A model generated the notes under the pieces. The model saw nothing but the letters and a program-made list of their open reading frames with translations, had not been told where the DNA came from and made no database searches. 64,000 nt of DNA from an uncultured Verrucomicrobiae bacterium (lineage in GTDB: Bacteria; Verrucomicrobiota; Verrucomicrobiia; JADLBR01; CALLMV01). Within the stretch, counting starts at the first letter, position 1; each line of letters begins with the position of its first letter. A program made the position numbers and the translations under genes. The DNA is taken from NCBI GenBank assembly GCA_938005615.1, contig CALLMV010000026.1, positions 143 through 64,142 of the forward strand, in the 5' to 3' direction. Below are positions 1 to 64,000 of this stretch, in pieces.

Positions 1-299
1 CCGCTACCTGGGTTGAAGTGATGTGCGGCGATGGCGTGGCGCGGTGTAACGAGAGTGAGACTCATGCGGGCGTCGCCGCTTGTCACACGCCAGCCTATTG
101 GTGATAAGTCTTTTCCAGCAGCCCAGAAGCTAGCGTTTGGAGTTTGAGTGACGCTGAGATCCGTCCACGCGCTGAATCGATTGTATGGCGTGTCGGGGGG
201 AGTGCCAGTGATGTTAAGTGAATACCCAGAGTGAGCAGCCCAAAAGACAAATAGGCAAATGCTCTGCACTATGAAAAGTTTTTTGCGGTTGGTCGTCAT
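1..299 (-). CDS. hypothetical secreted protein, N-terminal part only (ORF runs off the window start)
   Basis: Minus-strand reading frame from the ATG (complement of 297-299) stays open to position 1. The N-terminus MTTNRKKLFIVQSICLFVFWAAHS looks like a signal peptide. It is absent from the ORF track because it is incomplete. Function unknown. Confidence 0.4.
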   Translation of the reverse strand, partial: MTTNRKKLFIVQSICLFVFWAAHSGYSLNITGTPPDTPYNRFSAWTDLSVTQTPNASFWAAGKDLSPIGWRVTSGDARMSLTLVTPRHAIAAHHFNPGS

Positions 300-428
300 A
301 AGAAAAGGTAGTTGTTGCAATTCATATGCCTAACTTAGTGTGATGAAACATTTCTAAACTACAAGTTTGAAAACGCTAGCAAATCGTTTTTACAAAATCT
401 TGCTTCTCACGGAAATGTACTTATCACC

Positions 429-914
429 CTAAGGTCTCAGATTTTTAAATTGCAGCGCGACATCAAAATCCAGTGCCCGGACTTTTTGCATAACGGCTTG
501 AAGATCGTCGCGGCTTTTCCCGCTGACACGTACTTCTCCGTCTTGGATTTGTGCTTGGACTTTTAAACCGGTCGCACGGATCTGTTGGACAAGTTTTTTG
601 GCAATATCGGTTTCCATTTTTGTGATAATTTGAAGCTGCTGAGTGGCATGGCCCACGGAAGAGATTACTGGTGATTTGGCTGAGATATTTTTTAGGCTGA
701 CGTTGCGCTTGGCGAGTTTGTTAAGGACAATTTCGCGAAGGGCGTCGAGTTTGAATTTATCGATCGCTGCAAGGTGGATTGTGTCTTTTTCGTAGTTAAC
801 TTCGGGTTTGGCGTTTTTGAAATCGAAGCGTGTAGCTAGTTCTCGCTGCACTTGATTCAAAGCGTTGAGGACTTCCTGGGGATCAACTTCTGAAACGATG
901 TCGAACGAAGGCAT
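429..914 (-). CDS. yajQ: YajQ family (UPF0234) nucleotide / cyclic-di-GMP-binding protein
   Basis: 161-aa ORF with the typical family length. The N-terminus MPSFDIVSEVD...ELATRFDFK and overall pattern match the YajQ family as I remember it. Confidence 0.85.
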   Translation of the reverse strand: MPSFDIVSEVDPQEVLNALNQVQRELATRFDFKNAKPEVNYEKDTIHLAAIDKFKLDALREIVLNKLAKRNVSLKNISAKSPVISSVGHATQQLQIITKMETDIAKKLVQQIRATGLKVQAQIQDGEVRVSGKSRDDLQAVMQKVRALDFDVALQFKNLRP

Positions 915-1017
915 AAAGTATTGTGGTTTGATAATTCTTCGGGGTCAAATGTTGTCCCAGGGAGTAGAGAGCAGGCTAATCATTGCAAGAGGTGTTTTTG
1001 GCTTTATATTCATTGTT

Positions 1018-2166
1018 GTGAAAAAATTACTCGCTCCAGCTCTTGGGTTGTTTATCTTGGCGTGCGGGGTTTATTTTGTTGTCCAATTTCAAATGGGTAA
1101 AGCCGTTAAAATTGGCGATTCTGATTTGCCCATGGCTGTGGTAGAGCGCGGTGATGTGGAGTCTACCGTTGAAGTTTCGGGTGACATAGCTCCGCTGGTC
1201 GAAACGGAGATAAAATCAGAGATCAGCGGCAGGATCATAGCGATACATGTCAGAGAAGGTGAGAACGTGCGAGAAGGGCAGCTTCTGGTCGAGCTCGATG
1301 ATCGGGATTTGCTTGATGAGAAGGCAGCCGTCGAAACGGAAATTGCGATAGCAAAACTTCAGCACGACAAAGCTCAGAGGGATTTCCAGCGTGCGGAATC
1401 CCTGCACAAAAGAGATTTGCTATCTTTACAGCAGTTTTTGGATGCCGAGACGGCGTATTTGCTGGCCCGCAAAAGTCTGCTGAGGTCGGAGCTGAAACTA
1501 AAAAATGTCGAGACACGTTTGTCGCGTACGAAGATCCATTCTCCGATGTCTGGAATGGTGCTTATTGTGAACGTGATTGTCGGGCAAGTGGCCATCGGCG
1601 CAACAAGCGTTAACAACGGTACCACGCTTATGAAAGTCGCGAACCTTAATGAGATGGTAATCCAGACACATATCAATCAAATTGATATTGCGCGGCTGCG
1701 TGCCGGAATGGCTGCAGATTTTTCAGTCGATTCGCTCCCCAAAGAAAAATTTAAAGCGGTGATTCGCACAATTGCCCCGGTGGCGACCACGCGCAATAAC
1801 ATTAAAGGCTATGCTGTGACATTAGACATCAACACGGGCACGGATCTTCTAAAGCCCGGTATGACGGCTGACGTGAAAATTCCTGTAGCAGCAGCGCATG
1901 ATGTGTTGACTGTGCCGGTGACGGCCTTGTTTCGCCCCGAGGGCAGGCGTATTTTGAGCCAAGACAGGATGCTGGTTTTTGTGGCCCCCCAAGGGGCTTT
2001 GGCAGAGCCAGAACAACGTGAGGTGGAGGTTGGGATATCAAATTTTTCCCGAGTGGAAATCAAGTCTGGACTCTCGGAAAACGAGAAAGTGCTGTTGGTG
2101 CGCCCGCCTACTGCGGGTAGCGAAGCAACCCTGAGGCAATCGCCTGGGGCGGGTCGTCGTTCCTGA
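1018..2166 (+). CDS. efflux transporter periplasmic adaptor subunit (HlyD/MacA/DevB-like membrane fusion protein)
   Basis: Lipoyl-like and coiled-coil regions (SEISGRIIAIHVREGENVREGQLLVELDD..., long heptad stretch) followed by beta-barrel motifs (IHSPMSGMV, GMTADVKI). The track ORF starts at 865 but overlaps yajQ. I prefer the GTG at 1018, which gives MKKLLAPALGLFILACG (K-rich then a TM helix). The ATG at 949 is an alternative. Confidence 0.8.
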   Translation: MKKLLAPALGLFILACGVYFVVQFQMGKAVKIGDSDLPMAVVERGDVESTVEVSGDIAPLVETEIKSEISGRIIAIHVREGENVREGQLLVELDDRDLLDEKAAVETEIAIAKLQHDKAQRDFQRAESLHKRDLLSLQQFLDAETAYLLARKSLLRSELKLKNVETRLSRTKIHSPMSGMVLIVNVIVGQVAIGATSVNNGTTLMKVANLNEMVIQTHINQIDIARLRAGMAADFSVDSLPKEKFKAVIRTIAPVATTRNNIKGYAVTLDINTGTDLLKPGMTADVKIPVAAAHDVLTVPVTALFRPEGRRILSQDRMLVFVAPQGALAEPEQREVEVGISNFSRVEIKSGLSENEKVLLVRPPTAGSEATLRQSPGAGRRS

Positions 2167-2172
2167 GAGTGC

Positions 2173-3414
2173 ATGAGAGCTGTGTTTCTTGCCGCTGGTG
2201 AGGGCCTACGTGATGCTTTAAAGAATCCCCTGCGGTCATTCATTACAGTTCTTGCCACACTTTTGACGGCAGCCTCAATCGTGGTGACCATGTCTCTGGT
2301 GGAGGGTACAGTAAAAGATTATCGGGCGTTTCTGAAGAGTATTGGTGGTGTTGAGGTAGTTAAAGTGCAAAACAGCGGCAGGCTTTTATCGCGTGAAGAA
2401 CGAAGAGAGCTTTCCCCGGGCTTAACGATGCTGGATGTCAAATTAATTCGGGCGAATGTGTCCAGTATAGAACACGTCGCGCCAGTGATCTTCACCTGGG
2501 CCCCTTTCCCGGTGGAGTTTCAAGGAAGTGCACACCGCAATCATCTTGTAGCCACTGAGCCAGATTATTTTTTCGTAAATAGGAAAAAGTTTTCTAGCGG
2601 TCGGGCGTTTACTCAAAAGGAAGTTGAGACGTCTCAGCGCGTGATTGTGCTTGGGTCTGCTGCAGCTTCCCGTTTGAGGTTGGATGCAAATAACATGAAA
2701 GATGCTACTGTGAAGATATCGCAGTACAAATTTCGGGTGATTGGCATTTTAGAGCCCTTCGCCATGTGGATGGATCCGTGGGTTTATATTCCGATGACGA
2801 CTTTTTTGACGCACTTTCGAACGTCGCGCATCGTTGATGCAATTTATGAACCTGCGCAACGACGGCTTGATGAGATTGTGATCCGAGTGCGTGCAGAGAG
2901 CGACATCAATCGCACAATTTCCAGTATTAGGGATCTCCTGTTGCTTACACATAATGGCGTGGAGGATTTTGGTTTTGAGACACGGGAGGATTGGTCAGAA
3001 AACGTGGAAGAACGCGTGAAGGGGTCTGAGGCGACCGGCTTGTTTATTGTATTGGTGTGTTTGGCTGTGGCGACTCTCTCTGTGGCTAATGTGCTTTTGG
3101 CGGCTCTTCGTCAGAGAGTTCGCGAGATTGGGATTCGCATGAGTGTCGGCTGCGAGCCGTGGCAGGTTTTCGTGCAGGTGCTTATGGAAAGCTTGGTACT
3201 GTGCCTGATGGGTTGTGTGCTAGGGCTCATGCTTGGGACTTGGTTGGTTGATGCCATGAACACTGTAAGCCCCACGGTGCTTCCCAAAACAGAGTGGCAA
3301 CAGAAGGTCTTAGTGTTTGTACTCGTCATGTCTTCAGGCATTGCAGCCGGTTTACTGCCGGCATTGCGAGGCGCTGGGATGCACCCTGTCAAAGCGCTGC
3401 AAAGCGGTGTATGA
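2173..3414 (+). CDS. ABC transporter permease, FtsX/MacB-type (4 TM, large periplasmic domain)
   Basis: N-terminal TM helix, about 230-aa periplasmic domain, then the C-terminal FtsX-like 3-TM bundle (REIGIRMSVGCEPWQVFVQVLMESL..., PALRGAGMHPVKALQ). Confidence 0.85.
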   Translation: MRAVFLAAGEGLRDALKNPLRSFITVLATLLTAASIVVTMSLVEGTVKDYRAFLKSIGGVEVVKVQNSGRLLSREERRELSPGLTMLDVKLIRANVSSIEHVAPVIFTWAPFPVEFQGSAHRNHLVATEPDYFFVNRKKFSSGRAFTQKEVETSQRVIVLGSAAASRLRLDANNMKDATVKISQYKFRVIGILEPFAMWMDPWVYIPMTTFLTHFRTSRIVDAIYEPAQRRLDEIVIRVRAESDINRTISSIRDLLLLTHNGVEDFGFETREDWSENVEERVKGSEATGLFIVLVCLAVATLSVANVLLAALRQRVREIGIRMSVGCEPWQVFVQVLMESLVLCLMGCVLGLMLGTWLVDAMNTVSPTVLPKTEWQQKVLVFVLVMSSGIAAGLLPALRGAGMHPVKALQSGV

Positions 3415-4739
3415 AGAAAACTTTGCAGGTGATGATGCTGAGTCTGCGGGATGCTATATCGCACCCGTTGCGAACTTTATTAGCTGTCGTAAGCGTTGCT
3501 TTAAGCGTGGGAGCATTGGTATGCATGTTGGCACTTACAGCGGGTATTGCAGATGCAATTGCTTCGACCTTCAAGCAAAGCAACAGGTTAAATCTACTGC
3601 GAGTAACTCCGCAGGCGGCTCCGCAGTGGCAGGCAGAAATCGCAGCGCGTAGCCCTGGTTTAACCCTGCGAGATGTGGAGGAGCTGCGTGCGACGTTGCC
3701 CAGGGAGAATCTGGTTTCGCCGATTTTTGAGTTGCAGGAAGATTTTGCTGTTTTTAGCCGGTGGAACAGATTGCAGGTACGTGGCGTTCTGCCAGAGTAC
3801 TTTGAGGTAACGGGTTTGAAATTGACAAGTGGTCGTCCGATTACTGATGCGGACGTGGCTGCTAAATCACAAGTGGTGGTGTTAGGGCATACTGTGAAGG
3901 AAATCTTAAAAGAGCGAGGTTGGCAGTATAACCAAATCAGACTGCGGGGCGTAAAGTTTATCACAGTGGGAGAGTTAGAACGCGTGATGAGTGAACACCA
4001 GAGACGTGCCGAGCAGTTGGGCTTTGCCGCACGCCAGAGGCAGAGAAGAATGCAAAGAAACACTCGTGGAAGAGCGTGGGACCCGTTCAGAAATTTGAAT
4101 GAGCAGGTCATTGTTCCCCTCACCACGTTGATGGCGACGCTAGGTTCAGTAAACATGCAGGACGGTCAAAACCTTGGGCCATTAACAAGGATCAGTTCTA
4201 TTGAAATTTACTTACCAGATTTATCCCAAGCGAATGTGCTTGAAGCACAGGTGAGCCAAATTTTGCTGGGCACGCATCTGGGTGTTCAGGATTTTGCGAT
4301 TAACACACCTGAAGCCGACAAAAAGGAATTGGATAAACAAGTCTTTGCTGCGCGCTTTATGGGTGCGGCTATTGCGGGTACTACTCTGCTGATAGGTCTT
4401 CTGGGTATTGCTAATCTGATGCTTAGTGCCTTATCTGATCGTATTCGTGAGATCGGAATCATGCAGGCTGTTGGTGCCGGGCCGCTGGATTTGTTCGTCG
4501 GTACGCTGACGGAATCAGTACTTATTGCCGTAGCAGGCTCTTTAGCGGGTGTGGTGTTGGCTTTTGTTTTTATGGATGCCCTAGTGGCGATTGCACCGGT
4601 GAGTAATTCGCCAGTGCTGATGGTCGAGGATTTGGTTCTGAGTATTTGCTGTACTTGTTTGGCGGGCCTTTTTGCAGGGCTTTATCCTGCCTGGAAATCG
4701 TCTCATTTACATCCGGTAGATGCGTTGCGTTACGAGTGA
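3411..4739 (+). CDS. ABC transporter permease, FtsX/MacB-type (second paralogue)
   Basis: Same architecture (REIGIMQAVGAGPLDLFVGTLTES..., YPAWKSSHLHPVDALRYE). The ATG at 3411 overlaps the upstream stop (ATGA), suggesting translational coupling. The track ORF start at 3294 lies inside the previous gene. Confidence 0.85.
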   Translation: MKKTLQVMMLSLRDAISHPLRTLLAVVSVALSVGALVCMLALTAGIADAIASTFKQSNRLNLLRVTPQAAPQWQAEIAARSPGLTLRDVEELRATLPRENLVSPIFELQEDFAVFSRWNRLQVRGVLPEYFEVTGLKLTSGRPITDADVAAKSQVVVLGHTVKEILKERGWQYNQIRLRGVKFITVGELERVMSEHQRRAEQLGFAARQRQRRMQRNTRGRAWDPFRNLNEQVIVPLTTLMATLGSVNMQDGQNLGPLTRISSIEIYLPDLSQANVLEAQVSQILLGTHLGVQDFAINTPEADKKELDKQVFAARFMGAAIAGTTLLIGLLGIANLMLSALSDRIREIGIMQAVGAGPLDLFVGTLTESVLIAVAGSLAGVVLAFVFMDALVAIAPVSNSPVLMVEDLVLSICCTCLAGLFAGLYPAWKSSHLHPVDALRYE

Positions 4740-4796
4740 TCGCCATTTCTCAGGCGGTGATATTGCACGGGTTTATTAACCATGTAGCGTGAAAAA

Positions 4797-5672
4797 ATGG
4801 CGAGAGTCTGGAAATTTAGGGGTCATACTTGGGACGTCGAGCAAGGACCAGCGGTCATGGGAATCGTGAATGTAACTCCAGATTCGTTTTCCGATGGCGG
4901 GATGTATGCAAGCGCGGAATCTGCAGTGAACGGATGCTTCAGCCATTGGTACGATGGGGCCCTTTGGGTAGATGTGGGCGGCGAATCCACGAGGCCCGGT
5001 TCGGATCCGGTGGAGGAATCTGTGGAGTTGGCCAGAGTGTTGCCTGTACTGGATGGAGTTGGCGCAAAACTTGAGCAATCATCAATGGCTACATGGAAGA
5101 GCGGTTACTTGAGTATTGATACAATGAAGCCTGCGGTGGCTCGCGAAGCTTTGCGGCGTGGTGTGGTCGTTGTGAATGATGTGAGTGGTCTTGCTGCAGG
5201 CGATGAAATGCTGGAAGTTCTAGCAAACTCAGATTGCGGGTACGTTCTGACGCATTGTCAAGGCAGGCCCAAAACAATGCAGCTTGCCCCGCACTATGAA
5301 GACTGTATCGGCGAGGTTCTGAATTTTTTTGAAGATCGGATGCGTATGTTGCAGAACGCGGGTGTGGATCTGGAGCGCGTGGTGCTAGACCCCGGATTCG
5401 GCTTTGGTAAAACCTGGGATCATAACCGGGAACTGTTACTTTCTCTCCAGCGAGTGCGTGGCTTAGGTCGGCCTGTATTTGTGGGGCTTTCACGCAAGTC
5501 CTTTGTGGGACGTGTGACGGGTGGCGTCCCGAAGGAGCGTTTAGCTGGTACGCTGGCTGCGGAAACTCTCGCGGTATGGCACGGGGCGGATATCTTGCGT
5601 ACGCACGAACCGGCGCATACGCTGCAAGCTGCCAGGGTGTGCCGTGCTGTACGTGAGGGATGGAGAGAATGA
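4797..5672 (+). CDS. folP: dihydropteroate synthase
   Basis: Hallmark motifs VMGIVNVTPDSFSDGG, DVGGESTRPG, SIDT, VNDVSG, DPGFGFGKT, GLSRKSF. Confidence 0.9.
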   Translation: MARVWKFRGHTWDVEQGPAVMGIVNVTPDSFSDGGMYASAESAVNGCFSHWYDGALWVDVGGESTRPGSDPVEESVELARVLPVLDGVGAKLEQSSMATWKSGYLSIDTMKPAVAREALRRGVVVVNDVSGLAAGDEMLEVLANSDCGYVLTHCQGRPKTMQLAPHYEDCIGEVLNFFEDRMRMLQNAGVDLERVVLDPGFGFGKTWDHNRELLLSLQRVRGLGRPVFVGLSRKSFVGRVTGGVPKERLAGTLAAETLAVWHGADILRTHEPAHTLQAARVCRAVREGWRE

Positions 5673-5737
5673 TGCTTTTGATGACTCAATAAACATTTGA
5701 TTGAACAAGTTCGTGATTTGGCTGTAGTTCAAGATGT

Positions 5738-6631
5738 ATGGAAAACGTGTTGCTGGTGTTAGAATTTGCATTCAGCAACTGGCGGTGGTGGCTGGAGATT
5801 GTGATTCTGACTGCTGCTTTTTATGGTGCTTATCGCATTTTGCATGGTACGCGCGGAGCGAATATCTTAATTGGTCTGAGCCTGGTAATTGGTGTGCTTG
5901 CGTTCGGTGTGTTTCTTTTGAACCTGGATGTTCTGCGACAGTTACTGGTTGGGATTCTTACAATTTTGCCAATCGGCGCGATCGTGATTTTTCAACAGGA
6001 ATTACGCCAAGCTTTGGCAGAGCTGGCACTTGGGCGAACGTTCCAGTCAAATCGGGCGCAGGAACGTGTGATAGGCGCAGTTGTTTCGGCGTGTGAGGCA
6101 CTTTCTGAAAAACGACACGGTGCGATCATCGCACTTGGTGGTTCACTTTCCCCGGAGGATGTCTTGCAAAGCGGAGTCCAGCTCGATGCCGAAGTCAGCG
6201 AAGAGTTGTTAGAGACCATCTTCTTTCCCAAAACAGCACTACATGATGGTGCGGTTTGGATCAGAAACGGGAGAATAGTGGCCGCTGCCTGCATCTTTCC
6301 ACTTACACGCAGGGAGCAATTACACAGGAGTCACGGACTGCGCCATCGGGCGGCCTTGGGAATCAGCGAAGAGACTGATGCGATGGTCGTCGTCGTTTCT
6401 GAAGAGACTGGTTCCCTCGCGATTTGTCATCGAGGCATGCTGGAACGCCCCATCAATGCCGACAGGCTGCGACAGCGACTCACGGATCATTTTGCTTCAC
6501 GAAAAAAACGTAACAGCGTTGAGGTGCAAGACGCAGTTGAGGTGGCACAGGCTTCACAACCCCATTATCGAGATACTCAACAGATAGTCAGATCATGGTG
6601 GTTGCGACTACTGCCTAGGAAAAATCGATAA
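5738..6631 (+). CDS. cdaA: diadenylate cyclase CdaA (membrane-anchored DAC-domain protein)
   Basis: Three N-terminal TM helices plus a DAC domain with TALHDGAVWIRNGRIVAAACIFPLT and RHRAALGISEETDAMVVVVSEETGSLAI. Confidence 0.9.
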   Translation: MENVLLVLEFAFSNWRWWLEIVILTAAFYGAYRILHGTRGANILIGLSLVIGVLAFGVFLLNLDVLRQLLVGILTILPIGAIVIFQQELRQALAELALGRTFQSNRAQERVIGAVVSACEALSEKRHGAIIALGGSLSPEDVLQSGVQLDAEVSEELLETIFFPKTALHDGAVWIRNGRIVAAACIFPLTRREQLHRSHGLRHRAALGISEETDAMVVVVSEETGSLAICHRGMLERPINADRLRQRLTDHFASRKKRNSVEVQDAVEVAQASQPHYRDTQQIVRSWWLRLLPRKNR

Positions 6632-6810
6632 TGAATAATTTAGCACGAGTCTGGTTTCCGCGCCTTCTTTGCTTCGTCTTGGCATTTGCGTTCTGGTATG
6701 CGGTGAAAAGTGATCTGGGCAAGAATAGAGATTTTTTCCTGTTTGAGTGGAAAAAATTTATTGATAGCAAATCCCAAAGTTCCCGCCTGATGGATACTCC
6801 TTCTGGCTGA
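6631..6810 (+). CDS. small predicted membrane protein (59 aa) in the position normally occupied by cdaR
   Basis: Hand translation gives MNNLARVWFPRLLCFVLAFAFWYAVKSDLGKNRDFFLFEWKKFIDSKSQSSRLMDTPSG. The ATG overlaps the cdaA stop by 1 nt (TAATG). One hydrophobic helix. It is below the ORF-track size cutoff. Coding status unproven. Confidence 0.35.
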   Translation: MNNLARVWFPRLLCFVLAFAFWYAVKSDLGKNRDFFLFEWKKFIDSKSQSSRLMDTPSG

Positions 6811-6849
6811 GAAAGACTACGGATGAGAGTTTTGTGAATTACTGCTCCG

Positions 6850-8199
6850 ATGAAATACTTTGGTACTGATGGAATTCGAGGTCGGGCTGGAGAGTTTCCG
6901 CTTCTGCCTGATTTTCTCCAGAATCTTGGCAGGGTAGCAGCAGAATCTCTTGCGCCCGCTGGTAAGGATTGCCGAGTACTGATCGGTCGGGATACAAGAG
7001 AATCAGGTCAATGGATATTTTTGGAATTATGCGCTGGTCTACAGCAGCGTGGATGCGTAGTATTTGATGCGGGTGTTCTGCCAACAGCAGCTCTTTCCGC
7101 AGGGACTCGGGCAGGAGGATTTGCATTCGGTATCATGATCACGGCCTCCCATAATCCTTGGGATGACAATGGAGTGAAGTTTTTTAGAAGTGACGGTTAC
7201 AAGTTATCAGAGCAGCAGGAGAAACTTATCGAGAGGATGATTCAGGAAGGTTTTCAGCAAAATCCTTCATTCTCTCCTAGCCGTATTGTGCAAGAAGCAG
7301 AATTTTGGCCGGAAGCGCGGGCGGTTTATAGTAAAAGAGTATTGCAGATGCTTGGGGGGAAAGGACTTGCAGGTCTGAGTGTTGTCGTGGATTGTGCAAA
7401 TGGCGCAGCTTCCGATTATGCACCTTGGCTGCTTAGGGAATGCGACGCCTCTGTTTTCGCAATTCACAACAAACCAGATGGTCGAAACATCAATAGCAGT
7501 TGTGGTTCTCTGTACCCTCAAGATTGTATGAGGCAAGTCTTGGAACGCAGAGCAGACCTCGGTATTTGTTTGGATGGCGATGCGGATCGTGTCACGCTGG
7601 TTGATGAAAAAGGTTCTTTGCTCGATGGAGACGACATACTCGCTCTGCTGGCTGCAGATATGCATAGACGGGGGGAATTACACGGTGGCAAGGTTGTGGC
7701 AACTGTACTTTCCAACCTTGGTTTAGACGATCATTTAGCCAAGTTGGGATTGACGGTTGTACGCACTGCCGTAGGAGATGCACACGTGATTCGGGCGATG
7801 CAGGAGCACGGTTCTTGCCTCGGCGGTGAACAATCAGGACACATTGTCGTTGGAACTCATTCCACCACAGGCGATGGTCTGATGACTGCAGTGTGTGTGT
7901 TGCGATCTATGGCGGCTTATCAAAAAAGTCTTTCCGAACTTCGGACTTCTTTTCGGAAGTATCCTCAAAAAATGTTTAACATTGCAGTGCGTTACAAACA
8001 TCCGATCAATTCGCTTGGATTAGTGAGCAACGAATTGAAGACTTTGGAGCAAAAACTAAACGGATGTGGTCGTGTTTTGTTACGATACTCTGGAACAGAG
8101 CCTAAGATTAGGTTGTTAATTGAGGCGCCTTCAGGGATGGATCTCGACTCTTTGGCTGCCCCGTTGATTCAGGCGATTCATGCAGAAATCGGTGCGTGA
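6850..8199 (+). CDS. glmM: phosphoglucosamine mutase
   Basis: MKYFGTDGIRG start, active-site TASHNPWDDNGVKFF, DGDADR metal loop, GGEQSGH, RYSGTEPKIRLLIE. Confidence 0.95.
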   Translation: MKYFGTDGIRGRAGEFPLLPDFLQNLGRVAAESLAPAGKDCRVLIGRDTRESGQWIFLELCAGLQQRGCVVFDAGVLPTAALSAGTRAGGFAFGIMITASHNPWDDNGVKFFRSDGYKLSEQQEKLIERMIQEGFQQNPSFSPSRIVQEAEFWPEARAVYSKRVLQMLGGKGLAGLSVVVDCANGAASDYAPWLLRECDASVFAIHNKPDGRNINSSCGSLYPQDCMRQVLERRADLGICLDGDADRVTLVDEKGSLLDGDDILALLAADMHRRGELHGGKVVATVLSNLGLDDHLAKLGLTVVRTAVGDAHVIRAMQEHGSCLGGEQSGHIVVGTHSTTGDGLMTAVCVLRSMAAYQKSLSELRTSFRKYPQKMFNIAVRYKHPINSLGLVSNELKTLEQKLNGCGRVLLRYSGTEPKIRLLIEAPSGMDLDSLAAPLIQAIHAEIGA

Positions 8200-8262
8200 G
8201 TCTTGCCACAAAGAAGGGTTCTAGAACTATTCATTTCAATGAGTGAGCGGTAGCTGTGAGAA

Positions 8263-8308
8263 GCCACATGCCTTATCTTTAGGCAGATGAGTGGCGAAAC
8301 TTTTTTTC
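8263..8308 (+). terminator. possible intrinsic terminator after glmM
   Basis: Interrupted hairpin: GCCAC(8263-67) pairs with GTGGC(8291-95), and the inner TGCCT(8269-73) pairs with AGGCA(8281-85). A T7 run follows at 8301-8307. The stem has a bulge and the T run starts 5 nt after it, so it is not canonical. Confidence 0.35.
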
Positions 8309-8381
8309 ATTTAGTTTGTCTGCGGCACGTGGCTGAGATTTTTTTATCGTCGTGTTGAATCTAGTTAGTTGTAATCAGAAT

Positions 8382-10223
8382 ATGCCAGCTACAAGCTCGA
8401 TGTCTGCGGACACAACAAAATCCGACATTCAAATTCCGACGCGTCAGGAAATCCCCATCGATTACACATGGGATTTGAAACCGCTTTTTGCAAACGATGA
8501 AGAGTGGGAGAGTTGTTTATCCGAATACGCCAGTAAGTTGCCTGAATTGAATTCCACTAAAGGGAAAGTTGGTCTTTCCCCAAGAGATTTGCGTGATGTT
8601 TTGGAGCTAGAGAAAACTCTTGCGATGAGTGCTGAAAAGCTAGGTCAGTATGCAGGTTTAAGGCTGGCAGAAGATTCTTCAAACGATGCGAATCTTTCAC
8701 GACAGGCACGTTTGGATTCTTTAATCACCCAGGCTGGCGAGTTATCCGCGCACATTCGCCCAGAGATCATGGCGATCGATGACTCAAAATGGGCCGCATT
8801 TCTAGAAGCTCCTGAACTTTGCGATTGGGTGGAGTATTTGAAAAAAATACGCCGATTTCGACCACATGTGTTGACGGCTTCCGAAGAGAGATTGGTCGCC
8901 TTAGCGGGAGAACCCCTTGGGGGCTTTGAGAGGGCGTTCTCTCAATTAATGAATGTGGACATGCGGTTTGGCAGTACTTTTGATGAGGAGGGCAAGGAGC
9001 AGCCACTAACGCAATCCACCCTTTCCTCATTTCTGCTCGCTCGTAAACCCGAGGTGAGGCGTAGGGCCTTCCACCAATTTTATCGGGAAGTCTCTGAACA
9101 TGGGCATACGCTGGCTTCGTTGTATGCGCACTCGGTGAAGACGGATGTGTTTAGTGCGCGCGCCAGAAATTACACTTCGTCTTTGAATTCGGCCCTTTTC
9201 CCAGATTCAGTACCGGTGGATGTATACGAGAATTTGATTGTTGAGGTGCGTGCCGGTCTCCCTGCTCTTCAGGACTACTACGAATTGCGTCGCCAGGTAC
9301 TGGGGCTTGAAAAGTTACACCATTACGACACCTATGTGCCGTTGGTCTCAGAGATCAAAAGGATCACTCCCTACGAAGAGGCTGTGAAACTGGTGGTTGA
9401 TGCTCTACGGCCACTTGGAGCTGAATACTGCCAGATTTTGGAACGGGGTTTGATAAACGATCGATGGGTGGATCGTTATGAAACCAAAGGCAAGCGTTCC
9501 GGGGCGTTTAGTTGGGGAAGCTACGGATCTCCACCCTACATCATGATGAATTATAAGGATGATGTTTTTGGAGATGTTTACACGCTTGCTCACGAGGCAG
9601 GGCATTCTATGCATACTTGGTACTCCCACCGCTCGCGAAATTGGCAGGATGCACACTACACGATTTTTGCGGCAGAGGTGGCTTCGACTTTTAACGAAGA
9701 GCTCTTGACACACCACTTGCTTGCTCAAACGGATGATCTTGCGATGAGGGCTTACATTTTGTGCCGTCAGATCGATGATATTCGCTCGACGCTGTTTCGG
9801 CAGACGATGTTCGCGGAATTTGAACGGACGACTCACGCGATGCAGGAGGCTGGAGAGGCTCTTACTTACGGGAGCATCCGCTCTGTGTATCGTAAGCTTC
9901 TGGATGTTTACTTGGCTCCAGCGGTATGTGTGGATGAGGAGCTGGAATTAGAATGCCTGCGAATACCGCATTTCTATTCTGCATTTTATGTATACAAGTA
10001 TGCGACAGGGATTAGTGCTGCGATTGCTTTGAGTGACCGAGTGCTCAGTGGTGGGGAGTCGGAACGTTTGCAGTACTTGGAGTTTTTGAAACTAGGTGGT
10101 CTGCGGTATCCGCTGGATGCACTTCGCGTAGCTGGGGTGGATATGTCTCGCCCTGAACCGGTGAGGGCAGCTATCGAGTTGTTTAGAAGAAGAGTTGATG
10201 AGTTGCGCGAGCTCTTGGGATGA
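8382..10223 (+). CDS. pepF: oligoendopeptidase F (M3B family metallopeptidase)
   Basis: About 610 aa with the zinc motif HEAGHSMH and the typical M3B C-terminal half. The ATG at 8382 is preferred over the GTG at 8352. Confidence 0.9.
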   Translation: MPATSSMSADTTKSDIQIPTRQEIPIDYTWDLKPLFANDEEWESCLSEYASKLPELNSTKGKVGLSPRDLRDVLELEKTLAMSAEKLGQYAGLRLAEDSSNDANLSRQARLDSLITQAGELSAHIRPEIMAIDDSKWAAFLEAPELCDWVEYLKKIRRFRPHVLTASEERLVALAGEPLGGFERAFSQLMNVDMRFGSTFDEEGKEQPLTQSTLSSFLLARKPEVRRRAFHQFYREVSEHGHTLASLYAHSVKTDVFSARARNYTSSLNSALFPDSVPVDVYENLIVEVRAGLPALQDYYELRRQVLGLEKLHHYDTYVPLVSEIKRITPYEEAVKLVVDALRPLGAEYCQILERGLINDRWVDRYETKGKRSGAFSWGSYGSPPYIMMNYKDDVFGDVYTLAHEAGHSMHTWYSHRSRNWQDAHYTIFAAEVASTFNEELLTHHLLAQTDDLAMRAYILCRQIDDIRSTLFRQTMFAEFERTTHAMQEAGEALTYGSIRSVYRKLLDVYLAPAVCVDEELELECLRIPHFYSAFYVYKYATGISAAIALSDRVLSGGESERLQYLEFLKLGGLRYPLDALRVAGVDMSRPEPVRAAIELFRRRVDELRELLG

Positions 10224-10236
10224 GTAATTCCACAAC

Positions 10237-10935
10237 TCAGTTGTTCTTGGTTGGCAGGAAGTGCCGAAATTGCAAGCTACCGCGTTTGAGGCTACCGGCA
10301 TTGCCTCCGAGATAAAGCACTGTGGTGCGATTTTGAGTGGGATAACCAGGCCAGCCAACAGTGCTTGTTGTGGGTATAGCATCATCTAGGGAGACGCTGG
10401 GTGTAACGCTCATGAGCTCTGATGGGTTTGATAGTATGGGATTGACTCTCATGTAATTGCTACTGTCTGGTACCCCAACACAGAGGAGAATAATTTCCGA
10501 AGCTCGCTGCACAGAAGAGACACGCACGCGCTGAGCAGGATCTTCATGACCAAGTCGGCCATGCATGGCGTAGCTGATGTTTACAGATTGTGAGGCGTTG
10601 GGTGTTGCAGTGATTTGAGGCATACACGGAGATATATAAATGCTATTCCTGACAGGTGATGCATTTGTGTTTAAATAGGGAGCTAGGAAGTGTGTGTAAT
10701 TTTGTTGAGTCGTAGAATCGTAAGCCGGTGGAAGGAGTCCGCTGTTTTCGTTTGCGTGAGCTGTCATGCCCACGCCGATCTGCTTAAGGTTGGCGACGCA
10801 CTTGGCGATTCTCCCACTTTCCAAAGCGTTGTTGAGAGAGGGTATCCCAATAGCGGCGAGTAAGCCTATGATGGCTACAACTACAAGCATCTCGATAAGC
10901 GTAAAAGCGGCATAAGCAGTGATTTTTTGTTGCAT
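10237..10935 (-). CDS. prepilin-type N-terminal cleavage/methylation domain protein (pseudopilin-like, DUF1559-type)
   Basis: From the ATG at 10935 the protein reads MQQKITAYAAFTLIEMLVVVAIIGLLAAIGIPS, the classic type IV pilin-like leader and hydrophobic helix. The C-terminal end resembles the family abundant in Verrucomicrobia and Planctomycetes. Confidence 0.8.
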   Translation of the reverse strand: MQQKITAYAAFTLIEMLVVVAIIGLLAAIGIPSLNNALESGRIAKCVANLKQIGVGMTAHANENSGLLPPAYDSTTQQNYTHFLAPYLNTNASPVRNSIYISPCMPQITATPNASQSVNISYAMHGRLGHEDPAQRVRVSSVQRASEIILLCVGVPDSSNYMRVNPILSNPSELMSVTPSVSLDDAIPTTSTVGWPGYPTQNRTTVLYLGGNAGSLKRGSLQFRHFLPTKNN

Positions 10936-11090
10936 GGGGTGAACTGGCCACGAGTTAAAAGATTGACAATCCAATTTGTTGTGAATTTTTTGTCACATTC
11001 TTTTGTGTTCATCTAATGTGGCGCTAAGTCCAGAAAAACATCAACAGGCGCAGACGCATGATGTGAAAAGATCGAAAGCTTTTGCGTTTT

Positions 11091-11870
11091 TTACACGTGA
11101 ATCTGTTTTTTTTGTAAATCCAACCCGTAGAGATCGGCATTTGCTGTTAAGTCTTTCATGACTGTGTATAAGAAAACCGGTTCGGGATAATGCTGACGGT
11201 ACTTTGTGATCTCAGATTTGTTCAGGATCGTCCAACCGTAACGGGCAAACATCCTTGGACCGCGTTTGCCATCAAAAACAACCATTTGACCGAAGACGGA
11301 TTTTTCACCAGCGGCAACGAGATAATTGAGAAATGACTGTATGAGGCGGTAGGTATCGGGCACTGAGCGGGCCTGCGGTAGCAGGTTGATATGAAAGTGC
11401 GGCACGTGTTTTGGCGCGCGGGGGGTCTCACGCCAGCCGCGTGTGATGAGCCACATGAGATAACTTCGGGTGGCCGAGTTGTATCGTCCGCTTAGTAGAC
11501 GATGAGCCGCGCGTAAAGCAATTTTGGGAAGAAGTTGGCGTTCAAATTTCTCACGTCTGGCGTGATTTCGTGATCCAAGCAGGTAGCCACCAACTGCTCC
11601 GTTGACTTCAATAATGAAAGAGGATTCCGGTTCGGCGTCCGTGTAATAGCTTGTGAGGAAATCTGCAAAAAGTTCGCGGTCTTGAAAAATTGGATCAATT
11701 GGTTGGCCCAAAAATCCCGTGTCGCAGCAAATTCGACGTACGGCCTCGCGGTCGCACGGGTGGTAAGGACGAATGTTACGCCTGAGCTGCGAGCCTGTAC
11801 TGTGGCATTGGGGTAATTCCTGCTCAGATGCATACACCACATCGGCAGGTTTGTGCTCAGGTGGTTTCAT
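11091..11870 (-). CDS. hypothetical protein, possibly GNAT-type acetyltransferase
   Basis: 259 aa. IRPYHPCDREAVRRICCDTGFLG and the later FHINLLPQARS / FARYGWT segments resemble GNAT-fold proteins found with glycosyltransferases. There is a 4-nt overlap with the upstream glycosyltransferase gene. Family assignment is tentative. Confidence 0.45.
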   Translation of the reverse strand: MKPPEHKPADVVYASEQELPQCHSTGSQLRRNIRPYHPCDREAVRRICCDTGFLGQPIDPIFQDRELFADFLTSYYTDAEPESSFIIEVNGAVGGYLLGSRNHARREKFERQLLPKIALRAAHRLLSGRYNSATRSYLMWLITRGWRETPRAPKHVPHFHINLLPQARSVPDTYRLIQSFLNYLVAAGEKSVFGQMVVFDGKRGPRMFARYGWTILNKSEITKYRQHYPEPVFLYTVMKDLTANADLYGLDLQKKQIHV

Positions 11871-13027
11871 GGTTTCACTTCTGAATAGAATTTAAATAAC
11901 CTAGGAAAGACAACATCCCAGGAAAACTGCGCGGCGGCGACCGCAGCAAGTTCGCTTCGCGAAATTTTGTGACGGTGTTCGTTCATGCGCTGTATGGCCT
12001 GACAGAGAGCTTCTGGAGTGTTCGCCTCGGCCCAGAGATCAAGTCCGCTTAAAATGATGGGATCCATAAAACTGCCTCGAATACCGCAAACAGGAAGACC
12101 GCATGTTTGAGCTTCCACAGAAACCAAACCAAAGGTCTCGCAAACACCCGGATGCACAAGCAGATCGGCGGCGCGATAGTGGGCGGCAAGCTCGTACGAA
12201 TCAGTGATGAATCTCCGCCAGCTCATACTCTTTCCATGACGTCTCATACTGGCTCGCAGTAAAGAACGTAACGGACCATCACCTACAAGGTGAAGATGAT
12301 ATTTTTGTGGAGAAATTTTTTGGAGAAGATCAAATGCACGCAGAAGGGTGACAATATTTTTTTCGCCAGAGAGCCTGCCCACATACAGGAGTAAACACAC
12401 GTTGTCTGGAGCAAGAGACTCACGTAGGGCGGAGTCTGCTACCGCGTAGTTGAAGGTGCTGGTATCCACCCCGAGCATGAGGTGATGTACACGGGGCACT
12501 CCCCAAGAAGCCAGTACTTCGCAGAGGTGCGGCGAAGGCACGAGTGTCATGTCAAACTGGCTGTAAAGTCGCTGGATGTAGTGGCGTGCATAATCCAGAA
12601 TGAAACCATGCGCCCAGGCTCCGATGTACTTGTTAGCCGTGCGCAAGTATGCGTCGGGAAAATGTGAGTGATAAAAGCCGATGCATCCGGATCGTAAGTC
12701 TCGAGCCTCTTCCAGGACTGCCCACGTTGCGTGATAAGGATCACCGCACTCGATGACTTGTGGACGATAACTTCGAAGTGCGCTGCGCAAAGCTGGGATG
12801 TTGATCAGTACGCGATAACGCGATGTTGGGTCAATGCGGGGAGCTTGTAGAGTTATGCATTCCGTGTGCTGGCCTTCGCGAGTGTGAGCGTTGATCTCAC
12901 CAGGTACGATGAGAAGATGTCTCCAGCGTCCGCCCTGTCGCTCGATCCAGCGTCGTTTTTCCATGAGGTAACGCCTGACCCCTCCACTCACGGGGGAATA
13001 AAATTGCGTGAAGTCACAAATAAGCAT
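11867..13027 (-). CDS. glycosyltransferase family 4 (GT-B fold)
   Basis: C-terminal half shows the GT4 pattern (LLYVGRLSGEKNI..., LVHPGVCETFGLVSVEAQTCGLPV). Confidence 0.8.
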   Translation of the reverse strand: MLICDFTQFYSPVSGGVRRYLMEKRRWIERQGGRWRHLLIVPGEINAHTREGQHTECITLQAPRIDPTSRYRVLINIPALRSALRSYRPQVIECGDPYHATWAVLEEARDLRSGCIGFYHSHFPDAYLRTANKYIGAWAHGFILDYARHYIQRLYSQFDMTLVPSPHLCEVLASWGVPRVHHLMLGVDTSTFNYAVADSALRESLAPDNVCLLLYVGRLSGEKNIVTLLRAFDLLQKISPQKYHLHLVGDGPLRSLLRASMRRHGKSMSWRRFITDSYELAAHYRAADLLVHPGVCETFGLVSVEAQTCGLPVCGIRGSFMDPIILSGLDLWAEANTPEALCQAIQRMNEHRHKISRSELAAVAAAQFSWDVVFPRLFKFYSEVKP

Positions 13028-13174
13028 CAGATAAGAAGAATTTTTATGTTAACGAAATAAAGTCTACATGAAGCTATGGAGGGAAGGCAGATGATTTGCG
13101 AACAATCACCAGCTATTTTTCGATGCAAATGGTGGGAGGTAAATTTTCCCGGTTTCTTCAAGCGCGTTCGACGA

Positions 13175-13693
13175 TTATTTTTGAGTATTTTCGCGTTGTG
13201 ACTTCATGGCTTGTTCGAGTGCCTTGCGGTAGGCTTCAAATTGTTTGCGTGCTTCTTCGAGAATTTTGCGAACTTCTATGTCCTCCTTTGCACGAGCGAC
13301 AGCTTCGCGGCGAGCTGCATTGCGTTTTTCTTCCGCTACGGGTCCATCTTTTGTGCTGATGGCGTTACGGAAAGCTTCGTCCTTTTCAATGATTTCTGAG
13401 ATCTTTGATGCGGCTTTATCAAAGGCCTCCCTGGCTGCTCTGAGGGGTCGTTGAACGCTCTGGCGTTGGTGGGCAAGCAGGCGAAGAGTCGCTTCGGGTG
13501 AATCTTCGTTTTCCTGCCTCAGAGTTACCAAGTTCTCCTCGGTGGACTGATTTTGCTCAGCGTTCTTGGTTTGCGGTTCTACAGCTTCTTGAGGCGGGAA
13601 AGGCGCAGTAGTTGGCTCCTGGGCGATGCTTAAGCTGGTGCAAAGCATGAGAGTGTTCAGGAGGTGTAGTAATCTTAATTGCTTGGTATTCAT
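13175..13693 (-). CDS. hypothetical secreted coiled-coil protein
   Basis: Signal-peptide-like N-terminus (MNTKQLRLLHLLNTLMLCTSLSIAQE), then a charged helical region rich in E/K/R/A. I recognise no family. Confidence 0.5.
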   Translation of the reverse strand: MNTKQLRLLHLLNTLMLCTSLSIAQEPTTAPFPPQEAVEPQTKNAEQNQSTEENLVTLRQENEDSPEATLRLLAHQRQSVQRPLRAAREAFDKAASKISEIIEKDEAFRNAISTKDGPVAEEKRNAARREAVARAKEDIEVRKILEEARKQFEAYRKALEQAMKSQRENTQK

Positions 13694-13747
13694 AGCCTAG
13701 AACTATTAAGGCTCGCTGTACAAAGTGTCATGCGGAAAAATCATCCA

Positions 13748-15145
13748 ATGGCAAAAGTCACTTTTCTGGGCGCAGCAGGCACAACGACAGGTTCGCGCCA
13801 TCTGGTAGAAATTCTCGGTAAAAAAATTCTGCTGGATTGCGGTCTATTTCAGGGGCGGCGCAGCGAAAGCTACGAGCGGAATTTACACTTCGGCGTCAAT
13901 CCGCGCGATGTAGAGGCTGTAATTTTATCTCATGCCCACATCGACCACTCAGGAGCGCTTCCTTCCTTTTGCAAACAGGGCTTTGAGGGCAATGTGTACG
14001 TAACCCCCGCGACGAGGGATTTGTGCCAACTCATGCTTGTGGATTCGGCGCATGTGCAGGCCGCGGAGATTGAGTTCTTGAACAAACGACGTAAACGCGA
14101 TGGGTTGCCGCCTGCGGAGATTCTTTACACTGCACAGGAGGCGGAACAAAGCGTGAGGCAGATGGTGGCCATTGCATACAATAGGCCAATTTCCGTTGCA
14201 GATGGCGTTAAGGCGACATTTTATCCAGCAGGACACATTTTAGGAGCAGCGCAGATCGCTTTGGATTGGTTGGAGCTTGGACGCAGAAGAAGGCTTTTAT
14301 TTTCTGGTGATGTGGGTCGTCCTAATGATCCGTTATTGCCCCCACCAGAGGCGGTAAACGATGTGGATGTTATGCTGATGGAGTCAACTTACGGTGGACG
14401 TGAACATCCTGTCGGCGAGGACGCCACGCGGTCAATTTGTCGGATCGTGAATGAAACCGTAGAGCAAGGCGGCAGAATAATCATCCCGGCGTTTGCCGTG
14501 GAACGCACGCAACAAATCATTTACAGATTGCATGAAAACATAGAATCCGGGTGCATTCCGCAGCTTCCCATCTATGTGGATAGCCCATTGGCGACAGATG
14601 CAACGGGGGTTTTTCGATTGCATCCCGACGCCTTTCGTGAGGAGATCTATGAAAAACTTTTCAGCAGGGAAAATCCTTTTGGGTTCGATCAGTTGCACTT
14701 TACCCGACAAAAGTCACAATCCATCGAGTTGAATACAAAAACCGGACCGATGATTATTATTTCGGCATCGGGCATGTGTGAAGGTGGACGAGTGTTGCAT
14801 CACTTGCGAAATCATATTGGGGATCCTCGGACAACAATTTTATTCGTTGGATTCCAGGCTGAACACACCTTGGGGGCCAAGCTGGTGGCAGGTGCAAACA
14901 AGGTGAGTATTCTCGGTGAGGAATTTGTAGTGCGCGCAAAGATTGAACAGTTGGGATTCTTCAGCGGCCACGCAGATAGAGGTGAACTGCTGGAGTATTT
15001 CGCAAAAACTGGAGGCCCTCGCAAAAGAGTGTTTCTTGTGCATGGGGAACCAGATCAATCCCGCCAGCTTAAGGAGGAACTTGAACGGCGTTATCCCGGC
15101 AAACATTTCGTCATCGCAGAGCAGGGGATGAGTGTGGATGTTTGA
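13748..15145 (+). CDS. MBL-fold metallo-hydrolase with beta-CASP / RNA-specificity domain (RNase J / CPSF-like)
   Basis: VTFLGAAGTTTGSRH, HAHIDHSGALP (the HxHxDH motif), beta-CASP region, and C-terminal GFFSGHADRGELLEY...VFLVHGEP. The ATG at 13748 is preferred. Confidence 0.85.
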   Translation: MAKVTFLGAAGTTTGSRHLVEILGKKILLDCGLFQGRRSESYERNLHFGVNPRDVEAVILSHAHIDHSGALPSFCKQGFEGNVYVTPATRDLCQLMLVDSAHVQAAEIEFLNKRRKRDGLPPAEILYTAQEAEQSVRQMVAIAYNRPISVADGVKATFYPAGHILGAAQIALDWLELGRRRRLLFSGDVGRPNDPLLPPPEAVNDVDVMLMESTYGGREHPVGEDATRSICRIVNETVEQGGRIIIPAFAVERTQQIIYRLHENIESGCIPQLPIYVDSPLATDATGVFRLHPDAFREEIYEKLFSRENPFGFDQLHFTRQKSQSIELNTKTGPMIIISASGMCEGGRVLHHLRNHIGDPRTTILFVGFQAEHTLGAKLVAGANKVSILGEEFVVRAKIEQLGFFSGHADRGELLEYFAKTGGPRKRVFLVHGEPDQSRQLKEELERRYPGKHFVIAEQGMSVDV

Positions 15146-15184
15146 ATCACGAACGGGATCCGACTAAGGATGCATTTCTATCGT

Positions 15185-16645
15185 TCACAGATTAATATCT
15201 AGCCGTGTGTCTCCACGAAGAGTACTGGCCAGCCACTCCGAAAGTACCTGATCACGAGCCTGGCGATAAAGCTTCTCGCGGATGCTTGCCCTTACACTTT
15301 CAGGCTCTTCTGCGGGCTTGCGGTCCTTCAGATAGATCAGCTTGACTTTATCATCGAAAGGTTGGGGTTGACTCACTTCGCCCAGCGACAGAAAGGAAAC
15401 ACTGTTTGCAAAACGAATTTGCGTAATGTCGGCGCTGTCCATGGCTTCGCTGACAACCAAGCGTGGAAGATCATTGACTTGCAGCCCTTGTGCCTCTGCT
15501 GCCTCACGAAAGCTTTTGCCTTCGGACATTGTGGCGACAATTTTTTCGCGCAACTCCCTGGCTTTGATGAAGGTTCGTGACAGTGACTGCTGACGCAGGT
15601 GTTCAACTTTGAGTTGTTCTCGGGATTGTTCGTAGGTTAGTTGTTCACGACCGCCAGTTTCTTTAAGTCGCGCAATGAAGAACGCGGTTTTGCCTTCGAT
15701 CGCATTGCTGTCGGGTGATTCTTTGGTAAGGTTAAATCCAGCTTGAGCAATGGCTGCTAAATCTTCATCGGAGTCTTGGTCATTGAGTTTGAGTGGACCT
15801 AAATGCTCGACGACGAGATTGGCGTTTTGTGCAACAGTTGCAAAATCCGGCACAGGTTTGCCCGCATCATCAAGCAGCGTGATAGAAAAGTTGACCGCCT
15901 TGTCTCGAGCATCGAGTCGGCTAAGCGGATCCTCCGGATCGAAGGTAAACCTTACCACTTCGAATATCCTGGTTTCTGGGGACAGGAGTTGCTCTTTGCG
16001 CGACTCGTAGATCGGGCGAAGTATATCATCTAGGCCCTCGGGCTCCTGTTCCACCACATCCAAAGGAATTTCGACGAGCTCAAGTGAGCAAATACCATAG
16101 TTTCTAGAGAGCTGCTCCTCGACGGTTTTTTCGTCGATAAAAATTCCAGTGGTCAAGACCTCGATTGCCCGTTGTATGCGAAGGTCATTGCGCATCATTT
16201 GCTCAAAATCCCGATAGCTAATACCCAGAGAGGGCAGAAGTCCCTGGCGAAAATTGTTAAAAATGACTGGATTGAAGTTCCCTTCAGTCAAGAAGGGGGG
16301 AAACTGAAGGATGGATTTTTCCAGTTCTTCAGATGAAACGTTGATCCGGAGCCTGTCCGCTTCGTTCAGAAGCAACAGCCTATGCCACGCCCTGTCGCGT
16401 ACTGTTCTTTCCGCTTCAGCTCCTTGGGCAACGCGACCCTCGCTTAGGAAGTATCCCAGCTCTGCCTCTCGAAGGGAGGTCAAGAAGGTTTTTTGGTCGA
16501 GTGGTCTTCCCTCGATTCTTCCGACTATCACACCAGTCACTGGAGCTGTGGGAGTGAAGTCGCCCCAGAATGCAAATGAAACAACAACAACTAATACTAT
16601 TATCCAGAGTACCGGTTTAGAAGCATGTCTTATCCATTCGATCAT
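15185..16645 (-). CDS. PpiD/SurA-like periplasmic chaperone with N-terminal membrane anchor and degenerate parvulin-like domain
   Basis: N-terminal TM helix (VLWIIVLVVVVSFAFWG) and a SurA-N-like helical region. A C-terminal segment (KSFREAAEAQGL...LGEVSQPQPFDDKVKLIYLKDRK) resembles a parvulin fold without clear catalytic residues. Confidence 0.65.
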   Translation of the reverse strand: MIEWIRHASKPVLWIIVLVVVVSFAFWGDFTPTAPVTGVIVGRIEGRPLDQKTFLTSLREAELGYFLSEGRVAQGAEAERTVRDRAWHRLLLLNEADRLRINVSSEELEKSILQFPPFLTEGNFNPVIFNNFRQGLLPSLGISYRDFEQMMRNDLRIQRAIEVLTTGIFIDEKTVEEQLSRNYGICSLELVEIPLDVVEQEPEGLDDILRPIYESRKEQLLSPETRIFEVVRFTFDPEDPLSRLDARDKAVNFSITLLDDAGKPVPDFATVAQNANLVVEHLGPLKLNDQDSDEDLAAIAQAGFNLTKESPDSNAIEGKTAFFIARLKETGGREQLTYEQSREQLKVEHLRQQSLSRTFIKARELREKIVATMSEGKSFREAAEAQGLQVNDLPRLVVSEAMDSADITQIRFANSVSFLSLGEVSQPQPFDDKVKLIYLKDRKPAEEPESVRASIREKLYRQARDQVLSEWLASTLRGDTRLDINL

Positions 16646-16730
16646 AAGTTATCTTTCTAATCCGTAGTTAATAAGCTTTTGGTGAGATAAGACTGTTGAC
16701 ATGGCAGAGGTTGTTTCGCAGTATTTGAGT

Positions 16731-17489
16731 ATGCAATTTTTACGACGCATCATAAGCCTTTTGTGTTCGCTTCTGTTAGCCACACAATGGTTGCTGTCGC
16801 AAGATAAAATCATCAGCCGTCGTGGAGCCGAAGAACGCATCACCACAGGTCAAATCTTGGGCACCACAGCGGATGGCGCCCCGAGAATTCGCCTGGCGGA
16901 TGGTAACATTACAGTCGTCCAGATCAGTGAAGTCGTTTCCATTGAGAAGGAAGAATCTCCTGAAATCCGCACCGCACGCGAAGCTTTCGCTAAAGGAAAC
17001 TACGAAGAAGCAATTATTGCTGCACAAAAAATCGCGGATCAATTTCCAGGTTTGCCTGTGGCTTGGGTTGTTGAAGCGTTTGGCATCGTTGCAGATTCAC
17101 ACCTTGCTCTCAAACAAATAGACCGCGCTTCAGAGTGGTACCAAAAGATTCGATCAGCTTACTCTGCAACCCAGTTTGCAGTCAAAGCAGACATCGGCAG
17201 TGCCAAGATTGCAAAACTTAACGGCAAGATGGAAGATGCGGAAAAAGCTTTGTCCGAGATCATCCAGCGTGCCAGATCTACCCTCAGACCGACCCCGACC
17301 GAGAGCCAGGTTTTTGCCGATGCCTTTTTTCTGCACGGAGAGATTCTCGAACAAAAAGAACAATTCAATGAAGCATTAGCTAGTTTTTTAAGCATCCCTG
17401 CGCTTTATCCTGAAAACCCGACTCTTGTTAACCGCGCCCTTCAACGGGCAGAAATCCTTTCCACCCGGCATAAAGCCGTGGTGAATTAA
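16731..17489 (+). CDS. secreted TPR-repeat protein
   Basis: Signal peptide MQFLRRIISLLCSLLLATQWLLSQ (ATG at 16731; the track start is 16701). Followed by TPR-like helical repeats (AREAFAKGNYEEAI..., ASEWYQKI..., FLHGEILEQKEQFNEAL). Confidence 0.7.
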   Translation: MQFLRRIISLLCSLLLATQWLLSQDKIISRRGAEERITTGQILGTTADGAPRIRLADGNITVVQISEVVSIEKEESPEIRTAREAFAKGNYEEAIIAAQKIADQFPGLPVAWVVEAFGIVADSHLALKQIDRASEWYQKIRSAYSATQFAVKADIGSAKIAKLNGKMEDAEKALSEIIQRARSTLRPTPTESQVFADAFFLHGEILEQKEQFNEALASFLSIPALYPENPTLVNRALQRAEILSTRHKAVVN

Positions 17490-17507
17490 CCCAAAAAACT
17501 ACGAAAG

Positions 17508-18317
17508 ATGAAAAACAAAACACTCATAACACTTGTTCTAATCACTGTCACAACACTCTTCGCCTCGCAAGGGCTACTGGCACAAGACCCGGCCAAGGAG
17601 ACGACCTTTGCAGACATCTTCATGAAGGGATGGCAAACATTTACTGCACTAACAATTGCCTCCATTTTGATGGTTTACTTCATCATAGATGGATTCCTTA
17701 AACTGAAGGTATCTAAAATGGCGCCGCCAGCCTTTGTAGCTAAAGCCAAGGAGCTTGTACGCCTAGGAAGCTACCAAGATCTCTGGGAGTACTGCCGCAC
17801 TAACGTCTGCTTCATCTCACACATCCTTCAAGCAGGGCTCGAGAGAATAGGTCGAGGTCGCGATGCCACTGAGGCAATGATGGCAGAAGTAGCCACAAAA
17901 GAAGCTGCAAAAGTCAAAGAAAATATGACATACCTTTCAGTTATCGGAGTCATCGCACCAATGATCGGACTGACGGGCACAGTCGTCGGAATGATTGATG
18001 CATTCAAATCTCTTGGTACCGATGGAGATCCTACCGGACTCTCCGCGGCTATATCTAAGGTGCTTTATGCCACGGCAGGCGGCCTGATTGTTGCAGTTCC
18101 TGCATTCGTCTTCTATTATTACTTCCGCAACCGCGCACAAAGTTGTATCCTCGAAGCTCAAAACATCATCAACCGCATTGTTGACGAGATCCCCTTTGAA
18201 GAACTTTCCGGACTACGCGTAGGGGAACTGGCTGCGGATAGCGCAACACCTGTTTCCCAAGATACACCAGCAGCCCCGCCTGCCTCAGAAAATCCTTGGG
18301 GTGCAGCCACAGCCTAA
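17508..18317 (+). CDS. exbB: MotA/TolQ/ExbB proton-channel family protein
   Basis: Signal-like N-terminus, then three TM helices with the family core (LSVIGVIAPMIGLTGTVVGMIDAF...ISKVLYATAGGLIVAVPAFVFYYYF). Confidence 0.9.
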   Translation: MKNKTLITLVLITVTTLFASQGLLAQDPAKETTFADIFMKGWQTFTALTIASILMVYFIIDGFLKLKVSKMAPPAFVAKAKELVRLGSYQDLWEYCRTNVCFISHILQAGLERIGRGRDATEAMMAEVATKEAAKVKENMTYLSVIGVIAPMIGLTGTVVGMIDAFKSLGTDGDPTGLSAAISKVLYATAGGLIVAVPAFVFYYYFRNRAQSCILEAQNIINRIVDEIPFEELSGLRVGELAADSATPVSQDTPAAPPASENPWGAATA

Positions 18318-18358
18318 ATTTTTTAAACAATCTCCAGTCACGCACAGACCAAATCAGC

Positions 18359-18850
18359 ATGGGGCACAGCGTCAAACAGCTCAAAAAAGAAGTCCTCAAG
18401 AAATCCACTGAGGAATCAGAGGAGCCGGAATTCCAGATAGCACCTATGATTGACGTGCTGCTCGTGCTCCTGATGTTTTTCATGGCAAACATCACTCTGG
18501 AAAGCCGTGCAAAAATCAAACTCGAGTTGGCAGACGCAACCAATCCCAACGCCACGAAAAAGGACGTTAACCTTGGAGAGGCGATCATAAACATCAAGCT
18601 CGACGAAAATACCAGAATGGTGCAGCTTTTTATCGGCGAATTTCCCACAGAACTCAACAGCCTACCCTCAATACTCGAAGGTCGGCGCAATGATCACCTT
18701 TCCCTCAACCCCAATGGTACCTTCCGAGTCATCATCCGTGCAGATAAAAACGTCGAATACCGCGAGGTAAACGCTGTCATGCGCCAATGTGCACTCGCAA
18801 ACATTCCCAACGTCGTGTTCTCCGTCGTAGAACCTAAAGGAGGCGCATAA
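18359..18850 (+). CDS. exbD: ExbD/TolR family protein
   Basis: PEFQIAPMIDVLLVLLMFFM (the conserved Asp-containing TM helix) plus a periplasmic domain (VIIRADKNVEYREVNAVM). ATG at 18359. Confidence 0.85.
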   Translation: MGHSVKQLKKEVLKKSTEESEEPEFQIAPMIDVLLVLLMFFMANITLESRAKIKLELADATNPNATKKDVNLGEAIINIKLDENTRMVQLFIGEFPTELNSLPSILEGRRNDHLSLNPNGTFRVIIRADKNVEYREVNAVMRQCALANIPNVVFSVVEPKGGA

Positions 18851-18851
18851 T

Positions 18852-19286
18852 ATGGCAGGTGGTGGTGGTGCAGCAGGTGGCGAGGGAGACTATGGTCTTC
18901 AAATCGCCCCCATGCTTGATGTGATGTTTGTGCTTCTTCTCTTTTTCATGGTCTCGATGGCCAATCAAGTCGTCGAAATGGAGCTCGGTATCAATGTCCC
19001 TTCACGGGGATTGCCCTCGCATCAAGACAAGCCCGCCACGCCCATTTTTATAAAAATTAACCCCTTGGGAGCTGTACTATATAACGACAGTCCCATTGCA
19101 GATCCCACGGATCGGGAACTGGCAGCCCTGCGCTTTCAACTCGAAGAAAACGTCAAAAACTTTGGTTCAGACAACACTCCCGTCATCATCGTACCCAGTG
19201 ATCGCGTCCCGCACCAAAGGGTCGTGGATGTGATGAACGCCGCAGCAGGCGCTGGCGTTACGAAACTCAGCTTTGGCAGCTCCTAA
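18852..19286 (+). CDS. exbD: ExbD/TolR family protein (second paralogue)
   Basis: LQIAPMLDVMFVLLLFFM TM helix, and VIIVPSDRVPHQRVVDVMNAA. Starts 1 nt after the previous stop. Confidence 0.85.
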   Translation: MAGGGGAAGGEGDYGLQIAPMLDVMFVLLLFFMVSMANQVVEMELGINVPSRGLPSHQDKPATPIFIKINPLGAVLYNDSPIADPTDRELAALRFQLEENVKNFGSDNTPVIIVPSDRVPHQRVVDVMNAAAGAGVTKLSFGSS

Positions 19287-19331
19287 CATGCAAGTCCCTC
19301 AAACCACATTGCACAAAATTATACAAACATC

Positions 19332-20582
19332 ATGCTGATCAAAATCAGAAATTTCGCCTCGAAAATAGTCGCCGCGCGCAACTTTGCGATATCAGTTGTT
19401 ATACACGTGGTATTGCTCGTGTTTTTATTTAGCGTCGTCGTTTACGAGGCAGTCCAACGCACCCAAGAATTTCAAACAACACTCATTTTGGGCGATGGGT
19501 TTGGCGGAGGCGGTGAGCCTCCCCCGCCCCCCTCAATGCCAGTCGATGCTCCTGATATGCAGGACTTGCAAGTCTTCTCCAGCGACGTCCCGCTTACAGA
19601 TCTTTTGACCGTTGATTCAGCCAGCGCGATCTCCTTCAACATCGCACCGCCCGTCATTCCCCCGCCTGATGCGATTCGCTCAGCAACAGCCGCAAACACT
19701 TCACCCACACTTTCTACTCCCAGCACCTCAGCGGGCATTTCTCGTGAACGTGCCAGCATGATTCGCGGGATGACTCAGGAATGGTTCCAGGGGCGCGGCA
19801 CCGGCAGCGGGGGCGCGCGCGGTATCGTGGCAGAATTTCCTATTTACGTAGGACGTACCGAGGCACCGGGCAGCGCGGCATTCGTCAGAATCAACCCACA
19901 AAACAACAGAGTCATCGGAGGTAGTGTACCTAATCTTGCTGAGATGATCCGCTTTATGTCAAACGGCCGCATCAAACCTCTAATTCAAGGCGAAATGATT
20001 CGCCTCTCTAGTGATGAGATTTTTAAGAAAAAACCTCCGTTTATTTTCCTCACCGGCCGAGGGGACTTCAAACTTACAGAGCAAGAAGTCAAAAACATGC
20101 AAGACTACCTCCTCATGGGAGGCTGCATCTGGGGTGATGCCGCCCTGCCAGGGCGCGGATCGAGCTTCGATATCGCCTTCCGCCGCGAGATGCGCCGCAT
20201 CGTGGGAGAAGGAGTCGACTTCCGGCCCCTGCCGCCCAACCATCCTGTGTATTCTAGCCAGTTCTTCCGCATGACGGGGCCTCCCGCTGGCATTAACTTT
20301 AAGCGTGAACCTGTGGAATCTCTCACTATTGATGGCATTGAGGCCGTCATCTACACAATGAACGGTTACGGTGCGATGTGGCAAATCATGCTGCGCGAAA
20401 ATGACTTTAACTCCATTGATACGACAGTGATGATCGCAAGCGATTCTGAATTTTGGGCTCGCAGAAATACCATATTCAGAAACTTAGACGAAAAAAGTCT
20501 TTTGGCCAGCTACCAACTCGGCATTAACATGGTGGCCTATTTGCTCACCAGATTTGAAAGTGCTCTACGATTCGCAAGGTAG
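19332..20582 (+). CDS. TonB-like membrane anchor with Pro-rich spacer, fused to a DUF4159-like C-terminal domain
   Basis: TM helix ISVVIHVVLLVFLF carries the S-x-x-x-H motif (compare E. coli TonB LSVCIH), followed by GGGGEPPPPPSMPVDAPD and PPVIPPPD. The C-terminal 200 aa or so (PPFIFLTGRGDFKLTEQEVKNMQDYLLMGGCIWGDA, NHPVYSSQFF, GINMVAYLLT) matches DUF4159 as I remember it. I see no TonB C-terminal domain. Confidence 0.65.
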   Translation: MLIKIRNFASKIVAARNFAISVVIHVVLLVFLFSVVVYEAVQRTQEFQTTLILGDGFGGGGEPPPPPSMPVDAPDMQDLQVFSSDVPLTDLLTVDSASAISFNIAPPVIPPPDAIRSATAANTSPTLSTPSTSAGISRERASMIRGMTQEWFQGRGTGSGGARGIVAEFPIYVGRTEAPGSAAFVRINPQNNRVIGGSVPNLAEMIRFMSNGRIKPLIQGEMIRLSSDEIFKKKPPFIFLTGRGDFKLTEQEVKNMQDYLLMGGCIWGDAALPGRGSSFDIAFRREMRRIVGEGVDFRPLPPNHPVYSSQFFRMTGPPAGINFKREPVESLTIDGIEAVIYTMNGYGAMWQIMLRENDFNSIDTTVMIASDSEFWARRNTIFRNLDEKSLLASYQLGINMVAYLLTRFESALRFAR

Positions 20583-20585
20583 GCT

Positions 20586-22238
20586 GTGATGAAAAACTGG
20601 TTATTTTCTACTGTAGCTTTTTTCCTGGCCTATACGTCGCACACGCGCCTTGAGGCACAGCAAAATCTTTTCCCAAGAGGTGATTTCAGCCAAGTCACGA
20701 CGGTTGATAACCTTTGGGACGGCGTTAACAGAAACAACCAAATCAATGTGCCCCCTGCCAGTAGAGAAACACCCCGGCAAAATGCGACGGTTAGCTCCCT
20801 GGCACACCCCGCATCTGCTGACCTGTTTGACATCACTAATGACGGGCTGCCTGACCTAGTTGTGGCCAGTCCCGAAGGGTATATCTGGGTTTTTAGAAAT
20901 TCAGGAGAGCCAGGTAAACCCAAGTTCACACGTGGCGAAATTATACCATTTTTAACATACCTCAGTAGCCGCTGGGGAACATCCATTGAAGCGGCTGTTT
21001 ACATCCCACGGATACACGTCACTAACTGGTCTTCAGGTACCTCACCCGACATTATTATTGGTACATTCTTTGGTGAAATATTCCGCGTGCCTGTCGCTAA
21101 CTCTGGCGGCAGGATTAGCTACAGGAATTTTGATCCCGCCCGCCAAGAGATCCGGCTTGCCTCCCAGCCCAATATCTACTTTATGAACCTTGCCGACCCC
21201 TTCGTCGTGGATTGGGATGGAGATGGCAAAAAGGACCTTATCGTTGGTGAAGGCTCCTTTTCAGCTAACACGGTTCTTTTCTTTAAAAATTTGGGCACAG
21301 ATGCCTCGCCACGTTTTGACATTGAGCAAATGGTGCAACTCATTGCTGCCAGAGGAAACGAACAGCTCAAACCCGCAGCCTTGGATTGGAACGGTGATGG
21401 CCGACTCGACCTGTTCGTCACGGACGAAAAAGGAGATGCAATCATTTACCTACGCAAAGCTGATGGCACCCTGGATGAGGGACGTCCAGTGCAAGCTGGT
21501 GGTCGCAACTTCGGCCCTATGGCCTCTGTCAAACCAGCAGATTTCAATGGAGATGGACTCTTTGACCTTATCATCGGAGGCTCCAACGGCCAAGTTCGTG
21601 TTGCACTCAACACCGGCACCAAAGAAGCGCCTGCGTTTGCTGCACCTACAAACATTATGGGTGAGGACTTTCTCATGCCCTACGAACGGCCCATCGGATG
21701 GAGCTTAAGAGCGCACCCACATACGACATACATCGTCTTAGATACATTTGACGACCCCAATAACACACAGTCCCCCAGCGCTAGCGGAGGAAAATGTCTG
21801 AGAATTTACTTTCTCGATCCTCAGAACGCAGTTGTCTCAGGTCAAATCTCACCCCAACCACAAAACCCGCAAACCGAGCTCCGAAGCTCTAGTAGCGTTC
21901 GCCTCGAACTAGGCAAAAGCTACGAAGTTTCTTTCAGGTATTCTTCTACAGGCTTCACTAGAATTAACTGGAGACTGCAGGGAAATATCATTTCTTCACA
22001 AAGAGGTGATGCAAATGTGACACGCCGTGGGGAAGTTAGGTCCGGCGGCGGCAATATCGGACTCGGACAAAGCGTCGTGCAAGGAGAATTGCGTAATTCA
22101 GGTTGGACATCAGTCCGGGAAACACTGCGCGTGCCAAACCCACAAAACGCTATGCCCAATGTGTCCCATGAACTTGAGTTTCGATTCACAGGGACAGGGA
22201 CATTTACGCTGGACGACATCGTTATCCGACCACTCTAA
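20586..22238 (+). CDS. secreted FG-GAP/VCBS-repeat protein with C-terminal beta-sandwich (CBM-like) region
   Basis: Signal peptide. Repeats DITNDGLPDLVVAS, DWDGDGKKDLIVGEG, DWNGDGRLDLFVTDE and DFNGDGLFDLIIGGS. The C-terminal 170 aa or so are beta-rich. Confidence 0.75.
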   Translation: MMKNWLFSTVAFFLAYTSHTRLEAQQNLFPRGDFSQVTTVDNLWDGVNRNNQINVPPASRETPRQNATVSSLAHPASADLFDITNDGLPDLVVASPEGYIWVFRNSGEPGKPKFTRGEIIPFLTYLSSRWGTSIEAAVYIPRIHVTNWSSGTSPDIIIGTFFGEIFRVPVANSGGRISYRNFDPARQEIRLASQPNIYFMNLADPFVVDWDGDGKKDLIVGEGSFSANTVLFFKNLGTDASPRFDIEQMVQLIAARGNEQLKPAALDWNGDGRLDLFVTDEKGDAIIYLRKADGTLDEGRPVQAGGRNFGPMASVKPADFNGDGLFDLIIGGSNGQVRVALNTGTKEAPAFAAPTNIMGEDFLMPYERPIGWSLRAHPHTTYIVLDTFDDPNNTQSPSASGGKCLRIYFLDPQNAVVSGQISPQPQNPQTELRSSSSVRLELGKSYEVSFRYSSTGFTRINWRLQGNIISSQRGDANVTRRGEVRSGGGNIGLGQSVVQGELRNSGWTSVRETLRVPNPQNAMPNVSHELEFRFTGTGTFTLDDIVIRPL

Positions 22239-22318
22239 ATTCTTACTACTCAGAATATTTCAAACAAAATGTTCAATACGTCAGAAATTTTGCAGTAATT
22301 CTATCCAAATTAATTTTA

Positions 22319-22334
22319 TGGCATAATACTTGCT
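22319..22334 (+). promoter_or_regulatory. sigma-54-type -24/-12 element (TGGCATAATACTTGCT) upstream of rpoN
   Basis: Fits TGGCACG-N4-TTGCW in the spacing and identity of the GG (22320-21) and GC (22332-33) dinucleotides. It lies about 30 nt upstream of the rpoN ATG. It overlaps a sigma-70-like pair, TTGCTG(22330-35)-N16-TATAAA(22352-57). Could be a chance match. Confidence 0.4.
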
Positions 22335-22363
22335 GTAACTCTTTGCTAAGCTATAAATAGCGC

Positions 22364-23764
22364 ATGGCGCGCATCAGCCTCACCCAGGCACAAACACAAC
22401 AGCAAATCTTTACCCCTCAGATGCAGCAGGCCTTGGCTATGCTACATGCACCTGCACTCGAACTTCGGGCTCTGATCCAGAAGGAGCTGGCACAAAACCC
22501 CGTATTGGAAGAGGAGCCTAATGAAGGCTACCCCCTGGCCCCAGAGGCCGATCCGCAAATAGACTCTCGCATCGAAGCTTTGAGACGCTTTGACGACGAC
22601 GCACGCACCCTCTACGCTGTCGAACGACACAATAAAAAAATCACCGAGGAAGATGAGGAAAAACGCCAATTCTTCTTCGACTCACTCACTGAGAGCGAAA
22701 CACTCGCCGAGCACCTGCGCCAGCAACTCGTCACGTCCACCCACGATCCGGAAATTCGCCGAGCTGGGGAGTTCATCATCGGCAACCTTGATGAAGATGG
22801 CTACCTGCGCGCCACCCTTCAGGAAGTGGCAAACGACGCCAAAATCCCCCTCGAAAAAGCAGAAAAAACACTTTTTTTGATACAAACTTTTCATCCCCCC
22901 GGAGTTGCGGCCCGAAATTTGCAAGAATGTTTACTTGTGCAACTCGACAGACTCGGCAAAAGCGAAACACTAGAAGCAGCCATCGTAGCCCACCACATGG
23001 ACGACCTTGGCCACCATCGTTTTCAACACATCGCCAAATCACTCGGCGTGAGCCAAGAAGAAGTAAAGAAAGCCGCGCAATACATAGCCAAGCTCGACCC
23101 ACGCCCCGGCCGACCATTCCATAAAGAGCAACCCGGGCACTACGTCATACCTGAAGTTTTTGTAACCAAAGACGAAGAAGGCCGCTGGCGGGTCAGCATT
23201 AACGATGAAGGCTTGCCTCGTCTGCGAATTAACAACGAATACAAAGACCTCCTTACCGAGTCCTCCCAAAATGCCGAAACCCGAGCGTACCTGCGTGAAA
23301 AAATCCGAAGCGGCAAATCCCTCATCCAGCATCTTAACCAGCGCCAGGAAACTATTCGTAAAATCGCAACGGAAATTTTTCGCCGTCAGGAAGATTTTCT
23401 TGAGCACGGCATCAGTCATTTACGCCCGCTCACACTCGCGGAGGTCGCCGCAGCGATTGGCGTACACGAGACAACCGTCAGCCGCGCAATCGCCAACAAA
23501 TACGTCCAAACTCCGCAAGGTCTTTACGACCTAAAGTTTTTCTTCACGCCAGGATATCGCACCGCCGAGGGTGATATCTCCAACACCACCGTCAAAGAAA
23601 TGCTGGCCGAAATCATCGCCGCCGAAGACCCCCGCAAGCCTCTGTCCGACGAAAAAATTGTTAAAATCTTTGCTGATAAAGGTATTCATCTAGCACGCAG
23701 GACAGTAGCCAAGTACCGTGCAGAACTCAAAATTCTACCTACTTCTTTGCGCCGCAAGAGATGA
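22364..23764 (+). CDS. rpoN: RNA polymerase sigma-54 factor
   Basis: Q-rich region I (LTQAQTQQQIFTPQMQQALAMLH), core-binding region, a HTH (LTLAEVAAAIGVHETTVSRAI) and an RpoN-box-like segment (ARRTVAKYR). Confidence 0.95.
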   Translation: MARISLTQAQTQQQIFTPQMQQALAMLHAPALELRALIQKELAQNPVLEEEPNEGYPLAPEADPQIDSRIEALRRFDDDARTLYAVERHNKKITEEDEEKRQFFFDSLTESETLAEHLRQQLVTSTHDPEIRRAGEFIIGNLDEDGYLRATLQEVANDAKIPLEKAEKTLFLIQTFHPPGVAARNLQECLLVQLDRLGKSETLEAAIVAHHMDDLGHHRFQHIAKSLGVSQEEVKKAAQYIAKLDPRPGRPFHKEQPGHYVIPEVFVTKDEEGRWRVSINDEGLPRLRINNEYKDLLTESSQNAETRAYLREKIRSGKSLIQHLNQRQETIRKIATEIFRRQEDFLEHGISHLRPLTLAEVAAAIGVHETTVSRAIANKYVQTPQGLYDLKFFFTPGYRTAEGDISNTTVKEMLAEIIAAEDPRKPLSDEKIVKIFADKGIHLARRTVAKYRAELKILPTSLRRKR

Positions 23765-23806
23765 TCTGCAAGTTTTTCAAATATTTTGCAAAGATCAACC
23801 TCGAGT

Positions 23807-24634
23807 TTAATCGGAAAAGACAAACAGCTTTTTGTATAGCTCAACCCATGTGGAAACGCTAATTTCTTGGGGTCGCATATCGGAGGAAAAACCCTCTATT
23901 TGTGCTAATATGCCTGGAGGCGTAGGAAACCTTTTTATAAAGTGACTGATTTTTTTGCGTCTATTTGTAAAAGCCGAACGAACGAATCGGGCATAACTAA
24001 CACGTTCTTTTGGGGGCTTTAAAAAATCTGGCAGCGGCAAGGATTCAGCCACGATGATAGCGGATTCCACTTGTGGTGCCGGGTAAAACACATGACGACT
24101 GACCCGCCGAGTAGCTAAAATATTAGCAAAAGTCTGAAATACGATGCTAGCCGCTCCGTAGTTCTGAGTGAAGGGTACTGCACGAACCCGCTCTGCCAGC
24201 TCTTTCTGTACCATCCAAACCATTCTCCTAGGAATGTTTTCTTTGCAGATGAGTGTCTCTATCATTAAGGGTATTGCGATATTGTAAGGCAAGTTTCCGA
24301 GCACGATGCGATGCCCATCTAGGGTCTCAGGCAACGTCTTGAGTGCATTGCCTCTGACTACACATAAACTACGCGAAGAAAATTTTTCCATTAAATAATC
24401 GGACAGGCCGTTGTCTATTTCCAGTGCCGTGACGCAGGCCCCCGCATCGAGCAGGTAACTAGTCAGCGCGCCTAATCCAGGTCCGATTTCTAAGACGCGA
24501 TCCTGCGCTTCGATAGCGGCAGCAGCCACAATCCAACGAGCTAGGTTTTCATCGTGGAGAAAGTTCTGACCAAATTTTTTGTTGGGGGCAAGCCGACGAT
24601 CACGCAGTGTGGCCAGAATTTCAGTGATGCTCAT
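23807..24634 (-). CDS. rsmA: 16S rRNA (adenine1518-N6/adenine1519-N6)-dimethyltransferase
   Basis: KKFGQNFLHD, VLEIGPGLGALT (SAM motif), GNLPYNI. Confidence 0.9.
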   Translation of the reverse strand: MSITEILATLRDRRLAPNKKFGQNFLHDENLARWIVAAAAIEAQDRVLEIGPGLGALTSYLLDAGACVTALEIDNGLSDYLMEKFSSRSLCVVRGNALKTLPETLDGHRIVLGNLPYNIAIPLMIETLICKENIPRRMVWMVQKELAERVRAVPFTQNYGAASIVFQTFANILATRRVSRHVFYPAPQVESAIIVAESLPLPDFLKPPKERVSYARFVRSAFTNRRKKISHFIKRFPTPPGILAQIEGFSSDMRPQEISVSTWVELYKKLFVFSD

Positions 24635-24646
24635 CGGGGAATCTTC

Positions 24647-25891
24647 TCAACCTAGAAGGCGTCTCCAAGCTTCCAGCCCAACTCTTTTGGAAAAGAATTT
24701 ATGATACTTTTCACGAACGTGTATTTGCCAGGCTTTCAGGCGTTCAGGGCGAAGGAGGATTTGGCGCAAAGCTTCGACGACGCTATCCAGGTTTTTGTCG
24801 TTAATGACCCAGCCGAGGTCGTGCCTATGGCAAAGCATGGCAATACTCGAATTCTCAGGTACGGCTGCAATCACTGGCCGTCCCATCGCCAGAGCAGAGA
24901 AAAATTTGGATGGCACCACAATACCTGACCACTGCGATTTGATGCTCACGAGATGGAAATCCGCGGCCGCCAGGCGTGTGAGGTAGTTATCACCAGGTTC
25001 ATAATCTAAGCACTTCACAGGCCAAGAGTTCATCGTTACTTTACTGTGGAATTGAATGTAGGCCGGGCCGTGAGAGCAAAAGGCCACGCAGAAGTCCTGC
25101 CCTGTGAGCGCAAGGCTGGCTGCCAATCTGGCAAAAATACCTACCTCATGAGCTCGTCCGAGTGCACCAGAGTACAACAAAGCGATGCGTGCCCGGCCAA
25201 AAATTTCTCGGCGTGTACGTTCTGCTTCGGGGCTGCGTTCGATACTTTCAGGTTCGTATGGTGCCCAGGGGGGGATAGTTACCAAGCTTTGTCCCGAGCG
25301 TCGAAAGTTCATCTTGCGCCTCATGCACTCGCCCAGATCCACGATGGCGTCCATCTTACTGAAACTCCATGAATTTAGTACGCGTGCAATTTTCGTTTTG
25401 AAGCTTGTTTCCGAAGAAAGTCCCTCTGCGATTACAGCATCCGGGTAAAGATCCATCGACCAAAGAATATTTTTTTCTGCTTTGCCGAAGACTTTTAGTA
25501 ACGCAGCCAGCCACGATGAAAATGGCGGATCGGTGCCGGTAATAAAGACATCGGCTTTTGGCAGATAAAGTATCTTGAGCAGCCACTTAAACAAAAGAAC
25601 AAAACCTGCAATGAGACGTCTTAGGCCGCCTTTGCGAAAATCCGATCCCCCACGCAGGCGGTAAAAACTGACCCCGCGATGGCTTTCTGATTTGCGCAGC
25701 TCTGGCAGTCTTAGCATGTAATGCTCACGGGCAGTGAGAACAGTCACCCGACATCCTAAATCCGCCAGATGAAATGCCAGATCGGAAAATAACCGGGCAG
25801 TCGGGCTTTCGTCAGGCCACATGTAATGATGAGCTATAACAACATGCGGCCGTCGCTGCTCCGTTGAATTAGTTACTGGCCCGACAGTCAT
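24647..25891 (-). CDS. glycosyltransferase (GT-B fold, GT4-like)
   Basis: 414 aa. N-terminal Rossmann-like half (VVIAHHYMWPDESPTARLFSDLA) and a C-terminal half with GT1/GT4-like features. There is a 4-nt overlap with pyrD upstream. Confidence 0.7.
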   Translation of the reverse strand: MTVGPVTNSTEQRRPHVVIAHHYMWPDESPTARLFSDLAFHLADLGCRVTVLTAREHYMLRLPELRKSESHRGVSFYRLRGGSDFRKGGLRRLIAGFVLLFKWLLKILYLPKADVFITGTDPPFSSWLAALLKVFGKAEKNILWSMDLYPDAVIAEGLSSETSFKTKIARVLNSWSFSKMDAIVDLGECMRRKMNFRRSGQSLVTIPPWAPYEPESIERSPEAERTRREIFGRARIALLYSGALGRAHEVGIFARLAASLALTGQDFCVAFCSHGPAYIQFHSKVTMNSWPVKCLDYEPGDNYLTRLAAADFHLVSIKSQWSGIVVPSKFFSALAMGRPVIAAVPENSSIAMLCHRHDLGWVINDKNLDSVVEALRQILLRPERLKAWQIHVREKYHKFFSKRVGLEAWRRLLG

Positions 25892-26973
25892 CTGAGATTT
25901 TTAAGAATTTTTCTTACAACACTTGGGCCTGAATAAACCAGTGTAGTGTAAATTTCCAGCATGTCTGAGCCTGCTTCACGCATTTTGTTGGCGCAGTGCT
26001 CGCAACTTATTCCTCCGCATCCTATCACAGGGAAATCTGCAGGCAGAACGGCGCGTATTGTCCGCACGGTTTGCAGAGATTTTTCTAAAAGGGGAGCACC
26101 ACTCAAGCCACCAGTGATATTTGGGTTTGTCGCACTCTTTTCGTTTAAAGCTCGTAGATCAGTCGTAGTGTTGGTTGCTACGATTGCGTCTGCTCCAATT
26201 TCAGCAATGGCTTTAGCAATCGCAGCTAATTCAGTCTGCTCAATATCCGGAGAGATTTTGACCCACAAAGGTGGACGACGTGGATCAATTTCTTGAACTG
26301 AACTCTTTTTTTCCCGTGTAAGTTTGTCCCTTGCAGCAATGATTTCTTTAAGCAGGCTGGTAATGTTTGAGGTTTTTTGTAATTCCCGCAGGCCTTTAGT
26401 ATTTGGTGAGCTGACGTTGATGACAAAAAAATCCGCATAATTCCACGTCGTGCGCATTACAGAAATGTAATCCCGGGCAGCAAATTCAAGAGTTGTGGAT
26501 TTTTGCTTGCCGCAATTTACGCCAATCAGCATTCCATTGCCTAGCGGATGCGTCAGGCGCCACTTAGCCAGACGTGAGGCGATCTTTTCCGCCCCATCGT
26601 TGGGGAAACCCATCGCATTGACTAAGGCACGTTGCCGGGGAAAACGCCATACACGGGGTCTCAAGTTACCCGGTTGAGGAAGCGGTGTGACTGTGCCAAC
26701 TTCCACGAAGCCAAATCCTATTTGCTCCCATCCTGCTAGGGCTATTGCGTTCTTATCCGCGCCCGCTGCTAGACCGAGGCGGTTGCGAAAAAGAAGGTTG
26801 TTGATTTTGAGTGGGGTGTTTGAGTCATCGAAGACTTGACCTTCATCTTTCGATAGGAGGCGGATCAGCCAAGGCTGTGATAGTGCTTTAAGAGCAAGAT
26901 TGTGTGATAACTCTGGGTCTAGACAAAAGAGCAGCGGTCGCAAAATGCTATAAACGTTCATCGCAAGGCGCAT
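25888..26973 (-). CDS. pyrD: dihydroorotate dehydrogenase (quinone), class 2
   Basis: N-terminal membrane-association helix region (LRPLLFCLDPELSHNLAL), NRLGLAAGADKN, FVEVGTVTP, NVSSPNT, GGLSG, IGCGGI. Confidence 0.95.
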   Translation of the reverse strand: MRLAMNVYSILRPLLFCLDPELSHNLALKALSQPWLIRLLSKDEGQVFDDSNTPLKINNLLFRNRLGLAAGADKNAIALAGWEQIGFGFVEVGTVTPLPQPGNLRPRVWRFPRQRALVNAMGFPNDGAEKIASRLAKWRLTHPLGNGMLIGVNCGKQKSTTLEFAARDYISVMRTTWNYADFFVINVSSPNTKGLRELQKTSNITSLLKEIIAARDKLTREKKSSVQEIDPRRPPLWVKISPDIEQTELAAIAKAIAEIGADAIVATNTTTDLRALNEKSATNPNITGGLSGAPLLEKSLQTVRTIRAVLPADFPVIGCGGISCEHCANKMREAGSDMLEIYTTLVYSGPSVVRKILKNLR

Positions 26974-27079
26974 CCTTTACGCACCGTTCGGATGGTGCAA
27001 ATAAAATTTTGTACAAGTTGCAGTAAAATCCATTTCTCGATTTGAGCCTTTAATATCACTCAGATTACCCAAACAGGGT

Positions 27080-27125
27080 ATGAAGCCATCATACTCAAAG
27101 TAATGAAGCCATCATACTCAAAGTA
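27080..27125. repeat. perfect tandem duplication of a 23-mer (ATGAAGCCATCATACTCAAAGTA x2)
   Basis: Read directly: 27080-27102 is identical to 27103-27125. It lies inside the AT-rich ORF-free interval 26974-27701. Confidence 0.9.
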
Positions 27126-27701
27126 ACATAGAATCATAACTATACAGAGAGTGATAAGTAAAATATTGTTTTAAAGATTTGCTTGATTTTCTGTCTCCTA
27201 GTCATTTTTTTACAGACTATCAAAAATAAAAAGTTAAAAAATGATAGCATTTTTTATCTAATTTCTTGAGAAATAAGCATGGTATAGTTGTTTTTGAATA
27301 GGATCATTTTTTTATTAATTTCAGCCTGATTTATCTTTTTGCAAGCAGCTCTTTCTTCCGGTAAAGCCAAAACATAAAATACCGTGCCGTGCAATCGGCT
27401 CCATCAGGCTTGCTGAGAAGTTTGTTTGTTGCTCCATTTTTAAACAAAGTGATATGGCGTTTAATTCAACATTTGATTTATATTTTAATTCATTTACCTA
27501 TAACTTTGATTTCGAAATCTTTGATAACATTAACTTTTTGTTTTGCTTATGATGATCTATGCGATTTGTTGCCCGAAACGGGCTTAGATGATAAGTTCGT
27601 TCTTTTAATATAAAAAATGCGTCACTGAAGCAAATGACTTAAAACGTGACAGTAAAAAAGAAATCATCAGTTGATTTTATAAAAAATTCAAAAATAAAAT
27701 T

Positions 27702-28019
27702 TTATTTGCTTTGAGGTTCTTTTCCGAGACGTCGTAAGTAATCAAAGCTGTAAAGGCCAGTACGGTGCCCGTCACTGAAAGTTATTTGCAGGGCGTAACC
27801 ACCGACGACTTGCCAGCCGATGATGCGGATGTCAGCAGATATCTGTTGAGTACGATGGGGTAGGAAGACTTTGCCAGTTAAATCACGCTCGCCGACATTC
27901 TCTGCGCTCGGAGAATTGCGTCTTAGAAATTCCGGTGTGAAGAAATCCTCGCGTCCATCCGCCCATCGTAAGGCCAAGTCGTTACCAATTAAATCCACAC
28001 GTTGCAGTACCGCGTTCAT
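27702..28019 (-). CDS. DUF971 domain protein (gamma-butyrobetaine hydroxylase-like N-terminal fold)
   Basis: 105 aa. The pattern L.L.W.DG....F....LR..SPSAE ... GGYALQITFSDGHRTGLYSFDYLRRLG is typical of DUF971. Confidence 0.8.
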   Translation of the reverse strand: MNAVLQRVDLIGNDLALRWADGREDFFTPEFLRRNSPSAENVGERDLTGKVFLPHRTQQISADIRIIGWQVVGGYALQITFSDGHRTGLYSFDYLRRLGKEPQSK

Positions 28020-28073
28020 CGTTATTTAATAGTCATAGTTTGCACATTGCAAAGGGTGTGGCAAACTTGTGTT

Positions 28074-28481
28074 ATGCTTAAGTATGTAAAGACGTGTTTG
28101 TTGATTCCGCTTTTATTACTAATTACAGCATGCGGGACGAACACTGCCAGACGCGATGCTCTCCTCGCAGAAATGCGGGCGGCTAATGCCCCGCTGCAAG
28201 TGGTCGGCAAAGTGCAGGCTCTGAGACCTTTGGATTTTGCTGACTTAACTGCTCTGCGCAAATCTGAAGTGCGGGAGCAAGTGATTGCCGATTATATCGA
28301 CTTGACGCGTACTCATTACATTTTGACTTTCGAGCTGGTGAATCGCCTCAGCCGTGATGGATTTTCTAAAGAGTTTATCGACTTTTTGTTGGCCACTCCG
28401 ATACTTTATCCACAGGTGATTCGGATTATTGATTCCTACCCAGTGTACTACCCCGTGTTTGTGCCGGTGCGTAAAAAGTAA
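28074..28481 (+). CDS. hypothetical lipoprotein
   Basis: From the ATG at 28074: MLKYVKTCLLIPLLLLITACGTN, with a lipobox (LITAC). I recognise no family. Confidence 0.55.
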   Translation: MLKYVKTCLLIPLLLLITACGTNTARRDALLAEMRAANAPLQVVGKVQALRPLDFADLTALRKSEVREQVIADYIDLTRTHYILTFELVNRLSRDGFSKEFIDFLLATPILYPQVIRIIDSYPVYYPVFVPVRKK

Positions 28482-28514
28482 CACAGGGGAGAAAAATCAA
28501 GTAGCGGAATTTGT

Positions 28515-29108
28515 TCACGCGTGGTCTGAGACAGGTGTGCATTCACGCTTGTCTTGGCCAATTATGACTGCACGTAGTAAGCGAAAAAATATCAAAAAGA
28601 AAATGTCCCCTGCTAAAGAGTTGGTAAAAAACATCCAGGTTGGCGGATAACCTGGCAGTCCCGTCGTAAGTGCCTGGACCCATCCAGCGAGTGTCTGCTG
28701 GTACAGTGGGTTGCCCAGCCAGCTCAGCGTGTTGCTGGCCAGGTAAAAAAGCAAAGATGCCGTGATGCCGCCTCCCAGCATTGTAGGCCAACTGGCATTT
28801 GGCCCCAGCAACCTGCCCAGCCACCAAACGGCAGCGTAACATGCGAGGCTCATAACAGTAAACCAAGTGATGATTTCTGCTCCGTAGCGCAGATTCAGAA
28901 AAATATCTGCGGCAATCACCATCCCGAGAATAATGAGAAGGCCCGTTGTCGGGGCAAACCATAATCCCACGGCCAAGGCGAGTGCCATGGTGGGGGAAAA
29001 ATTGGCTGGCAATCCAAGGTCTGGTCCCAAGACGCGCCAGAGGATGGCCATCAGAGTAAACACTACAAGTAATATTGCTGACTTTTGCGAGTGTTGTTGG
29101 GAGTGCAC
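28515..29108 (-). CDS. multi-pass membrane protein (DUF6580-like putative transporter component)
   Basis: 197 aa with 5-6 hydrophobic helices. The N-terminal NFSPTMALALAVG resembles the DUF6580 family as I recall it. The overlapping 200-aa ORF in another frame (28543-29145) is Arg/Cys-rich and looks spurious. Confidence 0.55.
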   Translation of the reverse strand: MHSQQHSQKSAILLVVFTLMAILWRVLGPDLGLPANFSPTMALALAVGLWFAPTTGLLIILGMVIAADIFLNLRYGAEIITWFTVMSLACYAAVWWLGRLLGPNASWPTMLGGGITASLLFYLASNTLSWLGNPLYQQTLAGWVQALTTGLPGYPPTWMFFTNSLAGDIFFLIFFRLLRAVIIGQDKRECTPVSDHA

Positions 29109-29197
29109 CGGTTAAGTATCTCATCATTCTGCAAAGTGATGTCAAGTCGCGTAGGGCGAAGCAGATTCACATGTTGGGTTGATGAGTTGCGCCGCAA

Positions 29198-30238
29198 ATG
29201 CGTTGCGTCAGATCTGTAATTTTGCGATATTCAGGCGTGGCTATAAAAAGATGTGCGTTTTTTGTGTGGCTCCTCTGTATGGGATGGCTTTCGTGTTTGG
29301 AGGCGCAGATATCTCTACGCATTGTGGCTACTGAGAAGGGATACATGCGCTGGTCTCCGACTTTGATTGGCGTGGAGGTTTTGAACGTAGGAGGCGGACC
29401 GTTGTTTCTGCAAAGTTATGAGGGGCGGAGTTGGCTTCGTTTTTTGGTGCGCAGAGGGAATCTTTCCAACCCCGGATTGATGGTGCGGCAGGTTCAGGAA
29501 TTCGAGCAGCCTGACCTGGCTCTGGAGCCTGGGGAGACCGCGCGATTTCGATTTGACTTAACGCCCTTTTACAGCATTCGCGAACTGGGGCCCTACGTGG
29601 TCCAGGCTGTGGTGCGCCTGCCGGGCGCAGAGGATGCTGAAGTCGTATCTGATCCGATCGAGATCAGCGTGGTGCCGGGCCGTGTGATTTGGACGGGAGA
29701 CTTTGGAGGAGGTACGATTACCAAACGTCGAATGTCGTTGCTACGGCACATTTCTGGTGCAGAGGAGCGGCTCTATGCGCAGATCGAGGCACCTGAAGAG
29801 GGTTTGGTGTATTTGTGCCGTCCAATTGGTCGTCTAACACTAGGGATAGCACCGCAGTCAGCGATTGATGCCTTGGGCAACTGGTCGATTTTGTTTCGTA
29901 GCGGGCAGCGGACTTTTGATTACTATGAGTTTGGCCCCAACGGAGAGTTACTCCAACAAGAACAGCTCGTGCAAGTGACCACTCCTCCTCGGCTGGTTGG
30001 TGGACCAGGTGGTTATAGTGTAGTGGGTGGAGAGAAGCCCTCGGCCTTAAAAGAGGATACCCTCCGCTCGACACAGCCAGGGCTGGCAGGGGTAACGGAA
30101 AGCTCTGCGCTGCCTCAACAAGACTCGATATCCGAAGTGGGAGCTGCGCGCATGTCAGAGCGTCCGATTCGTGATAAACCATCACCGCGTTCCTCAGAAT
30201 CGGCAGATGGCCCGCGGGTGCGGCGAAATAGAAGCTAA
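29198..30238 (+). CDS. hypothetical secreted protein
   Basis: Hydrophobic signal-like segment (CAFFVWLLCMGWLSCLEAQ), a beta-rich body and a low-complexity basic tail. No family recognised. Confidence 0.5.
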   Translation: MRCVRSVILRYSGVAIKRCAFFVWLLCMGWLSCLEAQISLRIVATEKGYMRWSPTLIGVEVLNVGGGPLFLQSYEGRSWLRFLVRRGNLSNPGLMVRQVQEFEQPDLALEPGETARFRFDLTPFYSIRELGPYVVQAVVRLPGAEDAEVVSDPIEISVVPGRVIWTGDFGGGTITKRRMSLLRHISGAEERLYAQIEAPEEGLVYLCRPIGRLTLGIAPQSAIDALGNWSILFRSGQRTFDYYEFGPNGELLQQEQLVQVTTPPRLVGGPGGYSVVGGEKPSALKEDTLRSTQPGLAGVTESSALPQQDSISEVGAARMSERPIRDKPSPRSSESADGPRVRRNRS

Positions 30239-30306
30239 AACCCCAGCAGCTGTTGCATGTGAGGCTTTTTCCATTTAGCTGGGCGTGCCAGGATACTTTT
30301 TCTGTT

Positions 30307-31731
30307 TTACATCGTGGATGCCGTGCTCTGCTTTTTTGTTTTGGGAGGCAGCAGAGCACGTGCAAAGCGCTGGCCAAAGCCGGCTATATGGGCGGGGAAG
30401 GCCGCTAAACTTTGAAGCGATTCATCTAACGCGTGGACAAATTTTGCGATGTCTGTTTCGTCGCAGACAAGGGGTGGAAGGATTTTTAGCGTGTCCATCC
30501 CGTGGCCAGCTACCTGAGTCAGGATGCGGTGTTTGCGCATCATGCGCGTGACGACGAGCTGGGTGAAGAGGGCGCGATCCAGGGCATGGATGGCATCCCA
30601 ACCAATGCGGCTCCAGACATTCGGCCCTGGTGCGAAGTCTATGGCACACATCAGGCCCTTGACGCGGACGGCTTTAATCAAGGGTTGATGTTTTTGTAGT
30701 TCGTGAAGGCTTTCTTCTAGCATTTGGCCGAGGATGGCGGCGCGGCTGGGGAGTTTCTCCTCTTCCAGGACGTGCAGGGTGGCCAATGCAGCAGCGGCGG
30801 CAAGGTTGTTGCGGCCGAAACTGGTGGAGTGGACCACGCAGCGGTCTAGCCGCGAGAAGAGGCCTTGGTAGATGGAACGACGGGTGATCATGGCAGCGCA
30901 GGGCACAAAGCCGCCGGAGAGAGTTTTGGCTAGGGTGATGATGTCAGGCTCCAGGTGCCAGTGTTCAAAGGCAAACCAAGTACCAGTGCGACCAAGGCCT
31001 GTTTGTACTTCGTCGCAAATCAGCAAGGTGCCGTATTTGCGGCAGAGGGCTTGGGCTTGGGAGTAAAAGTCGTCGGTGGGGAAGTGGACGCCTTTGCCTT
31101 GGACGGGTTCGATGATGAGGGCGGCAACGTCGCGACGGCACAGTTCGCGCTCCAACGCGGTGAGGTCGCCCATTTTTACCGCGCTGCAGCCTTGCAGCAG
31201 CGGTTCAAAGCCTTCGCGAAAGGATGGGCAGCCCATAACGCTAAGGCTGCCATATGTGAGGCCGTGCCAGGAGCCAGCAAGGTGCAGATAGCGAGGACGG
31301 CCAGTGGACGCGCGGGCGAATTTGAGGGCGGCTTCGACGCTTTCGGTTCCAGAGTTGCACAGAAAGACGGAGTCAAGGTGCGGGGCGCCTTGGGCAGCCA
31401 GGCGCTGGCAGAGTTTTTCGGCGAGAACGCCGGCCAGCAGTGCGCAGTCCATCTGTACCATGTTGGGGGCGTCTAGGTCGATGGCTTGGTGGAGGGCTTG
31501 CTTAACGACAGGGTGGTTGCGGCCGATGTTGAACACGCCGAAGCCGGAGAGAAAATCGAGGTAGTCGAGACCCTCGCGGTCGTAGAGACGACAGCCCTGG
31601 GCGCGTTCGTAAATAATGTCCATGCCGATCGTGCGCTGGACTTGGACGAGAGTGCGGTTGAGGTAACGGTGGTGGAGCACGTAGTTTTCGCCCAGGCGGG
31701 CGCGATAGAGATTTTTTATGTCAAAGGGCAT
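30307..31731 (-). CDS. class-III pyridoxal-phosphate-dependent aminotransferase (acetylornithine/GABA/putrescine aminotransferase family)
   Basis: NSGTESVEAALKFAR, LICDEVQTGLGRTGTWFAFEHW, PDIITLAKTLSGG (PLP lysine). Substrate cannot be assigned from sequence. Confidence 0.85.
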   Translation of the reverse strand: MPFDIKNLYRARLGENYVLHHRYLNRTLVQVQRTIGMDIIYERAQGCRLYDREGLDYLDFLSGFGVFNIGRNHPVVKQALHQAIDLDAPNMVQMDCALLAGVLAEKLCQRLAAQGAPHLDSVFLCNSGTESVEAALKFARASTGRPRYLHLAGSWHGLTYGSLSVMGCPSFREGFEPLLQGCSAVKMGDLTALERELCRRDVAALIIEPVQGKGVHFPTDDFYSQAQALCRKYGTLLICDEVQTGLGRTGTWFAFEHWHLEPDIITLAKTLSGGFVPCAAMITRRSIYQGLFSRLDRCVVHSTSFGRNNLAAAAALATLHVLEEEKLPSRAAILGQMLEESLHELQKHQPLIKAVRVKGLMCAIDFAPGPNVWSRIGWDAIHALDRALFTQLVVTRMMRKHRILTQVAGHGMDTLKILPPLVCDETDIAKFVHALDESLQSLAAFPAHIAGFGQRFARALLPPKTKKQSTASTM

Positions 31732-31875
31732 CAGATATGTTTATTAGGAAGAGGGGTTTTGTCCAGTAATGGATTACGGGCCGATCTCATGGGATTAAGC
31801 ACACTTAGTATGCGGGGTAGTCGGGAAAGATTTCTCGCTGGACGAGCGGCCTTACCCCGGGTGTGATGGGATGTA

Positions 31876-32577
31876 ATGAGCAGTGGTGCGAGGAACCCGA
31901 TTATCGTGGCGCTGGATTTTGATGATTCGGAGGCTGCTCTGCGCTGTGCGCGTTCAGTGCAAGGTGCGGTAGGGATGTTCAAGGTGGGTTTGGAGTTGTT
32001 TTGCCGGACGGGGCCGGAATTTGTGCGACGTTTAGCGCAGGAGTGCGGGCCGGTATTTTTGGATTTGAAGTTTCATGATATTCCAAACACGGTGGCTGGT
32101 GCCGTGCGTTCGGTGTGCTTGCCTGGAGTGGAGTTGATCACTGTGCACGCCGGGGGTGGTGAAGAAATGCTGAGGGCTGCCGTGGAAGCGGCGCAGGGGC
32201 GAGTGCGTGTGCTGGGGGTGACGGTGTTGACGAGTCTGGACAGGGCAGACTTGCTTGCGGTGGGCGTGGATGCGGAGGTGTGCGACCAGGTGTTGCGTTT
32301 GGTGGCCTTAGGGGTGCAGTGCGGTTTGGATGGGTTTGTTTGCTCACCCACAGAAGTTAGCCTTGTGCGTGCGGCTGCTGGGAAGAGCAAAGTCCTCGTG
32401 ACTCCGGGCGTGAGGCCTGCGGGGGGACAGTTGGGTGATCAAAAGCGGACGGCCACTGCTGGCGAGGCGATGGCGGCTGGGGCTGATTTTTTGGTAATTG
32501 GCCGGCCAATCACGCGGGCGGCTGACCCCTTGGCTGTTGTGCGGGAGATTTTGACTGAGGTGGTTCGCGGGGTGTGA
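31876..32577 (+). CDS. pyrF: orotidine 5'-phosphate decarboxylase
   Basis: IIVALDF, FKVGLELF, FLDLKFHDIPNT, LTVHAGGG, VLTS, LVIGRPI. Confidence 0.9.
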   Translation: MSSGARNPIIVALDFDDSEAALRCARSVQGAVGMFKVGLELFCRTGPEFVRRLAQECGPVFLDLKFHDIPNTVAGAVRSVCLPGVELITVHAGGGEEMLRAAVEAAQGRVRVLGVTVLTSLDRADLLAVGVDAEVCDQVLRLVALGVQCGLDGFVCSPTEVSLVRAAAGKSKVLVTPGVRPAGGQLGDQKRTATAGEAMAAGADFLVIGRPITRAADPLAVVREILTEVVRGV

Positions 32578-32585
32578 GCTGCGAA

Positions 32586-32891
32586 TCAGCGGCAGGGTAA
32601 ATGTTGGAGAAGCGTTGTGAGGCTAGCTCCTGAGATTATGGCGGTTTTGTGCGGGGAGGCGGTGCCGGCGGTGATGGTGATGGCGGATTCGCGGAGGTGA
32701 AGGGTTTGGGCGAGCAGGTGGATGATGGCGAGGTTGGCCTGGCCAGCCTGTGCTGGGGCGGTGACGCGGATTTTGAGCGCGTCGCCGAGCCAGCCGGAGA
32801 TTTCGTCGCGGGAGGCACCGGGGACGGCTTTGATTTTGAGTGTCTAAGTCGGAGGTGTGGCGGGCGGGTTATGGGACGAGGCTTTGGCCAT
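32586..32891 (-). pseudogene. DUF167/YggU family gene interrupted by one in-frame TAG (codon 16)
   Basis: Hand translation gives MAKASSHNPPATPPT*TLKIKAVPGASRDEISGWLGDALKIRVTAPAQAGQANLAIIHLLAQTLHLRESAITITAGTASPHKTAIISGASLTTLLQHLPCR. The core (L.I.V.PGA.RD.I.G...D.LK..V.APP..G.AN) is the YggU pattern. The TAG is the complement of 32844-32846. There is no ATG, GTG or TTG in frame after it, which is why the ORF track misses it. Confidence 0.6.
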
Positions 32892-32902
32892 CGGGGGAGG
32901 GG

Positions 32903-35527
32903 TTAGGTGACGAGGTTAACGAGTTTGTCGGGCACGACGATGATTTTTTTGGGGGAGGCGCCGGCGAGGAGTTTGCGCACGGTGTCGTGGACGAGGACGC
33001 GGCTGGTGATGGAGTCGCGACCCAGGCCGCGGGGCAGGTCGAGGTGGCCGCGGACTTTGCCGTTGATTTGGATGACGATCTGGACGGTGTCGTCGGTGAG
33101 CCAACGGGTGTCGGGCTGGGGCCAGGGGTGGCTGGCGAGGGAGGTGGTGTGGCCGAGGAGTTGCCAGAATTCTTCGGCGATGTGCGGAGCGAATGGGGAG
33201 AGGATGAGGGTGAAGATTTCGGCGTGCGTGCGGGGCAGGGGGGCGCCTGTGGCAGTGTGTTTGGTGTAGTGGTTGACCCATTCCATGAGGGCACTGAGGG
33301 CGGTGTTGAAGCGGAGGGCTTCGATGTCGTCGGTGACTTTTTTGAGTGTGCGGTGGGTGATTTTTTGGCAGTCGGCGGGCGGGTCGGGGATGTCGCGGAT
33401 GTGGTCGGCGAGGCGGTAGTGGAGTTCGTTGTGCGGGTCGGTGTGAACGATGAGGCGCCAGGCGCGGGCGAGGAAGCGGTGGATGCCTTCGACGCCAGCG
33501 GTGCTCCAGGGTTTGGTTTGCTCCAGAGGGCCCATGAACATTTCGAAGCAGCGGAGGGAGTCGGCGCCGTAGTGGCGGATGACGTCGTCGGGATTGATGA
33601 CGTTGCCGAGGGATTTAGACATTTTTTGGCCGTCTTCGCCAAGGATGAGGCCTTGGTTGACGAGGCGCTGGAAGGGCTCGGGGGTGGAGAGGTGGCCGAG
33701 GTCGTAAAGGACTTTGTGCCAGAATCGTGCGTAGAGGAGGTGGAGGACGGCGTGTTCGGTGCCGCCGATGTAGAGGTCCACGCCGCCGGGGGTGCCAGAG
33801 GAGGCGAGCCAGTAGCGTTCTTTTTCCGGATCGAGAAAGGCGCGGTCGTTGTGGGGGTCGAGGTAGCGGAGGTAATACCAGCAGGAGCCGGCCCATTGGG
33901 GCATGGTGTTGGTCTCGCGGGTGTAGCCGGGGACTTCGCGGAGCCAGTCGGTGGCTTTGGCGAGGGGGCCGCGGGGGTCGCCGGTGGGGCGGAAGTCGTC
34001 GAGCTCGGGCTGGAGGAGGGGGAGTTGGTCTTCGGGGAGGGGATGGTGTTGGCCTTGGGCGTCCCAGAGGATGGGGAAGGGTTCGCCCCAGTAGCGTTGG
34101 CGGGAGAAGAGCCAATCGCGGAGTTTGTATTGGGTGCGTGGCTGGCCTTTGCCGTGGTCTTGGAGCCAGCGGGTGATGGTTTCTTTAGCCTGGGGTGTGG
34201 GGAGGCCGTCGAGGAATTGGGAGTTGATGGCGATGCCGTCGTCTTCGAAGGGGAGGGGGAAGTCGTTGTTGGGTGAAGTGCTCGATGGGGCGACGACGGG
34301 GAGGATGGGGAGGTGGTATTTGGTGGCGAAGGCGTGGTCGCGCGCGTCGTGGGCGGGGACGGCCATGATGGCACCAGTGCCGTAGCCCATGAGGACGTAG
34401 TCGGCTATCCAGAGGGGAATGGGAGCTCCGGTGACGGGGTGAAGGGCATGCGTGCCGAGGGGGACGCCGGTTTTTTCTTTGGCGAGGTCGGTGCGTTCCA
34501 GGTCGGTCTTGCGGGCGCAAGCTTCGCGGTAGGCGGTGACGGCCGGGCGCTGGTCCGGGGTGGTGAGTTGATCAACAAGGGGGTGTTCGGGGGAGAGGAC
34601 CATGTAAGTGACGCCAAAGAGCGTGTCGGGACGGGTGGTGAAGACGGTGAGGGTGTGGCCGCCGGGGAGGGGGAAGTGGATGTCGGCGCCTTGGCTGCGG
34701 CCAATCCAGTTGCGTTGGAGGAGTTTGATGGATTCGGGCCAGTCGAGTTGATCGAGGTCGCTCAAAAGGCGTTCGGCGTAGGCGGTGATGCGGAGCATCC
34801 ATTGTTTGAGGGGGCGGCGGATGACTTCGTGGCCTTTGGCGCGCCATTCTTCGACTTCTTCGTTGGCGAGGACGGTGCCGAGGTCGGGGGACCAGTTGAC
34901 GGTGGCTTCGGCAACGTAAGCAAGGCGGCGGGCGTCGATTTCCTGACGGGAGAGGCCGGCTTGTTGGAGTTCGGAGATGGGGCGGGCGCGTTGGGTTTTT
35001 TCGCAGAAGTAGGAGTTGTAGATTTGGAGGAAGATCCATTGGGTCCAGCGGACGTAGGTGGGGTCGGTGGTGTTGATTTCGCGGTTCCAATCGTAGGAGA
35101 AGCCGAGGGCTTGGAGTTGGGTGCGGAAGGTGGCGATGTTGTGTTCGGTGGTGATGCGGGGGTGTTGGCCAGTCTTGATGGCGTATTGCTCGGCGGGCAG
35201 GCCAAAGGCGTCCCAGCCCATGGGGTGGAGGACGTTTTTGCCGAGCATGCGATGGTAGCGGGCAAGGATGTCGGTGGCGGTGTAGCCTTCGGGGTGGCCG
35301 ACGTGGAGGCCAGCTCCGGAGGGGTAGGGGAACATGTCGAGGATGTAGTATTTTGGGTGGGTAGGGTCGAAGCCAGGGTCGCCTGGGCCGGGGGTGCGAA
35401 ATGTGGCGTGTTGTTGCCAGTAGGCCTGCCATTTGGGTTCGATGGTCGGGAAGGGGTAGGCGCGGCGGGCAGGGATGTTTGGCGGGGGGTTCTCTGAAAT
35501 AGGCGCGGATTGTGTAGTGTCGGGCAT
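32903..35527 (-). CDS. leuS: leucine--tRNA ligase
   Basis: 874 aa from the ATG at 35527. Motifs: [16 protein letters not shown] (HIGH), the CP1 editing region, QKMSKSLGN (KMSKS), and a typical LeuS C-terminal domain. Confidence 0.95.
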
Positions 35528-35626
35528 GGTATTTTTCGTTGTGGGTATGGTGTTATGAAAAATTGGGCTGCGTTGCAACAGGGGAGCGCGTTTAGAGAGC
35601 TAAGCGGGGGCTAGGAGGTGGACTTT

Positions 35627-36592
35627 TTAAGGGGGTGTGGGCCCGCGATCAAGAGGGCGTGCGACCATGATGCCGGCGTGGGTGGTGTAGAAGTTAAGGT
35701 AGTCGCTGAGGCGGGTGTCGAGCACAACGCGGCCGTGATTTTTGGAGGCGTGGAGGAAGCGAAGCGTGCCGCGGGAGTCGCGGTAGGCGAGGCCGATGTG
35801 GGAGCAGTGTTCGCCGCGGATGTGGGTGGTGATGGCGATGATGTCGCCGGTTTGCAGGCGAGGTTCGATAGCGGCAACGCGATCTTTGGGGATGTGGTGG
35901 ACGGGAAGGGCTTGGATGCGTTGTTCGATGAGGCGCATTTGGGGAACGAGGCCGGGGTTGTTGCGCAAGTAGGGGTAGATGTGTGGGGCGGAGGACATGG
36001 CGTTGATTTCTTTGAACCAAGGAACGCCACCGAGTTCGCGGGTGATGTCGCGGGCGACGCCTTTACGTTCGGCTTCGACCCACCATTCGGCGAGGTAATG
36101 GATGCGGGAGAGGTAGGAGCCGTCGCAGCGGCCGCCGCGGTAGCGGAGGAATTCGATCTCGCGAAGGAGGTCTGCGGGTTGCCAGGGGCGGGGGTTGTGT
36201 TTGGCGAGTTGGGCCAAGCCGAGGGCGATTTCGAAGAGTGTCCAGCAGTCTACGGCTTCCAGGTTGACGCTGGCGGCTTCGATGGAGTCGTGGATTTCGA
36301 GTGTCCAGTTTTTGTAGGGGGTGTTGAGTAGTGCCATACCTGCCGCGGCTGTGGCCTCGGGCATGGGCATGCGGTTCCAACGCTCTGTGCGTGCGCGGGC
36401 TTGCACGCGGGGGAGGCGCTCAGCTCCGATGAAGACTGTCTCCAGGGGGAGTCTGCCGGGATTACCTGGAAGGGTTGATGTGGATCTTTGGGCTTGAGTG
36501 GGTGGTGTAGTTTGGCAGGAGCTAGGTAAAAGGATTATCAAGAGAATTTTCGCAGCGGCATTGATCAGGTATCTGAAGCGCATGTTTAACAA
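35627..36592 (-). CDS. DUF1460 domain lipoprotein (amidase-like fold)
   Basis: Lipobox LLPSSC. Central AVDCWTLFEIALGLA and HIGLAYRD...LRFLHAS segments match my recollection of DUF1460. Confidence 0.65.
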   Translation of the reverse strand: MLNMRFRYLINAAAKILLIILLPSSCQTTPPTQAQRSTSTLPGNPGRLPLETVFIGAERLPRVQARARTERWNRMPMPEATAAAGMALLNTPYKNWTLEIHDSIEAASVNLEAVDCWTLFEIALGLAQLAKHNPRPWQPADLLREIEFLRYRGGRCDGSYLSRIHYLAEWWVEAERKGVARDITRELGGVPWFKEINAMSSAPHIYPYLRNNPGLVPQMRLIEQRIQALPVHHIPKDRVAAIEPRLQTGDIIAITTHIRGEHCSHIGLAYRDSRGTLRFLHASKNHGRVVLDTRLSDYLNFYTTHAGIMVARPLDRGPTPP

Positions 36593-36638
36593 CGCTTATT
36601 AGAGGTTGGGTTAGTGTTGTTTAAAAAAATGCAAAAGT

Positions 36639-37062
36639 TCATTCCCGGAAGAAAGACTTGGACTCGAGTAGGGCGTTTCCGAAGTTGAGCAATAATCCAC
36701 AGGAAGCGCCGGCAACGTTCAGGTGATTGATGAGGAGACGTTCGTTTTGCTCAGTGATTCTATTTTGTGCGCGCACTTCGACCATGATTTCACCTGCCAC
36801 AAAGATGTCCGCAACGAAATCACCTACCACGACGCTGTCATACATGACCTGCATCCGTTTGTTGACCTCGACGTGCAACCCCTGCTTACGTAACTCATGT
36901 GTCAATGATTTGTGGTACACACCTTTAACAAAGCCTGGTCCGATAATTAAAGATTTGAGCCGCCATGCGAACAATACTTTTTATCAAAGCATCTGGGGAA
37001 GAATTTAGGTCGGTGTTTTCTTGAGCAAGCGTTTGAGGCTTTGTTGCTGTTGCTTCTAACAT
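36639..37062 (-). pseudogene. GxxExxY protein (PD-(D/E)XK-like family) with an apparent 1-nt frameshift
   Basis: The C-terminal 111 aa (36639-36974) read IIGPGFVKGVYHKSLTHELRKQGLHVEV...GLLLNFGNALLESK, as in GxxExxY proteins. The missing N-terminus (MLEATATKPQ...DALIKSIVRMAAQIFNY) is encoded from the ATG at 37062 in another frame and stops at ...RTRLC*. The frames meet near 36940-36946. Confidence 0.6.
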
Positions 37063-37193
37063 ACAATTTATTATGTAGCGATAAAAACAACTGCCAAACG
37101 AATTCTTAAAGTTAGGTCTACTAGATAGTTGTATTTGAGAATCTCAATCGAACTTCACTTGTACTTTGATAGTCAAGCTTCCAGTGTGGGCAA

Positions 37194-38315
37194 GTGGATA
37201 TAGGCAGAGTCATTTTGTTACGCGCTGATATCTCCGGCGAGGGAGGGGCTGAATCCTACATGCTTTTACTTTGTCGAGCTTTGGTAGAGAGCGGGTGGCA
37301 AATAACACTGCTCACTTCAAATCCTGGGAAGTGCAAACTGCCCAATGGAGTTCAGCTTGTGTGCATTCAGAGTTGCCTGAAGAGAAAAACGTCGAAATTT
37401 CCCTACATCGCTAGGCAATGGTGCTTGAAAAACAAGGGCAAAGGCGACTGCATTATCTCGCTAGATAGAAATCTGATGCAAGACGTACTTCGCCTTGGCG
37501 ATGGCATCCATGCAGCTTGGTTACAAGTAAGGAAAGAGCACAAGCGACTGTCATTTTGGGAAGCCCTCAGACACAAGGAGGTTTTGAAAAACGAGCGACT
37601 TGCTCTTTCTCCACAAAACACTGGAATACTGTGGGCCAACTCTCACTATGTCGCCCAACAGGCAATGAAGTTTTACGGCTTTCCCGCCGACCGAATAAAT
37701 GTGATTTACAATGGTGTCGATACCTCACAATGGCAAATGGATTACCTGCCAGATTTACGGAAATACCTCGGACTTCCACAGAGCCGATGGCTGGCTGTAT
37801 TTGTTGGTTCGGGCTGGTGGCGCAAAGGATGGGATATTGCAGTGAGTGCGGTCCATTACCTTCGTAAAGAGGGCCGAGAGATTTCGCTAGTAGGCATCGG
37901 CAAGCCAGGAAAAGGATTAGAATTTCGACGAATCACAAACTCGTGCGACTGGTGCCAGTGGATTGGTATGCGCAAACCAGAAGAGTTGAGAAGTTATTTC
38001 GCAGCAGCCGACTGTCTGTTTCTTCCAACCCGTTACGATCCTTTTGCAAACGTCACACTGGAAGCTTTAGCCAGTGGATTACCTGTGCTTACTTCCACGA
38101 ACAACGGCGCAAGTGAGCTCTTCCCTCAAGACGCAAGTTTTGTCAAATCCTGCGAAATTACTGCTTCTGCAAGTCGGTGGGCAGAGGCCTTGGATGCCTT
38201 AGTGGAAAATCGAAATTTAGATCAACAACGTCAGCTCTGTCGCAGCCTGGCAAAACAGTACGATCTACAAATTCATATCGATCGCGTACTGAAAATGCTC
38301 TCAAAGCTACACTAG
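37194..38315 (+). CDS. glycosyltransferase family 4 (LPS-core/RfaG-like)
   Basis: GGAESYMLLLCRAL N-terminal half and a C-terminal half with FVGSGWWRKG..., LFLPTRYDPFANVTLEALASGLPVLTS. Confidence 0.8.
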   Translation: MDIGRVILLRADISGEGGAESYMLLLCRALVESGWQITLLTSNPGKCKLPNGVQLVCIQSCLKRKTSKFPYIARQWCLKNKGKGDCIISLDRNLMQDVLRLGDGIHAAWLQVRKEHKRLSFWEALRHKEVLKNERLALSPQNTGILWANSHYVAQQAMKFYGFPADRINVIYNGVDTSQWQMDYLPDLRKYLGLPQSRWLAVFVGSGWWRKGWDIAVSAVHYLRKEGREISLVGIGKPGKGLEFRRITNSCDWCQWIGMRKPEELRSYFAAADCLFLPTRYDPFANVTLEALASGLPVLTSTNNGASELFPQDASFVKSCEITASASRWAEALDALVENRNLDQQRQLCRSLAKQYDLQIHIDRVLKMLSKLH

Positions 38316-38360
38316 AAAAAGCTGAGCGTTCAAAAAAAATAATATTTCTTAAAAAAATGT

Positions 38361-38388
38361 TTGACGTCACTTCTTCAAAAACTATGAT
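38361..38388 (+). promoter_or_regulatory. sigma-70-like promoter for the porin gene (TTGACG-N16-TATGAT)
   Basis: Read directly: TTGACG at 38361-66, a 16-nt spacer, TATGAT at 38383-88. Downstream there is a strong AAGGAGG about 8 nt before the ATG at 38448. Confidence 0.4.
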
Positions 38389-38447
38389 TTACCAAAAGAA
38401 AGGAATTCCTTTCACTACAAACAAACCAAATAAGGAGGAAAAAACAT

Positions 38448-39935
38448 ATGCTAAGCAAAACTAAAATCGGAACATCTCTGATGGCAGTTGCTCTGAGCAC
38501 AGGCTTCGTGGTTGCGGGCCCTGTGTATCAAGCGAAAGAAATCGAAAAAGTCGTCCAGGATCACGGCATTTTCGTGGAAACAGCTAAGACCGGCGTGACC
38601 CTCAGCGGTTACGTAGACGTCAGCTACAACTACAACTTCAACGGCGGCACAGCAGACCGCACATTTGTGGACTCCAGATACAACGCTAACAACAAAACCG
38701 GCGGTCCCAGAGTTGGTGGTCGTCTGTTTGACGTTGACTCAAACGACTTCAGCGTCAACCAAGTTAAACTCGCCCTCGAGAAATCTCTTCCTGAAGAGAA
38801 TACGTGGGCAGCAGGCTTCCGCATTGATCTCTTATTTGGCGAAGACGCCAAATACATCGCAGGTAACGATGATATTGTGTTCGGTAATAACGGCTCCGCC
38901 AGCCTGCTTCAGGCCTATGTCAACTTCCGCATCCCTGTCGGGAACGGCTTGGATGTGAAGTTCGGTAAATTCGTGACCCTTCTTGGGTATGAAGTGATCG
39001 AAACGCCTGCTAACATCAACGTAACCCGAAGCTTCAATGCTAACTACGCAATTCCTGCACACCATACTGGAATTCTCTTCACCTATCCCCTTAGCGATTT
39101 GGTCGAATTGACTTTCGGTCTGGTGAATGGTTGGAATAACGAAGATAGCTTCTTCCTCGACGGCTCCGACTTCTCCAAAGCCTTTACCGGACAAGTCAAA
39201 GTCAAAAACCCGGGAGGAAACGCTGTGACTGCTGTTTCCTTCATCTACAGCCCAGAAGGTGAAGCTGCAATTAACAATGCAATCGCACAAAGAGAGGTTA
39301 TTTTCGATTTCATCCTAAATAGATTTGTTCCTTCACCTGGCACAGAATTCAACGAAAATGCAGACGTTTTCGTCGTCAACTGGTGGGGCGAATGGATTCC
39401 TAAATTTGCTAACGATCGTCTCTTGTTAGCATTCGAACTAAATTACGGCTTTACCAGTGATAACTACGGACACACCTTCCTAGGTCAAAATGATATCAAA
39501 GGTTTTGGTGTGAATACAGATCAATGGTTCGGTGCCGCACTTTACGCGAAATATCAAGTCAGCGACGTATTCAGCATCGCTTCCCGCGTAGAATACTTTA
39601 AAGATGTTGACGGCACAGCTCGCGTGTTCGATGCCTACACCCCTATCTCAGTTGATGATCGAAAATACGGCGTTTTCCGCGAAGGTGCAATGTATCACAC
39701 AAATGTTGATCTTTTCAGCTGGACTCTTACAGCCGGTTTCGACATTTGGGAAAACATGCTGCTTCGCCTCGAATACCGCCTCGATTGGCTTAGCACAGAA
39801 GGCAATCGTGCTTACTACGAGGTTCTTCAACCGCAGGGTGACATTATCCCTAAAGGCTGGAACATAGACCAGCTCTTCGGAACAACAAGCAATACCCAAC
39901 ACAGCATTATCCTAAACGCCAGCTATTCTTTCTAA
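38448..39935 (+). CDS. outer-membrane beta-barrel porin (OmpL-like / porin-2 type)
   Basis: Signal peptide, alternating amphipathic beta-strand pattern rich in Y/G/N/F, and a C-terminal ...NASYSF ending in Phe as in OMP beta-signals. Confidence 0.75.
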   Translation: MLSKTKIGTSLMAVALSTGFVVAGPVYQAKEIEKVVQDHGIFVETAKTGVTLSGYVDVSYNYNFNGGTADRTFVDSRYNANNKTGGPRVGGRLFDVDSNDFSVNQVKLALEKSLPEENTWAAGFRIDLLFGEDAKYIAGNDDIVFGNNGSASLLQAYVNFRIPVGNGLDVKFGKFVTLLGYEVIETPANINVTRSFNANYAIPAHHTGILFTYPLSDLVELTFGLVNGWNNEDSFFLDGSDFSKAFTGQVKVKNPGGNAVTAVSFIYSPEGEAAINNAIAQREVIFDFILNRFVPSPGTEFNENADVFVVNWWGEWIPKFANDRLLLAFELNYGFTSDNYGHTFLGQNDIKGFGVNTDQWFGAALYAKYQVSDVFSIASRVEYFKDVDGTARVFDAYTPISVDDRKYGVFREGAMYHTNVDLFSWTLTAGFDIWENMLLRLEYRLDWLSTEGNRAYYEVLQPQGDIIPKGWNIDQLFGTTSNTQHSIILNASYSF

Positions 39936-39959
39936 TCTAAAAGTTAGATAAAAATCGCG

Positions 39960-39988
39960 AGGCCCCTGGAATCAGGGGCCTTTTTTTA
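39960..39988 (+). terminator. rho-independent terminator after the porin gene
   Basis: Perfect 9-bp stem AGGCCCCTG / CAGGGGCCT with loop GAAT, followed by T7 (39981-39987). Confidence 0.85.
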
Positions 39989-40082
39989 TTCACGTGCTTA
40001 CGACTTTGATTTTTGAATTCAGTTCTGTGCTCGAAAGACAAGACGAATACCAAGAAATTTTTTACTTGGGTTTTTTAAATTT

Positions 40083-40433
40083 TTATGGCGCAACCTCGAT
40101 GATTTGAGCTTTAGTCTCACCTTGGTTGATATCAACTCCATACGGACGCGGTACCGCAACCTCTGCCGGTAACGTAGGCTGCCACTCTCCTTTTGTTCGT
40201 TTCAGTTCTATCTCTGCAAGTTGGCGTTTCATTTCTTGCAGCGAAGTGTTGAGCGAGGCTTGTTCTTCTTTGATTTGGTTCAGAATCCGAATTTGTTCTT
40301 GAAGCTCAGCTATTTGCTCTTCTTGCTTGTTAAGCTTGTGGATTAAAGAATCTACACGCGTATCCTCCACACAACCGGTACATAAAAAAAGTGCGATTCC
40401 AGAGATGCCGAAATGAGTGAAAACTTTTTGCAT
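40083..40433 (-). CDS. hypothetical coiled-coil lipoprotein
   Basis: Lipobox (LFLCTGC) followed by a heptad-rich segment (KQEEQIAELQEQIRILNQIKEEQASLNTSLQEMKRQLAEIE). Confidence 0.5.
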   Translation of the reverse strand: MQKVFTHFGISGIALFLCTGCVEDTRVDSLIHKLNKQEEQIAELQEQIRILNQIKEEQASLNTSLQEMKRQLAEIELKRTKGEWQPTLPAEVAVPRPYGVDINQGETKAQIIEVAP

Positions 40434-40477
40434 GAGTATCTAATGCCAGAAATATGCCACTAAGGCGTGCACTCTCT

Positions 40478-41266
40478 TCACATGCCCATGATTGAGTAAC
40501 CGCTGTCTACGTAAATAGTTTGTCCCGTTATGGAGGCTGCACCATCAGAGGCAAGAAACGTCCCAGTAGCGCCAAGCTCTTCTGGTAAGATATTTCTGCG
40601 CAGTGGCGCGTGGGCTTCGTAGTGCTTCAACATTTGTGTGAATCCCCCAATTCCTCTTGCAGCTAGCGTGTTAACCGGCCCAGCGCTGATTGCATTAACA
40701 CGGATTTTCTTTGGTCCTAAATCAAAAGCTAGATAGCGCACACAAGCCTCCAAAGAAGCCTTCGCAACACCCATAACGTTGTAGTGTGGGACGACTTTTT
40801 CCGCACCGTAATACGTCATGGCAACAATGGAGCCGCCTTCCGTCATCAAAGGGCTTGCCGCACGCGCTAAGGCGACGAGCGAGTAGGCACTAATATCATG
40901 TGCAACACGGAATGCCTCTCGGCTAGTGGAAATAAAATCGCCTTCGAGCGCCTCTTTGGGTGCGTAAGCCACTGAGTGCAACAGTAGGTCTGCACGCTGA
41001 GCACGCGATTTGACAAAATCGAAAAATGACGCAATCTGTGCGTCATCAGATACATCACAGGGGTGTAGCGGCACATCCGCTCCAAATCCTGCGACTAACT
41101 CTTCGACGTTTTCCTTGAGCCGTTCGCCTTGATAGTTGAATATCAAATTTGCCCCGGCATCGGCCCACGCACGGGCGATGGCCCAAGCGATCGAGCGTTT
41201 GTTGGCCACACCAAAAACAAGACCAGTTTTCCCAGCAAGAGGCTTAAAGTGACTCATGTTATGCAA
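40478..41266 (-). CDS. fabI: enoyl-[acyl-carrier-protein] reductase (NADH), FabI type
   Basis: GKTGLVFGVANKRSIAW, SVAYAP, the Y...Y...K context (MTYYGAEKVVPHYNVMGVAKASLE), and RVNAISAGP. Confidence 0.9.
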   Translation of the reverse strand: MHNMSHFKPLAGKTGLVFGVANKRSIAWAIARAWADAGANLIFNYQGERLKENVEELVAGFGADVPLHPCDVSDDAQIASFFDFVKSRAQRADLLLHSVAYAPKEALEGDFISTSREAFRVAHDISAYSLVALARAASPLMTEGGSIVAMTYYGAEKVVPHYNVMGVAKASLEACVRYLAFDLGPKKIRVNAISAGPVNTLAARGIGGFTQMLKHYEAHAPLRRNILPEELGATGTFLASDGAASITGQTIYVDSGYSIMGM

Positions 41267-41593
41267 ATACGATTTTTACTATCTGGAAAGCAAGTGGGAA
41301 TTACGGAAAAAGAGCAATAAATTTTTGCAATTGGCATAAAATATGCGCAATAATTCTAGAAAGGAAAATTCACATGAAAAACGACTCCTACTCCTTTGGG
41401 TTAGCAGATCAGAAAGGAATTCTTCTAGCGTTATTCCAAGCCAAATTTTTTGACGAGCTGTTGCGTCTACTCTTGCGCACAATCAAAATTTAAAAAAATC
41501 TTGCCAACATTAAAATTTCGACATAGGCTAGACACCATCAAAAATAGAACGATATTAGCAAATACCTTGTCACACAAGCTACGGACAAAAACT

Positions 41594-42667
41594 ATGCAAA
41601 ACAGTCAATTAGGAGCCGATACAGTGGAAATTCCGATCCGCAGCGAAGTGACCAGCGACAGCGATAATCCCGTAAAAATCTACATGCGGGAAATTAACCT
41701 TGAGTCTCTCATCACTCCCCAAGAAGAAATTCGCTTAGCAGGCCTTATTAAAAAAGGCCAGAAAGCAGAAGCTGAATTAGCCAAGCTGACAAAAAAGAAA
41801 AATGAGTCTACTAAATCTGCCGCAAGCAAGTCCACAAAAATCGCTGCTTCTCAAAGAATCAATAAAACGCGTCTTGAAAACCTAAAAAAAGCCGTGTCTG
41901 CCGGACAAGAAGCCCGCCAGAAAATGATTCGTGCTAACCTGCGTCTCGTTGTAAAGATCGCCCAAGATTACGCTGGTTACGGCCTACCGCTGCTGGATCT
42001 GATCAGCGAAGGTAACATCGGGCTGATGCGTGCCGTGGATCGGTTCGAGCCTGCAAAAGGTGCAAAACTTAGTACCTACGCGGCATGGTGGATCAAGCAA
42101 GCCGTCAAGCGCGCGCTCGCAAACCAAGGCAAGACCATTCGCCTGCCCGTGCACCTCACTGACAAAATTTCCCGTTTGCGCCGGATTTCTTCACAACTCA
42201 GCGAGGAATTTGGCCGTGAGCCTACCGATGAAGAGCTGGCAGAGGAAATGGGTGTTTCCGCCGCAAAAGTTTCCCAGCTTCGCTCTGCTGCAATCCGGCC
42301 AGCATCGCTCAATGCGACGGTTGGTGATTCCGACGGTTCTGAGCTCGGCGAGTTGGTCAGTGATGAATCAGCCCGTGCACCTGATGATCTGGTGGAAAAC
42401 ATCGACATCACCCGCAACGTCCTCGAATTTCTGGATGTGCTTGACGAGCGCGAACGCAAAATCCTCACCATGCGCTATGGCCTTGATGGAAAAAATGCCC
42501 TCACGCTGGAAGAGGTTGGTGAAAAGTTCAAAGTTACACGCGAGCGCATTCGGCAACTTCAGAACATTGCCCTTCGCAAACTGCGTCGCGCCATCGATCG
42601 CAAGGATAACCAGGGCGTTCGTGAATTCCTGTTCGATCATGTGGATGTCGAACGACTGCAAGCCTGA
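41594..42667 (+). CDS. rpoD: RNA polymerase sigma-70 family factor (RpoD-like primary sigma)
   Basis: Region 2 (ANLRLVVKIAQDYAGYGLPLLDLISEGNIGLMRAVDRFEPAKGAKLSTYAAWWIKQAV), region 3, and region 4 (LTLEEVGEKFKVTRERIRQLQNIALRKLR). The ATG at 41594 is preferred. The upstream part of the track ORF is Cys/Lys-rich and does not look like protein. Confidence 0.9.
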   Translation: MQNSQLGADTVEIPIRSEVTSDSDNPVKIYMREINLESLITPQEEIRLAGLIKKGQKAEAELAKLTKKKNESTKSAASKSTKIAASQRINKTRLENLKKAVSAGQEARQKMIRANLRLVVKIAQDYAGYGLPLLDLISEGNIGLMRAVDRFEPAKGAKLSTYAAWWIKQAVKRALANQGKTIRLPVHLTDKISRLRRISSQLSEEFGREPTDEELAEEMGVSAAKVSQLRSAAIRPASLNATVGDSDGSELGELVSDESARAPDDLVENIDITRNVLEFLDVLDERERKILTMRYGLDGKNALTLEEVGEKFKVTRERIRQLQNIALRKLRRAIDRKDNQGVREFLFDHVDVERLQA

Positions 42668-42684
42668 ACTATCTCGATTTACAC

Positions 42685-44556
42685 TCACGCCTGCTTGGCT
42701 ATCGGCCGCAAGCGTCGCCAAGCACGACCCGCTTCTAACAACATCCACACCTCTAACACAAGCGTCGCACAACTGATCCCGACTAATAGCCACTTCCCCT
42801 GACTCAGCCACGAGGGATTGCCTGCACTGCCCAAAAAGGTTTGCACAACAAGCGCCCAAGCTGGCATAAGAATCATAAATGCGGCAGGCAAAACCAAGAA
42901 CCAGACCTTCAGACCGTTGCGCAGCACATAAAAAACGATAACCAAAAAGGCCAGCCCACCGAGTAATTGATTTGTTGCCCCAAATAATGGCCATAATAAC
43001 AATCCCCCCTTTCCGGCGGAAGTCCAACTCCAGGCCTCACCAGCGGTGGGCGTTAGAGCCAAGGCAGCAGCTAAGAATACTGCAATACTCGTGACCACGT
43101 GCTTATTTTCCCACCACATTGAGTGCCCCATTTTTGCATCCAGTTGAGGCACGCTCTCCCTTCCCGCTAAAGCTGTAAGGGGCGATTTTTTCTGCGAGAA
43201 GACGCTCCGTAGTAGTTCCTGCAGTACGTACCGCTGCAGCCTGCACGCGCTATCCAGAGTCGTGCCCGCAAAAGACGCCACAAACACACCCATGAATGTG
43301 ACGCCCACTTCCCGCGGGATCGTGAGGCATACTAACAAATTCCCTGCACCGTCCACCACGTTAGCCAGCATACCAGCAAGCCCTGTGCTCCAACCCGGAT
43401 AACGCAGACTCCACGCCTCAGCACCAGTCGACCATTTGCCCTCGAACTGTACTCCCAAAGCCAGAGCCGCACCGACGCAAACAATCACCAGCACAGCCAA
43501 GAATGCCTCTACTAGCATTGCACCGTAGCCGATCATCCGTGCATCCGTCTCGCGACAAATTTGCTTGGAGCTCGTACCGCTGCTCACCAGACAGTGGAAG
43601 CCGCTTACCGCACCACATGCTATCGTGATAAAAAGAAAAGGGGCCATGGCCGGCGCACCGGCTGGGTCAAAATTCCACATCGGCGCAGCCATCTCCAAAA
43701 CCGGACGCGACCCATGAAGTTCTGCCGGCACACCGCCCCAGAATGCGGCCGCTACAAGACCGCAGACCAGCAACACCATGATGGAGATCAACTGCAAAGC
43801 GTTGATAAAATCTCGCGGCTGCAGCAGCAGCCACACTGGCAAAACAGATGCCACATAACTGTAAGCCAACAACACCACCACCCAGGTGGCTGTATCCCAA
43901 CCGGCCAACCATCTGTTGAAATCCCTCAAAAGGCCTGCATCCGCCCAGATGGCGCTCGCATACATCAAAGCCAAAGCCACCAGCGACCACCACGTCAGCC
44001 CCTGAGCGCCGCGCCGCAAAAGTATTCCCACTGCTACTGCCAGCGGCACCTGTGCCACCACCGGAAATATGGCCGAGGGAAACTGCTTCAACACCGCCGC
44101 GATCACCATCCCGAATATCGCCAACACAATCGTTAACGCCAAAAACAAGATCCCCAAAAACAGCAGACGCATGGGAGGCGAGATCAGATCTCCGGCAATG
44201 TCGCCAACCGTTCGCCCCTGATTGCGCAAGGAAACAACCAGCGATCCCAGATCGTGCACCGCACCGATGAAAATTGAGCCGAACACCACCCACAACAACG
44301 CCGGTACCCACCCCCACACAATCGCGATGGCCGGCCCCACAATCGGCCCAGTCCCCGCGATAGATGTGAAATGATGCCCAAACACTACCCACTTAGGCGA
44401 GGGTACATAATCTTGACCATCCCGCAGATCCACCGAAGGGCACACAGCTTGTGCTGTGAGCCGAAATATCTGCGAGCCCAACCATTTCCCGTACGTGTGA
44501 TAAGCCACCACAAACGCCGCGGCACTTAACACCGCGATCAACAAGACCTGCATCAC
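42685..44556 (-). CDS. cstA: carbon starvation protein A family transporter
   Basis: 623 aa with many TM helices. N-terminal VPSPKWVVFGHHFTSIAGTGPIVGPAIA is the CstA signature region. Confidence 0.9.
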   Translation of the reverse strand: MMQVLLIAVLSAAAFVVAYHTYGKWLGSQIFRLTAQAVCPSVDLRDGQDYVPSPKWVVFGHHFTSIAGTGPIVGPAIAIVWGWVPALLWVVFGSIFIGAVHDLGSLVVSLRNQGRTVGDIAGDLISPPMRLLFLGILFLALTIVLAIFGMVIAAVLKQFPSAIFPVVAQVPLAVAVGILLRRGAQGLTWWSLVALALMYASAIWADAGLLRDFNRWLAGWDTATWVVVLLAYSYVASVLPVWLLLQPRDFINALQLISIMVLLVCGLVAAAFWGGVPAELHGSRPVLEMAAPMWNFDPAGAPAMAPFLFITIACGAVSGFHCLVSSGTSSKQICRETDARMIGYGAMLVEAFLAVLVIVCVGAALALGVQFEGKWSTGAEAWSLRYPGWSTGLAGMLANVVDGAGNLLVCLTIPREVGVTFMGVFVASFAGTTLDSACRLQRYVLQELLRSVFSQKKSPLTALAGRESVPQLDAKMGHSMWWENKHVVTSIAVFLAAALALTPTAGEAWSWTSAGKGGLLLWPLFGATNQLLGGLAFLVIVFYVLRNGLKVWFLVLPAAFMILMPAWALVVQTFLGSAGNPSWLSQGKWLLVGISCATLVLEVWMLLEAGRAWRRLRPIAKQA

Positions 44557-44735
44557 ACAATTATATCCCTACGCCTACCAGACATCAAACTCAAACCTTC
44601 CCCCATCACCGAGCCGAACCCAATTATATGCTAGCACGTCATGCTATCAATGTGAGCATAATAAGATTCATTAACATACTTCCACAACCTGACATCCGTG
44701 CTTGCCACTTAGTCACAACCGAATAACAAAAAGCT

Positions 44736-45323
44736 ATGTCAGAACCGCCCTCATTCATCAACCCTTACCACTCCATCCCCCCGGGTAAGTCTCCCCCTTT
44801 TCACTTGCACGCCTACATCGAGTGCCCCATGCGATCCAAAATCAAATACGAGATTGACAAACGCACCGGCATCCTGCGCGTGGACCGCATCCTGCACTCT
44901 TCTGTTCACTACCCTCATAACTACGGCTTCATCCCCCAGACCTACTGCAGTGACCTAGACCCACTCGACATCATTGTGCTTGGCCAAGAGCCCTTTGCCC
45001 CGGGTTGCCTTGTCGCGGCCAAACCCATCGGCGGTCTGCTCATGCACGACCAAGGAGCGGAAGACTTCAAGGTCATCTCAGTGCACGAAAACGACCCACT
45101 CTTTTCCCCCTACAACGATGTTTCGCAGCTCTCCTCGCACGTGCTTACCGAGATGCGCCACTTCTTCGGTTCTTACAAAGAGCTGGAGCCGGGAAAAAGC
45201 CGCCCCGAGTTGGGCGACTTCCTCTCAGCCGCCGAGACGATCGACGTCATCCGCAAAGCCATCTCCGATTACATACAACATCGCGATGCACTTCTTGCTG
45301 GTGAATACCCGACACCTGACTGA
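44736..45323 (+). CDS. ppa: inorganic diphosphatase (family I)
   Basis: IECPMRSKIKYEIDK, YPHNYGFIPQT, DLDPLDIIVL, KVISV. Confidence 0.9.
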   Translation: MSEPPSFINPYHSIPPGKSPPFHLHAYIECPMRSKIKYEIDKRTGILRVDRILHSSVHYPHNYGFIPQTYCSDLDPLDIIVLGQEPFAPGCLVAAKPIGGLLMHDQGAEDFKVISVHENDPLFSPYNDVSQLSSHVLTEMRHFFGSYKELEPGKSRPELGDFLSAAETIDVIRKAISDYIQHRDALLAGEYPTPD

Positions 45324-45373
45324 AGCGGCAAAAAAATATTTATTTTGGAATAATCTTAGCTATACAAAACGCT

Positions 45374-46360
45374 ATGAAAATAACGCACGCAAGATACCTC
45401 TTTACGTCGCTATTCGCCTTGGCCCTCAGCTTTTTGTCCACCTACACCCTGCACGGGCAGACGTATCTCTTCGTGAGCGAATACTCCACAGGCAACCTTC
45501 GGGCTTACGATTACACGACGGGCACGCCTGTCACCTTGCCTGCGGGTTACACGCCTGTAGCCGGTATCTCCACGGGATCCGACGGCATGGTGCTCGACGA
45601 CTCAGGTCGACTTTTCGTTAACCGCGGTAACGGCACTATTTCCCGGCGTAGTGCCGATGGTCTGACCTTCTCCACCTTCGTTACGATCACCGGCGCTAGT
45701 GACCTGCTGGATTTGACACGCAACACCTCCCACCTTTTTGCGGCTCGTTACAACACAAACGTGATCTACCAAGTGGACATCAGCACTGCGACTTACACCT
45801 CAATCACTGGCCCGCCAGCCGCTACCCGTTTCGACGGCGTCAGGATTGGCCCAGACGGTAGGCTCTATGCTGTGGATAGCAGCGACGGCGATATTTTTGC
45901 ATACGACCTTGCCACATCCACTTGGTCCACCTTCTTTTCCTCCAGCCTTGCGGGCGACGCCTCGCAAGTCGAATTTGCTGCAGACGGTAGAATCTTCGTG
46001 AGCCGTACTATTGGAGGCACCGCACAGATTTACTCATACACACTCAACATTGTTGGCGACTACAGCTCTGGCATCAACCCCGCCTCGCAGACGCTGATCG
46101 GCTCATTTGGTACCGGCACGGCTACAGGCATCCGCATCGGTCCGGACAACAGGTTGTATGCGAATAACTTTAGCAGCGGCGAAGTCTGGCGCTCCAACGT
46201 GGGTATCACGGCGATGGGCACTTCTGCTTTTATCACTGGAGTGAGCAGCCCCGGTTCGCTTTACTTTGCAGCCATTCCCGAACCTACTCTCACCTTGATG
46301 GTATTGTTGGTGTTATTGCCGCTCGCTGGCCTGCGATTCAAACCTCATAAACTTAATTAA
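45374..46360 (+). CDS. PEP-CTERM sorting-domain protein with beta-propeller-like repeats
   Basis: Signal peptide, repeated G.DG.L(Y/F)V... motifs, and the C-terminal IPEPTLTLMVLLVLLPLAGLRFK (PEP motif, TM helix, basic tail). Confidence 0.75.
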   Translation: MKITHARYLFTSLFALALSFLSTYTLHGQTYLFVSEYSTGNLRAYDYTTGTPVTLPAGYTPVAGISTGSDGMVLDDSGRLFVNRGNGTISRRSADGLTFSTFVTITGASDLLDLTRNTSHLFAARYNTNVIYQVDISTATYTSITGPPAATRFDGVRIGPDGRLYAVDSSDGDIFAYDLATSTWSTFFSSSLAGDASQVEFAADGRIFVSRTIGGTAQIYSYTLNIVGDYSSGINPASQTLIGSFGTGTATGIRIGPDNRLYANNFSSGEVWRSNVGITAMGTSAFITGVSSPGSLYFAAIPEPTLTLMVLLVLLPLAGLRFKPHKLN

Positions 46361-46412
46361 GTTTCCCAAACGCACTTTCCCCTGTGCCATTCATGCGTAA
46401 GATAAACCTGCG

Positions 46413-46841
46413 ATGAATGACGCTGAACAAATTCTTGAAGATGCACACACAGAGCTCGCCATGGGGAATATACAGGCCGCCCGCGACAGTTACAAAAAGG
46501 CCACCGAACTCTTCCCGCAAAATGCCGAAGCCTGGCATGCTCTGGCCATGACAAGCCTCAAACTCGGTGACGCCGACACAGCCATCAACGCCGGCCTCCG
46601 AGCCACAGAGCTCAACCCCAACGAGGGCATGTATTGGACAAGCCTTTCCCTCGCCTTCGTCAGGCAAAACAAAATCGCAGAAGCCGAGGCTGCTTCGGCC
46701 CGAGCCAAAGTTATCTCCTGGGGCGGCAAAATCGCTGTAGGTGGCTGGGAAGGCCTGCGCCTCAATCCCGCCGAGAGCTCTGCAAAAACGCCCGCAAACG
46801 CTTCGTCACCGCCATCCTCCCCGTCAGCAGTAAACAGCTAG
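46413..46841 (+). CDS. TPR-repeat protein
   Basis: Three TPR-like units (AARDSYKKATELFPQNAEAWHALAMTSLKLGDADTAINAGLRATELNPNEGMYWTSLSLAF...). Confidence 0.65.
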   Translation: MNDAEQILEDAHTELAMGNIQAARDSYKKATELFPQNAEAWHALAMTSLKLGDADTAINAGLRATELNPNEGMYWTSLSLAFVRQNKIAEAEAASARAKVISWGGKIAVGGWEGLRLNPAESSAKTPANASSPPSSPSAVNS

Positions 46842-46856
46842 AAAACTCCCCTTTGC

Positions 46857-47840
46857 ATGAGCATCGCTGTGCGCTGCATCGCCACGGGCAATTATCGTGA
46901 TGTGCTGCGCGTGGAGCATCAGGAGGCTGCGCAGCTAGGTCCCGGCCAGGTGCTCGTGGAGTTGATTGCCGCCCCCGTCCATCCAGCAGACATTAACGCC
47001 ATCGAGGGCCGATATGGCAGGCATATTCCGCCTCCATTCACCCCCGGCAACGAAGGCGTCGGCCGCATCATCACTCTCGGCCCGGGCGTGCCAGAGTGCT
47101 TGCGGGGCGCTCGCGTGCTTCTGCCTTACGCCAGCGGTACGTGGTGCACACACAGCGTGTTGCCTTACGAGGTGTTGCACCCTGTGATCTTCCAAGAACT
47201 GGATGACTTACAAGCCGCACAAGCCCTCATCAATCCTCTGACTGCACTGCGCCTGCTGGAATTGGCACCAGCACGACAGGGCCACGCTGTGGTTTACAAC
47301 GCAGCAAACTCTGCAGTCGGCCGCTGCATCACTACATTCGCACAAGCCCGCGGGCTCCGTGCGATTGCCTTGGCCAGAGATGCGCAGAACCTCAGGCACG
47401 ATGCAGACGAATCGCTACAGATCTTTGCCGACTCGGACGAGCTGACTCCGCAAGCCATCCGCAACGCCGCAGCGGGTGCGCCCCTGGCTCTCGCTCTGAA
47501 TGCGGTGGGCGGGCAATCTGCACTGCGGCTGGCCGCAGCTTTAGACGACGCGGGCACTCACGTCACCTACGGTGCTATGTCGCGCCAACCCATGAAAATT
47601 CCTGCCTCTCTGCTCATCTTTCGCAACATTTACTTCCGCGGATTTTGGCTCAATGCCTGGTTGAGTCAGGCCTCGTACGAATCTGTGCAGAGGGATTTGC
47701 GCGTCGTTTTCGAGGCGATGGCCTCGGGTCAACTCCATCTGCCCGTGGCCGCAGTCTATCCGCTTGCTGATGTGGTCGAGGCCGTCTCGCACGCGCAACG
47801 TGAACACCGAGGAGGCAAAGTCCTTCTTGTGCCGTCCTAA
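46857..47840 (+). CDS. medium-chain dehydrogenase/reductase family oxidoreductase (quinone oxidoreductase / 2-enoyl thioester reductase-like)
   Basis: GQVLVELIAAPVHPADINAIEG, GNEGVG, nucleotide-binding AANSAVG, and the C-terminal GKVLLV. Confidence 0.8.
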   Translation: MSIAVRCIATGNYRDVLRVEHQEAAQLGPGQVLVELIAAPVHPADINAIEGRYGRHIPPPFTPGNEGVGRIITLGPGVPECLRGARVLLPYASGTWCTHSVLPYEVLHPVIFQELDDLQAAQALINPLTALRLLELAPARQGHAVVYNAANSAVGRCITTFAQARGLRAIALARDAQNLRHDADESLQIFADSDELTPQAIRNAAAGAPLALALNAVGGQSALRLAAALDDAGTHVTYGAMSRQPMKIPASLLIFRNIYFRGFWLNAWLSQASYESVQRDLRVVFEAMASGQLHLPVAAVYPLADVVEAVSHAQREHRGGKVLLVPS

Positions 47841-47864
47841 GTTCGCCGTGGCATCTCGAGTTGA

Positions 47865-49676
47865 TTAGCTGTTCTTCAAACCGACGAGTCGAGCGCCAAA
47901 GCGTTCAAGCGCAGCGAGGATTTGTGGGTCGTTTTGAAATTCTCGCATTTCATCATCCGTTAGCATCCGGATCTTTGTGGTAGAAGTATCTTCTTGCGCG
48001 GGCCCCTGCTTGTCTTGTCGGGCAGGTGTCTTTTTGGTCTGACTGGCGGAATTTTGTGGGGCAGTGGATGAAGTGGATTTTTTGCGCGGTGCAGAAGTTT
48101 GGGGGGTGTTTGTCTCCTCGGTGTTTTGAACCTGTCGGGTTGTAACATCTGGAGGCTGGGGCTGCGCGGAATATCTCTGCCACTCGACGGGAATCGCTGC
48201 TCCGAGGGCGGCTCGGAGGTCAGACTCAAAAGTCCCTTGAGGGATGAGTTGAAATAACAGTGGCTCGACGCTCTTCTCGATCCGGATCAGGATTTTGTCG
48301 TCTTGCTTTTCCAGGTCAATGCCATGATGCAGGTAGCTGGGTACTTTTTTTAGAACAGCTGCAAAAGCTGCCTTAGGAGAGTTGGCAGAGGTTGTGGTTG
48401 CCGTTGTCTCGCAAGTCGTAGAGGACGGGTTATTGTGGGTGGTGGCAGTATCATCGACATTCTGGGAAGTGGTGTTAGTGACGGCTTGAGGCTTCTGGGG
48501 TTGTTCCCCGCGAATTTCCTCCGGGGTGATTCCTCCCTTGTGCATTGCGGCGACAACATCATCCAAGTCCACTTCCTTGGAGATTTGCGCGGCAGATGCC
48601 AGGCACACTTCAAGCCAGATCTTGGGATGTAGGGCAAAGCGGATGCGATTTTCTGCCTGTGAGAGGTGTTCCACAAGGCGGAGAAGGCGGCGCGGATTGA
48701 TGCTGGATTTCAACCGTTCCATTGGTTCGAGATCTTCTGGAGCCAGTTCGCTGGCCAGCAGCTCCGGGGCCTGTTGGTAAATGAGCAATTCCCGCGCAGC
48801 CTCGAGCAAGTCGCTCAGCACGCGCACCAGATCCTTGCCTTGCTCGTCCAGCGTGCGCAGTTCACTCCAAGCGCCTGCGGTATCGCCCGCCACGATGCGA
48901 GCCAGAAGCGACACGACAGCCGCGCGTGCAGGCAGGCCAAGGATTTGGAGCACATCGGCTTCACGCACTTGCCCACCACAGAAGGAAATCATCTGGTCCA
49001 GCGTGGATTGGGCGTCGCGCATGCCCCCATCGGCCAGTCGTGCGATGGCGTGAAGGGCTCCCGGTTCGACGGTGACGCCTTCTTTTTCGCAAATCATCGC
49101 CAACTGCCGGGAGATGAGTTCGGTGGGGATGCGGCGCAAGTCAAAACGCTGGCAGCGCGACATAATGGTGGCTGGCACCTTATGCACCTCTGTGGTGGCA
49201 AAGATGAATTTTACGTACGCAGGCGGCTCTTCCAGTGTTTTGAGCAGCGCGTTAAATGCCGCGGTGGAAAGCATGTGCACCTCATCGATAATGTAGATCT
49301 TGAAGCGGCCGCTTTGGGGGGCGTAGCGCACATCCTCACGCAGCTCGCGCACTTGTTCGACGCCGTTGTTGCTAGCCCCGTCAATTTCTCGCACGTCGAG
49401 GCTTCGGCCCTCGAGGATTTCGCGAATTAGCGGGTCATCCGGATCGGCATCCACGCTAGGCTGGCCCGGGGCATTGAGTGCAGCCGCCAGCAGCCTTGCC
49501 GTTGTGGTTTTCCCGATACCACGTGGCCCGACCAGCAAATAGGCGTGGGCAATTCGGCCCGTCTGAATGGCATTACGCAAGGTAAGGATCACGTGGTCTT
49601 GGCCGACGACTTCGCTGAAGCGCTTGGGCCGATATTTCCTGGCAATGACGAGGTAGCTGGAGGATGCGTTGCTCAC
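47865..49676 (-). CDS. dnaX: DNA polymerase III subunits gamma and tau
   Basis: ARKYRPKRFSEVVGQDH, GPRGIGKTT (Walker A), IIDEVHML, SRCQRF. A low-complexity linker is followed by a C-terminal tau-type domain. Confidence 0.95.
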   Translation of the reverse strand: MSNASSSYLVIARKYRPKRFSEVVGQDHVILTLRNAIQTGRIAHAYLLVGPRGIGKTTTARLLAAALNAPGQPSVDADPDDPLIREILEGRSLDVREIDGASNNGVEQVRELREDVRYAPQSGRFKIYIIDEVHMLSTAAFNALLKTLEEPPAYVKFIFATTEVHKVPATIMSRCQRFDLRRIPTELISRQLAMICEKEGVTVEPGALHAIARLADGGMRDAQSTLDQMISFCGGQVREADVLQILGLPARAAVVSLLARIVAGDTAGAWSELRTLDEQGKDLVRVLSDLLEAARELLIYQQAPELLASELAPEDLEPMERLKSSINPRRLLRLVEHLSQAENRIRFALHPKIWLEVCLASAAQISKEVDLDDVVAAMHKGGITPEEIRGEQPQKPQAVTNTTSQNVDDTATTHNNPSSTTCETTATTTSANSPKAAFAAVLKKVPSYLHHGIDLEKQDDKILIRIEKSVEPLLFQLIPQGTFESDLRAALGAAIPVEWQRYSAQPQPPDVTTRQVQNTEETNTPQTSAPRKKSTSSTAPQNSASQTKKTPARQDKQGPAQEDTSTTKIRMLTDDEMREFQNDPQILAALERFGARLVGLKNS

Positions 49677-49780
49677 AATTTTAGTATGATGGCACCTTCC
49701 TATCCCGCAAAGAGTAAAGACGAGTTGCGTGAGTCTTTCTCAGACCGTGCAGAATCATGGTGGAGGCATATCAGAAAAAA

Positions 49781-49800
49781 GTCTCAAAATGTCTCAAAAT
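49781..49800. repeat. tandem 10-mer GTCTCAAAAT x2 in the dnaX / tetR divergent intergenic region
   Basis: Read directly: 49781-49790 is identical to 49791-49800. Confidence 0.9.
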
Positions 49801-49848
49801 TGTATAAATATGATTGACGTATTCATAATATGAACTAAAATTCACTTT

Positions 49849-50466
49849 ATGAAGCCTAGCTCCAGAATTGAGCGTGATCGTGAAAGACGCATCACGGACT
49901 TCGTACGGGCCGGGGAGGAGCTGTTTTTTGAAAAAGGCTACCACAACACTTCCATTGAGGATATCGCACGGCGCGCGGATTATGCGGTAGGTACAGTTTA
50001 TCGTTACTTTACATCGAAGGAAAATTTGTTTGAGGAAATGCTTTTTGGTAAAATGACAAATTACTGTGAACACATGCAAAGGGTGTTCAAAGCGGTTGCG
50101 GCTCCGGAAGAGAAGTTGTTTCAGGGTGTGCGAGCCAAACTGGATTTTTTTGAAAAGGAGAGGCGGTTCTTTCAGCTTTTTGTGGAAGAGATTGCTCCAA
50201 TGGCTGCAGGCGCACATGCGGTAATAGTGTCTCAAAGATGTCTAGAATTAAAAGAAAGCTGTTTGCAAAATTGGGTGAAATTGCTGCGGCAGGGAGTGCG
50301 CAGCGGAAAGTTCCGCAGGATGGATTGTGAGAAAATGGTGCTGGCTCTGGAGGGGGCGATGCACGAGGTGATGCGAGAGCATGTGTTGCACCATCCTCGT
50401 CGTTCACTAGCGGAGCTGGAGCCGTTTTTGTGCGACTTCATCCGGTCGGCAGTTTTTATTAAGTGA
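49849..50466 (+). CDS. TetR/AcrR family transcriptional regulator
   Basis: N-terminal HTH (GYHNTSIEDIARRADYAVGTVYRYFTSKENLF) and a helical ligand-binding C-terminal domain. It lies directly upstream of the RND pump genes. Confidence 0.85.
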   Translation: MKPSSRIERDRERRITDFVRAGEELFFEKGYHNTSIEDIARRADYAVGTVYRYFTSKENLFEEMLFGKMTNYCEHMQRVFKAVAAPEEKLFQGVRAKLDFFEKERRFFQLFVEEIAPMAAGAHAVIVSQRCLELKESCLQNWVKLLRQGVRSGKFRRMDCEKMVLALEGAMHEVMREHVLHHPRRSLAELEPFLCDFIRSAVFIK

Positions 50467-50477
50467 AAGGAAAAATT

Positions 50478-51560
50478 ATGAAAATATTAAGAGTTGAACT
50501 TTTGTGCATCGCGATTCTTTTGTTCGCGGGTTGCAGTCCACCACCCGGCGCAGGCGGACCGCCGCCAGGATTTGCTGTGCCAGTGATAGTGGAGGAAGTG
50601 CGGCCCCAGGCATTTACGCAGAACATTGAAGTAGTGGGTACGTTGTTGGCGGCTCAGGAGGTGGAGGTGGCTGCGCGGGTAGAGGGTTTTGTGAAGCAAA
50701 TCCACTTCCAGGATGGCCAGCGTGTGGAGCGCGGTGATGTACTCTTTGAGTTGGACTCCGAAAGGTATCAAGCAGCGTTAGATCAGGCACTGGCGCGTGA
50801 ACGGTTGGCGCAGGAAGAGTTTGATCGGGCAGATGCTCTGAGGCGCAACAGGACGATTTCTGCTCAGGAGTTTGATCGGGTGGTATCTACGCTAGACGAG
50901 GCACGTGCCGCTGTGCGCCTGGCGCGTGAGAATTTGAGTGATACTAAGATCCGTGCTCCATTTGCGGGCGCCATGACGGAGCGGCGTGTGGATGTGGGGC
51001 AGTTTGTAAATCGCGGGCAGGTGCTTAGCAGCATCGTGGATAACAGTTCACTGAGGGTAGAATTCCGTGTGCCAGAGCGCTTCATCGGAAGCTTGCAGAC
51101 AGGCTCGCAAGTGGAATTTCGGACATCAGCCTTTCCTGGGGAGAAATTTTTTGGGACGGTGTTTTTCCTCTCGCCGCGGGTGGATGAGTCGAGCCGGACT
51201 TTGCTGATGCGTGCTCAGGCTGAAAATCCTGAACTGCGGCTGAAGCCCGGGATGTTTGTGAATGTTCTTGTGACCACAGATAGTAATCCGGAAGCGAAGT
51301 TGATTGCGGAGACGGCGTTGATGTTTCGCGGCAACAGCGTGTCGGTCTTCACCGTGAATGGGGAGAACCTTGTCGAGATGCGTCGTGTGGCTATACGCAG
51401 CCGGGTCGCAGGGCGTGTCGAAATCGTGGAGGGTTTGGAATTTGGTGAGAAGGTCATAACTGAAGGGATTCAAAAAGTGGGTCCAGGCAGTCTCGTGCAG
51501 CCCATGGATGTGATGGAAAAAGCGGCTAGTTCCGGGGAGAATGCGGAGGCGGGGGTATGA
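50478..51560 (+). CDS. RND efflux periplasmic adaptor subunit (lipoprotein)
   Basis: Lipobox LLFAGC. Motifs ARVEGFVKQIHFQDGQRVERGDVLFELD, a coiled-coil hairpin, and IRAPFAGAMTER. There is a 4-nt overlap with the RND permease gene. Confidence 0.85.
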   Translation: MKILRVELLCIAILLFAGCSPPPGAGGPPPGFAVPVIVEEVRPQAFTQNIEVVGTLLAAQEVEVAARVEGFVKQIHFQDGQRVERGDVLFELDSERYQAALDQALARERLAQEEFDRADALRRNRTISAQEFDRVVSTLDEARAAVRLARENLSDTKIRAPFAGAMTERRVDVGQFVNRGQVLSSIVDNSSLRVEFRVPERFIGSLQTGSQVEFRTSAFPGEKFFGTVFFLSPRVDESSRTLLMRAQAENPELRLKPGMFVNVLVTTDSNPEAKLIAETALMFRGNSVSVFTVNGENLVEMRRVAIRSRVAGRVEIVEGLEFGEKVITEGIQKVGPGSLVQPMDVMEKAASSGENAEAGV

Positions 51561-54500
51561 GTGTCCTAGAAACCTTCATCCGTCGTCCGGTCGCGACGAG
51601 TATGCTGAGCCTTGGGTTGGTGACGTTCGGGGCACTGGGACTCAGTCGTCTGCCCGTGCGCGAGCTTCCCGATATTGATCCACCCATTGTAACTGTCACA
51701 ACCGTGTACCCCGGCGCGAGTGCGGAGGTAATTGAATCTGAGGTGACGGAGCGGCTGGAAGAGTCCATCGCCAGTGTGGATGGAATTAAAATCATCAGCA
51801 GCACAAGTCGGGAGGCAGTAAGTCAGATCGAGGTAGAGTTTAACCGAGGCCGTGATGTGGATGTGGCAGCGACAGATGTGCGCGACCGTGTAGCACGCGT
51901 GCGTGCGCGGCTTCCGCAGGATGTGCTGGAGCCCGTAATCACTAAGGCGGATTCCTCGCAAAATCCGATCATGTGGATTGCGCTGTTTAGTGATGAATAT
52001 TCCACGCTCGATTTAACACGGTTGATCGAGGAGAGAATCAAGGATCGTTTGCAAACGGTAGAAGGCGTTAGCTCCATACTTATAGGCGGTGAAAAACGTT
52101 TTGCGATGCGATTGAGGCTTGACTCAGCCTTGATGGCAGCGCGTGGAGTGACGGTGACCGATGTCGAGAACGCGCTGCGCTCGCAGAACGTCGAGCTGCC
52201 AAGCGGCCGAGTTGAAGGACTTAAACGCGAACTGGCCGTGCAACTAAGTGGTCAACTCGACTCAGTAGAGGATTTTGAAAACGTCGTAATTCGTCAAGAC
52301 GGGGTAAATGTCGTGCGCATGCGTGATATTGCCCGTGTGGAAGAAGGCGTCGAGGATGAACGGACGGTCGCTCGCTATCGTGGCAAGCCTGCAGTGGGTA
52401 TCGGTGTAGTGCGCCAACAGTTGGCTAATACTTTGGAGGTAGCAAAGGGCATCAAGGCAGAGATGGATCGGATCATTCCCACACTGCCAGAGGGGGTTGA
52501 GACGTTTTATGCGTACGATGAATCTGTGTTTATCGAGAAATCGATCAAGGAGGTTTGGGAAACACTAGGAATTGCGTTTTTGTTGGTGTTGATCACGATT
52601 TTTATCTTCCTGCGCAATGTGAGAGCAACGATCATTCCGATGCTTTCCATACCGGTATCGGTACTGACGACATTTGGTGTGCTGTACTTCTTAGGTTTTT
52701 CAATCAACATATTTACCTTGCTGGCGCTTGTGTTGGCAATCGGCATTGTAGTAGATGATGCGATCGTGGTGCTGGAGAATATTTATCGGCACATGGAAGA
52801 AGGGCTGACACCTTTTGATGCGGCCCGCAAGACGATGAAAGAAATTGGCTTTGCCATCATCACGATCACTTCCTCATTGATCGCGGTTTTTTTGCCGCTG
52901 ACTTTTCTGGGAGGGTTGACCGGGAGACTTTTGCTAGAGTTCTCTGTATCACTCTGTGTAGCGGTGGCAACGTCGGGGTTAGTTGCGCTAACACTCTCGC
53001 CAATGGTTTCATCCAAAATTCTAAAGCCTTTGACGGGGGTCAAGCATGGGCGTGTATTTATGTTTTTTGAAAAGCTTTTGCAGCGTGTGGAGAAGAGATA
53101 TGAAAAGATGCTGACTTGGTCTTTGGATCACCGCTGGAAGATGGTCGGGGTTGCTTTGTTAATGGTAGGTTCGACAATTTTCTTTTATCTGAGTTTAGCT
53201 CAGGATTTCTTGCCTGAAGAGGACAAAGGAAGATTGTTTTCGATAATTCTGACTCCAGAGGGGTCGACATCAGATTACACGGATGCCCAAGTCAAAAAAA
53301 TCGAAAGCATTCTAGAATCTCGTGAAGAGGTGGATGGGTATTTCACCGCAGTGGCCTTGGCTCGAGGGGCACCGGGTCAGACTTCACAGGCATTTGCATT
53401 TGTGCGATTGCGTGAGGGAGAGAGGCCTCATGTGCGAGATATGGTGGCTGGACCATTTGGGCTTGGTGCGCAATTCATGAGCGAGGTACCCGGGGCGCTG
53501 GCCTTTCCGATCGTCCCGAAAACGGTGGGTGGATTCTCGCAGCCTTTCCAGCTTGTTTTGCAAGCAAGTGATCTGAACCGTTTGGATGCATATGCGCAGG
53601 ATTTGCGGATGCGTTTTATGGGGGAGGGTTTTTTTAATTTTCCCCCTCGAAGTACATTCGAGATTACTAAACCGGAGTTGCGTGTAAAGATTGACCGAGA
53701 TCGGGCAAACGCTCTGAACGTTTCGATTTTGGAAATCTCCCGTACGCTGCAAGTGCTTCTTGGTGGTTTAGATTTAAGTACGCTCAAGCGTGATGGACGC
53801 GAGTTTGATGTAATTGCCCAACTGGATAGGAAAAACCGTCTGGTGCCCTCGGATTTGGAGCGAATCTTTGTGCGCAGTAGAGATGGGCAATTAGTGCAGT
53901 TAAGTAATGTTGTGTCCTGGGAAGAAGCGGCCGGACCTAATGCCATTGAGAGGTTTCAAAGGCGACGAGCCACCACTATAGAGGGATCACCTCGTGCAGG
54001 CACTTTGGGCAGCGTAATGCAGAGGACTGAAGAGATTCTTGCGGAGACCCTGCCACCAGATTTCAGTTATGAGTGGCGCGGGGAAGCGAGAAATCTGCGG
54101 GAAACCACAGGGGAGATTTATTTCTTCATACTGCTTGCATCACTTGTGGTTTACATGGTGCTGGCAGCTCAGTTTGAGAGCCTCAAGCATCCCTTCACGG
54201 TCATGATAGCGTTGTTGCTGGCGGCGCCTGGAGCGCTTGGTTTGTTGTGGGTTTTGAGCTGGGTCAATTTCCTGGGAGAGATGTTTTTTGGCTGGGCAAA
54301 TTACGCACCTGATCCTCCGGCAATTGCGAGTGTCTTGGCGGGTATTATTCCGAGGATTCCAGCGATGAATTTAAACATTTTTTCACAGGTGGGTTTCGTA
54401 TTATTGATCGCGTTGGTTACGAAAACTTCAATTTTGTTAGTGGAGTTTGCCAACCAAGGGGTAGCGCAGGGTCTTTCACCCAAGGAAGCAATGCTGAAAG

Positions 54501-54793
54501 CGGGGATTATTCGCTTGAGACCGATCTTGATGACGAGTCTAGCAACAATCGCCGGCATCCTCCCCATTGCGCTGGGGCTAGGTGAGGCTTCTGAAGCGCG
54601 TCGTCCTTTGGGAGTAGTCGCCGTCGGGGGGATGGTGTCGAGTACATTTCTTACTCTCCTCGTTGTGCCGGTGATATACGTGTTGGTTGCCGGGCGCAGA
54701 AAAAATCCTGCGCCTGGAAAAGCGGAGCACACTGAAAATGCACAATCAGGCGAGCTCATTCCCACAAACTTAAGCGCGAAACTAGCTGAATAA
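51557..54793 (+). CDS. RND efflux transporter permease (AcrB/HAE1-like)
   Basis: 1078 aa with 12-TM RND topology. Motifs FIRRPVATSML, AIGIVVDDAIVVLENI, and duplicated halves. Confidence 0.95.
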   Translation: MSVLETFIRRPVATSMLSLGLVTFGALGLSRLPVRELPDIDPPIVTVTTVYPGASAEVIESEVTERLEESIASVDGIKIISSTSREAVSQIEVEFNRGRDVDVAATDVRDRVARVRARLPQDVLEPVITKADSSQNPIMWIALFSDEYSTLDLTRLIEERIKDRLQTVEGVSSILIGGEKRFAMRLRLDSALMAARGVTVTDVENALRSQNVELPSGRVEGLKRELAVQLSGQLDSVEDFENVVIRQDGVNVVRMRDIARVEEGVEDERTVARYRGKPAVGIGVVRQQLANTLEVAKGIKAEMDRIIPTLPEGVETFYAYDESVFIEKSIKEVWETLGIAFLLVLITIFIFLRNVRATIIPMLSIPVSVLTTFGVLYFLGFSINIFTLLALVLAIGIVVDDAIVVLENIYRHMEEGLTPFDAARKTMKEIGFAIITITSSLIAVFLPLTFLGGLTGRLLLEFSVSLCVAVATSGLVALTLSPMVSSKILKPLTGVKHGRVFMFFEKLLQRVEKRYEKMLTWSLDHRWKMVGVALLMVGSTIFFYLSLAQDFLPEEDKGRLFSIILTPEGSTSDYTDAQVKKIESILESREEVDGYFTAVALARGAPGQTSQAFAFVRLREGERPHVRDMVAGPFGLGAQFMSEVPGALAFPIVPKTVGGFSQPFQLVLQASDLNRLDAYAQDLRMRFMGEGFFNFPPRSTFEITKPELRVKIDRDRANALNVSILEISRTLQVLLGGLDLSTLKRDGREFDVIAQLDRKNRLVPSDLERIFVRSRDGQLVQLSNVVSWEEAAGPNAIERFQRRRATTIEGSPRAGTLGSVMQRTEEILAETLPPDFSYEWRGEARNLRETTGEIYFFILLASLVVYMVLAAQFESLKHPFTVMIALLLAAPGALGLLWVLSWVNFLGEMFFGWANYAPDPPAIASVLAGIIPRIPAMNLNIFSQVGFVLLIALVTKTSILLVEFANQGVAQGLSPKEAMLKAGIIRLRPILMTSLATIAGILPIALGLGEASEARRPLGVVAVGGMVSSTFLTLLVVPVIYVLVAGRRKNPAPGKAEHTENAQSGELIPTNLSAKLAE

Positions 54794-54826
54794 TCCCTTG
54801 ATTCACAAAGCCCGCAAGCACATCTA

Positions 54827-55960
54827 GTGGCTATGCCAAAAGCGTTGCTCGTGCTGCAGGATGGTTTTTATTTAGAAGGTGAATCCTTTGGGGCTTCAGG
54901 GACGTTTGTTGGTGAGGTCTGTTTCAACACCTCAATGAGCGGATATCAGGAAATATTGACAGATCCTTCCTACCGCGGGCAGTTAGTGACGTTGACTTAC
55001 CCACAAATCGGAAACTACGGGGTGAATGGAGAAGATTCTGAATCCGAGAGCCCACAGGCTGCTGGCTTGATAATTCGTTCGCTCGCTGTGCGGCCGTCTA
55101 ACTGGCGTGCAAGCGAATCGCTGGAGCAGTACTTGGTACGTCACGGAGTGGGGGCAATTCATGCCGTGGATACGCGTGCGCTGGTGCTTCACATCAGGGA
55201 GAAAGGAGCTCTGAACGGTGTGCTGACCACAGAGCGGATGAGTGTGGACGAGGCATCGCTTCTGGCCCAGGATTATCAGTATGGCGCCATCGACTTTGTG
55301 GGGCAGGTAACTACTAAAGAGCCTTACCTGTTTGATGAACAAGGCAAACTGAGCAAGATCTTTGGCGACCGCGATTTGTTGCCAGAGCCGAAAGTGCCTG
55401 TTGCTTTCTTGGATTATGGGACCAAGAAAAATATTTTACGCTCTCTGAGGCGGCGGGGATTTCGCTGTTACGTCTTTCCAGCACGCACAAACGCAGCAGA
55501 AATATTGGCATCAGGAGCTCGTGCAGTATTTTTATCAAACGGTCCTGGCGATCCGGCTGTATTGGATTATGCAGTAGATACTGTGCGAGGATTGGTGGGC
55601 AAACTTCCGATTTATGGAATCTGTCTCGGGCACCAGATCATCGCGCGTGCTTTGGGAGGCAGCACGTACAAGTTAAAGTTCGGCCACAGAGGAGCAAATC
55701 ATCCAGTAAAAGAGTTGGCTTCTGGACGGATCCTGATCACAAGCCAAAATCACGGTTATGCGGTAGACGAGAAAACCCTGCCAGCAGGAGTGCAGGTGAC
55801 TCACGTCAACTTGAACGATGGCACGTGCGCGGGTTTGCGCTTTGAGCAGGCCCAGATCAGCGCTGTGCAATTTCATCCAGAAGCATGTCCTGGTCCACGA
55901 GATGCAGAACTGTTTTTTGATGCATTTGCACGAGAGACAGGTGAAAAAAGCAAGCCATGA
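54827..55960 (+). CDS. carA: carbamoyl-phosphate synthase small (glutaminase) subunit
   Basis: ALLVLQDGFYLEGESFG, TDPSYRGQLVTLTYPQIGNYG, the catalytic GICLGHQ, and FHPE. Confidence 0.95.
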   Translation: MAMPKALLVLQDGFYLEGESFGASGTFVGEVCFNTSMSGYQEILTDPSYRGQLVTLTYPQIGNYGVNGEDSESESPQAAGLIIRSLAVRPSNWRASESLEQYLVRHGVGAIHAVDTRALVLHIREKGALNGVLTTERMSVDEASLLAQDYQYGAIDFVGQVTTKEPYLFDEQGKLSKIFGDRDLLPEPKVPVAFLDYGTKKNILRSLRRRGFRCYVFPARTNAAEILASGARAVFLSNGPGDPAVLDYAVDTVRGLVGKLPIYGICLGHQIIARALGGSTYKLKFGHRGANHPVKELASGRILITSQNHGYAVDEKTLPAGVQVTHVNLNDGTCAGLRFEQAQISAVQFHPEACPGPRDAELFFDAFARETGEKSKP

Positions 55961-56901
55961 GAGAAATCCTGCGTTTTGCACCACTTTATTTCGAGAAGGT
56001 TTGGGGCGGGAGCAAACATCGTGATTACTTAGGCCGGGAAATTCCTCCAGAGCTGCATGGGCCTATCGGTGAATCCTGGGAACTGGTGGATAGACCAGAG
56101 GCACAGAGCATAGAACTTTCATCCAGCAAGACGCTCAACGAAATCTGGCTCAAGCAGCAAAAGCAAGTCTTCGGAAGCCAAGCCCCAAGTGGGGAAAGAT
56201 TTCCGCTTCTGATCAAGATCATTGATGCCAGCGAGCCGCTGTCCCTCCAGGTTCACCCCCCAGTAGAAGTCGCGCAAAGTTTGGGCGGGGAACCTAAGAC
56301 GGAGATGTGGTACTTCTTGCGGACGGAGCCTGGGGCCAAGATTTTTGCGGGTTTCAGCCGAGTTGTGACACCTGAGGAGTTTGCTCAAGCAGCACGCAGA
56401 TTTGCTACTCAAGACATGTATCACGAAATTGTGACACATGCCGGAGATGCGATGTTTTTGTACTCCGGGCGTGTGCATGCGATTGGCGCTGGAAACTTAT
56501 TACTCGAAGTGCAGCAGAATTCCGACACGACCTATCGCGTGGATGATTGGGGACGGGTGGGTCTAGACGGCAAGCCTCGGGAGCTTCATTTGGATAAGGC
56601 TTTATGCTGCATCGACTTTACTGATGTTCGCCCCTCTCTGCAAACTGTTCAAGAGGGGCTTGTGGTGAGCTGTCCATTTTTTAGCGTCAGGGTGATGGAT
56701 ATTGAAGTTGAATCAAAGATAAAAGTGCCTGTTCAGAGCTTTGTTCATGTCTTTGTGGATCGTGGAGCCGTGAAAATCCGGGGAGAGCACCTAGCAGTCG
56801 GGGAGAGCGTGCTGTTGCCAGCGGCTGCGGGCGATGCCTCCGTTGTTGCCGAAATTTCGCCCGCTAGGCTTGTTCTCACGACTTGGGGCAACGAGGTATG
56901 A
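55957..56901 (+). CDS. manA: type I phosphomannose isomerase (mannose-6-phosphate isomerase, cupin)
   Basis: EKVWGG, GESWE, LSLQVHP, KTEMWY, VHAIGAGNLLLEVQQNSDTTYRV. Confidence 0.8.
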   Translation: MREILRFAPLYFEKVWGGSKHRDYLGREIPPELHGPIGESWELVDRPEAQSIELSSSKTLNEIWLKQQKQVFGSQAPSGERFPLLIKIIDASEPLSLQVHPPVEVAQSLGGEPKTEMWYFLRTEPGAKIFAGFSRVVTPEEFAQAARRFATQDMYHEIVTHAGDAMFLYSGRVHAIGAGNLLLEVQQNSDTTYRVDDWGRVGLDGKPRELHLDKALCCIDFTDVRPSLQTVQEGLVVSCPFFSVRVMDIEVESKIKVPVQSFVHVFVDRGAVKIRGEHLAVGESVLLPAAAGDASVVAEISPARLVLTTWGNEV

Positions 56902-56941
56902 GCAAGCGCTTGCATGCTGTGTTAGTATAAGAAAAATCTAT

Positions 56942-57424
56942 ATGGAATTTCTAGGACTTGAGGGTTGGTCGCTTGTCGCTGTGGCGTACATTGCTGGTAT
57001 TTGTTGTATGGTCTTAGAAGTCTTTCTACCCGGTTTGGTCATAGGTTTTCTTGGTGCATTGTTGTTTGTTTTTGCCTCGTACGTAGCATACACAACTGCG
57101 GGATTTCCCGCTGGTTTGGGCGTGTTGGGCGGGGCGGTTGTAGGTTCGGTTGTGGCGATATATTCGACTTTGAAAGTCTTACCAACGACGCCCATGGCCA
57201 AACGTTGGATTCCGAAAACCGCCATCACTGCAGTCAGCAACGAGACGCCAAAACTGCAAATTGGGCAGATCGGTACTGCACTGACGCCTCTGCGCCCTGG
57301 CGGTGTGGCTATTTTTGACGGAAAACGCTACGACGTAGAATCGCGCAGCGGCATGGTGGAGAAGAATCTGCAGGTGCGTGTTGTAGCTATTGAGGGCGCG
57401 CGTGTAGTCGTGGAAAAGCTTTAA
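56942..57424 (+). CDS. NfeD family membrane protein
   Basis: From the ATG at 56942: three hydrophobic helices plus a C-terminal OB-like domain (GQIGTALTPLRPGGVAIFDGKRYDVESRSGMVEKNLQVRVVAIEGARVVVE). It lies immediately upstream of floA, as is usual. Confidence 0.7.
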   Translation: MEFLGLEGWSLVAVAYIAGICCMVLEVFLPGLVIGFLGALLFVFASYVAYTTAGFPAGLGVLGGAVVGSVVAIYSTLKVLPTTPMAKRWIPKTAITAVSNETPKLQIGQIGTALTPLRPGGVAIFDGKRYDVESRSGMVEKNLQVRVVAIEGARVVVEKL

Positions 57425-57514
57425 GATTAACTCAAGGACTCTTGTTGGCAGAACAGAGGTAAGTAGTACAAAAGTTAAACTTGATTAAAACGTCATTTCA
57501 ATAACTATTCCTTC

Positions 57515-58567
57515 ATGAACAACTCACTAAGTGTTTTTTCCAATTTAGCCCAAATCCCACCACTCGTTGGATGGATCATCGGCCTAGTCATTGCGTTCAT
57601 TTTGCTGGGTTTATTTTTAGCCCTCATCAACTACATTGGAGTGTGGATTCGGGCTAGGGTGGCAAATGCCCCGGTGGGCCTAATTCAACTAGTATTTATG
57701 GGTCTGCGCAAAGTGCCGGTGGCGTTGATCGTGGATACACGAATAACTGCAATCAAAGCCGGTATTAATGTGGAAACCGATTGGCTCGAATCTCACTATC
57801 TCGCCGGTGGAAATCCGCAAATGGTCGTGGCCGCGCTGATTGCTGCTGCGCGTGCAAATATTCCTTTGGATTTTAACAAAGCGTGCGCCATTGACCTGGC
57901 TACGAAGGGCACCGGGAAAACTGTGCTCGAAGCGGTGCAGACATCCGTCAATCCCAAGGTGATCGAGTGTCCCAACCCGGCGCAAGGCCGCACGACGATT
58001 GATGGTGTGGCTAAGGACGGAATTTCGGTGAAAGCTAAGGCGCGCGTGACGGTGCGTACAAATCTGGAACGCTTCGTGGGTGGCGCAACTGAGGAAACAA
58101 TTATCGCTCGTGTGGGTGAGGGTATCGTTACCTCTATCGGTTCTGCTGACAGTTATAAACAAGTGCTCGAAAACCCGGACCGGATCTCCAAGACAGTGCT
58201 CGATAAAGGGTTGGATTTCGGCACGGCATTCGAGATCCTCTCAATTGATATTGCCGACGTGGATGTGGGTGAGAACGTGGGTGCAAAATTGCAGGCCGAC
58301 CAGGCACAGACAGATAAGATTATTGCTCAGGCCAAAGCTGAAGTGCGCCGTGCAGCCGCTGTAGCTGTGGAGCAGGAGATGCGCGCCCGCGTGGAAGAAA
58401 TGCGCGCCAAGGTGGTGGAGGCAGAGGCTCAGGTTCCGCTGGCTATGGCCGAGGCCTTCCGCAAGGGAAATCTGGGCATCATGGATTACTTACGTGTTCG
58501 CAACGTGGAGTCTGATACCGCGATGCGCAGCTCAATTGCCCGTGGTGAGAATCCGCAAGGCCAGTAA
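57515..58567 (+). CDS. floA: flotillin-like protein FloA (SPFH superfamily, UPF0365)
   Basis: N-terminal hairpin-anchor region and an SPFH core. [63 protein letters not shown] is the typical FloA C-terminal EA-rich region. Confidence 0.85.
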
Positions 58568-58581
58568 GAGAGATCACGCTT

Positions 58582-59166
58582 ATGAATGATGCCATCAGGT
58601 TGATCCTCGATAACCTGTGGTTAGTCATCTTTATTATCATTGGGCTCAGTCAGTTCTTCACACAGCTTAGAACCAGTAAAACTGAGCGAGATGTACCGGA
58701 TGGGCCGCCTCCGTTCGATGGTGCGGATGCTCGTGGAGGGCAAGGAGATTCTCTGGAGGAGATCATCCGAAAGTTGCGCGAGCAACAACAATCTTCCCCC
58801 GTACCTCCGCCACTGCCCCCGCAGCGAACGCCAGTGCGCACTTTACAGGAAAGTGCTAAGCAAACAGCAGCAGCACGTGTGATGCAGGAAGACGAAGGTG
58901 AGCACGTCAAGCGACTGGTGCCCGATCAAAACTTCGGTAAGCCTGATGCGTATTCATTGCCTGGTACGGGGCTATCCGATGAGGAGTTGAAAAGACTGCA
59001 AGCAAGAGCTGCGGCCTTTGAGAAGCGGCTAGGCCGTGGTTCTGGCAGCGCTGGTGTTCAACACCACGCCAAAGGCGGTTGGAGAGATTTGCTTGCCAGA
59101 CCCTCTTCGGCAAGAAATGCGGTAATACTGCGTGAGGTGCTTTCTGCTCCTGTAGCTCTGCGTTGA
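58582..59166 (+). CDS. hypothetical single-pass membrane protein with Pro/Gln-rich linker
   Basis: N-terminal TM helix (LWLVIFIIIGLSQFF), then low-complexity PVPPPLPPQRTP, and a conserved-looking C-terminus AVILREVLSAPVALR. Starts 14 nt after floA. Confidence 0.5.
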   Translation: MNDAIRLILDNLWLVIFIIIGLSQFFTQLRTSKTERDVPDGPPPFDGADARGGQGDSLEEIIRKLREQQQSSPVPPPLPPQRTPVRTLQESAKQTAAARVMQEDEGEHVKRLVPDQNFGKPDAYSLPGTGLSDEELKRLQARAAAFEKRLGRGSGSAGVQHHAKGGWRDLLARPSSARNAVILREVLSAPVALR

Positions 59167-59195
59167 CGGCCTCGGAGGGCAGCCGAAGTAGTTTT

Positions 59196-59672
59196 TTACT
59201 CGATGTTGACCGTGGCGATGGCCAGGGCAGCGATGCCTTCGCCACGACCGAGGAAGCCCATTTTTTCATTGGTGGTGGCTTTGATATTGATTTGTCGGGG
59301 AGCGATTCCCAGAGCTGTGGCCATCCGCTCTTTCATGGCGGGTGTGTGGGGGAGAATCTTGGGGGCTTCTGCGATGACGCTAGCGTCTATGTTAACTACT
59401 CTAGCCTTAGCGTTGTTGAGTTTTGTGCGGATGTCTTCGAGGAAAATGAGGCTGGAGACATCTTTCCAGCGTGGATCGCTGTTGGGGTAGTGGCGGCCGA
59501 TGTCACCCTCGCCGATAGCTCCGAGGAGGGCGTCGGCGATGGCATGGATGAGTACGTCGGCATCGGAGTGACCATCAGGCCCGGAGTGGTGTGGGATGAG
59601 AACGCCGCCAAGGATGCAAGGGCGACTGGGCTTGAAGGGATGAACGTCGTAGCCGATGCCAGTATGAATCAT
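59196..59672 (-). CDS. ispF: 2-C-methyl-D-erythritol 2,4-cyclodiphosphate synthase
   Basis: IGYDVHPF, GHSDADVLIHAI, DALLGA, and a typical 158-aa length. Confidence 0.95.
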   Translation of the reverse strand: MIHTGIGYDVHPFKPSRPCILGGVLIPHHSGPDGHSDADVLIHAIADALLGAIGEGDIGRHYPNSDPRWKDVSSLIFLEDIRTKLNNAKARVVNIDASVIAEAPKILPHTPAMKERMATALGIAPRQINIKATTNEKMGFLGRGEGIAALAIATVNIE

Positions 59673-59757
59673 ACTTTATTTAGCCGTTTGTTGGAGCGTC
59701 GGGGCAACGAAATTTTATGAGTCGCGGTTTGATCTTGTCGCGTGCTACGGTGGAGGT

Positions 59758-60369
59758 GTGAAGTGCGCTATGCGTTTGTCGTTAGTTTTATTTGCGTTAC
59801 TTTCTTTGTGCCTTGGGGCTCGGGCAAAGGGCGCTTCGGATATCGTGGAGGCGGCTCGGGCACAGGTGGGGGTGACTGTGATTTATGACGGCTCGTATCA
59901 ACGGTTGGATTATCCGGGTGGCGATGTGCCACTCGATCGCGGGGTATGCACGGATGTGGTGGTGCGCGCGTTGCGCGATGCGCGGGGGATGGATTTGCAG
60001 AAGTTAGTGCACGAGGATATGCGGGCGAATTTTTCCGCGTATCCGAAAATTTGGGGTCTTAAACGTGCGGATAAAAATATTGATCACCGGCGTGTGCCCA
60101 ACCTGCAAAGATTTTTCGAGAGACGAGGTTGGAAGTTGAGACTCGACCGCAATGAGAAGGAGTTTTTACCGGGCGATTTGGTGACATGTATGCTGCCGGG
60201 GAATCTTCCGCACATCATGATTGTGAGCGATAGGCGATCTCCTGCTGCCACGCCTCTCGTGATTCATAATGTGGGTGCTGGAGCACGCGAGGAGGATTTT
60301 CTTTTTCGTTATAAATTAACGGGTCACTACCGTCTGCCGCAATCGCCTCGACTTCAGGAGGTGGAGTGA
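59758..60369 (+). CDS. DUF1287 domain protein (secreted)
   Basis: Signal peptide. YDGSYQRLDYPGGDVPLDRGVCTDVVVRALR and HIMIVSD...VIHNVGAG match DUF1287 as I recall it. Confidence 0.7.
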   Translation: MKCAMRLSLVLFALLSLCLGARAKGASDIVEAARAQVGVTVIYDGSYQRLDYPGGDVPLDRGVCTDVVVRALRDARGMDLQKLVHEDMRANFSAYPKIWGLKRADKNIDHRRVPNLQRFFERRGWKLRLDRNEKEFLPGDLVTCMLPGNLPHIMIVSDRRSPAATPLVIHNVGAGAREEDFLFRYKLTGHYRLPQSPRLQEVE

Positions 60370-60923
60370 TGAGCCGTGGTCTGTTGGATGTGGTGAATGA
60401 TCGGGATGAGGTTGTAGATCGTGCCACACGTGCTGAAGTGCATCGCGCCAAGTTACTCCATCGGGCCGTGCATGTGTGGGTGTTTGACGGAGCAGGGCGG
60501 TTATTGCTTCAGAAACGTTCGCTGAGTAAGGACTCTCATCCGGGGAAGTGGGACTCTTCTTGCAGCGGGCATGTCGATGCGGGTGAGGGATATTTGGAGT
60601 CGGCAGTGCGAGAGTTGGAGGAGGAGTTGGGGCTAGCGGTCAAGGCAGAAGATTTGTTGGAATTAGATTACGTGGTTGCAGGGGCAGAGACGGATTGGGA
60701 GTTTGTGAGATTATATGGCTTGGTCAGGAATGGGCCTTTTCGGATGGAAGTTGGCGAGATCGATGAGTTGAAGTTTTACACTTTTGATGAGCTCGATACT
60801 TTTGTGCAAATGGAGAACGATTTGTGCGCCAGGGCATTTAGATCTTTGTTGCTGAGGCATGTCGGGGAGTTGGTTGACTTACAAGTCAGATGTTTCAGTG
60901 TGAGTCATGGTCAAGGTGACTGA
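60366..60923 (+). CDS. NUDIX hydrolase, Idi (type-1 isopentenyl-diphosphate isomerase)-like
   Basis: LHRAVHVWVFDGAGRLLLQKRSLSKDSHPGKWDSSCSGHVDAGEGYLESAVRELEEELGL aligns well by eye with the E. coli Idi core. The activity is not certain. Confidence 0.75.
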   Translation: MMSRGLLDVVNDRDEVVDRATRAEVHRAKLLHRAVHVWVFDGAGRLLLQKRSLSKDSHPGKWDSSCSGHVDAGEGYLESAVRELEEELGLAVKAEDLLELDYVVAGAETDWEFVRLYGLVRNGPFRMEVGEIDELKFYTFDELDTFVQMENDLCARAFRSLLLRHVGELVDLQVRCFSVSHGQGD

Positions 60924-61572
60924 TTTACGCAAAAGCTACGATTCTTCGGCAGGCCGCGTTGAAGTACTGCGCGGAGTGAGTCTACAGCTTGCAAGGGGGG
61001 AAACGGTAGCTTTGATGGGTCCTTCGGGTTGTGGAAAATCCACTCTGCTCAATATCATGGGCTGTTTGGATGTGGCTGACAGTGGATCGGTAAAGATCGG
61101 TGAACAGGAGTTAGTGGGTCTAGATGAGAAAAGCATGACGGAACTGCGCAGAAAAACGGTAGGATTTGTTTTTCAGTTTTTCCATTTGCTTCCAACCTTA
61201 ACTGTGCGGGAAAATGTTGAGCTGCCTGCACTTATTGCAGGAGGACTTTCTCATACTGCGGCGGAGCGTGCAGCACGACTTTTGGAATTAGTGGGTTTGA
61301 ATAAACGCGCAGGTCATCGTCCACATCAGCTAAGTGGCGGGGAAATGCAGCGGGCGGCAATCGCGCGTGCTTTGGTGAACAAGCCAGCGGTGGTATTAGC
61401 AGACGAGCCGACGGGCAACCTCGACTCGCATAATGGAGAAGTTGTGCTTCGAGTGTTGATGGAGGTAGTCAGTGAAGAAAACGCCACTATGATTGTTGTG
61501 ACACATAGTGCAGAGGTGGCGTCAAAAATGGGGTGCGTGCTGCACATGGCAGATGGGCACATTTTGCCCTGA
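60907..61572 (+). CDS. ABC transporter ATP-binding protein (LolD/MacB-NBD/FtsE-like)
   Basis: Walker A GPSGCGKST, Q-loop, signature LSGGEMQR, Walker B VVLADEPTGNLD, and the H-loop VTH. Confidence 0.9.
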   Translation: MVKVTDLRKSYDSSAGRVEVLRGVSLQLARGETVALMGPSGCGKSTLLNIMGCLDVADSGSVKIGEQELVGLDEKSMTELRRKTVGFVFQFFHLLPTLTVRENVELPALIAGGLSHTAAERAARLLELVGLNKRAGHRPHQLSGGEMQRAAIARALVNKPAVVLADEPTGNLDSHNGEVVLRVLMEVVSEENATMIVVTHSAEVASKMGCVLHMADGHILP

Positions 61573-61608
61573 TGTTGCCTGCGATCCAGGGGTTTGATAA
61601 TCCCGTAC

Positions 61609-62343
61609 ATGCGAAGGTTTTTTTTACAGGAACTAGACAGTGGAAGTCTGATTGGTGAGGAGGCACATCACTGCGCGGTGGTGTTGCGTGCAGAACCTGG
61701 TGATCGTGTTGTGCTCTTCGACGGTCAGGGCACGGAGGTCATGGCGACTTTAACAGACGTCACTGCAAAGCACGTGAGATTCCGCGAAGACAGCCGAACC
61801 AAAACACCACGGGGCGCGGGCGACATCACACTGGTCCAGGCTTTGCCAAAGAATAAATCCATGGACTTAATTGTACAGAAAGCCACAGAACTGGGTGTTT
61901 CGCGTATTCAACCGCTTATTTCTGAGCGTTCAGTTGTGCGATTGGATGAAGAGCAGGGCGCACAAAAAGCAGAGAAGTGGAAACAGATTGCTGTTGAGGC
62001 TGCAAAACAATGCGGGCAGAACTGGTTGCCTGAAATACTCCCGGCGAGATCAGCAAGAGAATTCTTGATGCAAAAGCCACTCGCACAGGCGCCTTTTATC
62101 GGCTCGCTGCAGCCGGGAGCGCGCACGTTTCGCCGCTGGCTGAAGGAACTGCGCGGGCAGAGTGGTGTATCTAAATTATCTTACGCGATCTGCATCGGGC
62201 CGGAGGGGGATTTCTCTCCTGCAGAGATTTCTACTGCGTTAGCGAGTGGATATTTGCCCGTGACCCTCGGGCCTGTGGTGTTGAGAAGCGAGACGGCTGC
62301 CATTTTCAGCCTGAGCGTGTTAAGTTACGAGTCACAGGATTGA
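61609..62343 (+). CDS. rsmE: 16S rRNA (uracil1498-N3)-methyltransferase
   Basis: MRRFFL start, HHCAVVLRAEPGD PUA-like N-terminal domain, QALPK..MDLIVQKATELGV, GPEGDFSPAE, LGPVVLRSETA. Confidence 0.85.
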   Translation: MRRFFLQELDSGSLIGEEAHHCAVVLRAEPGDRVVLFDGQGTEVMATLTDVTAKHVRFREDSRTKTPRGAGDITLVQALPKNKSMDLIVQKATELGVSRIQPLISERSVVRLDEEQGAQKAEKWKQIAVEAAKQCGQNWLPEILPARSAREFLMQKPLAQAPFIGSLQPGARTFRRWLKELRGQSGVSKLSYAICIGPEGDFSPAEISTALASGYLPVTLGPVVLRSETAAIFSLSVLSYESQD

Positions 62344-62421
62344 TGTTCATATGCATTTCTAGATAAACGAGCGGTGGGCTTGTCAGTAGAGGATTTCTGC
62401 GTAAAGGGGTACTTGATAGCC

Positions 62422-63126
62422 GTGAAATTTTTTACTCAGAGAGCCTGGCTGCTTGTGTTTTTGTTGCTGGCACTAATGCTCTGCTCTTGTGCAGCACCTC
62501 ATGCAGGCCGCACAACCCGCACGGGAGAACCAGAGAGAAAAATTGTGATGATCAATGCGGATGGGTCTCGATCCTATGTGCGCGACAGGGTGGCATCGGC
62601 GGGTTTGATCGCCCGTGCTTGGGAGTGGAATCCGACATTGTCCCCGACAGGACCTGTGGAGATGGAAATAGTGTTAGAAGAGCAGCGTCTGTATATTTAC
62701 CGTAATGGCGTAGAGATCGGTTATTCCACGATTTCGACAGGACGCGAGGGCCAGGATACTCGGCCCGGAGAGTTTCGGGTGATTGGTAAAAATAAGGATC
62801 ACGTTTCCAATCTCTGGGGCCGTTGGGTGGATTCTCGAGGAAATGTGGTGAACCCTAGTGTGCGCGTTGATGAAAAACGTCCCCCTGGCGTGAAATGGGA
62901 GGGTTCGCCGATGCCATACTTTTTGCGTCTGACAAATGACGGTGTGGGGCTACATGAGGGATTTTTGCCGGGATATCCTGCTTCTGCGGGATGTATTCGT
63001 GTGCACGATGGAATGGCTGCAAAAATTTTCGAGATAGCAAAAATCGGTACCCCCGTCAGGATTGTAAATTACAGGAATTATCGTGCCTGGCCGAGTTACT
63101 CGGCGGGGCAGTATCCCTATTTTTGA
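62422..63126 (+). CDS. L,D-transpeptidase (YkuD domain) lipoprotein
   Basis: Lipobox LMLCSC. YkuD core with GLHEGFLPGYPASAGCIRV (the catalytic His and Cys). The start is uncertain: GTG at 62422 or the track start at 62374. Confidence 0.8.
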   Translation: MKFFTQRAWLLVFLLLALMLCSCAAPHAGRTTRTGEPERKIVMINADGSRSYVRDRVASAGLIARAWEWNPTLSPTGPVEMEIVLEEQRLYIYRNGVEIGYSTISTGREGQDTRPGEFRVIGKNKDHVSNLWGRWVDSRGNVVNPSVRVDEKRPPGVKWEGSPMPYFLRLTNDGVGLHEGFLPGYPASAGCIRVHDGMAAKIFEIAKIGTPVRIVNYRNYRAWPSYSAGQYPYF

Positions 63127-63128
63127 AA

Positions 63129-63596
63129 GTGCCCGAAGTTGTCTTGATACGGCCGGAGATTCCACCGAACACTGGTAATGTGGGACGGATGTGTGCGGCG
63201 ATGAGGTGTCACTTACATTTAGTCGGGCCGCTGGGCTTTCGGCTAGATGAGAGGGCGCTGAGGCGTGCAGGTTTGGATTATTGGCCGTTGTTGAGTTGGA
63301 GTTACCATGAAAATCTTGAGCATTTTGTGAAGGAGGTCGGGGTGAGTCGGGAGATATGGTGCGTGGAAACGGGTGGAGGTGAGCCTTACCACCGCGTAAA
63401 GTATTCGCGGGATTGTGTGTTGGTTTTTGGTTCGGAGACTTGTGGTTTAGGCCAAGAGGATATGGTTTCTCTTGGAGGTAGGAGGTGCTTTATTCCGATG
63501 ATGGAGTCGCGGGTCAGGTCACTAAATTTATCTAACTGTGTAGCGGTTGTATTGATGGAAGCTTTGCGCCAGTGCGGGCAATTTGACTTGGTATGA
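63129..63596 (+). CDS. trmL: tRNA (cytidine/uridine-2'-O-)-methyltransferase TrmL (SpoU/TrmH family)
   Basis: VVLIRPEIPPNTGNVGRMCAAM, LVFGSETCGL, IPMMESRVRSLNLSNCVAVVLMEALRQ. The GTG at 63129 is preferred. The upstream part of the track ORF overlaps the previous gene. Confidence 0.85.
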   Translation: MPEVVLIRPEIPPNTGNVGRMCAAMRCHLHLVGPLGFRLDERALRRAGLDYWPLLSWSYHENLEHFVKEVGVSREIWCVETGGGEPYHRVKYSRDCVLVFGSETCGLGQEDMVSLGGRRCFIPMMESRVRSLNLSNCVAVVLMEALRQCGQFDLV

Positions 63597-63618
63597 TCTG
63601 CGTATTTTTATAAGCAGT

Positions 63619-64000
63619 TTATGGTTTTAACGGTTGAGCGAGAGGCTTGTTTGATGTGGGTGGGGAGAAGTCCTGCTTGATGGCGTTGTGTACTTTTTCG
63701 AGGTTTTCCGTGATTTGTTGTCGGGTGAGTTTGGCGTTGATTGTGACGCGCAGGCGCGCCCTGCCGCGAGGTACGGTGGGGTAACGTATTGCGGGTAGAG
63801 CGAGGTGATGTGTGTCGCGCAGGTGCTTTGCAATCACTAGAGCGCGATGTTCGCTGCCTAAGATCAACGGGATGATTGGTGAGCTTGGGGTTTGCGGGAG
63901 TTTCAGAATCTGGGATGCAAGGGTGATGTTTTCTTGAAGCTTCAGGCGTAACAAGTCACCTTCGCTTGACTGGCAGACTTGGAGCGCGGCGAGTGTGGCT
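63619..64000 (-). CDS. alpha-oxoamine synthase family (8-amino-7-oxononanoate synthase-like), C-terminal part; gene continues beyond the window end
   Basis: C-terminal IRYPTVPRGRARLRVTINAKLT is the BioF/Kbl-type motif. The frame stays open upstream of the track start (63954) through 64000. Confidence 0.7.
   Translation of the reverse strand, partial: ATLAALQVCQSSEGDLLRLKLQENITLASQILKLPQTPSSPIIPLILGSEHRALVIAKHLRDTHHLALPAIRYPTVPRGRARLRVTINAKLTRQQITENLEKVHNAIKQDFSPPTSNKPLAQPLKP

Follow-up and report, generated by a model that had tools for sequence, protein, structure and literature searches.

What does a gene encode that stands where tonB or tolA is expected, directly behind genes for an ExbB/ExbD-type motor, if its C-terminal half resembles neither TonB nor TolA? 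The locus that raises this question is the open reading frame at 19332–20582 (+) of a 64,000-nucleotide stretch of DNA from an uncultured Verrucomicrobiae bacterium, and the whole of this stretch is referred to here as the window. The original prediction placed the gene in the tonB slot of an exbB-exbD-exbD operon and described its product as a TonB-type anchor with a Ser21-x3-His25 signature fused to a DUF4159-like domain. Translation of the window reproduced this product, a bitopic protein of 416 aa in which the quoted GGGGEPPPPPS and PPVIPPPD and all three quoted C-terminal blocks are found, with Ser21 at nt 19392–19394 and His25 at nt 19404–19406. The slot, which is that of tonB or tolA after exbB-exbD-exbD, is likewise as described, and the arrangement is kept across deep divergence. 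The gene is the fifth in a cassette of six (TPR, ExbB/TolQ, ExbD, ExbD, DUF4159 transducer, FG-GAP propeller) with intergenic gaps of 1–45 nt. The features of the locus are:

15185..16645 (-): SurA/PpiD-like periplasmic chaperone gene, divergent from the cassette (Pfam SurA_N_3 80 bits, SurA_N_2, Rotamase_2)
16701..17489 (+): cassette gene 1, exported TPR protein (several TPR Pfam models)
17508..18317 (+): cassette gene 2, ExbB/TolQ-type proton-channel (stator) subunit (PF01618 92.4 bits)
18359..18850 (+): cassette gene 3, ExbD/TolR-type subunit 1, 163 aa (PF02472 78.4 bits)
18852..19286 (+): cassette gene 4, ExbD/TolR-type subunit 2 (PF02472 73 bits)
19332..20582 (+): cassette gene 5, putative force transducer of 416 aa, consisting of TM anchor, disordered linker and DUF4159 head
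19374..19448 (+): TM anchor helix of gene 5, about residues 15–39, containing S21, H25 and L32
19473..19811 (+): disordered linker of gene 5, rich in Gly, Pro, Ser, Thr and Ala, about residues 48–160
19824..20579 (+): DUF4159 globular head of gene 5, about residues 165–416 (PF13709)
20586..22238 (+): cassette gene 6, exported FG-GAP beta-propeller protein (FG-GAP_3 87.6 bits, FG-GAP 47.8 bits)
20664..20744 (+): conserved segment NLFPRGDFSQVTTVDNLWDGVNRNNQI at the mature N-terminus of the FG-GAP protein

For gene 3 the mechanical open reading frame begins with a TTG at 18296, and the public gene call (L081) begins at 18359. A scan of the cassette for promoters and terminators gave nothing beyond shuffled expectation, and no tRNA or Rfam matches were found in the window.

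We find that the C-terminal domain is DUF4159, as originally predicted, both by HMM and by fold. The whole protein matches PF13709 with 77.7 bits (E 1.2e-21, residues 198–405), the gathering cutoff being 25.9 bits, and the same domain is carried by all 120 homologues among the matches listed. A TonB C-terminal domain, which had been predicted to be missing, was indeed found neither by HMM nor by Foldseek: in Pfam, the TonB_C, TolA_C and vWA models gave no match at E ≤ 1 to the whole protein and, with TonB_C represented by PF03544, none at E ≤ 10 when the two halves were scanned separately. No match to a TonB_2 C-terminal model was obtained either. In these separate scans the C-terminal piece matched PF13709 with 79.6 bits, and the N-terminal 156 residues gave no Pfam match even at E ≤ 10. 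The head has a pLDDT of about 80–95 in the AF2 model, and a Foldseek search with this model retrieved 4i66 (E 1.1e-9, probability 1.00, TM 0.79 normalised to the target), which was also found by sequence, at E 8e-5 with the single protein and 1.7e-10 with a profile. 4i66 is Hoch_4089 of Haliangium ochraceum, which carries PF13709, belongs by HMM and fold to the same family as the C-terminal 250 residues of the window protein, and has the motifs PPF.f.tG..dF, GG.iw.D and FD.afRRE in common with it. Its solved chain is about 200 residues long, whereas the window protein additionally has a His-bearing anchor, a linker and a motor operon, and its head carries an extra N-terminal beta-rich extension (residues 165–197). 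Residues D269, D280, R285, E286, H304, N322, N344 and Y346 are among the invariant polar residues of the head.

The Foldseek matches comprise only DUF4159 and GATase-like folds, the latter with weak similarity (E ≥ 0.017), and vWA domains are absent from the best 50 matches of the window model. The head, an alpha/beta domain, has a fold akin to that of class-I glutamine amidotransferases but no conserved nucleophile. A glutamine-amidotransferase enzyme was rejected because the nucleophile position is variable: Cys265, the equivalent of the nucleophilic 'elbow', is Cys in 56, Ala in 39 and Val in one of 96 copies. About 25 positions of the head are invariant in the 96 copies, many of them polar, and such conservation would also be compatible with an enzymatic or ligand-binding role. 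DUF4159 is a broad family, with 2161 representative clusters at E ≤ 1e-3, and the Pfam database paper is the only mention of it that we found in the literature. It also occurs without this anchor in other architectures, namely secreted proteins of about 500 aa, giant multidomain proteins and zf-HC2 anti-sigma-like proteins, and as a domain is hence not peculiar to force transduction.

The N-terminal part has the outline of a motor-coupled anchor. Basic residues K4, R6, K11 and R16 flank the TM helix on its N-terminal side and thus imply a predicted N-in, C-out topology, and residues 2–48 are helical in the AF2 model, with a pLDDT of 83–94. The TM histidine is kept without exception among 29 aligned homologues and among the copies taken from the fetched loci (96 of 96). 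Almost all of about 80 full-length representatives (50% identity) have it too, a few distant ones carrying Tyr or Gln instead. The SxxxH signature put forward in the original prediction holds for its histidine but not strictly for its serine: four residues before the histidine, 84 of the 96 copies have Ser and 12 have Ala, and of the 10 motor-linked copies 9 have Ala. S21/H25/L32 aligns with S16/H20/L27 of E. coli TonB and with S18/H22/L29 of E. coli TolA, in the common register S-x3-H-x6-L. Homology of the anchor to TonB/TolA is, however, not statistically demonstrable, since an anchor-only profile built from both the DUF4159 family and the vWA family discussed below returned, from all PDB chains, no TonB or TolA and only generic TM helices (Vpu). 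The transducer's only NCBIfam match is a faint one to the TolA N-terminus (tolA_full, E 0.12). Between anchor and head lies a linker of 113 residues, 15 of which are Pro, with a pLDDT below 50 at residues 48–61, 70–134 and 150–164. Across the family it measures 100–129 residues (median 112, median Pro fraction 0.13), and its length is constrained.

The protein resembles TonB (E. coli b1252) in its single TM helix, which is predicted to be N-in and lines up in the S-x3-H-x6-L register, in its Pro-rich linker, about 100 residues long and periplasmic, and in the position of its gene after exbB-exbD(-exbD). It differs from TonB in lacking TonB_C by HMM and by fold and in having no TonB-dependent receptor gene nearby, and the likeness of the anchors is not statistically significant. 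With TolA (E. coli b0739) the comparison is similarly divided: the window anchor ISVVIHVVLLVFL resembles the TolA anchor ISAVLHVILFAAL, the motor scores best against TolQ/TolR models, the neighboring TPR protein is CpoB/YbgF-like (all of these matches lying below cutoffs), and an adjacent gene encodes a propeller protein, as tolB does in Tol-Pal; TolA domain III, the helical domain II, a TolB-family propeller and Pal are lacking.

Among the motor genes, gene 2 is 31% identical to E. coli TolQ and scores 74 bits with the NCBIfam TolQ model against 53 bits with ExbB, both under their own cutoffs; the TolR model likewise outscores ExbD below cutoff. The TM aspartate typical of ExbD/TolR is kept in gene 3 (APMIDVLLVLL) and in gene 4 (APMLDVMFVLL), the latter being a heterologous paralogue of the former. 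Gene 1 encodes a signal peptide, a small beta-rich N-terminal region and TPR-like helices, and its homologue opens every full cassette found. It matches NCBIfam tol_pal_ybgF with 43 bits (E 5e-11) and does not reach the cutoff of 90; its resemblance to CpoB/YbgF is weak. Some of the TPR homologues have been named 'TolA-binding protein' by JGI. The SurA/PpiD-like gene is a conserved neighbor, found in the same divergent position in L001–L004, L011, L024, L086, L087 and L093, and not in L083; its membership in the system is uncertain.

The full cassette TPR-ExbB-ExbD-ExbD-DUF4159-FG-GAP is present at 11 distinct loci (window/L081, L001–L004, L011/L087, L024, L083, L086, L089 and L093), with the order kept down to very low sequence identity. 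As the TM histidine is invariant and this gene order recurs in 11 loci, the feature is more than chance. The original prediction had raised the question of whether such proteins generally carry the anchor and adjoin exbBD, and the survey gave a divided answer: the histidine anchor is kept and linkage recurs in the 11 loci, but about 70 of 96 homologues, all of them from Chthoniobacterales/Terrimicrobiaceae, have no adjacent exbBD. The motor-linked copies occupy the deepest branches of the family tree, and motor linkage therefore looks ancestral. In Chthoniobacterales the gene has been separated from the motor and multiplied, with the FG-GAP partner retained in one clade. The original prediction had counted orthologues with neither the SxxxH helix nor an exbBD link as evidence against it, and the lack of linkage partly answers to this description; the unlinked homologues would nevertheless be compatible with coupling in trans. 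E. coli tonB, whose gene is not beside the motor genes, is an example of coupling in trans. Around the unlinked paralogues we found no recurrent neighbors beyond lineage synteny (HerA-like ATPase, DnaE). At one locus, L076, a family member has a gene for a canonical TonB_C protein and one for ExbB in its vicinity; we judged this proximity coincidental, as an opposite-strand methylmalonyl-CoA mutase gene intervenes.

In all full cassettes the DUF4159 gene is followed immediately by the FG-GAP gene, and the two genes succeed each other in this order also in nine motor-free loci that form a single clade (L025, L036, L043, L046, L061, L069, L071, L079 and L084). The pairing of DUF4159 and FG-GAP genes thus outlasts the loss of motor linkage, and we regard the FG-GAP protein as a putative partner of the DUF4159 head. 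Its C-terminal domain of about 170 residues has no Pfam match. Just after the predicted signal peptide, near the mature N-terminus, 20 orthologues share the 80% consensus N...NGDF.......NLW.GV.....L, and we speculate that this segment, NLFPRGDFSQVTTVDNLWDGVNRNNQI in the window, could be a candidate recognition 'box'.

According to the original prediction, no characterised example of a motor-coupled anchor with a different effector domain was known. As a concept this is now outdated, since Williams-Jones et al. (Mol Biol Evol, 2025; PMC12204202) describe, computationally and in section 8 of their paper, TonB/TolA-like transducers with a vWA head behind TPR-tolQ-tolR-tolR in PVC bacteria, including Tichowtungia aerotolerans and relatives; it still holds that no member of either family is known to have been characterised experimentally. 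The vWA transducers described there follow the same plan as the DUF4159 transducer, with a TM helix bearing a conserved histidine (an SHLS-type motif), a disordered linker about 100 residues long and a head other than that of TonB or TolA, and in the AF3 models presented the His-bearing helix docks on the motor at the TonB/TolA site (PMC12204202). We rebuilt the Tichowtungia protein from the supplement of that paper and analysed it by Pfam, BLASTP, hhalign, homologue search, AF2 and Foldseek. In the window cassette and in the Tichowtungia locus (L088) alike, the transducer genes are preceded by a TPR gene, a single tolQ/exbB-like gene and a heterologous pair of tolR/exbD-like genes. Between the cassettes the motor subunits match each other reciprocally (ExbB with 34% identity, D1 with D1, D2 with D2), the best Tichowtungia match of gene 3 being ExbD1 and that of gene 4 being ExbD2 (36% identity), and gene 1 aligns end to end with a 262-aa protein upstream of the Tichowtungia motor. 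When the transducer profiles were compared by hhalign, only the TM and juxtamembrane stretch aligned (39 columns, E 2.6e-5), with no head-to-head similarity. The Tichowtungia head is a genuine vWA domain, with Foldseek matches to ITIH1, BatB 3ibs, alpha2-delta and CLCA1; this transducer has no DUF4159 match in Pfam, and PF13709 occurs in none of its 107 relatives. The two loci also differ in that Tichowtungia has two tandem transducers and no FG-GAP gene, whereas the DUF4159 cassette has one transducer and an FG-GAP propeller. Identity of the DUF4159 family with the published vWA transducers was thus rejected, only the anchor and the motor being common to both: these are related, and the heads have different folds. 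Some of the 'Verrucomicrobia' examples given in PMC12204202 may be DUF4159 proteins labelled vWA. The architecture has a precedent in the transducers with a vWA head described in 2025, and the new part is the DUF4159 head together with the FG-GAP partner.

We think it probable, if by no means certain, that gene 5 encodes a TonB/TolA-style periplasmic force transducer in which the receptor-binding head has been replaced by DUF4159. We infer a mechanism in which the ExbB/TolQ-like protein would assemble with both ExbD/TolR-like paralogues into an inner-membrane stator complex driven by protons, and the single TM helix of the transducer would dock on the outside of this complex via its invariant histidine. 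The linker, of about 110 residues, would span the periplasm, and the head would engage the co-encoded exported FG-GAP propeller protein, possibly through the conserved N-terminal NGDF...NLWDGVD segment of the latter. In this way proton flow could drive pulling or remodelling in the outer part of the envelope, and the exported TPR protein could provide a scaffold in the periplasm, a role that CpoB has in Tol-Pal. As to the cellular role, we favor a Tol-type envelope-maintenance or surface-associated role over a TonB-type gating of outer-membrane transporters, because the TolQ/TolR models outscore ExbB/ExbD and the TPR protein matches YbgF, all of these matches being sub-cutoff.

A more specific version of this explanation, with no contradiction between the two, would make the protein the functional TolA of a divergent Tol-Pal-like system, the Verrucomicrobial counterpart of tolQ-tolR-tolA-tolB-cpoB, with the FG-GAP propeller in the role of TolB, the TPR protein in that of CpoB, and functions in outer-membrane tethering and constriction at division. 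The sub-cutoff preference for Tol models just mentioned fits this proposal, as does the TolA N-terminus as the only NCBIfam match of the transducer. TolB is likewise a propeller and CpoB a TPR protein encoded beside most tol-pal loci, in the account of PMC12204202, from whose supplement separate tolB-pal loci in other PVC lineages speak on the opposite side. The cassette is also found widely, in synteny with genes for housekeeping and the envelope, such as the SurA-like gene, ksgA and rpoN, which would suit a core envelope function. Yet every Tol-type match falls under its curated cutoff, the FG-GAP family differs from the TolB propeller and a TolB N-terminal domain was not found by Pfam, and the head is unlike TolA domain III by HMM and by Foldseek. 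Two heterologous ExbD/TolR genes are atypical of tol-pal, a Pal/OmpA-like lipoprotein gene is absent in or beside the cassette, and neither a TolB-family gene nor a Pal/OmpA-like gene is present in the cassettes inspected. We consider this specific version unlikely.

Less likely again is a replacement of TonB in nutrient uptake, by which the head and the FG-GAP protein, with its possible carbohydrate-binding C-terminal domain, would energise glycan import or capture at the outer membrane. The tonB slot behind exbB-exbD-exbD is what suggests it, exbB-exbD-exbD-tonB being a common Ton operon layout, and in bacteria FG-GAP propellers frequently have links with proteins that act on polysaccharides. 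One may compare the 'selfish' polysaccharide uptake of Verrucomicrobia, and the cassette might match loci like Akkermansia MUL1. Verrucomicrobiota accumulate glycans in the periplasm, and mucin uptake by Akkermansia depends on the mul genes, which are described as encoding 'pili and periplasmic protein complexes' (PMC13174399, PMC12418764). However, MUL1 synteny is absent from aquatic Akkermansiaceae (PMC13174399), unlike that of the widely conserved cassette; Akkermansia proteins were not among the 19 matches of a TPR-profile search, and cluster look-ups for such a link gave only Methylacidiphilales and unclassified Verrucomicrobiota. Lacking TonB_C, the protein would not have the known exchange of beta-strands with TonB boxes at its disposal, and a TonB-dependent transporter or receptor gene is absent from all cassettes inspected. 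In at least one genome with a family member (L076), moreover, a canonical TonB_C protein is encoded next to ExbB.

Finally, we regard it as very improbable that the protein is a motor-independent, membrane-tethered periplasmic enzyme or binding protein that is merely co-transcribed, with its TM histidine serving, e.g., oligomerisation and the real transducer encoded elsewhere, a view to which the majority of homologues without any motor link, the invariant and often polar head positions (which would suit a catalytic or ligand site), the non-anchored DUF4159 architectures and the lack of significant anchor similarity to TonB/TolA lend some weight, but against which stand the lack of a second candidate transducer in any of the 11 cassettes, the invariant histidine at the TonB/TolA register of a single-pass helix (hard to explain otherwise), the conserved linker length, the missing class-I amidotransferase nucleophile, and the Kiritimatiellales, in which a like anchor, juxtamembrane motif and motor layout occur with a completely different head, as expected of a modular motor-coupling anchor.

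Returning to the force transducer that we favor, TonB and TolA were long the sole known routes by which the energy of ExbBD/TolQR-type motors reaches the outer envelope. The vWA head was proposed as a third type by the 2025 comparative study, and the DUF4159 locus adds a fourth, which has a related anchor and motor and a dedicated propeller partner. More tentatively, and on balance doubtfully, we suggest that the DUF4159 transducer and the FG-GAP protein could together make up a proton-powered envelope machine in its own right, ancestral and spread throughout the Verrucomicrobiota, apart from Ton, Tol-Pal and the vWA systems, in which the head would pull the N-terminal NGDF...NLWDGVD 'box' of the propeller as TolA pulls TolB, and the unlinked or tandem paralogues of Chthoniobacterales would be interchangeable transducers on one motor, like multiple TonBs. 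If true, this would give DUF4159 its first function, and it would mean that 5:2 motors accept swappable heads (TonB_C, TolA-III, vWA, DUF4159) on one conserved His-bearing anchor. In conclusion, if the force-transducer reading is confirmed, the His-bearing anchor would be a portable motor-coupling module, DUF4159 would be placed in its first mechanistic context, and an unexplored energy-dependent envelope process would come into view in the Verrucomicrobiota, a phylum that is important in soil, water and the gut.

The open reading frame at 19332-20582 (+) is real, and its translation is the 416-aa protein quoted in the original prediction. It stands fifth in a block of six genes lying on one strand with intergenic gaps of 1-45 nt, and, as had been proposed, it directly follows exbB-exbD-exbD. 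A divergent gene for a SurA/PpiD-like chaperone is found upstream of this cassette and rpoN downstream of it.

Genes of the cassette and its divergent upstream neighbour (window positions)
15185-16645, minus strand: SurA/PpiD-like chaperone with an N-terminal TM helix (SurA_N_3, Rotamase_2)
16701-17489, plus strand: exported TPR protein, first gene of the cassette
17508-18317, plus strand: MotA/ExbB/TolQ-family protein (PF01618, 92 bits)
18359-18850, plus strand: first ExbD/TolR-family protein (PF02472, 78 bits)
18852-19286, plus strand: second ExbD/TolR-family protein, different from the first (PF02472, 73 bits)
19332-20582, plus strand: 416-aa DUF4159 protein (PF13709), fifth gene
20586-22238, plus strand: exported FG-GAP beta-propeller protein, sixth gene

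Both ExbD paralogues retain the TM aspartate typical of ExbD/TolR. Elsewhere in the window, long ORFs overlap on both strands at 32840-35578; the minus-strand ORF encodes leucyl-tRNA synthetase, and the plus-strand ORFs, which gave no match in a Pfam scan, are probably shadow ORFs.

DUF4159 is the single clear Pfam match of the 416-aa protein (residues 198-405, E 1.2e-21, 77.7 bits against a cutoff of 25.9); TonB_C, TolA and vWA were not matched in the scan of the whole protein. Scanned alone, the C-terminal piece matched DUF4159 only (79.6 bits) and the N-terminal 156 residues matched nothing even at E≤10. An AlphaFold2 model made from a 29-sequence alignment has a long N-terminal helix (residues 2-48, pLDDT 83-94), disorder with pLDDT <50 at residues 48-61, 70-134 and 150-164, and a confident alpha/beta domain at residues 165-416 (pLDDT ~80-95). 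One Foldseek match in the PDB was significant, the DUF4159 structure 4i66 (Hoch_4089; E 1.1e-9, TM 0.79 on target), followed by weak matches to class-I glutamine-amidotransferase-like and flavodoxin-like folds; TonB, TolA and vWA domains were absent from this search. The C-terminal part is thus DUF4159 and not a TonB C-terminal domain, as originally predicted. Basic residues precede the TM helix and imply an N-in, C-out topology like that of TonB and TolA, and the linker is kept within narrow limits across the family (100-129 residues, median 112, ~13% Pro).

Aligned with E. coli TolA (ISAVLHVILFAAL) and TonB (LSVCIHGAVVAGL), both taken from NC_000913, the window helix (ISVVIHVVLLVFL) brings S21, H25 and L32 into register with Ser, His and Leu of the SHLS motif. 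All 29 aligned homologues and all 96 copies from the fetched loci have the histidine, as do nearly all of the ~80 full-length representatives at 50% identity; the exceptions are a few with Tyr or Gln (among full-length representatives, P0252, P0266, P0271 and P0282 carry one or the other). The serine position is Ser in 84 of the 96 copies and Ala in 12, and Ala is found in 9 of 10 motor-linked copies. Therefore the histidine, not SxxxH, is the meaningful anchor signature: the predicted motif stands in its invariant His and its TonB/TolA register, but not in its Ser. Sequence statistics do not establish homology of the anchor to TonB/TolA, as may be expected of a helix of only ~20 residues: a faint tolA_full match at the N-terminus (E 0.12) is the sole trace, and an anchor-only profile did not find TonB or TolA chains in the PDB.

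The original prediction knew of no characterised example of such an architecture; as a concept it has been described by Williams-Jones et al. (PMC12204202, Mol Biol Evol 2025). Section 8 of that paper deals with proteins resembling TonB/TolA that combine a TM helix of the SHLS/His type, a ~100-residue disordered linker and a non-TonB head, named vWA; it gives their function as unknown, and reports AF3 models that dock the His-bearing helix on the motor in the manner of TonB and TolA. On DUF4159 there is essentially no literature; among the papers searched, a Pfam database paper alone mentions it. The Tichowtungia aerotolerans seed protein, reconstructed from the supplement of PMC12204202, gave no DUF4159 match in a Pfam scan, and none of its 107 relatives had PF13709 or overlapped with the window family. 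By BLASTP and profile-profile comparison only the TM helix and juxtamembrane stretch align with the window family (39 columns, E 2.6e-5), and the AF2 model of the Tichowtungia protein matches genuine vWA domains (ITIH1, BatB 3ibs, alpha2-delta, CLCA1). The Tichowtungia locus reads TPR(s)-ExbB-ExbD-ExbD-vWA-vWA and lacks an FG-GAP gene, whereas the window cassette has DUF4159 and FG-GAP. The Tichowtungia ExbB, ExbD1 and ExbD2 are reciprocal best matches of the three window motor proteins. Motor and anchor are therefore related between the two cassettes, and heads and partners are different.

All 120 homologues listed are DUF4159 proteins of ~420 aa, every named one from Verrucomicrobiota, as are the best 80 of the 319 stretches encoding a relative in species-representative genomes. 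A profile searched exhaustively against 1.84 billion representatives gave 2161 matches at E≤1e-3, of which 136 passed E≤1e-30. Eleven distinct loci carry the complete cassette in identical order (TPR-ExbB-ExbD-ExbD-DUF4159-FG-GAP): the window itself (L081) and the fetched loci L001-L004, L011/L087, L024, L083, L086, L089 and L093. The DUF4159 protein of L083 is 35% identical to that of the window, and L089 is a very divergent member. Most Verrucomicrobiales-type cassette loci (L001-L004, L011, L024, L086, L093) have the divergent SurA/PpiD-like gene at this place too; L083 does not. In L093 the first ExbD (6801-7550) is enlarged to 249 aa with a weak N-terminal GYF_2 match, and near this cassette lies a gene similar to that of a small window protein (10237-10974, minus strand) with a prepilin-type N-terminal methylation motif (PF07963).

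The predicted linkage to exbBD holds for these 11 loci, but many homologues are unlinked from a motor. Linkage seems to be the ancestral state, since motor-linked copies form the deepest branches of a neighbour-joining tree of head domains. Copies in Chthoniobacterales and Terrimicrobiaceae are not motor-linked and have multiplied, often into tandem pairs; tandem anchored paralogues without a motor or FG-GAP gene nearby occur in L008, L014, L016-L018, L026, L028, L034, L042 and L058. One motor-less clade, which includes the cultured Chthoniobacter flavus Ellin428, retains the FG-GAP gene directly 3' of the DUF4159 gene. Other unlinked copies are surrounded by unrelated genes, and a search around them gave no additional recurrent partner. 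In L076, from a Chthoniobacterales-type genome, genes for a canonical TonB_C protein and then ExbB (3595-5378) lie 2.5 kb upstream of a family member, with a methylmalonyl-CoA mutase gene on the opposite strand in between; at least one genome thus has both canonical TonB and the anchored family.

The best-supported reading, which we hold to be reasonably probable, is that of a proton-motive-force-driven transducer with a DUF4159 head, an FG-GAP partner and a TPR scaffold. Domain identities, conservation and synteny are established here. The TonB/TolA-type anchor would dock on the motor and, with the linker, pass its output to the head, which would bind and act together with the propeller protein, the TPR protein being a putative periplasmic scaffold. 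As to cellular role, we lean towards a Tol-like envelope function, because the TolQ, TolR and YbgF models score best (all below cutoffs), because the cassette is in synteny with housekeeping genes, and because no TonB-dependent receptor was found nearby. A role in nutrient uptake is less likely but may apply instead, and the cassette might be connected with MUL1, the mucin utilisation locus of Akkermansia. A minority reading, in which the protein is a periplasmic enzyme or binder tethered to the membrane and not coupled to the motor, is one that we disfavour, as the invariant His falls at the TonB/TolA register, the cassettes contain no other transducer, and in Kiritimatiellales this anchor is reused on a head of unrelated fold.

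About 25 head positions are invariant in the 96 copies, many of them polar (N201, E252, W267, D269, D280, R285, E286, N322, Y341, N344, Y346, N399), which points to a surface conserved for binding or catalysis; H304 is His in 95/96. At the position corresponding to the amidotransferase nucleophile, Cys265 in the window protein, 56 of the 96 copies have Cys, 39 have Ala and one has Val, which rules out a class-I GATase mechanism. Directly after the signal peptide and before the first repeat of the FG-GAP protein, residues 27-53 (window 20664-20744) are strongly conserved (N...NGDF.......NLW.GV.....L in 20 orthologues). We speculate that this NGDF...NLWDGVD segment is a candidate recognition 'box' for the head, though it could simply be part of propeller closure.

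DUF4159 also recurs without the His anchor, in ~500-aa secreted proteins, giant multidomain proteins and fusions to zf-HC2 anti-sigma-like N-termini, which fits a periplasmic recognition module. The ~500-aa proteins form a separate subfamily (P0332, P0333, P0348-P0350, P0360, P0362, P0364, P0365) with a signal peptide in place of the anchor, a common motif GE.FPPLPLP.TPLRRSEKKRPP and a C-terminal DUF4159-like domain. P0309 (1107 aa) and P0310 (1307 aa) join a zf-HC2 anti-sigma-factor-like N-terminus (MNCHEIQDLL...C..C) to a region matching linker and head, suggesting that the head doubles as a periplasmic sensor domain.

The original observation is confirmed and its interpretation supported, with the corrections made here. 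The concept itself has already been published for a vWA head; the putative DUF4159-headed transducer is a new addition to the kind proposed in 2025.
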